Positions 1-20,000 of a DNA stretch of 20,000 nucleotides are shown piece by piece. The DNA comes from an uncultured virus (IMG/VR IMGVR_UViG_3300010344_001075) (taxonomy: Duplodnaviria; Heunggongvirae; Uroviricota; Caudoviricetes), in the IMG/VR virus record IMGVR_UViG_3300010344_001075; one strand, given 5' to 3'. The position numbers and the translations under genes were made by a program. How positions within the stretch are numbered: the first letter of the stretch is position 1; each line of letters starts with the position of its first letter. Under the pieces are notes generated by a model that made no database searches, was not told the DNA's origin, and saw nothing but the letters and a program-made list of their open reading frames with translations.

Positions 1-1112
1 CCTTGTACAGGATAGTTGATGCAGTCATTCTTCCCCATAACACCGTGGCAGCGGAAGCCTGTGTACATATCAATATATCCATACTTTTGATATGTTTTCC
101 ACCAACGATCTTTCCATGCGGCATAGTCAGCAAAACGGACACCCCAGAAGTCTGACTCAATCTTTTTCACATGGTTGATAAAGGTATCAAGAGATTTGAT
201 TCCCTTTTCAATAAAGTGATCTGACAAATGGGCTCCGTCAATTTCTATTCCTTGTCCAGGTTTCCATTTGGTAGGAGGCAACTTACCCCAATTGCAAGCC
301 ATGTACGTAGCACAGTTCTTGTAATAGTCACCGTAGAATTCCGGGAAAACAAAACCATTCTTTGCCGCTTGTCTCAGTACCTTGTGGGCTGGATTAGATT
401 TGTCAAACGAATCTAACATAAAGATTTGGACGGCCATATCTCTATGCATATCCCCTTGCGTAATGTCATATATCAATTGTTGATCATGGTTGTAACATGC
501 CGCTATTCTTACCTCAAGTTGACTGTAATCAACTTCCATTAACTGATGTCCTGGACGGGGGTACAATGCTTTGCGAACAATCTGCATAGATTCCTCATCC
601 CGTTTTGGTATGTTTTGAAAGTTAGGGTGGTCGGAGCTTGAGCGAAACGTACGAACAAGATGTAAGTTGAAGAACGGATGTATGTATCCTTTTACCTGTT
701 CTCTTGAAAAGGCTTCAAGGTATGTGTCCCGTACCTTTTTCAACTTACGCATGTCTAACAGTATGTCTAACTCAGGTATGTTTAACTGGCGTAAGGTTTC
801 CTCATCGGTAGAACCTTGTCCAGACTCCGTTTCCTTTTCAACTTCCAACTTCTTTGTCTTGTACAGGAAGTGGGCAAGTTGTGCGTTGGAGTTGATGTTT
901 ACCCTGCCACCTCGAGAATGTTCCCAATGCCGATAGAAATCTGAGGCCTTAAACTTCCGTTCAAGCCTGTTTATTTTGGAAGTTAGATTGGCTTTACGTT
1001 GTTCAAGGTACTCTAAGTCAACACGAAGCCCTTGTTGTTCGGCTCTAGCAATGGCAAGAATACCATTATGCATCAAACGGTACGCGGCTTCACTATGTGG
1101 GCTGGTATCCAT
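1..1112 (-). CDS. polA: Family A DNA polymerase, stand-alone polymerase domain (3' end runs off the window)
   Basis: Not in the ORF track. Manual translation from ATG at 1112 is open to the window edge: MDTSPHSEAAYRLMHNGILAIARAEQQGLRVD...NINSNAQL...STDEETL...HPFFNLHLVRTFRSSSDHPNFQNIP, motif A DYSQLEVR, DMH, motif B RQAAKNGFVFPEFYG, and ...INYPVQG at the edge. Confidence 0.95.
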   Translation of the reverse strand, partial: MDTSPHSEAAYRLMHNGILAIARAEQQGLRVDLEYLEQRKANLTSKINRLERKFKASDFYRHWEHSRGGRVNINSNAQLAHFLYKTKKLEVEKETESGQGSTDEETLRQLNIPELDILLDMRKLKKVRDTYLEAFSREQVKGYIHPFFNLHLVRTFRSSSDHPNFQNIPKRDEESMQIVRKALYPRPGHQLMEVDYSQLEVRIAACYNHDQQLIYDITQGDMHRDMAVQIFMLDSFDKSNPAHKVLRQAAKNGFVFPEFYGDYYKNCATYMACNWGKLPPTKWKPGQGIEIDGAHLSDHFIEKGIKSLDTFINHVKKIESDFWGVRFADYAAWKDRWWKTYQKYGYIDMYTGFRCHGVMGKNDCINYPVQ

Positions 1113-1423
1113 TCTTTAAATCGTTTTTCAAATGTTCGTACTATTTCATCTGCTTTGTTACAAAACACAGGATCACTCATTTCCTTACGGGCTCTAATAA
1201 GTTTGAGCTCATGCACGATGTTATTGTAATTCTCCTCGGTGATCCCACATTTGTTTACATAATCCCCGAACATGCACAACCTGGCATAGATAGGGCTTCC
1301 GTACACTTTATGCACTCTTTTAGCTTCGTTCTTCCCATGCCACCACAGGACAACTATGGTAAAAAGAAACAAGCCAATTAAGACTACAACCTCTAAAGGT
1401 TTCATTGTTGGTAATGCTTCCAT
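1073..1423 (-). CDS. Small hypothetical protein with N-terminal transmembrane helix
   Basis: 116-aa ORF that fills the gap between the exonuclease and polymerase genes. It has a hydrophobic stretch VVVLIGLFLFTIVVLWW followed by a basic segment, and starts 2 nt after the upstream stop. Confidence 0.65.
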   Translation of the reverse strand: MEALPTMKPLEVVVLIGLFLFTIVVLWWHGKNEAKRVHKVYGSPIYARLCMFGDYVNKCGITEENYNNIVHELKLIRARKEMSDPVFCNKADEIVRTFEKRFKEWIPAHIVKPRTV

Positions 1424-1425
1424 GA

Positions 1426-2643
1426 TTAGAAAGGTAATAAGATTTGACTTTGTTGTAACATTGCTAACCGATATTCATATATCGTATCGAGGGCACAATA
1501 CGTTAGGAGTTTTTCAGTTCCCCCTGGTACTGTAAGAAGTTCAAGTACACGATTAAGTCCATTGCCATCACTATTATCAACGGCATGTAAATATGGAGAG
1601 ATCTCACTTGCGTAATCAACGACACCAAGTTGTACGTAGGTTTGAAACTTAAGACTTGTTATCCCTGGACGGTTGTCAAGAATGTGTGCGGCTTGCATAC
1701 TATCCCAATACCAGTTGACGACGGGTTGTCTTAATCGTACGACACTCCAAGTATCCTCAAATTTCATGTTGTGTGCCATCTTTCCTACTTTGGGATTGGC
1801 TAACAAGTCAAGGAACGGTTGTCGTTCGGCCTTTGTTTCTGGCATCAAAAACGCATACGTATGATCTGGGGAATCAGCAACTGCCGCACAAACGACACGA
1901 TGCCCTGCGGCATGTGGCTTAAGACCCGTTGTCTCATAGTCGATCGCAACAGGACCTTTTATACGTTTCAATACGGATAAGTCTTCAATTATCTCAATCT
2001 CCGGCTCATTGTATTTCGGCAGAGCACCAAGTGCAAAGGCCTGTTTCAAATCCCTTTTCCATATGGCTTGTACGTCAGGTTGTTCTGAGACTCGTTCAAT
2101 GTAACTCGGATGAAATGTAGGACAGAGCCAAGCATTAAAATCTAAATCAGGTATTGTAAACCCCCGCCACTTACTTATCGTCCCCAGATCTTTCATCCAA
2201 CGATGTCCTATTATGCTGTATAGTGCCGTATTTCCGAGGATAATAATTTTATGTGGGCAATACTCCTCTATTGTCCGAAGTATTGACCTACGGCAGCATT
2301 CCGCCTCAAAATTAGAAGGTGGGCGGTTAGTTCCCTTAAGATCTACAGGCCTACATAAAACCGCGTTGATGTTAACACAATCTTCAAACAAATCAATACC
2401 TAATGAAGAGTATGTTTTTTGGAGAAGCTTGCCAACTTTACCCTGCCAGGGTTTTCCTGTACGATCCTCTGCCTCTCCCGGAGCCTCACCTATGTTCAGT
2501 ATCTTCTTTTTGAAATTACCGAAAGGTTTCATTTGTGGGGATTCACAGGTTCGGTGTAGGCCGCAAGTTACACAGGTGCCAACCTTACCCGCCGGTCGTG
2601 TAATTGACTCGACCTCTTTCTTTGTGAAGAACCCCTCTATCAT
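1426..2643 (-). CDS. Uracil-DNA glycosylase (family 4-like, Fe-S) fused to PolA-type 3'-5' exonuclease
   Basis: UDG motifs CVTCGL, IGEAPGEAEDRTGKPWQG, NAVLCRP, ECC and TFHPSY. Exonuclease motifs Exo I IDYETTGL, Exo II HNMKFED, WDSMQAAHILD and Exo III YCALD. This resembles the N-terminal half of SPO1-type polymerases. Confidence 0.92.
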   Translation of the reverse strand: MIEGFFTKKEVESITRPAGKVGTCVTCGLHRTCESPQMKPFGNFKKKILNIGEAPGEAEDRTGKPWQGKVGKLLQKTYSSLGIDLFEDCVNINAVLCRPVDLKGTNRPPSNFEAECCRRSILRTIEEYCPHKIIILGNTALYSIIGHRWMKDLGTISKWRGFTIPDLDFNAWLCPTFHPSYIERVSEQPDVQAIWKRDLKQAFALGALPKYNEPEIEIIEDLSVLKRIKGPVAIDYETTGLKPHAAGHRVVCAAVADSPDHTYAFLMPETKAERQPFLDLLANPKVGKMAHNMKFEDTWSVVRLRQPVVNWYWDSMQAAHILDNRPGITSLKFQTYVQLGVVDYASEISPYLHAVDNSDGNGLNRVLELLTVPGGTEKLLTYCALDTIYEYRLAMLQQSQILLPF

Positions 2644-3671
2644 TTGTTGTTCTTAAGAGCTTTCAGAATACCAACGTACACCCAGCCACTACCTGCGAAC
2701 TTTATACGGTTACTTGTTAGTTCACAGGCTTGAGTTTCTTTCAGAATATCCTTCAACAGATATGGAGTAATGACAAAGGCTATTTTCTTTCCTTCATACT
2801 TTTCCATCTCTAATGTTTCCACGAAGCGACCTGTATCCGAAGTGGCTTCCATTGTGAGGCCTTCATCGTCTACCGTTATGTGTATTTCTTCTTCCAACAT
2901 GCGTTCACGTTTGGAGAACACCATGGCACGGGCAAGTGTCTCATCAAGCCCCTCCGGCAGGATAACCCTTGTACCGGATACCTGTAAGTGTTGATCCATT
3001 GCTGGATACTTGTCTTCGGCAAACAAACGACATGAAATTATTGTACCCCCTTGACAACGAAAATGGGCCCAACCTTGTCCCAATGCAATTCGTGTAGGTG
3101 CCAACTTAACCATCTCCACAACCGAAGCGGCAGGGATAAGTAAAGTAGGAATGGATAGTTCAGTTGATAATGTATAACGTGTGATACGGTAGCCGTCTGA
3201 TGCCTCAACGAAACCGTCCTTGTTTATGTGTACACAGGTGAGAAGTGGTTGACTCATGTTTGTTCCGCTTGAAGTCATTACGAAACGGCAGGCATCAATA
3301 AACCCCTCAGGTAGTTTCTCCCACTTGCCTTTCTCTCCGAGTTGTTCTTCAAGGGGTAGTTTGATTTCACTTTGTAAGGTGAAGTTTGCCTTTGCTCGTC
3401 CAGCTGACAGCACAACTTCGGCATCGTTAATTTCAAGATCAATTTCTTTTTGTGACACCTTGCCAAGAAACTTGTACAGGTTCTCTGCTGAGATGGCCCC
3501 TGTCAAATTGAGGAAGTCCACAGGATGAGAAATACTGATCTCATCATTGTAAGTGACTACCTTTCCGTTTACAAAGGCAAAAGAAGTTGATTGCTCTATC
3601 AAATCTCTGTTTGCCAAACCTGGCTTAACAATTTCAAGAGCTGTTTTTAGATCATCCTTTACTATTTTCAT
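2640..3671 (-). CDS. dnaN: DNA polymerase sliding clamp, beta-subunit-like
   Basis: 343 aa, a size fitting a three-domain clamp. N-terminus MKIVKDDLKTALEIVK, the segment PLLTCVHI...VEASDGYRI (cf. ATDGHRL), SCRLFAEDKYP (cf. SRLIEGxYP) and ITPYLLKDILK. Adjacent to the polymerase genes. Confidence 0.8.
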   Translation of the reverse strand: MKIVKDDLKTALEIVKPGLANRDLIEQSTSFAFVNGKVVTYNDEISISHPVDFLNLTGAISAENLYKFLGKVSQKEIDLEINDAEVVLSAGRAKANFTLQSEIKLPLEEQLGEKGKWEKLPEGFIDACRFVMTSSGTNMSQPLLTCVHINKDGFVEASDGYRITRYTLSTELSIPTLLIPAASVVEMVKLAPTRIALGQGWAHFRCQGGTIISCRLFAEDKYPAMDQHLQVSGTRVILPEGLDETLARAMVFSKRERMLEEEIHITVDDEGLTMEATSDTGRFVETLEMEKYEGKKIAFVITPYLLKDILKETQACELTSNRIKFAGSGWVYVGILKALKNNK

Positions 3672-4209
3672 TCTTCATATGGTTTAATAAGGTTTCTTTT
3701 AACTTGGATACAGGAAGTAATGTACCATCCAGGTATTCCGGTGCAACATACATGCGGTTTACTTTCTTGTCTTTGTGTCGATAAGATGTGTGCCAATATT
3801 TTGTGGGGATATCTCCGTACTTGAAAAATACAAACCAACCAGTTCGTACGAATAAAAGAACACATACCCCCTCTCCTCCTAATTTTTCTAAGGCATACTT
3901 GACACGATCCTTTTCAGCCGTGGCTTTAACGATTGATGAGGGCATATCATAACGAACATGCCCTTGTATCTGTTTAACGTAATCAACAACAGACATTTGA
4001 CATTTAACAGGAACCGCCGTATATTCTTTTGAGGTGATCCATTGTGTATTACCAACTATTTGGCTTTCTTTCGTTGGAACTTCCTTTACAGGAGTCAATA
4101 CGAAACCAGCCTCTTCCAATATTGGACGTAGGAATAACTCAATATCTTGTAGGTTTTTATCCCCACCAAAGACATGTTCTTTTTCAGGTAACGGAAATAA
4201 CGTATCCAT
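3652..4209 (-). CDS. Hypothetical protein
   Basis: 185-aa ORF whose start is coupled to the dpdA stop (TAATG overlap at 4209). No motif recognised with confidence. Confidence 0.7.
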   Translation of the reverse strand: MDTLFPLPEKEHVFGGDKNLQDIELFLRPILEEAGFVLTPVKEVPTKESQIVGNTQWITSKEYTAVPVKCQMSVVDYVKQIQGHVRYDMPSSIVKATAEKDRVKYALEKLGGEGVCVLLFVRTGWFVFFKYGDIPTKYWHTSYRHKDKKVNRMYVAPEYLDGTLLPVSKLKETLLNHMKNENSKG

Positions 4210-5246
4210 TATTTTCTGTATTTTGCTACCGCTTTGGCAATGTTCTCACTCCAATAAGCGTAGCTGATTAAGATATCAAGTTTGGGCCGTACCTTGCCAA
4301 AGATTGCCAAGTGTGTCGTTGTTGAAACACCCATGTACATGATGGTCTTTGGACCTTGTATCATCTCTTCCTTCTTGATCAAATTTTCTACGTACGGACG
4401 TGGATACACAGGTGTCCTTCTTTGAAGACGTGTCCACATCGTTAAGTTCCACCTCATGCGTTCTTCCCAGTGATTGGCAAGTGTACGAACTTCGGTGTTA
4501 GAAGGTTTGATTATATAACCAAACTCGGGTTTCAGTTCCTTCTTCGGATTCTTCTTGTCTTTACGTGTCGGGCGTTGTTCCTGATAACGAAGTTCTCCTA
4601 ATTCAAACCCACCATCTACTATCAAACCTTCGTATGCCTTTTGAGCACTCGGTGGCAGGCCAAGAAAACTTGTCTCATTACCAACGACATGTTTAGCCTG
4701 ATCCGATACACGGCAGATAAACATATCAAAGTATTTAAATTCGTTATCCCGTATTATTGGCAACAGGATACTGCCCCATACGGCGGATATGACAGGAGTA
4801 AAGGAGTCAACTGAGAACCAGGGATACTTGAGCATCTGATCAATCTGTGTTAAACCAAGCCCATGTATCTTAACTTTGGGCATGCCATCTTTATCAAGGA
4901 AGAACTTCTTCCATATAACATCAAGGCCTTTTAACCGTTGTTCTGTATCCAAGTTAGCTACGGCACCGATGGCAATGTGATCAGTCTCGTCCAGGTACTT
5001 TTTCAAGTACTCTTCCTCTCCGGTTACCATGTGGTAAACAGGAATGGTGTGGGCTCCTAAGGATTTCAAGTACTTCCAATTCTCATAACTTTTCTTTGTG
5101 TCGTTGATATGGTCAAGGTTAATACAACCGTCAAACTCATGACCATGCTCAATAACGAATTGGGCATACTTATCAATGTCAATGGTGATACCTTGTCTGT
5201 ATGCGGTGTAGGCACCGGAATCAATTAATACTCTTGGCGTTTTCAT
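4209..5246 (-). CDS. dpdA: DpdA-like DNA 7-deazaguanine transglycosylase (TGT superfamily)
   Basis: TGT-barrel motifs VLIDSGAYTA, NLDHI, IPVYH, IAIGAV, KIHGLGLT and YPWFSVDS. Co-located with folE/queD/queE/queC. Confidence 0.85.
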   Translation of the reverse strand: MKTPRVLIDSGAYTAYRQGITIDIDKYAQFVIEHGHEFDGCINLDHINDTKKSYENWKYLKSLGAHTIPVYHMVTGEEEYLKKYLDETDHIAIGAVANLDTEQRLKGLDVIWKKFFLDKDGMPKVKIHGLGLTQIDQMLKYPWFSVDSFTPVISAVWGSILLPIIRDNEFKYFDMFICRVSDQAKHVVGNETSFLGLPPSAQKAYEGLIVDGGFELGELRYQEQRPTRKDKKNPKKELKPEFGYIIKPSNTEVRTLANHWEERMRWNLTMWTRLQRRTPVYPRPYVENLIKKEEMIQGPKTIMYMGVSTTTHLAIFGKVRPKLDILISYAYWSENIAKAVAKYRK

Positions 5247-6211
5247 TCATATAGCATTATGTGAGAAACATCTTCATAGAACTGTTCAGCCTGACCTTCT
5301 GTCAATAACCGTGGTGTAGAAACCTTGTCAGCAAGTACTCCTTCAATGATTTTTACACATTCATCAATTGAGTCATATAAGTACTCATTTGGGAGTAACT
5401 CCGGGTAACTGAACGCTCTTGGTGCCACCGGTACGCATCCGTTGCGTACGGCATCTACAATTTGGTAACCGTAGGTTTCCTCTTTGGCGGTTATCAATAA
5501 AACTTTGGATTCTGCCAAGTATTGGTAATAGGCGGCCCAAGAAGCCATCACAAATGGTGTTTCAACTTTTAAACCCAATCGTCGGCACACTTCTTTTTCA
5601 AACTTCATATTTCTTTTCTGTAAACCTGGACGAGATACATTTATCAAAGTCCTGGTTTTCATTGGAAACAATAGCATTGGCAGTTCCGAAGAGAACGGTG
5701 GGTTTGGAAATGGCACGACAGCCGTATTCCCCCAACCGAGTTTTAAACGGTGGTAATGGGATGCTACGAATACAGTATCAAACAAGGCTGCTTGCCGTGT
5801 TTCAATCGGCCACTTCAATCCGCGTTCGTGTAAGAAATAATCATACCGGTTTTTGCTTGTGGCATGACAAATGGCAAAGCACTTCTTTGGTCGTTTGTGG
5901 AATAAGGCATTGGCAAACAAACCAGGATAACTTAAATCACAAAGCAAAAGGACGTCATCCGGTTTCAATACAAGATCAGCATATTGCATAATCTGCCGTG
6001 CTTCAAACTCCATAGCATTTTCCATAGGAGCAAATACACTACCGGGCATTCCGCTGGATTCAGGTAAGGAACTGAAAACAGAAGGATCAGTTACTCCAAG
6101 AGTCACTACCTTATCAAAGTATTTGGAGAACTGTTCTGGGAAGACTTTTGCCCACCATTGCTGATAACGCATCGGGGTGGGGTATTGTGGTACAAGAATT
6201 AGTCGGCTCAT
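5243..6211 (-). CDS. GT-B fold glycosyltransferase (GT4 / Glycos_transf_1-like)
   Basis: C-terminal signature AKEETYGYQIVDAVRNGCVPVAPRAFSYPELL (ExFG..vEA..G.Pv pattern), plus FDTVFVASHYH. ATGA overlap with dpdA. Confidence 0.85.
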   Translation of the reverse strand: MSRLILVPQYPTPMRYQQWWAKVFPEQFSKYFDKVVTLGVTDPSVFSSLPESSGMPGSVFAPMENAMEFEARQIMQYADLVLKPDDVLLLCDLSYPGLFANALFHKRPKKCFAICHATSKNRYDYFLHERGLKWPIETRQAALFDTVFVASHYHRLKLGWGNTAVVPFPNPPFSSELPMLLFPMKTRTLINVSRPGLQKRNMKFEKEVCRRLGLKVETPFVMASWAAYYQYLAESKVLLITAKEETYGYQIVDAVRNGCVPVAPRAFSYPELLPNEYLYDSIDECVKIIEGVLADKVSTPRLLTEGQAEQFYEDVSHIMLYE

Positions 6212-6212
6212 A

Positions 6213-6668
6213 TTAGATTTTTATTATCCATTGTGTGTAACCTTCAAACAAGAAGTACTTATGGTCGTACTGCCACAGACTTTTCTTACTGGTGTAACAG
6301 TATTCTAAGTCGCGGCGTTTGAGTTCAGGGGTTTCAACCTCATGTAGGTATGGTACGTTCATATTTGTTGTGTAGAAAATCACTTTGTACCCGTCACGTA
6401 ACATAATCACACCTACATTTCCAAGGTGTCGGTGTAGGGGGTGTATTTCATTCGTGGGGTCCGGGAAGAGGTATGTCAGCCTGTTTAACATTGGAAGACT
6501 GTCTATTGACCGTACACTGAAACCAAAACACTCACTTGAGTTTACGGCCTCTTCCATTGCCTTTTCAGAACCGAAGTACACATCTGTCACCTGCCCTGTT
6601 TTCAATAGCTCGTAACAACCAATGATTTCGTCATCAGCATGTGGGGCTATAATTACATGGTCTCTCAT
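6213..6668 (-). CDS. PIG-L/LmbE family Zn-dependent N-deacetylase (minimal)
   Basis: VIIAPHADDEIIGC (PHxDDE motif) and a downstream HPLH (cf. HxDH). 151 aa. Confidence 0.85.
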   Translation of the reverse strand: MRDHVIIAPHADDEIIGCYELLKTGQVTDVYFGSEKAMEEAVNSSECFGFSVRSIDSLPMLNRLTYLFPDPTNEIHPLHRHLGNVGVIMLRDGYKVIFYTTNMNVPYLHEVETPELKRRDLEYCYTSKKSLWQYDHKYFLFEGYTQWIIKI

Positions 6669-7039
6669 ACCCCGGTGCTCATTTGGAGTAAACCGTAGAA
6701 CTCAATACGACAGGCGGTGTGATTCATAAAGTCTCCGTGAAGAGAAGATATAAAGCACTTGTCAACATAGAACACTACGGCGACACCTTCTGATTTCTCA
6801 AAGGTGTCATTGAGGTGTTCCGTCAACGCTCCTGCCATGTTACGCAATTTCTGGATATCGTTTACCCAGCCATCAGTTTTGTTTGCCTTCATAAAGGCTA
6901 CAACCACATTGTCAAGTGTGGTGAGATCATCATCGGTAATCATACCGACGTAAATAGGGAAACCCCAATGCGTGTACTTCCGTATGAGCAGGGGGCTGGC
7001 ATGTTTGTCTACCAGTTTTGTAAAGGTGTCATTCTCCAT
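6665..7039 (-). CDS. Degenerate GTP cyclohydrolase I (FolE)-like T-fold protein, no catalytic Zn ligands
   Basis: The C-terminus EGVAVV...SSLHGDF...CRIEFYGLL parallels the FolE in this window (EGAACI...SSLTGSF...ARAELLQLI). It lacks CEHH and HMC. ATG at 7039 is preferred over GTG at 7045. Confidence 0.5.
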   Translation of the reverse strand: MENDTFTKLVDKHASPLLIRKYTHWGFPIYVGMITDDDLTTLDNVVVAFMKANKTDGWVNDIQKLRNMAGALTEHLNDTFEKSEGVAVVFYVDKCFISSLHGDFMNHTACRIEFYGLLQMSTGV

Positions 7040-7568
7040 AACCACTAAATATTTCGTCTTTGTTAATTTGATAAGCTTCTGCTAATTTCTCTATGGTTTC
7101 TTTTTGCATACCAAGAAGAGGGGCTTCAAGTTTGATTGGCCTACTGCCGTTTATTTGTAAGAGTTTATTCATTTGGTAAACCCACTCCTGTGAACAATCT
7201 GGGAATATGTTTTCACGATCGGCATAATTGGCTCCGTACCAGATTAAATCAATGCCTTGACTCTCTGCCAATGAAGCCGCGTATGCCGTGAATAACATAT
7301 TTCGGGCGGGCACGTGCCACTGAGATACACCCTCATACCGTTTATTCTGCCCTGTCAAGGTGGAAGAACTGAGTGTAGGTATTGTAACATACACAAATTT
7401 GACAGCCCGTTTAGAACATTGATCCATGGCAAACTCTGTCTCTTTTTCATGACGTTGTCCGTAATTGAAAATAAGACAGGTTATCTCATAACCCAAGTCA
7501 AGTGCCAGGCACAATAAAACAGTACTGTCTAATCCACCACTATAGAGTAGAAGAAGTTTCTTTTTCAT
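7029..7568 (-). CDS. queC: 7-cyano-7-deazaguanine synthase QueC, lacking C-terminal Zn-binding segment
   Basis: PP-loop YSGGLDST, FNYGQRH, VPARNMLF, FPDC and APL...K. It ends at FSGYGE* where canonical QueC continues SCY...CGxCxxC. The likely start is ATG 7568, preceded by GAAAGGAAACAAC. Confidence 0.9.
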   Translation of the reverse strand: MKKKLLLLYSGGLDSTVLLCLALDLGYEITCLIFNYGQRHEKETEFAMDQCSKRAVKFVYVTIPTLSSSTLTGQNKRYEGVSQWHVPARNMLFTAYAASLAESQGIDLIWYGANYADRENIFPDCSQEWVYQMNKLLQINGSRPIKLEAPLLGMQKETIEKLAEAYQINKDEIFSGYGE

Positions 7569-7812
7569 GTTGTTTCCTTTCTCTGATTTCAAGTAATAAT
7601 CTATCAATTTCAAGATGTCGTATGCGGCCGAATCTAAAAGCCGATCCAGTCAAATAGTTAAGGACTCTCCGAACCCTGAGTGGATCGGAGAAGTCCTGTA
7701 AATATGTTCTCAATATTTGGCAGTTGGCTGCGGGTGTATGCTTCCACGTACCAAGGAACGAGCGACGTATTATCTGCCACTCAGGATCGTTTACAATTTC
7801 TTGTATTTTCAT
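7540..7812 (-). CDS. Small basic hypothetical protein (90 aa)
   Basis: MKIQEIVNDPEWQIIRRSFLGTWK...RVLNYLTGSAFRFGRIRH. Start at 7812 forms an ATGA overlap with the methyltransferase stop. Confidence 0.75.
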   Translation of the reverse strand: MKIQEIVNDPEWQIIRRSFLGTWKHTPAANCQILRTYLQDFSDPLRVRRVLNYLTGSAFRFGRIRHLEIDRLLLEIRERKQHEKETSSTL

Positions 7813-8309
7813 CTTCGTATGGCCTCGAACTGTATTTCGATTTTGGAGGGACGCGATACTTGAACAACTTCGAACAGATCTTCTCTGTCTAAGTACCATA
7901 CACCCACTTCATCAAACCAAATGGAACGGTGTAATGTTTCATCAGGTGTGCTAAAGAGTTTGAGACAGGTGATGTCCAATGTTGAGAAGTCCCCGTGGCT
8001 TGTCCTGTCAGCCAATTCATCCAACAGTTTGATAAAGTCCGGTGTGATAATTATCAACCGACCACCCGGTTTTAAGACACTCCATATTTTGAATAAGAGT
8101 GTGGTTATCTCCGCATGAGTAAGGTGCTCAAACAAGTGTTCAGCCCGTACCTCATCCACCGATTCTGCGGCAAATAAGGAAGGCAGTTCCTGTACATCAG
8201 CCTCAATGAAATTATGCCCTTTATATTCTTCTTCCGGCAATACCATAAGGTCAATGTTGATGTAGTCAGGCAACAGTTTATTGCCACAACCAAGATTCAG
8301 TTTTTTCAT
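7809..8309 (-). CDS. Class I SAM-dependent methyltransferase (Methyltransf_11-like)
   Basis: Motif I KLNLGCG, YINID, ADVQELP...ESVDEV, HLFEHL and VLKPGGRLIIITPD. Confidence 0.88.
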   Translation of the reverse strand: MKKLNLGCGNKLLPDYINIDLMVLPEEEYKGHNFIEADVQELPSLFAAESVDEVRAEHLFEHLTHAEITTLLFKIWSVLKPGGRLIIITPDFIKLLDELADRTSHGDFSTLDITCLKLFSTPDETLHRSIWFDEVGVWYLDREDLFEVVQVSRPSKIEIQFEAIRR

Positions 8310-9334
8310 TCTACTCTTCGTTTAGACCATTTTGATTTATCAATGTGTTCTCCGGCATGCGAGGTAAACACCTTCTCCCCCATGGCAGGATCTTTTTCTT
8401 TCCAATAGTGATGTATAAAAGGACAGACCCAAATACAACCAGGGCAGTCCATCGCATCAAGACGAACAGCCTCCTTCCATTCCTCTGTCTTTTCAGGCAA
8501 ATCAAAAATGGTAAATTTTGGTGTTCTTGTGCCCTTACGGTAACCACAGACTCGTAGAGTACCATCGGCATCAATTGTAGGACCATCATAGGGGTTACCC
8601 TGACAATGCCAACCCATCCCTATCAATTTGGGATTGTCAACGATTGCCTGTAGGTATTCAGGGTTGTATATTAGTAAATTTGATTCCTCAAGAAGAGACT
8701 TGAAAACAGAAGTCACAACGATATAATCTTGTTCTTTAAACAAGTAATCTTTCATGTCTTCCTCCGGTGGAAAGAAATCATACTGATGATCTTTACTCCA
8801 ATGGATAAGATTAATGCCAGCGAAAATGCCTAACTTTGACAGCTGCTGTACAATCAAACCAATGTAGGCAATGTTCCTGCGGTGTACCGTAATTGTACCT
8901 TGCATGTCAACTTCCGGGTGTAACTTTTTCACTCGGTAGAAGGCGTCCCAGGCATCCGCCGCTTTTTCAATTGAGGCATCCCGTACCTGACTCCTGGCTC
9001 CCATAGGATAATCAACACCACAAGATAAGTTGTCAATAACTTTATCTCCAAGTAGAATCTGCTCATTCTTACTAAACAGTTTCTTTGGTGCAGTGGTGTA
9101 CATGGCATATGGCACTTTGTTTGCCTTGAATATAGGAACCAACTTTTCACCCAAGAGCCAAGGTTCGTTTCCTAAGATAAGGTTGAAAGTTACACCGATA
9201 TCTTTCAATATATCAAATGCCTCAATCCACTGTTCCTCTGTCAATTCCGGTCCGGTATCCTTTCCTTCACGAATAGAACAATAGGCACAGTCTCTTGGAC
9301 ATCTTCGCGTCATATACGTTACGGCAAGTTTCAT
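8306..9334 (-). CDS. Radical SAM protein with C-terminal SPASM/twitch-like auxiliary cluster region
   Basis: [11 protein letters not shown] (CX3CX2C), LGNEPWL, and C-terminal HCQGN...[11 protein letters not shown]...CPGCIWVC. Confidence 0.9.
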
Positions 9335-9888
9335 GGTAAAGCAATCAGTTGTAACAATTCTGCTCTAGCTGTGGCATCATCCAAGAAGCTGCCCGTCAAT
9401 GACGAAGTTGTCATAGTTGACTGCTGTTTGTTTACTCCACGCATCCTCATACACATATGAGTGGCCTCAATGATACAGGCAGCACCCTCTGGTTGTAGAT
9501 ATTCCATTAACGCCTCAGTAACTTGTTGACCGATACGTTCCTGAATTTGTAATCTACGGGCAAAGACATCAACAAGTCGAGCCAACTTGGACAAGCCTAT
9601 TACCTTCTTTCCTGGTATATAGGCAACATGAGCTTTTCCAAAAAATGGAAGCATGTGGTGTTCACACATAGAATAGAGCTCAATGTTCTTACAAATGACA
9701 ATTTGACTGTACCCATTCGTGTCTACGAAGGTTGTGAACAATGATGCCACGTCCTGTTTGTAACCGGCATACAGTTCACTCCAAGACCTTACAACACGTT
9801 TGGGGGTGTCGTATAATCCCTCTCGCGAAGGATCCTCCCCCAAACGGTGTAAGATTTCTTTGAGCAGGTCTTCACTACTCAATCCCAT
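9331..9888 (-). CDS. folE: GTP cyclohydrolase I
   Basis: [45 protein letters not shown] and HMCMRMRGV. The likely start is ATG 9888. Confidence 0.97.
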
Positions 9889-10534
9889 TCTCGGTAAGTT
9901 TGAGGTTACCAAGCCAGTTCGGATCACGCTTGATCCTGTACTTGATGTGGTTGTTTACCAGTCCCTGGTTGGCAGACATCTTCAGCCCACGGGCTTTGAT
10001 TTCCTTTTCAAGCTTGGGCAGGATCTCATCCCAGGCACCTCCGGCAAGTATCACCTCATCGGTGAAAGCGGCGAAAGAGCCTTCATGCTTGAACTTCGGT
10101 TTTGCATCGCCTGCGACCTTGACGTTGTTTTTCTTGGCAGGGGGTGCCGGTGGGGCTTTCTTGGCAGGTGCTTTCTTGGCAGGTAGAGCTTCCTCTTCAG
10201 GATCTTCCTCCTCTTCAGGATCTTCCTCCTCTTCAGGATCTTCCTCCTCCTCTTCCTCTTCAGGTTCTTCTTTCTCCTTCACAGGAGCCGGTTTCTTTTT
10301 ACCAGTTGCCTTGGGCTTGTCTTTGTATTCTTCGATGATTTCAAGAGTTTCCTCAGTGAACTCATCATCAGGGGTAATGAGACCTGGTTCGTTAACGGTA
10401 TCTTTGATGATAGCTTCCAGCTCGGGAGCCTTCATCTTATTCGTGATGACAATGTCATCCTTGTTCTCGTCAACAAGACCAAGTGTTTCAACCAGTTCTT
10501 TCGCCGCTGATCTCAGCTCTTCAATTTTACGCAT
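9875..10534 (-). CDS. Hypothetical protein with acidic and Lys/Pro/Ala-rich low-complexity linker
   Basis: 219 aa with a central (EEEEDP)x3 and PAKKA repeats between two apparently folded ends. It has its own upstream promoter-like motif. Confidence 0.8.
10191..10244. repeat. Coding tandem repeat, 3 x 18 bp (tcctcttcaggatcttcc)
   Basis: Three perfect adjacent copies at 10191, 10209 and 10227. A nearby 15-bp repeat gctttcttggcaggt occurs twice at 10155-10184. Confidence 0.95.
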
Positions 10535-10577
10535 AGTGTTTCAAATGTTTTAAATTAGACATAAAAGAGTGTTCGCA

Positions 10578-10592
10578 ATATTATACGAAAAA
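10578..10592 (-). promoter_or_regulatory. Putative phage-specific promoter motif TTTTTCGTATAATAT
   Basis: Intergenic, about 45 nt upstream of the ATG at 10534. An identical 15-mer is at 14362-14376 and the core TTCGTATAA is at 16003-16011. Confidence 0.7.
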
Positions 10593-10608
10593 GTTTTCTA
10601 TTTCTATT

Positions 10609-11375
10609 TCAAATACCTATTTTCTTATCCCACAAGACAATGTGTTCACGTGTACGGAACAGTACACCTTCCCGGATTGCTAATTGAACAACCATTTCTG
10701 TATTTGCATCTACTTCAGTCTTGGTTGCCCCTTCAGGCATAAGAATAACTTGAGACCGATCAATGTATCGTGTTTTTAAAAACATTGAATCAATCTCATA
10801 CCAATCCTCAGGTTTGGTAATAACAAACTTGAACCAAGAATTACGGTAACTGGCAGCGTCTACAATGACTAAAGGATTATATCGCTTCTGGTACGGATTC
10901 CCGCTGCTATCAAGTTTTGGCGAATTATTCCAACAATCAATGTACTGAGACATAACGCTGGTCGGGAATAAACTACACTCATTTTCAATTTCTGTGTAGG
11001 GTTTGAAGTGAAAACGCTTTTGAAACTGATACAAAAATTCTACCAAATGATCTTGTTGCAGTAATGGACTACCTCCGGTAAGGACAGATGTTGTCCATTT
11101 TTTAGACTTGGTATGATTAGACTATCCGCCATCATTGAAAATAGTTCATCAAACGTGTACGGATTACCTTGTTTCCAAACTTCAGTGGTGTCACACCATA
11201 CGCAATCCAATGAGCAACCTTGTAGGCGTAAGAAAGCCGAAGGGTGTCCAAGGTTTATCCCTTCTCCTTGTATGGAGTCATAAAAGAACTCAGAAACACG
11301 AAGGTAATTTTCATGCTCTGGCCTTTTTCGCTTTTCAATAGGAAAAGCCCGTATCAATTGTTTTGCTTCAATCAT
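10609..11375 (-). pseudogene. queE: 7-carboxy-7-deazaguanine synthase QueE interrupted by a single frameshift (real mutation, recoding or sequencing error)
   Basis: The 5' part has SIQGEG, FLRLQGCSLDCVWCDT. At about 11086 the -1 frame continues VLTGGSPLLQQDHLVEFLY...NSPKL...FKFVI...LMPEG...REHIVLW. Adding one base gives a protein of about 255 aa. Confidence 0.9.
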
Positions 11376-11725
11376 GGTTCGTACCGGGCTGAGGTTTTTG
11401 GTGTCTCACTTACTTCCACTGCACATACTTCGGGATGCATTGCATGAAAAATATTGAACAGATCCCAAGCCATGTTTTCAGCGGTGGGATTGTACTGTAA
11501 GAAATCATTGAGATGTTGATGATCAAACACGTCATCAATAAACTTTTTGATGTCGTCCAATTCCCGGTAATCAACGATAAAACCTGTGTCGTTAAGTTCT
11601 TCCGCACAAAGCTCCACAGTCACCACATAATTGTGGCCGTGTACCCTGCTGCACGGGTGAGTCTCAGGCCGGCAATTAAGTTGGTGGCTTGCTGAGAAAT
11701 GAAATTCTTTTCTAATTTTGTACAT
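11372..11725 (-). CDS. queD: 6-carboxy-5,6,7,8-tetrahydropterin synthase QueD
   Basis: FSASHQL, CSRVHGHNY, GFIVDY, FDHQHLND, PTAENMA and VEVSETP. Confidence 0.96.
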   Translation of the reverse strand: MYKIRKEFHFSASHQLNCRPETHPCSRVHGHNYVVTVELCAEELNDTGFIVDYRELDDIKKFIDDVFDHQHLNDFLQYNPTAENMAWDLFNIFHAMHPEVCAVEVSETPKTSARYEP

Positions 11726-11749
11726 CTTGTCCTCCTATCTTTTGGTTAG

Positions 11750-12097
11750 TTATTCATCCGCTGGCATAACACCTGACATGTCTATCCACATTGGTTTTTC
11801 GATTCCCTTTTCATCAACAACCCATAAACGATGATTTTCATCATCAATACGATTGACAAGGAATCGCATAGAAAACCCTTCCGGTGTCATATCAACACCA
11901 AGTTTAGCAAAGGCGTCAGGGTTGAGCTTTAATCGTTGCCGCACATAGAACTGAGATGCGTTCAGTTGCTGTTGTGTTTCCGCCTGCCGCATCTCACGAA
12001 GTTCGTCCAAGCATTCTGTCAGTAACTGCTTATTGGCCTCAGACTTTGTCGAAGCTCGTACTGACTGTAATTTGAGAATGATTTGTTCTGTACTCAT
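11750..12097 (-). CDS. Hypothetical protein (115 aa)
   Basis: The ATG at 12097 (MSTEQIILK...) lies 1 nt after the helicase stop. It has a helical N-terminus and a beta-rich C-terminus. Confidence 0.7.
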   Translation of the reverse strand: MSTEQIILKLQSVRASTKSEANKQLLTECLDELREMRQAETQQQLNASQFYVRQRLKLNPDAFAKLGVDMTPEGFSMRFLVNRIDDENHRLWVVDEKGIEKPMWIDMSGVMPADE

Positions 12098-12098
12098 A

Positions 12099-13349
12099 TC
12101 AATTGTTTTCTGTTGCTTCCCAATTCGTGTTGAGTTTATCTTCAGTCTGTGTGTAATGTAGAGAGAACGTCTTAAAACCAAAGCCCCCGGCACGTTGCTT
12201 ATCTTTCATGATGGTAAACCAAGCTTCTCCAGCGTCTGGGTTCTTCCTTGCGTGATTTGTCAATCGGAAGATATTATGGGCCATAGCCCCCATGGCCGAT
12301 GCTCCCCTAAGGCCCTTTTTGCCGTCTTTACCAGAGTGGTGTAGGAGAAGGCATGCTACATCGAGCGCACGGAGATCTCTCAAGAGGGGGCTTATTTTCA
12401 CGTTCCATTCGCTATTACTGTTCTCTTCCTCAAGCCCAAACAGGGTGCTAGCACTATCCAAGACAATCAACTTGTAGGTTGGGTGCTCTTTTAGCCAACG
12501 TAGAAGTTTCAATTGATTTTCACGTTTGGCAAGGTAGAACGAATCTTCTGTAGCTAACTGATACTCCGGTATTGATAAAATTTGCATACGAAAGTCACTT
12601 CGTTGCTTACCCAACCACTCAAACTGAGTAACCCTTTCTTCCATCTCTTGCTCACCTAACTCCCCGTCAACATACAAGCATCCCGTGTTATGTTTGACTT
12701 GCCAAGTACCTATATCACATTCTTCTCGATCGAACTCTTTTAGGCCAAGAAGGTACCCGATAGATATTGTCAACAACGATTTACCAGATCCGTAGTTCCC
12801 ATAGATGATTGTCAACTGCCCTTCTCGTAACCAAGGTGATAAGAGCATTCGTGGTGGGTCCTTCCTGTGCCGACGTATCTGGGAAGCTGTCTTGATAAAC
12901 GTTGTCAAGGAAACCCCACCTGACTCGATAGGTTTAAAACTTCTTATCAACTCTACCGCATCCTCTGTCTTACCTTCCCCTACCAAACCTTCAATGGTTT
13001 GAGACAACAAACGGAGATGTCTTTCATTGAAATACTTCTCCGTTTCGTCAAACAAGAATTGGGTATCAACACCTTCCTTGACAAACTCTTTACTCAAGGA
13101 TGGAAGAATATCTTGTTCTATTTCTTCCGCAATGTCTTTTGGTATCTTATTGTCGCGAACCTTACTCAAGTAGATTGCTTCGATGCCTTTGCCAGGGGCT
13201 TCGTTATACTTGTCAAAGTACTCCCAGATCCAAGTGGCAAGTCTCTTGGCAGTGACAGACTCAAGAAGTGAGATGTTCCAAATAGGTTTGACCTTCTTTA
13301 GAAACTCTGTCGAGGTGATTAAGCCGATCAGTATCTTTCTTTCTATCAT
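12099..13349 (-). CDS. SF4 replicative helicase, RepA/AAA_25-type motor with DnaB-like N-terminal region
   Basis: Walker A GNYGSGKS, LYVDGELG, Walker B LIVLDS, LLLHHSGK, LRGASA and a C-terminal KQR finger. Confidence 0.88.
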   Translation of the reverse strand: MIERKILIGLITSTEFLKKVKPIWNISLLESVTAKRLATWIWEYFDKYNEAPGKGIEAIYLSKVRDNKIPKDIAEEIEQDILPSLSKEFVKEGVDTQFLFDETEKYFNERHLRLLSQTIEGLVGEGKTEDAVELIRSFKPIESGGVSLTTFIKTASQIRRHRKDPPRMLLSPWLREGQLTIIYGNYGSGKSLLTISIGYLLGLKEFDREECDIGTWQVKHNTGCLYVDGELGEQEMEERVTQFEWLGKQRSDFRMQILSIPEYQLATEDSFYLAKRENQLKLLRWLKEHPTYKLIVLDSASTLFGLEEENSNSEWNVKISPLLRDLRALDVACLLLHHSGKDGKKGLRGASAMGAMAHNIFRLTNHARKNPDAGEAWFTIMKDKQRAGGFGFKTFSLHYTQTEDKLNTNWEATENN

Positions 13350-13351
13350 GT

Positions 13352-14188
13352 CTATTCTATGTAGAGGTTGCCATAGGTGTCGCGATAATATCCATCAGGG
13401 CAGAGATTATATCTGATACCGTCATCAATAACAAATTTCTTTTGTCCTGGAGAGGTCCCGTATTCTATTCTTGTCATGGCATCTTCTAATCTAATAAATT
13501 TCATGCGGAGTGAGTACCCTGACTCGATTACTGGAACATACTCACCTCCTATATTCTTGTCGTACCAATCTAAAACCTTTTCTATCCTTTCCATCTCGAC
13601 ACCCATTGTCTCGGATAGCTTCCTAATCTCGGTGGCCCATTGTAGAAGTATCAAGTGGGTAGGATTGATTTTCTTTTTCTTCTTTATGATGTCGCGCAAC
13701 CGTATCGCGTATGGTAGGCAAGATGCTGTTCTTTCTTCCTTGGTTAGCTTTGGTTTTGGCGGTAATTCTTGTATTGTCTTTTCAAGGAAAGGAAAACCGT
13801 TTGATTTAGGCTTTCTCTTGGCGGCTACTGACACACCTTGATTAATGGAGGGGCTGCTTACTTTGTCTATATTTTTGGAAGAAATAGAAAAGGTTAGGTC
13901 TTTCTGGTCTTTATGTTTGGTACTAAAAGTACCAACAAAGACCTTACTTAAGAGTAAATATAAAAATAAATCTTTTGACACCTTGACGTTTATTGATTGC
14001 CCTTGATTTTGGGTGCGAAACCGATTGACGGTGTCGAAGATGTATCGTTCGAGTTTGCTAAAAGACTTTTGGGTGCGAAAATTGCTTGAGGGTATCTTGA
14101 TATGTACATCTCCTGTTTCTTGACAAAAGTACACATCAACAGTCAAGGTAGTATCTTGTTTCTTTTCTTTAAATTTCGTTCGTTGCAT
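13352..14188 (-). CDS. Putative replication initiator / helicase-loader-type protein
   Basis: Basic 278-aa ORF directly upstream of the helicase, with a low-complexity middle carrying DNA repeats. The C-terminal helical domain WATEIRKL...IEKVLDWY...IESGYSLRMKFIRLE recalls phage initiator C-termini. Confidence 0.55.
   Translation of the reverse strand: MQRTKFKEKKQDTTLTVDVYFCQETGDVHIKIPSSNFRTQKSFSKLERYIFDTVNRFRTQNQGQSINVKVSKDLFLYLLLSKVFVGTFSTKHKDQKDLTFSISSKNIDKVSSPSINQGVSVAAKRKPKSNGFPFLEKTIQELPPKPKLTKEERTASCLPYAIRLRDIIKKKKKINPTHLILLQWATEIRKLSETMGVEMERIEKVLDWYDKNIGGEYVPVIESGYSLRMKFIRLEDAMTRIEYGTSPGQKKFVIDDGIRYNLCPDGYYRDTYGNLYIE
14007..14080. repeat. Direct repeat ttttgggtgcgaaa x2 (iteron-like), 60 bp apart
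   Basis: Perfect 14-mers at 14007-14020 and 14067-14080 inside the initiator-like gene. Confidence 0.8.
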
Positions 14189-14209
14189 GTCGCAAGTTAA
14201 TTGTGAAAA

Positions 14210-14252
14210 TATCAGAAGGTTTCCCCGAGGCGGCGGGTACTCCCTTCTGATA
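14210..14252 (-). promoter_or_regulatory. Stem-loop in 5' leader of initiator-like gene
   Basis: Perfect 10-bp inverted repeat tatcagaagg (14210-14219) / ccttctgata (14243-14252) around a GC-rich 23-nt loop. Confidence 0.6.
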
Positions 14253-14328
14253 CAAACCTAAGAAAACTGGAAACAAAAATATCTTTTTCATGATCCGCCT
14301 ATTCATGTTTTAGTTATCGTGCAAACAA

Positions 14329-14360
14329 CAAATATAAAGACCGTTTTTGATATTTACAAA
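14329..14360 (-). promoter_or_regulatory. Bacteroidota-type housekeeping promoter (-33 TTTG / -7 TAnnTTTG)
   Basis: The minus strand reads TTTG-TAAATATCAAAAACGGTCTT(20 nt)-TATATTTG, an exact match to the Bacteroidota consensus, and it is intergenic. Confidence 0.7.
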
Positions 14361-14361
14361 C

Positions 14362-14376
14362 ATATTATACGAAAAA
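14362..14376 (-). promoter_or_regulatory. Putative phage-specific promoter motif TTTTTCGTATAATAT
   Basis: Identical to 10578-10592 and intergenic, upstream of the initiator/helicase genes. Confidence 0.7.
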
Positions 14377-14431
14377 TTTTTGAGAACATTTATTCACTTG
14401 ATTTTTATATAGTTGTACCAATGAATGTTGT

Positions 14432-14596
14432 TCACGCAACTTTCATAATTCGGTAGTCTACCCACATAGTTCTTCCATATTTCATGTGTAAAAAGCGAAT
14501 TATATCAGTGTCAGTGAATGACATAGGAACCAATTCTTTCTTGAGTTTACCCTGAGGCATCGTGACGTACACCGTCTTCTTTCTGATGGAATTCAT
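14432..14596 (-). CDS. Small hypothetical protein (54 aa)
   Basis: Below the track cutoff. Manual translation gives MNSIRKKTVYVTMPQGKLKKELVPMSFTDTDIIRFLHMKYGRTMWVDYRIMKVA*, with an ATGA overlap with the upstream gene. Confidence 0.6.
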   Translation of the reverse strand: MNSIRKKTVYVTMPQGKLKKELVPMSFTDTDIIRFLHMKYGRTMWVDYRIMKVA

Positions 14597-15090
14597 AGGG
14601 CATCTGCAGTTCTCATAAACACTTCATTTTCGGGCAGTGGGCAGTTCTCTATCCACTCGATATCTTCCTTGATTTTCCATTTGTGTTTCAAGGGGAATAT
14701 CGAGATACCTTTAAAGATGTTTAGTCGCAGCGAAAGGCTCTCATCAAAGTCTGCCTCTCTTTCGGACTCAACAAAGTGACGGGCGTCGTATCTGTCATGT
14801 ATCGTAACTGTGAGCCCGTCAAGCATCCAGTCAAGACAATAGAACAAAACAGTTGCCAAGTCTGTCGTGTACAGTATTATTTTGGCAAACGTGTTTTCTT
14901 TTCGTATCGCACGAATTAGACGTTGTACACGCAGCGGTTCTGTCATAGGTTCTCCACCTGTTATCATGATTTCATCGTACCCTGCGTAACTGGTACAGAC
15001 AGGTAGTTTAGATAGGTCCCATTGATTGTTGCAACAACCGGAACAATTTTTGTTGCAGTTTTTCGTAATCAATAATCTTAGCTTTTTCAT
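14593..15090 (-). CDS. Short radical SAM protein
   Basis: ITKNCNKNCSGC (CX3CX2C), IMITGGEP, ILYT and DGLTVTIH. Only 165 aa. Confidence 0.85.
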   Translation of the reverse strand: MKKLRLLITKNCNKNCSGCCNNQWDLSKLPVCTSYAGYDEIMITGGEPMTEPLRVQRLIRAIRKENTFAKIILYTTDLATVLFYCLDWMLDGLTVTIHDRYDARHFVESEREADFDESLSLRLNIFKGISIFPLKHKWKIKEDIEWIENCPLPENEVFMRTADAL

Positions 15091-15983
15091 ATGATTTGTT
15101 TTACAAGATAATTGGCTTCTTCTTGCGACAACCCACCAGGGTCACCAACGATATCAATTCTAAAGGCATCAACCCCGCGGAACTTGAGTTCGGCAACAAG
15201 TTTGTTGGCTTGCTTTATTGCTTGAGGGTCGTCATCGTACATAACGGCAACCCTGGTAAAGTGTCGGGCAATCTCTCTGACTTGCCTTGCAGTAAACTCA
15301 ATGCCGAAAGTGGCAAAGGCATCGTACCCTAGACGCCAGACATCAGTAGGGCCCTCGACAGCGATACCTGTACTTCTCCATTTGTCTTGACGACCGTAGA
15401 CAATATGTTTGTGGAAGATAACTTCGCGATCTTTGGGGCAGGTAATATATTTCCAAGGACTCTTGTTTGTGATATCCCGCGATGTAAAGCTCGCTGCCGT
15501 GTTGTCCCACAGTATAGGTATAATTATCCTATGCTTAAAAGATAAGTGATCCAGGGTAGAATAAGGACCCGTACCGACGACATTCCATTGTCGGATAATA
15601 CGATCGGGATCGAAACCCCTGTCAAGTAAATATTTCCTGTGGTTCTTTTCTAAAGGTCCTGTCCCAGAGGGCATCTGGTGGGGTTTGGTAGGTGTCGCAG
15701 TGAGTTGTTCTTTAGGCTTTGCAAAGATGATCCCGTATTGCTTTATCAACTCTGCGGTTTCTCCTGGGCTTACCTTTATCATCTTTGCTATTGTCGGCAC
15801 GATAGGGTGCCAACCACAACGCCAACAATAATAGTGTTCATTGTGTAGATCGAAACCGAGATGGAACCCCGGGTTGCCTGTACACCAAGGGCAGGGTGAG
15901 TTTACCCAACCAGGTCGGCAATGCTTATGGCCCTCCGTCAAGTGGGAGATGCCAAAGTCATGATAAAGTTGTAGGATGTCCAT
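15087..15983 (-). CDS. DNA primase (Zn finger + TOPRIM)
   Basis: CPWC...HLGF...YYCWRCG zinc-binding domain, YLLDRGF, RIIIPI, KY, TOPRIM AVEGPTDV, MYDDD and GDPG. Confidence 0.92.
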   Translation of the reverse strand: MDILQLYHDFGISHLTEGHKHCRPGWVNSPCPWCTGNPGFHLGFDLHNEHYYCWRCGWHPIVPTIAKMIKVSPGETAELIKQYGIIFAKPKEQLTATPTKPHQMPSGTGPLEKNHRKYLLDRGFDPDRIIRQWNVVGTGPYSTLDHLSFKHRIIIPILWDNTAASFTSRDITNKSPWKYITCPKDREVIFHKHIVYGRQDKWRSTGIAVEGPTDVWRLGYDAFATFGIEFTARQVREIARHFTRVAVMYDDDPQAIKQANKLVAELKFRGVDAFRIDIVGDPGGLSQEEANYLVKQII

Positions 15984-16002
15984 TTAAAAGGGTTACAATA
16001 TG

Positions 16003-16011
16003 TTATACGAA
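16003..16011 (-). promoter_or_regulatory. Third copy of promoter-like core TTCGTATAA
   Basis: In the short intergenic gap between the sigma and primase genes, 20 nt upstream of the primase ATG. Confidence 0.55.
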
Positions 16012-16030
16012 TATCAATACTATTTTACAG

Positions 16031-16489
16031 TCAAGAGAAAGCCGCTTCCAGATCCGCGATACCTTTCTCTATTTTGGTTTCGTCCCAACCTCTTGCAGCC
16101 ATCATCTTTCGTACACGATGGTAGGCTTGGTAGGAGGGCATGCTGGCAAATTTCTTATAGGATTTCAAGACTAACTTTGCTATCTCACAAGCATCCTCTG
16201 TCAAACCTTCCCAATAGAACTCTGGTGTCTCAGTCTCATAACGAAAGACATCTTCGTATGATTCCAAGCCGTTACCATAGTATTTCCGTTGTAGTTGACA
16301 GCGATAGTCTTCTAAATGATTCCAGATAGATCGCCAGACGTAGGTAGATATGGCACCTTTCTCCGGGGTGTAGGTATCAAGTGCCTGTAGATAAGCGAGG
16401 GCTGCCTCTTGAAATAAATCGTCCCAGTTTTCTCGGGTTTTCTTGTGGAAGGTCCAAGCTATTTTGCGTAATAGATTCAAGTGATCCAT
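16031..16489 (-). CDS. Phage-encoded sigma-70-family factor (region 2 clear, region 4 degenerate)
   Basis: LLRKIAWTF...WDDLFQEAALAYLQALDTYTPEKGAISTYVWRSIWNHLEDY matches the region 2 pattern DLxQE...a...fdp.kG..f.TY....I. Confidence 0.85.
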   Translation of the reverse strand: MDHLNLLRKIAWTFHKKTRENWDDLFQEAALAYLQALDTYTPEKGAISTYVWRSIWNHLEDYRCQLQRKYYGNGLESYEDVFRYETETPEFYWEGLTEDACEIAKLVLKSYKKFASMPSYQAYHRVRKMMAARGWDETKIEKGIADLEAAFS

Positions 16490-16490
16490 A

Positions 16491-18104
16491 CTAAGATATA
16501 TAACCTTTTATGAGTTCTGTTAACAATGATTCCTGTGCTGTTATCTCTCCGTCAAGTACGGCGTCAAGTACTTTTCGTTTGCTGTCAAGTATGTGTGCAA
16601 GACGTTCCTCGATGGTATCAGGGGCAAGTAAGAAATAGATGTTGACAGAGTCTTTCTGTCCAATCCTATGGCATCTATCTTCCGCTTGACTAAGATCACC
16701 AGGCGTCCATGGTAGTTCCAAGAAGGCAACGTTGGAAGAGGCTGTCAATGTCAGTCCTACCCCTGCCGCTTTTATGTTACCAACGAAGAGTCTTATCTTG
16801 TCATTGCCTTGGAAGGCCTCAACTGCTTTGTTTCGTTCGGACAGTGATACTGATCCATCAATCTTAACGGCAATCTTACTAAACTTTTCCATCAAGGCAT
16901 CTATCACAAACCTGTGCACGGCAAAGACAACAAGCTTCTCTCCATTCTCCAAGAAGTCCGAGATCCAGTCTATTGACTCTGCCAGTTTACCCTGTACAGA
17001 TAATTGTTTCAACGCCTCGATTTTTGCAAGGGCTTCCGCGTTTGAAGCCCTACGGGCTGCCTCCGCTCCCTTTGTTTCACGCAGGAACCCTATAAAATCT
17101 TCTTCTGCGTCGCGATATTCCCCTCTGTTGTGTAACTGTACTGGGACAAACGATCGTACTTTAGGGGGCAACTGAGGCAGTACGTCACGCTTTAGACGTC
17201 TGATCATAACGGTACCCGTAAGGAGTTCATGTAGCTCTTGCGTATGTGATGCTCCACTGGTATCTAAACCAAAGCCATTCCACTTGGGATCACAGTACCT
17301 TTGAATGTAATATTGGGAACTGCTAAAGACTTCTGGTCTGATAAGATGTAGGGCATTGTAGGCTTCAATTGGTTTGTTGACAATTGGTGTGCCTGACAAT
17401 GCTATCACATGTGGGATACCCTTGCCAAGTTTTTTGACAGCCTTCGTTCGTAGTGCTTTGTTGCTTTTGTAGTAATGGCATTCGTCCGTGATAAGAACCT
17501 GTGGGCGTTTGCGTTTCAGGGTTTCAACCCATGCTGGAAGAACATCATAATTGATGATAATAATATCACCTGTTACCTTCCATGGAGTTGTACCCATCAG
17601 TATTTCCAAATTAGGTTTTGCCATCCATGTCAATGCCTCTTTGGCCCAGTTCAATTTAAGGGATGCTGGTACGACAATAATGACAGGCCTTTTCTTCGGA
17701 TGTGCTTCGATCCAAGCCAACGCCTGTACCGTTTTACCTAAGCCCATTTCATCCGCGACAAGAGCTCTTCCATTGTTTCTTTCAATGAAAGCTACCCCCT
17801 CCATTTGGAATGGATATAAGTTACCTTTCAGCTTCAACGGTACTTTTGCGACATTGGCTTTTTCTTCTTTCTTTTTCGTGGACAAAGTTTCCAACAGGGT
17901 GTCATCGAGGGTAAAACCCCACTCTTCCAATTGTTTGATTGTTTCTGGAAAGATAGGGGCACTCCAACATTTCTGTTCGGCATGCCATTTTCTTCCCGGT
18001 AACGTTCTGATATTGGTGAGGGTTTCAACATCGTAAGGGAACTCAATTTGAATTACCTTTTCACCCTGTTGGTTCTTTGCCAGAGTTGCTTTCTTACTTG
18101 TCAT
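16491..18104 (-). CDS. SNF2-family (SMARCAL1/HARP-like) helicase
   Basis: LYPFQMEGV, ADEMGLGKT, VVPASLKLNW, DECH, LSGTP, MIRRLK, GVGLTLT and QAEDRCHRIGQ. The N-terminal segment FPYD...IRTLPGRKWH...W is HARP-like. Confidence 0.95.
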   Translation of the reverse strand: MTSKKATLAKNQQGEKVIQIEFPYDVETLTNIRTLPGRKWHAEQKCWSAPIFPETIKQLEEWGFTLDDTLLETLSTKKKEEKANVAKVPLKLKGNLYPFQMEGVAFIERNNGRALVADEMGLGKTVQALAWIEAHPKKRPVIIVVPASLKLNWAKEALTWMAKPNLEILMGTTPWKVTGDIIIINYDVLPAWVETLKRKRPQVLITDECHYYKSNKALRTKAVKKLGKGIPHVIALSGTPIVNKPIEAYNALHLIRPEVFSSSQYYIQRYCDPKWNGFGLDTSGASHTQELHELLTGTVMIRRLKRDVLPQLPPKVRSFVPVQLHNRGEYRDAEEDFIGFLRETKGAEAARRASNAEALAKIEALKQLSVQGKLAESIDWISDFLENGEKLVVFAVHRFVIDALMEKFSKIAVKIDGSVSLSERNKAVEAFQGNDKIRLFVGNIKAAGVGLTLTASSNVAFLELPWTPGDLSQAEDRCHRIGQKDSVNIYFLLAPDTIEERLAHILDSKRKVLDAVLDGEITAQESLLTELIKGYIS

Positions 18105-19237
18105 TCTGCGGTTTTGATTCTGTTGAAGAGGTCTCCTGCGATTTCCTGCAGTTCCATCCTACGTATGGCACTGACGTCTTCCTGGTTGGCGTAACGGGTT
18201 ATCCCCTGTGTCAGTTTCCACAAAGTGGCATCACCCTGGAGCCCGTCAAGCGGATCGTTTCTCATAAGGAGTTCTCCTACGCTTTCCATTTCGCTTTTGA
18301 AGAGCTTTCCTGCCCTGAATAATCCGGTCAGTTCCTTTACAGGATCTACCGTCTGATCTGTGGCTGCTTTTATTTCAAGCATCCTTTCCTTTATGGCAGA
18401 GGCTCCGTACAGATCTTTTGTCAGGTCTCGTATGGCACTGGCAGTTGTCATGCTGTCAAGCTCATACGTCTTCTGCGAAAGTGCCATGTTCTCAGGGAGT
18501 CGGGCCCCCAGGTGGATTTGGCGAAGTACGGACTGTCTTACCATACCATTGAGACAGATACCTTGCATAATAAACTGGCGGAGCTCAAGGGCTTTGACAC
18601 CGTAGTCAGAGGAGTCAATGCGTACACCGAAAGCAAGGTAGATGACACCGTTCTTTTCAGTAAAGACTTCTATTGGTTGCGGCAACATGCTTTCAACCAT
18701 GATCCGGGTGTCATCCATGTATCCGTCGGACAGTTGACCTCCGTTTTGAAACACTTCATCAATGTGGGTGCCGAAGATCATTTCGGAATCAAGTCTCCGG
18801 TAGGAGTCTGAGAGAAACGCCCTGACTTCTGGACCAACTGTTCTCACCAGCATTTTACTGCGATCCAGCCATCCGTTGTGTGTGTTGAGTATTGTGTACC
18901 CCAGACTGCGCTGCCACTCCTCTCCGAAGAGGAGCGAGGTCAAATACTGCCCCGGGATACCCAACTTTGCGGACAACTGACCAACGGCGTGACGGTTTAT
19001 ACGGAAGGGAGTTGGGCCTTCCTGTGGTAGGCGAAACGTTCCTCCAACCATTCCGTCATGGGGATGAAACTTTATCAGTTCCTGCTGTCCTTTCCTTTCA
19101 GTACCGACATCAAAAAGGAAATCACGTGAGAGCTTACCTTCTTCCTGAAGGCGGGTTGTTGCTGTGATGGCATTGTTCATGCCTTTTTGTAGTTTCTGGG
19201 CAATTTTGGCCATGACTACATCTTTCATGTCATTCAT
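18101..19237 (-). CDS. DUF932-like phage protein
   Basis: 378 aa with HAVGQL...LGIP..Y, LVRT...VRAFLSDSYRRLD, S.YG...L, ICLNGMV and IHLG, a pattern typical of DUF932/DUF945-type proteins. Confidence 0.65.
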   Translation of the reverse strand: MNDMKDVVMAKIAQKLQKGMNNAITATTRLQEEGKLSRDFLFDVGTERKGQQELIKFHPHDGMVGGTFRLPQEGPTPFRINRHAVGQLSAKLGIPGQYLTSLLFGEEWQRSLGYTILNTHNGWLDRSKMLVRTVGPEVRAFLSDSYRRLDSEMIFGTHIDEVFQNGGQLSDGYMDDTRIMVESMLPQPIEVFTEKNGVIYLAFGVRIDSSDYGVKALELRQFIMQGICLNGMVRQSVLRQIHLGARLPENMALSQKTYELDSMTTASAIRDLTKDLYGASAIKERMLEIKAATDQTVDPVKELTGLFRAGKLFKSEMESVGELLMRNDPLDGLQGDATLWKLTQGITRYANQEDVSAIRRMELQEIAGDLFNRIKTAE

Positions 19238-19266
19238 CTTAAATTTGTATTTGGTGAATTAATAAG

Positions 19267-19298
19267 TAAATTTACAATTATTTTTACAATAAAACAAA
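19267..19298 (-). promoter_or_regulatory. Near-consensus Bacteroidota-type promoter
   Basis: The minus strand reads TTTG-N20-TAAATTTA (one mismatch to TAnnTTTG), 30 nt upstream of the DUF932-like ATG. Confidence 0.5.
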
Positions 19299-19526
19299 TT
19301 ACCACCCAATTGCTTCGGTGGCATTCCCTGGTAAGTACCCAAGCTGGGAACCTTCCGTAAGATAAACAACTTTGACTTCTTCATCGGCCGGGGCTTCCTC
19401 ATCAGGTTCGAGCGGGACAACTTCCATGATGGAATATTCAAATGGCCACGATGGTTGCATTGCCAGTCTTACTTCTGCCTCGTCTGGCAGACCTTCCAGT
19501 GCTTCTTTCAATTCAATTACTGTCAT
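19299..19526 (-). CDS. Small acidic hypothetical phage protein
   Basis: 75 aa, MTVIELKEALEGLPDEAEVRLAMQPSWPFEYSI..., with an A-rich leader. It fits the gene packing. Confidence 0.8.
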   Translation of the reverse strand: MTVIELKEALEGLPDEAEVRLAMQPSWPFEYSIMEVVPLEPDEEAPADEEVKVVYLTEGSQLGYLPGNATEAIGW

Positions 19527-19542
19527 TTCTTTTTGTTTTTAG

Positions 19543-19872
19543 TTAAATCATTATAATTCGTTCACTGACGTATTCTGTCCTGTTGGAGTAGTAACGAGTT
19601 CCTTTTGGAATGATAAATTCTCGTATTGTGCTGTAGGAGAATCCAGAATGTTCCGCCATTCGCCTTGTTTTGTAGGAATGATATCCGTGGATGATCTTCC
19701 ATTTCTCCTGCCACTGACTCCACTGTTTTATAATCGGAACATGCGGAGTGATCTTATTTTTATGATATTGAAACGGGTATACAGGAGAGACACTCCCCAT
19801 CAGACATTTGTAGCAAACAATATCTTCTTTTGCTATCTTTGCTCTTGATGATTTTGATGTTAAGAAACACAT
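19543..19872 (-). CDS. Hypothetical phage protein
   Basis: 109 aa with the pattern MC...KIAKEDIVCYK...GYHSY...FIIPKGTRYY...EYVSERI, which I recall from Bacteroidota phage hypothetical proteins (not verified by search). Confidence 0.75.
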   Translation of the reverse strand: MCFLTSKSSRAKIAKEDIVCYKCLMGSVSPVYPFQYHKNKITPHVPIIKQWSQWQEKWKIIHGYHSYKTRRMAEHSGFSYSTIREFIIPKGTRYYSNRTEYVSERIIMI

Positions 19873-19903
19873 ATCTCTTTGGTTTTTAGTTAACGAATGA
19901 GCG

Positions 19904-19952
19904 TAGCAGTCTTTCGACTGGCCCGACTCTCACGGGCTGTACCTTGCTGCTA
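19904..19952 (-). other. Intergenic multi-hairpin RNA structure
   Basis: The minus strand has GCCCG-TGAGAGT-CGGGC abutting CAGTC-GAAA-GACTG, enclosed by TAGCAG/CTGCTA complementarity. Confidence 0.5.
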
Positions 19953-19955
19953 ACT

Positions 19956-20000
19956 TCAAACAATACCAAGTTCAGAGATCAAATGATCAAGCAATTCCTG
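19956..20000 (-). CDS. 3' end of a gene entering from the right edge
   Basis: Open frame ...QELLDHLISELGIV* ending at TGA 19956-19958. It is too short to identify. Confidence 0.4.
   Translation of the reverse strand, partial: QELLDHLISELGIV

Follow-up and report, generated by a model that had tools for sequence, protein, structure and literature searches.

A predicted glycosyltransferase/PIG-L tailoring module in a 7-deazaguanine DNA-modification operon of an uncultured virus

Why are genes for a glycosyltransferase (GT) and a PIG-L-like hydrolase located directly upstream of a dpdA gene, and is their place related to the modification of the viral DNA? This question was raised by a locus on a 20,000-nucleotide stretch of DNA from an uncultured virus (IMGVR_UViG_3300010344_001075), which is called the window here. 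The following genes were analyzed:

4209..5246, minus strand: DpdA-like DNA guanine transglycosylase with a basic C-terminal extension (345 aa; phrog_887)
5243..6211, minus strand: GT-B, GT4-like glycosyltransferase, predicted HexNAc transferase (322 aa; family profile, motifs, fold model)
6213..6668, minus strand: minimal PIG-L/LmbE-like hydrolase, predicted de-N-acetylase (151 aa; profile, motifs)
6665..7045, minus strand: T-fold protein, predicted purine/pterin-binding partner of the QueC-like protein (126 aa, likely ATG 7039; model)
7029..7613, minus strand: zinc-less QueC-like PP-loop ATPase (179 aa, likely ATG 7568; PF06508, E 1.2e-37)
7540..7812, minus strand: small basic ORF, conserved, between the methyltransferase and QueC-like genes (about 90 aa, ATG 7812)
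7809..8309, minus strand: SAM-dependent methyltransferase, accessory (166 aa; PF08241, E 1.6e-7)
8306..9334, minus strand: radical SAM enzyme with a Cys-rich C-terminus, accessory to the PolA-lineage module (342 aa; PF04055, E 2.9e-8)
9331..9927, minus strand: GTP cyclohydrolase I FolE (PF01227, E 2.1e-73)
10609..11375, minus strand: QueE (CDG synthase), two ORFs in the window (phrog_2076 on both pieces)
11372..11725, minus strand: QueD (CPH4 synthase; PF01242, E 3.5e-31)

An earlier note on this DNA had described the PIG-L, GT-B and dpdA genes as consecutive, with a gap of one nucleotide and then an ATGA overlap, and the ORF coordinates confirmed this arrangement. ORF 6668..6213 ends with TAA and is followed after 1 nt by the ATG of ORF 6211..5243, the stop codon of which overlaps with the ATG of ORF 5246..4209 as ATGA. 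The packing is also tight 5' of the PIG-L gene. The stop codon of the methyltransferase gene has an ATGA overlap with the 90-aa ORF; the QueC-like gene comes next, overlaps by 11 nt with the 126-aa ORF, and the latter leads into the PIG-L-like gene by a further ATGA. The GT/PIG-L pair is part of a longer co-translated train; within the operon, FolE, QueD and QueE come first and are followed by the zinc-less QueC, the T-fold protein, the PIG-L-like protein, the GT4-like protein and DpdA. The module is wider than the gene pair of the earlier note and takes in the zinc-less QueC and the 126-aa T-fold protein. A blastn search with positions 4000-9500 of the window against 50,697 phage records yielded zero matches.

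The genes of the CDG pathway and DpdA are present in one locus, as FolE, QueD, QueE (frameshifted in the window), QueC-like and DpdA-like were all found. It is established that FolE, QueD, and QueE make 7-carboxy-7-deazaguanine. QueD scored over the cut-off of TIGR03367 (92.6 bits). QueE is one intact ORF of 255 aa in five close relatives, from which the window differs by a 1-base gap, and because of this frameshift the window copy, as assembled, may not make the base. By tblastn, the methyltransferase was found in 10 of 76 loci, and the small basic ORF, for which the domain and family searches gave no family match, in 16 of 76, PolB-lineage phages included. The radical SAM gene, which has a weak match to PqqE (1.2e-6), occurs in 21 of 23 non-redundant PolA-lineage loci, often with an adjoining SDR gene.

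As single sequences, the GT and the PIG-L-like protein of the window had zero matches in Pfam (default thresholds), PHROGs and NCBIfam, and nothing usable was found in the PDB; the names 'GT-B' and 'PIG-L' thus rest on family profiles, motifs and, for the GT, a fold model. For the GT, 256 homologues were retrieved at E<=1e-3. PF00534 was matched by 34 of 42 aligned relatives at E<=1 (best 9.4e-8), and the window protein reached 12.2 bits (E 0.13), below the gathering cut-off of 26.4. Searched against the PDB, the family profile found the GT1-family domains 5i45 (E 0.002) and 2f9f (E 0.008). The AlphaFold model (pLDDT 90.8, pTM 0.90) bore out two Rossmann-like domains with an interdomain cleft, i.e. 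a GT-B fold. Its best Foldseek match was BshA (6d9t, E 3.6e-9), and VIA aligned it to BshA from B. anthracis (3mbo) with Z 22.6 and an rmsd of 3.1 A over 289 of 322 residues. Z was 8 or higher for 766 of the 998 chains re-aligned by VIA, the best 50 of these being GT-B enzymes; the best among the matches listed were BshA, SenB, MshA and other retaining GT4 enzymes, with Z 19-22.6 over the whole length. As many GT4 enzymes whose acceptors differ widely reach tied Z-scores, rank 1 of BshA says little about the acceptor.

EX7E is the donor-binding motif in the C-terminal domain of GT4 enzymes. Its first Glu is represented by the invariant E244, which in alignments is opposite the first Glu of BshA and of further GT1-family domains; where the second Glu would stand, the family has an invariant Asp (D253). 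T4-type DNA glucosyltransferases were absent from the best 50 matches listed in each of the searches (Foldseek, VIA, viral structures), and none of 42 family members matched the Pfam family of the GTDC1/QTMAN N-terminal domain, which we take to be DUF3524, at E<=1. The best viral structural match was the GT in the deazaguanine cluster of Acidovorax phage ACP17, with an E of 1.2e-14, compared to 3e-9 for the first generic viral GT. The family profile and the comparison of the model with BshA uphold the family assignment that had been made from the sequence.

The PIG-L-like protein begins ...IIAPHADDEIIGC and has 246 homologues. It had been noted as unusually small, with HPLH in place of HxDH, and indeed it comprises 151 aa and carries HPLHRH at residues 76-81. 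Among 43 sequences, H10, D12, D13, E74, H76, and H79 are invariant; in the N-terminal motif A8-P9-H10-A11-D12-D13-E14, A8 and P9 are invariant as well. Motifs of the (A/V)HPDDE type contain a His that is a metal ligand, an Asp that is a ligand and an Asp that is the catalytic base, roles that are taken from MshB. PF02585 was matched by 41 of the 43 relatives at E<=1 (best 6.9e-7), and the window protein reached 13.5 bits, below the gathering cut-off of 28.2; in the ESM Atlas, 28 of 30 feature matches fell within the PF02585 set. The family profile found the diacetylchitobiose deacetylases 8bgn/8bgo in the PDB (E 3.5e-4) with both motifs aligned. The first motif is opposite PHPDD of the deacetylase. 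The second motif of the superfamily, HxDH, provides the third metal ligand; H76 and H79 are opposite HPDH of 8bgn, the middle Asp of which is Leu in the window and variable across the family. The profile matches to PF02585 and to solved deacetylases, together with the invariant metal and base residues, argue for the PIG-L assignment of the earlier note. Its analogy to MshA/MshB and BshA/BshB also held, as BshA is the best solved match of the GT, MshA is listed among the matches, and the metal and base residues of the PIG-L-like protein are kept. However, textbook activity and specificity may not apply, because the second Glu of EX7E is Asp in the GT and the Asp of HxDH is not conserved in the PIG-L-like protein.

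The linkage of the two genes was quantified in related loci. Among 54 non-redundant loci, 50 have PIG-L 5' of the GT and on its strand, which amounts to 50 of 50 when only loci with retained upstream sequence are counted; in the remaining four (L042, L055, L061, L073), the GT is at the first bases of the locus, so its upstream region is not visible. Viewed from the PIG-L side, 59 of the 61 loci whose family match is strong contain the GT. One of the two others (L098) is cut by the locus end, and in the second (L114) the neighbours of PIG-L are instead a cytidylyltransferase and a sugar 4,6-dehydratase. A further 13 loci with a weak or no family-profile match contain neither the GT nor deazaguanine genes. 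In 76 loci, mostly fetched with the GT, QueC-like genes were present in at least 51, QueE in at least 29 and the T-fold gene in at least 59, lower bounds that are set by the flank length. The GT/PIG-L neighbourhood is more than chance.

The family is essentially viral, with only 4 matches in the genomes of 185,579 species, all of them on MAG contigs. Together with deazaguanine genes the pair occurs on two unrelated backbones, one with PolA and a window-type DpdA, the other with PolB-UDG and a 474-aa TGT-like protein (phrog_887, 1.6e-6), and it accompanies at least three DpdA types. The cultured Xanthomonas phages X1 and BUDD carry it between FolE and a TGT-like gene. Phages of the PolB lineage have the genes dispersed among those for replication, and their GT is about 9 kb away from the TGT-like gene. 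A basic 174-aa protein encoded after the GT in PolB-lineage loci had no family match and was set aside as a module member; its place resembles that of the small clamp-loader subunit gene of T4-like phages. In Acidovorax phage ACP17, a related GT occurs without a QueC and without a PIG-L within 9 kb, and thus the GT clade does not always depend on a deacetylase or a C7 carboxyl derivative.

Two further members of the module were absent from the earlier note. The QueC-like protein scored 126.7 bits with TIGR00364, under the cut-off of 150.3. According to the available part of PMC13329287, the signature of QueC consists of SGGxDS, YxQxHxxE, VPxRN, and YPDC together with a zinc motif, C(x)8CxxCxxC. 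The catalytic motifs are kept in the window (SGGLDS, YGQRHEKE, VPARN, FPDC), but the protein ends with ...FSGYGE and has neither the zinc motif nor any Cys cluster. The zinc motif is missing from QueC in 29 of 32 non-redundant loci.

The 126-aa protein encoded next had zero Pfam, PHROG or PDB sequence matches. Its family profile found nothing in the PDB at E<=10, a Pfam scan of each member gave only scattered noise, and scores in the ESM Atlas were below 0.9. The model (pLDDT 87.8), in contrast, has the topology beta-beta-alpha-alpha-beta-beta (DSSP: E19-24, E31-37, H44-55, H64-81, E85-94, E97-104), and the best 14 VIA matches among 48,161 chains were all T-fold enzymes with Z 11.2-8.0, including GTP cyclohydrolase I (11.2 and 10.2), dihydroneopterin aldolases (8.9-8.0), QueF (8.8), and QueF-like (8.3). 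Only 107 relatives were found among 1.84 billion representatives. In some genomes the domain is fused behind zinc-less QueCs; of the 27 longest relatives scanned, two are fusions with QueC at the N-terminus and three are nucleoside-2-deoxyribosyltransferase-like fusions. Aligned by hhalign with the FolE of the phages themselves, it matched over only 28 C-terminal columns (probability 14.8%, E 0.0018), which would hint at descent of the T-fold protein from FolE. The zinc-less QueC and the T-fold protein together point to special chemistry at C7.

The DpdA-like protein matched phrog_887 ('queuine tRNA-ribosyltransferase') with E 1.4e-38 and had zero Pfam matches at E<=0.01; against solved structures, both the single sequence and a 23-sequence profile yielded zero matches at E<=1. 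By tblastn, 225 phage records, many annotated as queuine tRNA-ribosyltransferase, matched residues ~5-220 with ~30% identity, and none of them covered the last ~125 residues. The pI is 9.0 for the whole protein and 10.1 for residues 221-345.

The best explanation includes the prediction that the GT and the PIG-L-like protein are active enzymes and belong to a phage-specific tailoring module within an operon for 7-deazaguanine DNA modification. We consider it somewhat probable that an N-acetylhexosamine is moved to a 7-deazaguanine intermediate and then de-N-acetylated, so that an amino-sugar-bearing base results in DNA; for the pair, we infer donor, acceptor, and product alike. FolE, QueD, and QueE would provide 7-carboxy-7-deazaguanine, and the zinc-less QueC with the T-fold protein would activate or transform its C7 carboxyl. 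The BshA/MshA-like GT would then add an N-acetylhexosamine, most likely GlcNAc from host UDP-GlcNAc, to a deazaguanine intermediate, the PIG-L-like metal hydrolase would take the acetyl group off and expose a cationic amine, and DpdA would bring the base into the DNA in exchange for guanine. As 7-deazaguanine intermediates are without a hydroxyl group, this scheme requires that the sugar is linked via N, an amide or a carboxyl. Attachment at the C7 side chain has a real chance, if one short of even; a ring nitrogen, as in huimycin, is a distinctly less probable site, and an MshC-like route, in which the QueC-like enzyme ligates the unmasked sugar amine to the C7 carboxyl, is rather improbable.

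The sugar steps could take place on the free base or a small precursor, which we slightly prefer, or on DNA after insertion. T4 alpha- and beta-glucosyltransferases act on hydroxymethylcytosine in DNA, and similarly the GT could act after DpdA has inserted a simple 7-deazaguanine, with PIG-L deacetylating the sugar on the polymer. This order of events is possible but on balance unlikely. It would fit the ATGA overlap of the GT with DpdA and the location of related GTs beside a different DpdA type in X1 and ACP17; the diversity of DpdA types accompanying the pair would be easier to understand if the base pocket of DpdA need not accommodate a sugar. Furthermore, QTMAN glycosylates a 7-deazaguanine that is already in tRNA, as described in the accessible text of PMC11755703. 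However, the top structural neighbours of the GT among the matches listed all act on small molecules or glycans, no DNA glucosyltransferase is among the best 50 of them, and the GT of the PolB lineage is far from the TGT-like gene. In addition, the median pI is neutral or acidic for the families of the GT (7.0), PIG-L (5.9), QueC (5.4), and the T-fold protein (5.75), in contrast to the strongly basic DpdA family (9.2), although pI is weak evidence on the substrate.

GT4 and LmbE pairs are also known to make thiols and aminoglycosides. The pair, perhaps with the radical SAM enzyme and the SDR, might make a separate small molecule or modify a protein or host glycan and only share an early-gene operon, and the company of these two genes in the PolA lineage and the scattering among replication genes in the PolB lineage would agree with this. 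It is nevertheless improbable in view of the frequencies of QueC-like, QueE, and T-fold genes in the 76 loci, the physical fusion of the T-fold partner to QueC in some genomes, the place of the pair between FolE and a TGT-like gene in X1, and the joint lack of the GT and deazaguanine genes in the 13 loci with weak or no profile match.

That the PIG-L-like protein is not a sugar de-N-acetylase but an amidase on a deazaguanine amide, e.g. from ADG to CDG, the alternative given in the earlier note, is very improbable. In its favour, the PIG-L/LmbE superfamily does include amidases and even a hydratase, 4-oxalmesaconate hydratase 5cgz was a weak single-sequence match (E 1.4), and the protein is unusually short with a non-conserved HxDH Asp. 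But such a role would leave the obligate GT partner (50/50) without a reason, would undo the QueC-type step encoded two genes upstream in the same operon, and is at odds with sugar deacetylases as best profile matches.

A specific product can be put forward tentatively, with less than even confidence. Guanine would be replaced by a 7-deazaguanine bearing a free-amine hexosamine, built by the BshA/BshB-like pair and a new two-part enzyme of zinc-less QueC and a FolE/QueF-like T-fold protein that links or prepares the C7 group. The cationic and bulky base would lie in the major groove, would block many restriction and glycosylase defences and, as a glycosylated purine, would be without known precedent in DNA. 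The conserved pair of a sugar-adding and a sugar-deacetylating enzyme predicts an amino-sugar-bearing purine in DNA, and this idea can be tested directly, as the pair is present in two Xanthomonas phages that are in culture. If true, DNA bases would gain a new chemical class with hexosamine-bearing deazaguanine, which restriction enzymes, CRISPR nucleases, and antiviral glycosylases would meet as a new target or obstacle and which would probably cause failures in the sequencing and cloning of these phages. New enzymes for modified nucleic acids would also be gained, i.e. a base-specific GT, a minimal deacetylase and a zinc-less QueC/T-fold pair.

The DNA sugar modifications named in the literature surveyed are all on pyrimidines (glucosyl- and arabinosyl-hmC, glycosylated 5-hydroxycytosine, glycosylated thymidines). 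T4 alpha/beta-glucosyltransferases on hmC and QTMAN/QTGAL on queuosine likewise place a sugar on a modified nucleic-acid base, but their acceptors have hydroxyl groups and no deacetylase step follows. Queuosine is itself a 7-deazaguanine derivative and is glycosylated in tRNA by QTMAN/GTDC1, according to the accessible text of PMC11755703.

Known phage 7-deazaguanine systems comprise FolE-QueD-QueE-QueC with DpdA1-4 and the tailoring enzymes DpdL, DpdM, and DpdN (Cui, Hutinet et al., NAR 2023, PMC10516641). They share the core genes, DpdA and the logic of extra base-decorating enzymes with the window; the window QueC, in contrast, is without the zinc motif and has a T-fold protein as its partner. 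DpdL likewise has the T-fold, but is a paralogue of QueD, as far as the available part of PMC10516641 describes it. The eight 7-deazaguanine DNA bases of that study bear only small groups and no sugar, and 'glycosyl', 'PIG-L', 'LmbE', and 'deacetylase' do not occur in its main text. Full-text literature searches (for PMC10516641, the main text) did not turn up any account of a GT or PIG-L in clusters for deazaguanine in DNA.

A sugar on a free 7-deazapurine has a precedent in huimycin. In the available part of the preprint (bioRxiv 10.64898/2026.04.15.718813), HuiC, a PF08241 methyltransferase, and HuiG, a PF13439-type GT, act on preQ0, HuiG putting GlcNAc on the free 7-deazapurine. By this description, GT4-type GlcNAc transfer from UDP-GlcNAc to a 7-deazapurine made by FolE, QueD, QueE, and QueC is the likeness to what is predicted for the window, and a PF08241 methyltransferase is likewise encoded in the window. 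Unlike the predicted phage product, huimycin is a free secondary metabolite of actinomycetes; its clusters are, per the authors in the same part of the text, without nucleic-acid incorporation machinery, and 'deacetylase' does not occur there.

Further precedents concern QueC. RoyL-type homologues make amides from CDG (roseomycin A), according to the available part of bioRxiv 10.64898/2026.04.15.718813, and QatC and Cap9 ligate CDG to protein amines (protein deazaguanylation), according to that of PMC13329287. As described there, QatC, Cap9, and RoyL use the QueC scaffold to adenylate CDG and couple it to amines other than ammonia, and Cap9 is likewise a shortened QueC with the catalytic core kept, but it retains a CxxCxxC motif that the phage QueC does not have. 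The partners of the phage QueC are also different, namely a T-fold protein, a GT and a deacetylase. A role of the phage QueC as an amide ligase is only a sub-hypothesis here.

The logic of the pair itself is that of BshA/BshB (bacillithiol) and MshA/MshB (mycothiol), in which a GT4 GlcNAc transferase is followed by a PIG-L/LmbE de-N-acetylase and the genes are side by side. BshA structures were the best match in Foldseek and share the highest VIA Z, with several other GT4 enzymes within 1 unit, and MshA is listed; the sequence identity of the phage GT to structures of this type is only 12-15%. The phage pair differs in being viral and inside a DNA-modification operon, its acceptor, by context, cannot be malate or inositol phosphate, and its deacetylase has about half the usual length and is without the HxDH Asp. 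MshC and BshC follow in the mycothiol and bacillithiol pathways, and in parallel to these the phage operon encodes a third, ATP-using enzyme, the QueC-like PP-loop protein two genes upstream.

All long ORFs of the window (GC content 39–49%) are located on the minus strand, and Pfam and PHROGs searches identified a phage replication and nucleotide-metabolism region with a SNF2 helicase, a sigma factor, a primase, a DnaB-like helicase, a processivity factor (phrog_947), and a DNA polymerase A. The same searches assigned the following genes:

11372–11725, minus strand, QueD
10609–11375, minus strand, QueE
9331–9927, minus strand, FolE
8306–9334, minus strand, radical SAM protein
7809–8309, minus strand, methyltransferase
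7029–7613, minus strand, QueC-like protein
4209–5246, minus strand, DpdA-like protein (phrog_887, 1.4e-38)

The nearest IMG/VR record is a 27.5-kb fragment that has 85% of the sampled words in common with the window. Direct reading of the DNA bore out the earlier note's claim that the genes for PIG-L, the glycosyltransferase (GT), and dpdA are consecutive: the TAA of the 151-aa PIG-L ORF (6668..6213) is followed by one nucleotide and the ATG of the 322-aa GT ORF (6211..5243), and the GT stop and the dpdA start overlap as ATGA. The tight packing continues 5′ of the pair. An ORF of about 90 aa begins with an ATG that shares an ATGA with the methyltransferase stop (7812–7809), the ATG at 7568 is most likely the start of the QueC-like gene, and a 126-aa ORF with its ATG at 7039 overlaps the QueC stop by 11 nt, its own stop overlapping the PIG-L start as ATGA. 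PIG-L and GT thus occupy positions four and five in a train of seven genes that dpdA closes.

Next to the primase gene, a 165-aa 4Fe-4S/radical-SAM-like protein is encoded (14593–15090, minus strand; PF13353, phrog_31524). In the viral loci L015/L072, L018, and L019, a homologue is inserted between the T-fold gene (the 126-aa ORF, see below) and PIG-L, and the protein may be part of the tailoring module in some phages.

Conservation of the PIG-L/GT pair was analyzed in both directions. Scanning IMG/VR with the GT alignment yielded 73 loci, and together with three loci fetched earlier, 76 loci were searched by tblastn with the window proteins; the per-gene counts are lower bounds set by flank length. 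Of the 76 loci, 71 had a match to PIG-L and 59 to the 126-aa protein; the QueC-like gene was matched in 51, a DpdA of the window type in 36, FolE in 34, and the radical SAM gene in 33. When loci with GTs at least 90% identical were collapsed, 54 non-redundant loci were obtained. PIG-L was located upstream of GT on the same strand in 50 of these, and in the other four, the locus sequence begins at GT. In the opposite direction, scanning with the PIG-L alignment retrieved 74 loci, many of them on the same contigs, and GT was present in 59 of the 61 loci with a strong PIG-L family match (E ≤ 1.8e-24). One locus without GT (L098) ends just after PIG-L. The sole locus with a PIG-L relative and no GT relative within 8 kb (L114, 9451–11318) carries a cytidylyltransferase-like gene and a GDP-mannose-4,6-dehydratase/epimerase-family gene downstream of PIG-L. 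Thirteen of the 74 loci, with a weak N-terminal or no profile match, had neither GT nor deazaguanine genes. In genomes from 185,579 bacterial and archaeal species, only four contigs, all from MAGs, encoded a relative of GT.

Taken singly, both proteins fell below every curated threshold of Pfam, PHROGs, and NCBIfam, and the best single-sequence matches in the PDB, BshA for GT and a PIG-L-superfamily hydratase for PIG-L, reached only E ~1. Their relatives at E ≤ 1e-3 were unnamed metagenomic proteins (256 for GT, 246 for PIG-L). At E ≤ 1, PF00534 was matched by 34 of the 42 aligned GT relatives (best 9.4e-8), and the GT family profile matched GT1-family domains in the PDB (E 0.002–0.008). The AlphaFold model of GT (pLDDT 90.8, pTM 0.90) was used for Foldseek, and among the matches listed, S. 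aureus BshA ranked first (E 3.6e-9), followed by SenB and the BshA proteins of B. subtilis and B. anthracis, with MshA at rank 36. The earlier proposal of a GT-B gene is thus upheld and can be narrowed to a GT4-type GT-B enzyme by the PF00534 matches of its relatives, the profile, and the model. Re-alignment with VIA to B. anthracis BshA gave a Z-score of 22.6 (rmsd 3.1 Å, 289 residues); among the matches listed, many retaining GT4 enzymes lay within about 2–3 units of BshA, including sucrose-phosphate synthase, tetrahydrobiopterin glucosyltransferase, SenB, PimA, and TarM. The modeled structure therefore leaves the acceptor unspecified, the Z-scores being tied across enzymes with unrelated acceptors. 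Within the family, E244 does not vary, and we take it to be the first Glu of the EX7E motif; the place of the second Glu is held by an Asp, likewise invariant. Further invariant residues, specific to this family, are located in the N-terminal domain (R15, Y16, W19, H105, C115, H116, S119, N121, D124).

For PIG-L, PF02585 was matched by 41 of 43 relatives at E ≤ 1 (best 6.9e-7), the profile aligned both motifs to archaeal diacetylchitobiose deacetylases (E 3.5e-4), and 28 of 30 feature neighbors in the ESM Atlas belonged to the PIG-L set. H10, D12, and D13 (APHADDE) and E74, H76, and H79 (E.HP.H) are invariant in the 43 sequences. The protein had been described as unusually small, with an altered HxDH, and both points hold: it has 151 aa, and the position of the HxDH Asp varies among the 43 sequences. 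The motifs are separated by about 66 residues, versus about 118 in the deacetylase structure 8bgn, suggesting a minimal version of the domain.

The window architecture is common to 23 non-redundant loci, with the order QueD-QueE-acidic protein-FolE-(SDR)-radical SAM-(methyltransferase)-QueC-T-fold-PIG-L-GT-DpdA-processivity factor-UDG/exo-PolA. The window QueE reads as two overlapping ORFs of 111 and 145 aa. Five close relatives (L004, L005, L007, L008, L009; 95.5–97.4% identity over the stretch) have a single intact 255-aa QueE ORF, from which the window reading is set apart by one 1-base gap. The split may reflect a frameshift or an assembly error, and this copy may accordingly be defective or mis-assembled. 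The small basic ORF between the methyltransferase and the QueC-like gene (7540–7812, minus strand, about 90 aa from ATG 7812) had tblastn matches in 16 of the 76 loci, some of the PolB lineage among them, and no match in family searches; its longer 119-aa reading has a pI of 11.2. The family A DNA polymerase is present in pieces (3–2643, minus strand):

1426–2643, minus strand, UDG and 3′-5′ exonuclease ORF, part of PolA
1073–1423, minus strand, 116-aa ORF within the PolA region, found in the closest relatives only
3–1112, minus strand, polymerase-domain ORF, extending past the window end

UDG/exo and polymerase are separate ORFs in all PolA-lineage relatives. According to excerpts of PMC13697223, a UDG-fused PolA family was recently described in phages with T-modified genomes.

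About 26 other loci come from large phages whose PolB carries an N-terminally fused UDG domain. Their order is QueC ... (Ndt-like) T-fold ... PIG-L - small ORFs - GT - 174-aa basic protein ... PolB-UDG - QueE - S21 - Cpn10, and about 9 kb further downstream lies the gene for a 474-aa protein that matches TGT weakly (phrog_887, 1.6e-6). Ribosomal protein S21 (PF01165) and the co-chaperonin Cpn10 (PF00166) follow QueE in many PolB loci, e.g., L031, L038, L060, and L070. The cultured Xanthomonas phages X1 and BUDD contain relatives of PIG-L (E 1e-11 by tblastn, 1.3e-22 by profile) and GT (8e-28), flanked on one side by FolE and a PP-loop ATPase (PF01507) and on the other by a TGT-like gene, which is followed by QueE. 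The X1 ATPase adjoining PIG-L (L003:8493-9026) matched PAPS_reduct PF01507 at 1e-13 and not QueC (PF06508) at E ≤ 0.01; therefore, the adenylating enzyme beside the pair differs between lineages. The GT of Acidovorax phage ACP17 is more divergent (profile E 5e-15); it was the best viral structural match among those listed (E 1.2e-14 versus 3e-9 for the first generic viral GT) and adjoins the DpdA-type gene of that phage; PIG-L was absent within 9 kb of it, and no QueC was found.

The catalytic signature of QueC, as given in excerpts of Libby et al. (PMC13329287), is SGGxDS, YxQxHxxE, VPxRN, and YPDC. The window protein keeps it as SGGLDS, YGQRHEKE, VPARN, and FPDC and ends with ...FSGYGE, exactly at the expected start of the zinc-binding C(x)8CxxCxxC. 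This truncation was found in 29 of 32 non-redundant loci; Cys-bearing C-termini occurred in L039 and L056 (full CxxCxxC) and L040 (partial). The adjoining 126-aa protein was placed in no family by sequence-level searches. Its model (pLDDT 87.8) has a beta-beta-alpha-alpha-beta-beta T-fold, and the top 14 matches among 48,161 chains were T-fold purine or pterin enzymes, including GTP cyclohydrolase I (Z 11.2 and 10.2), QueF (8.8), QueF-like (8.3), and dihydroneopterin aldolases. An exhaustive profile search of 1.84 billion representatives yielded only 107 relatives. Among the 27 longest, 22 had no recognized extra domain, and two were fusions of a QueC domain ending in ...FSGY(G/T) with a T-fold domain C-terminal to it, which we read as evidence that zinc-less QueC and the T-fold protein probably act together on the deazaguanine nucleus. 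Three had a nucleoside-2-deoxyribosyltransferase-like (Ndt-like) N-terminal domain. The Ndt-like/T-fold fusions were:

L066, 5836–6663
L069, 5924–6745
proteins P0270, P0274, and P0281

A separate Ndt-like gene is located directly 5′ of the T-fold gene in many PolB-lineage loci, and this association hints that the base is handled as a nucleoside or nucleotide.

FolE, QueD, and QueE together generate 7-carboxy-7-deazaguanine (CDG), and in the proposed pathway they would supply it. As the catalytic motifs are kept, the C7 carboxyl would presumably still have to be adenylated by the QueC-like enzyme. QueC scaffolds that couple CDG to amines besides ammonia are described in excerpts of PMC13329287 (QatC, Cap9) and of bioRxiv 10.64898/2026.04.15.718813 (RoyL); in the latter, GT4-type HuiG transfers GlcNAc onto a free 7-deazapurine in huimycin biosynthesis. 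By analogy, the obligate pairing of GT and PIG-L is the signature of a route in which HexNAc is transferred and then de-N-acetylated. GT would transfer HexNAc in the making of a tailored 7-deazaguanine, PIG-L would then de-N-acetylate it, and DpdA would place the tailored base, or its base before tailoring, in DNA. On the pairing signature and the QueC-scaffold and HuiG precedents, we predict, with a little more confidence than doubt, an amino-sugar-tailored 7-deazaguanine in DNA. Radical SAM, SDR, and methyltransferases in many PolA-lineage loci and the sugar-nucleotide enzymes of L114 suggest further tailoring that varies between phages.

Concerning the order of events, addition of the sugar after insertion into DNA is a serious alternative, kept in play by ACP17-type clusters, which have GT without QueC or PIG-L. 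We lean toward sugar steps on the free base, because DpdA is basic, in contrast to the neutral or acidic pI of the GT, PIG-L, QueC, and T-fold families, the nearest solved GTs among the matches listed take small acceptors, and huimycin provides a precedent. The same ACP17-type clusters also keep attachment to a ring nitrogen, as in huimycin, in play as a serious alternative. We lean toward the C7 side chain, since the module is tied to a remodeled C7-carboxyl enzyme, the decorations of natural deazaguanines all lie, to our knowledge, in the major groove, and it is the N1/N2/O6 face that pockets of the TGT family recognize. Against the overall reading speak the below-cut-off scores of GT and PIG-L with apparently altered secondary motif residues in both, deazaguanine intermediates without hydroxyl groups, the tied GT Z-scores, and the split QueE in this very window.

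A literature search of openly accessible full texts returned no description of a GT or PIG-L enzyme in a deazaguanine DNA-modification cluster. Term look-ups in the main text of the 2023 NAR paper (PMC10516641), the 2026 QueC family paper (PMC13329287), and the 2021 jumbo-phage survey were likewise negative, and "phage" and "deacetylase" are absent from the 2026 genome-mining preprint (bioRxiv 10.64898/2026.04.15.718813).

Taken together, the module would add a new branch of base tailoring to the 7-deazaguanine systems of phages and, if its product is confirmed, could prove to yield a new chemical class of DNA base. The predicted succession of HexNAc transfer and de-N-acetylation is like that of BshA/BshB, MshA/MshB, and PIG-A/PIG-L, and the same pairing of GT and deacetylase is found in the aminoglycoside enzymes that make paromamine.

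Follow-up and report, generated by a model that had tools for sequence, protein, structure and literature searches.

A QueC clade without the C-terminal zinc motif and its predicted T-fold partner in a phage 7-deazaguanine gene module

Overview

In a 20,000-nucleotide stretch of DNA from an uncultured Caudoviricetes virus (IMG/VR record IMGVR_UViG_3300010344_001075; hereafter the window), we found a QueC homolog, here called QueCs, that ends where canonical QueC carries its zinc-binding cysteines, together with an overlapping gene whose product, orf126, is modelled as a T-fold protein. The truncation is conserved across a clade of phage proteins that retain the catalytic signature of the family. 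The explanation that we prefer, and to which we give an even chance of being right, is that QueCs and the T-fold protein together are an active, zinc-free amidoligase that activates 7-carboxy-7-deazaguanine (CDG) in a phage pathway to a sugar-tailored 7-deazaguanine in DNA. The genes concerned are listed in Table 1.

Table 1. Genes of the 7-deazaguanine module and their positions in the window
Feature	Coordinates	Strand	Remarks
DpdA-type DNA 7-deazaguanine transglycosylase	4209..5246	-	345 aa; N-terminal ~62% about 31% identical to cultured-phage DpdA
GT-B fold, GT4-like glycosyltransferase	5243..6211	-	322 aa
LmbE/PIG-L-like metal-dependent de-N-acetylase	6213..6668	-	151 aa; PHxDDE and HPxH invariant
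T-fold protein orf126	6665..7045	-	124-126 aa; 18 invariant, mostly polar residues
Zinc-less QueC homolog QueCs	7029..7568	-	179 aa; PP-loop SGGLDS, YGQRHEKE, VPARN, FPDC, K156, C-terminal SGY; 0/4 zinc Cys
SAM-dependent methyltransferase (Methyltransf_11)	7809..8309	-	accessory; only 9/51 loci
Second radical SAM enzyme, not QueE	8306..9334	-	best match PqqE-like, weak; 24/51 loci, directly upstream of QueCs
FolE, GTP cyclohydrolase I	9331..9927	-	E 2.1e-73
QueE	10609..11375	-	two ORFs here through a 1-nt deletion; single 255-aa ORF in near-identical relatives
QueD, 6-carboxytetrahydropterin synthase	11372..11725	-	pathway neighbor of QueCs

QueCs ends at the position of the zinc motif

The QueCs reading frame starts with an ATG at 7568, with AAAGGAAACAAC just 5' of it, and stops with a TGA at 7031-7029. 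The C-terminal end of the protein is ...EIFSGYGE, and this FSGYGE end occupies the position of the SCY...CxxCxxC of canonical QueC. When aligned with zinc-bearing homologs the SCY...C..C..C block is reduced in QueCs to SGY (S175-G176-Y177) plus two residues, with none of the four Cys left and the first replaced by Gly, just as the first-pass annotation of this DNA had described. That annotation was also right that reading through the TGA (which gives HLYKTGRQTCQPPAH...) yields no CxxC, and that the next gene overlaps the QueCs stop, the overlap being 17 or 11 nt for an orf126 start at GTG 7045 or ATG 7039, respectively. Stop-codon read-through or recoding was rejected as an explanation, the read-through having no Cys motif and the tails of the relatives being short and varied.

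Profile and structure databases placed the end of the protein in the same way. The Pfam QueC profile (PF06508) matched QueCs residues 5-177 over profile positions 2-184 of 210 (E 8.9e-38); as this match ends at position 184, the last ~26 profile positions, those holding the Cys motif, are missing from QueCs. The score of 130.3 bits lies above the Pfam cut-off of 22 bits, and the 127.1 bits obtained with the NCBIfam QueC equivalog TIGR00364 lie below its cut-off of 150.3. Alignments with the PDB QueC chains 2pg3 (232 aa) and 3bl5 (219 aa), with E-values of 5e-18 and 3e-15, end at their residues 177 and 171.

According to Libby et al. 2026 (PMC13329287), QueC is marked by the motifs YxQxHxxE, VPxRN and YPDC and a conserved Lys, and the equivalents of Y35, R99, Y131 and Y189 are essential, Y131F being partly active. 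The PP-loop of QueCs is S10-G-G-L-D-S15, in which S10, G11, G12 and S15 are invariant and D14 is present in at least 90% of 36 aligned sequences, and the pocket motifs Y36-G-Q-R-H-E-K-E43 and V86-P-A-R-N90 as well as K156 are present. YPDC is replaced by FPDC (F122), which is invariant within the zinc-less clade. Y177 of the terminal triplet is invariant in 36/36 sequences and is the counterpart of E. coli Y189, which follows the first zinc Cys; residues of QueCs were mapped to those of E. coli by motif, E. coli QueC itself being outside the alignment. Across 27 zinc-less sequences, down to 50% identity, 44 columns are invariant, among them those of the entire PP-loop and of the substrate motifs, and the clade-invariant catalytic signature consists of S10-G-G-x-D-S15, Y36/Q38/H40/E43, L71, V86-P-x-R89-N90, F122-P-D-C125, K156 and Y177. 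A further set of invariant residues (W110, Y115, R118, Q127, E128 and W129) is peculiar to the clade and, with the long stem of the clade in our trees, could reflect a changed substrate instead of an interface with a partner.

QueCs therefore shares with canonical QueC the fold family, PP-loop, YxQxHxxE, VPxRN, (Y/F)PDC, the conserved Lys and the Tyr of the SCY triplet, and also its pathway neighbors FolE, QueD and QueE, whereas it differs in lacking C(x)8CxxCxxC, in ending two residues past the Tyr, and in being about 40 residues shorter, with a five-residue deletion and a one-residue insertion near FPDC. An Rfam search of the 240-nt gap 5' of QueCs gave no match and no riboswitch, and promoter and terminator scans stayed at background level.

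The truncation is conserved and arose within phages

The 26 proteins nearest to QueCs in a collection of 5.8 billion proteins (50-96% identity, 179-194 aa) all share its ending. Beyond these, identity drops to 41% or less, and the proteins P0027-P0120, most of them 208-234 aa long, have the Cys motif (all were checked by pattern, a sample by alignment). The first-pass annotation had allowed that its reading would fail if close relatives all carried the zinc motif; of the closest relatives, 26/26 are without it. The QueCs ORF is intact in 51/51 viral loci, and in 49 of these its stop lies 0-8 residues past [S/T]GY. A lesion or a sequencing artefact is ruled out by this retention of the C-terminus in 26/26 proteins and 49/51 loci.

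A 160-row tree placed 65 zinc-less rows on one side of a branch with an SH-aLRT of 97, and in an 81-row tree the zinc-less clade had an SH-aLRT of 100 and a long stem. Judged from these sequences, loss of the zinc knuckle is a single event within a phage lineage; a partner protein already in place is probably what made this loss tolerable. The earlier view that the truncation was evolved rather than accidental is thus strengthened, the truncation being clade-wide, mapping to one change on the tree and being accompanied by a conserved overlapping downstream gene. The sources of the zinc-less proteins were viral contigs and metagenome-derived protein records, and the clade is spread over many phage lineages, whose genomes measure about 50 to 277 kb. 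When two clade-specific peptide patterns were run against 185,579 species genomes, there were eight pattern matches and no relative, and 8.6 kb of the gene cluster had no megablast match among cultured phages. Full-text searches of the literature found no zinc-less QueC clade, no T-fold partner, no glycosylated 7-deazaguanine in DNA and no characterized zinc-free QueC; such proteins may be listed in the supplements to Cui 2023 and Libby 2026.

The overlapping gene encodes a predicted T-fold protein

The product of the overlapping gene, which we regard as the key partner of QueCs, had no place in the first-pass reading of this DNA. Unlike canonical QueC, QueCs has a T-fold partner almost everywhere: the orf126 gene lies in reach (10 kb) of QueCs in 48/51 loci and is present in 50/51 whole records, and an overlap with the QueCs stop is usual across the loci. 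A search with the partner profile identified two natural fusions, P0168 and P0160, each consisting of QueCs (with the end FSGYG or FSGYT), a linker and the T-fold domain; a word search for longer fused forms of QueCs found none at E <=1e-20, a null result that is weak evidence.

The orf126 model (pLDDT 82.8, pTM 0.75) has the elements E17-22, E29-35, H42-53, H62-79, E83-92 and E95-102, that is, a beta-beta-alpha-alpha-beta-beta fold. Its best structural match was to the GTP cyclohydrolase I (GCH-I) 4uqf (VIA Z 11.2 over 100 residues, 2.4 A), with others to GTP cyclohydrolase I (Z 10.3), QueF (Z 8.9) and QueF-L (Z 8.3), and the first 17 structural-match rows were all T-fold enzymes. Going by the model, orf126 is a novel T-fold protein whose nearest fold is that of GTP cyclohydrolase I, followed by QueF. 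T-fold proteins bind purines and pterins.

Sequence comparison gave little beyond this. Profile searches of Pfam, NCBIfam and the PDB with orf126 found no match, the ESM Atlas returned scores under 0.9 only, and BFVD returned only phage GTP cyclohydrolases at E 2.8e-3 or worse. The orf126 profile had a weak in-register match to phage FolE (E 0.0011, probability 20%) with the common motif SSLxGxF...RxE, and a relationship to QueD or DpdL was rejected at an hhalign probability of 0.2%. While orf126 shares the beta-beta-alpha-alpha-beta-beta(-alpha) fold with QueF, QueF-L and GTP cyclohydrolase I, it is without the zinc ligands and CEHH-type catalytic residues of FolE and probably without a Cys at the thioimide position of QueF: none of its Cys is invariant in 34 sequences, and C110, found in about 90%, appears to lie elsewhere in the fold than the thioimide Cys. 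A search of 1.84 billion proteins yielded only 105 representatives of this small family, and tblastn of orf126 in 50,697 deposited phage genomes gave no match.

Sugar enzymes and other genes of the module

Downstream of orf126 are the putative deacetylase and glycosyltransferase genes. All 26 deacetylase sequences share P9-H10-x-D12-D13-E14 and H76-P77-x-H79 without variation, and by analogy with MshB we take these motif residues to be metal ligands. PF02585 touched 25/26 of the homologs, all below the cut-off (best E 1.2e-6), and the deacetylase profile matched the LmbE-family diacetylchitobiose deacetylases 3we7 and 8bgn at E about 1e-4. The glycosyltransferase model (pLDDT 89.8) has the two Rossmann domains of a GT-B fold and a GT4-like C-terminal domain, and its matches to GT4 enzymes, about 290 residues long, had VIA Z 22.7-20. 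Its best Foldseek rows were to BshA (E 3.7e-9), with MshA close behind, but these two were tied with many other GT4 enzymes, ~15 rows standing at Z 20-23; PF00534 touched 20/26 members of the family.

GT4 and LmbE enzymes are found as pairs in MshA/MshB, BshA/BshB and PIG-A/PIG-L, and the phage GT4-like gene likewise lies beside an LmbE-like deacetylase gene. Both phage proteins are, however, much shorter than those of the known pairs, or than HuiG/HuiC of huimycin, and are too diverged for the Pfam cut-offs. HuiG is a 7-deazapurine N-GlcNAc transferase that places GlcNAc onto a preQ0-derived base, whereas the phage product would be expected in DNA. Both genes accompany zinc-less QueC in 41/51 loci within 10 kb and in 47/51 whole records, so the co-occurrence of zinc-less QueC with a glycosyltransferase and a PIG-L gene, which the first-pass annotation had put forward for checking, is real.

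The module is placed between replication genes and adjoins DpdA in 26/51 loci. The DpdA of the window matches phrog_887 (E 1.4e-38), its C-terminal third has no match, and in tblastn identities were 28-39% among the matches listed of 225 phage records, with no more than 63% of the query covered. In the large phages QueD (4/4) and QueE-like genes (5/5) lie elsewhere in the record. A DpdA profile, run with no positive control, found 0/5 in five large-phage records, as did PF01702, which misses even the DpdA of the window. One locus, L033, has the order QueD-QueE-x-QueCs-FolE-DpdA and holds no T-fold, glycosyltransferase or deacetylase gene in its 15 kb (a fragment, 19% complete).

Zinc-bearing QueC homologs in the same module

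When we seeded the search with the partner protein, the T-fold/PIG-L/glycosyltransferase/DpdA module was found with zinc-bearing QueC homologs in 5/68 loci. In three of the five the zinc-bearing QueC occupies exactly the slot that otherwise holds QueCs, and in one, a close relative (its T-fold protein is 81% identical), nothing fills the slot of the short QueC. Zinc loss is therefore no defining feature of the pathway, and the earlier idea that it is what goes with the glycosyltransferase and PIG-L genes is not supported. These five proteins are divergent phage proteins that group weakly with the Campylobacter phage QueC* (SH-aLRT 84, long branches); they may therefore be something other than ordinary preQ0 synthases, and the argument from their swapping with QueCs is weaker than it looks. 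Together with L033, the five loci nonetheless favor a generic QueC role as the probable one for QueCs.

Comparison with known QueC-family enzymes

Ligation of an amine other than ammonia to the CDG carboxyl, as the first-pass annotation suggested, would have real precedents by analogy in the QueC family. Cap9 (type IV CBASS) and QatC (QatABCD) are CDG:amine ligases acting on protein N-termini, and RoyL (roseomycin) uses the amines lysine, ornithine or D-Ala-D-Ala, with its amine pocket described as lying in the YxQxHxxE motif. By family these enzymes and QueCs would share the same CDG adenylation chemistry, and Cap9, at about 185 aa, is similarly small. Their settings differ: Cap9 and QatC are encoded next to CD-NTase and Cap10 or QatA/B/D and RoyL in actinomycete gene clusters, whereas QueCs lies with FolE, QueD, QueE, DpdA and replication genes in a phage DNA-modification operon. 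As Cap9 and QatC, both known amine ligases, keep the zinc motif, zinc status is no predictor of the nucleophile. The identification of QueCs as a Cap9 was not supported, Cap9 keeping the motif and its gene context being different. In the Cap9 preprint the zinc site is called structural.

A second phage comparison is QueC* of Campylobacter phages, a proposed ADG synthase of phages with dADG in their DNA (Cui, Hutinet et al. 2023, PMC10516641). QueCs is likewise a phage QueC homolog in a 7-deazaguanine DNA pathway and is 28% identical to QueC* (tblastn). In contrast to the 179-aa QueCs, however, CP21 QueC* has 219 aa and the full SCY...C..C..C motif, and in a quick tree it fell, on a long branch, outside the zinc-less clade. 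QueCs is thus not QueC*, and zinc loss is not a mark of QueC*.

Proposed function and alternatives

Canonical QueC converts CDG to preQ0 with two ATP and ammonia. We infer that QueCs is active as a PP-loop enzyme that would adenylate the CDG carboxyl and then transfer it to a nitrogen nucleophile. Ammonia is the most likely one, and the product would then be the amide ADG, perhaps followed by the nitrile preQ0. QueCs and the T-fold protein would form a functional, and probably also a physical, pair, whose product would be taken over by DpdA in mid-size phages and, in the large ones, by a deoxyribosyltransferase-like domain. The GT4-like transferase and the LmbE-like deacetylase would add and unmask an amino sugar; given these two enzymes in the module, the phage DNA should carry a hexosamine-bearing 7-deazaguanine.

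The same genes also allow the sugar to enter earlier. A doubtful alternative is that QueCs and the T-fold protein are a CDG:amine ligase whose amine is glucosamine, supplied by the GT4-like (GlcNAc transfer) and LmbE-like enzymes, with N-glucosaminyl 7-carboxamide-7-deazaguanine as the product that ends in DNA. The order of steps would be the one by which mycothiol and bacillithiol are made, with a GT4 enzyme, an LmbE enzyme and an ATP-dependent ligase acting in turn, a series recurrent in biosynthesis, and this parallel favors the glucosamine ligase over the ammonia-using enzyme that we prefer. Established QueC-family users of non-ammonia amines (Cap9, QatC and RoyL), the high frequency of the sugar genes in the records, BshA as best glycosyltransferase row with MshA near, and the long stem and extra invariant residues of the clade point the same way. 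Yet such a ligase would need a glycosyl acceptor not yet named, the BshA and MshA rows are among about 15 tied GT4 rows, and HuiG shows a glycosyltransferase acting directly on the base with no ligase step. The module also occurs with zinc-bearing QueC homologs, and the L033 fragment has QueCs and DpdA but neither sugar gene. The amine-pocket residues of QueCs are as in the ammonia-using QueC, and QueC and RoyL have the same amine-pocket residues. A fuller version, which we rate as rather unlikely, has a two-part QueCs/T-fold enzyme joining adenylated CDG to the glucosamine amine, leaving an amide-linked amino sugar at guanine position 7, which DpdA would deliver in mid-size phages and a T-fold-fused deoxyribosyltransferase-like domain in the large ones.

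A narrower form of the ammonia-using enzyme, improbable in our estimate and already suggested in the first-pass annotation, is that QueCs is an ADG synthase only, performing the first ATP-dependent step with no dehydration to the nitrile and leaving the amide as a handle for tailoring. QueC* of Campylobacter phages is proposed to halt at ADG (PMC10516641), the zinc-bearing QueCs of the module group weakly with CP21 QueC*, and an amide nitrogen is conceivable as a glycosyl acceptor where a nitrile is not. CP21 QueC*, however, retains its full zinc motif; the two steps of QueC share one adenylation site, all of whose residues are kept in QueCs, and no sequence feature parts one step from two. 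That the truncated QueCs has no catalytic activity, whether as a gene in decay or as a subunit that only lends structure to the T-fold protein, is very hard to believe given the invariant PP-loop and substrate motifs, the many phage lineages and the intact ORF in every locus, even though QueC is reported to require zinc for its function (Libby et al. 2026, PMC13329287) and QueCs falls under the equivalog cut-off.

Significance

QueC counts as a zinc enzyme, with the zinc motif as one of its two hallmarks, and a large, conserved and apparently functional clade without it would make the knuckle dispensable in the company of a partner. CDG activation may also be studied on QueCs as a minimal scaffold that occurs in nature. 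New here are the small T-fold partner family, its fusions with zinc-less QueC, and the co-occurring deacetylase and glycosyltransferase; because the T-fold family is tied to QueC by both gene overlap and fusion, it should represent an unrecognized step or subunit in 7-deazaguanine chemistry. The predicted amino-sugar 7-deazaguanine in phage DNA would add to the eight derivatives known so far, and it would probably be an anti-restriction device.

A QueC lineage without the zinc knuckle

The short QueC homolog encoded in the window (QueCs) aligns over residues 5–177 with positions 2–184 of the 210-position Pfam QueC profile (E-value 8.9e-38), and its alignment to the solved QueC chains 2pg3 and 3bl5 stops at their residues 177 and 171, respectively; it scored above the Pfam cut-off but below that of the NCBIfam QueC equivalog (127.1 vs. 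150.3 bits). Where zinc-bearing homologs have an SCY...C..C..C block, QueCs aligns with SGY and two further residues; there is no CxxC in the read-through of its TGA, and the downstream ORF overlaps its stop by 11 or 17 nt. The first-pass annotation, which had described a QueC ending short of its zinc motif, was right in every element.

A search of 5.8 billion proteins identified 26 homologs to QueCs (179–194 residues, 50–96% identity), all ending SGY(G/E/x); beyond these, identity was 41% or less and the matches were proteins with the Cys motif (a sample aligned, all pattern-checked), mostly of 208–234 residues. A scan of IMG/VR gave 51 viral loci, in 49 of which the stop falls 0–8 residues past [S/T]GY, the exceptions being L041, whose tail is acidic, and L046, which has another kind of Cys-rich tail. 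In a tree of 160 rows, one branch (SH-aLRT 97) splits 65 zinc-less from 95 zinc-bearing rows, which amounts to one change; in a quick tree of 81 rows the zinc-less clade had a support of 100 and a long stem (1.12). Two clade-specific patterns, scanned against 185,579 species genomes, picked out no relative, and in 50,697 deposited phage records no match exceeded 36% identity. To date the clade has been seen only in viral contigs and metagenome-derived protein records. The short end shared by 26 of 26 close homologs and by 49 of the 51 loci bears out the view that the truncation evolved, and an isolate-specific lesion amid relatives that all carry the zinc motif is contradicted by the same 26, none of which has it. 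The L046 protein (9692–10597, with the same gene in L125) is a member of the zinc-less clade in which SGY is followed by a new Cys/His-rich tail of ~20 residues, possibly a metal site that has evolved anew.

Across 27 sequences of the zinc-less clade 44 columns are invariant, including the PP-loop, Y36, Q38 and E43 of YxQxHxxE (with H40 in at least 90%), L71, V86-P-x-R89-N90, F122-P-D-C125, K156 and S175-G-Y177. These are the motifs that define QueC in the accessible part of Libby et al. 2026 (PMC13329287), where replacing Y35, R99, Y131 or Y189 by alanine abolished activity and Y131F retained part of it; QueCs residues were matched to E. coli QueC by motif, in an alignment that did not include the E. 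coli protein. Since these motifs are retained, and since the zinc site is called structural in the accessible part of the Cap9 preprint, the machinery for ATP and 7-carboxy-7-deazaguanine (CDG) is intact, with the knuckle alone lost; QueCs is, on its motifs, a zinc-less QueC with an intact, conserved adenylation site.

A T-fold partner

The protein encoded by the overlapping gene, a partner that the first-pass annotation overlooked, had no match in Pfam, NCBIfam or PDB sequence profiles. Its AlphaFold model (pLDDT 82.8, pTM 0.75) is a T-fold, with best matches to GTP cyclohydrolase I (Z 11.2 and 10.3) and QueF (8.9), followed by dihydroneopterin aldolases (~8.8) and QueF-L (8.3); T-fold enzymes fill all of the first 17 rows. 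T-fold proteins are purine and pterin binders. Profile comparison gave a weak in-register match to the phages' own FolE (E-value 0.0011, probability 20%, 125 columns), with a common SSLxGxF...RxE motif, and nothing to QueD (probability 0.2%). As the FolE zinc and catalytic residues are absent, and no Cys is invariant, the protein is apparently not a cyclohydrolase, nor is it an obvious enzyme of the QueF type.

In 48 of the 51 loci a T-fold homolog is encoded no more than 10 kb from the short QueC, and whole-record search brings the count to 50; the remaining record, L033, is a fragment (19% complete). The family has only 105 members among 1.84 billion representatives by profile search, the domain being nearly always C-terminal. 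Among the 26 longest members scanned, two (P0168 and P0160) are fusions in gene order, in which a QueC domain with FSGYG or FSGYT at its end is joined through a linker to a T-fold domain, and five (P0140, P0142, P0144, P0155 and P0157) have an N-terminal nucleoside 2-deoxyribosyltransferase-like domain, which is above the Pfam cut-off in P0140 only. Overlap, co-occurrence and fusion thus tie this partner to QueCs; the overlap and the fusion argue that it would act on the free base together with the short QueC or in the step just after it, and the two proteins may physically bind.

Gene context and genome architectures

The window spans a phage replication module, made up of a split family-B polymerase, a clamp, helicases and a primase, in which a 7-deazaguanine cluster is embedded; every gene is on the minus strand.

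Features of the window
Feature	Coordinates	Strand	Description
Family-B DNA polymerase	3–2643	−	two ORFs, ~405 and ~465 aa; also in all mid-size relatives
DpdA	4209–5246	−	C-terminal third = residues ~220–345
T-fold protein	6665–7045	−	124–126 aa; overlaps QueCs stop
QueCs	7029–7568	−	ATG at 7568, TGA at 7031–7029; 179 aa, C-terminal EIFSGYGE
Acidic protein	9875–10534	−	219 aa; between QueE and FolE
QueE	10609–11375	−	two ORFs via single-base deletion (TT to T), break near 11040–11080
Twister-sister ribozyme (RF02681)	19887–19954	−	Rfam 37.9 bits vs. gathering score 34; E-value 2.9e-5

The polymerase ORFs are ~300 nt apart in the window, where the gap contains a 116-aa ORF, and in its closest relatives, and abut or overlap in many others; the split is kept across relatives. 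The acidic protein, with a long Glu/Pro/Asp run and a Lys/Ala/Pro-rich stretch, keeps its position in 29 of the 51 loci. The C-terminal third of DpdA had no match in the DpdA genes of deposited phages (query coverage at most 63%) and could be an adaptation to a bulkier base. The ribozyme match is full-length and intergenic. L002 and L006, two near-identical loci, have QueE intact as one 255-aa ORF; its split in the window reflects an assembly error or else a genuine pseudogene, and in the second case this phage could not make its own CDG.

Twenty of the 51 loci, in records of ~14–73 kb of which some are fragments, keep one gene order: helicase, QueD, QueE, acidic protein, FolE, radical SAM, in some a methyltransferase, QueCs, T-fold protein, deacetylase, glycosyltransferase, DpdA, clamp and polymerase; radical SAM is present in 24 loci and DpdA in 26. 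In large phages (100–277 kb, including one complete genome with terminal repeats) the four module genes are spread across several kb close to the polymerase, and QueD (4/4 records) and a QueE-like gene (5/5) lie elsewhere in the record. FolE was not found in four of these (records G002–G005, loci L029, L034, L043 and L046), which presumably take dihydroneopterin triphosphate from the host, and DpdA was not found in five with two profiles, a weak negative given that the Pfam TGT model misses even the window's own DpdA. In these same large phages (L027–L029 and L045) the T-fold protein has a deoxyribosyltransferase-like/SLOG-like N-terminal domain (~12121–12942 in L027), which hints that large phages may use a nucleotide-level route putting the modified base on deoxyribose.

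Sugar genes

The deacetylase and glycosyltransferase labels given at first pass stand as remote memberships. The 151-aa deacetylase has invariant PHxDDE and HPxH motifs; 25 of 26 homologs touched PF02585, all below cut-off (best E-value 1.2e-6), and their profile matches LmbE-family diacetylchitobiose deacetylases (~1e-4). The glycosyltransferase (322 aa) gave a confident GT-B, GT4-like model (pLDDT 89.8), for which BshA rows were best by Foldseek (E-value 3.7e-9), with MshA among the best rows. In a wide structural search the top matches were sucrose-phosphate synthase (Z 22.7), a glucosyltransferase (22.2) and BshA (21.5). Some fifteen GT4 enzymes, among them a tetrahydrobiopterin glucosyltransferase (20.3), fell within 2–3 Z units; T4 alpha-glucosyltransferase scored 15.0. 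In 41 of the 51 loci the two genes are both found within 10 kb, a positive answer to the earlier question of whether zinc-less QueCs co-occur with glycosyltransferase and PIG-L genes; whole-record search found both in six of the other ten (L011, L043, L044, L046, L047 and L031), and the four negative records are fragments (estimated 5–48% complete). LmbE-like and GT4-like enzymes thus share these genomes, with DpdA and the CDG pathway alongside.

Zinc-bearing QueCs in the same module

A rescan seeded with the T-fold protein gave 76 loci, many on contigs already found, of which 68 have a QueC-family ORF (63 short, 5 zinc-bearing). In L104 (4214–4960), L106 (9265–9996) and L119 (4404–5021) the QueCs slot is filled by a QueC of 205–248 residues with SCY...C..C..C intact, whose gene overlaps that of the T-fold protein. 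In L061, whose T-fold protein is 81% identical to that of the window, the slot between the radical SAM and T-fold genes is empty and a 227-aa zinc-bearing QueC (6988–7671) lies between the acidic protein and FolE, an arrangement that L097 (zinc-bearing QueC at 7644–8369) resembles. From these five loci, the T-fold/deacetylase/glycosyltransferase/DpdA module can do without a zinc-less QueC, and the T-fold partner predates, or is independent of, zinc loss; the suggested causal link between zinc loss and the glycosyltransferase and PIG-L genes is not supported, the same module having a zinc-bearing QueC in 5 of 68 loci. The five are divergent phage forms that group weakly (SH-aLRT 84, long branches) with the QueC* of Campylobacter phage CP21, a proposed synthase of the CDG amide (ADG) in the accessible part of its report (PMC10516641). 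The L033 fragment has QueD, QueE, an unrelated 100-aa ORF, QueCs, FolE and DpdA, with the T-fold, deacetylase and glycosyltransferase genes all absent from its 15 kb. Together, L033 and the zinc-bearing QueCs favour a generic QueC role for the short protein, which would make ADG or the nitrile preQ0 with ammonia; the divergence of the five proteins and the fragmentary state of L033 are caveats to this.

Proposed function

Our best reading, taken with all its steps, has in our estimate an even chance of being correct. QueCs would adenylate CDG for amidation by ammonia, a nitrile step being possible; the T-fold protein would bind or further convert the base and hand it on, either to DpdA or to the deoxyribosyltransferase-like domain; the glycosyltransferase would add an N-acetylhexosamine and the deacetylase unmask its amine, so that the DNA would carry a cationic sugar-bearing 7-deazaguanine; and a partner already bound to QueCs may have been what allowed the loss of the zinc knuckle. 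We also considered that QueCs stops at the amide, which is a special case of this reading.

That the freed sugar amine instead of ammonia attacks CDG-AMP appears rather unlikely. The order GT4, LmbE, ligase is that of mycothiol and bacillithiol synthesis. Cap9 and QatC, in the accessible parts of their reports, are family precedents for amine-using ligases, as is RoyL in the accessible part of a preprint (bioRxiv 10.64898/2026.04.15.718813); in that same part HuiG places GlcNAc directly onto a preQ0-derived base, which shows that a glycosyltransferase needs no ligase step to act on the base. A dead QueCs, with its PP-loop and other motifs invariant, is very improbable.

QueC-family amidoligases and phage 7-deazaguanine pathways are already known. 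A full-text literature search found no report of a zinc-less QueC clade, its T-fold partner or a glycosylated 7-deazaguanine in DNA, and the accessible part of Libby et al. 2026 analyses ten PF06508 clusters with no mention of such a clade (PMC13329287). Added here are the zinc-less QueC clade, its overlap and fusion with a T-fold protein, and zinc-bearing QueCs able to replace it.
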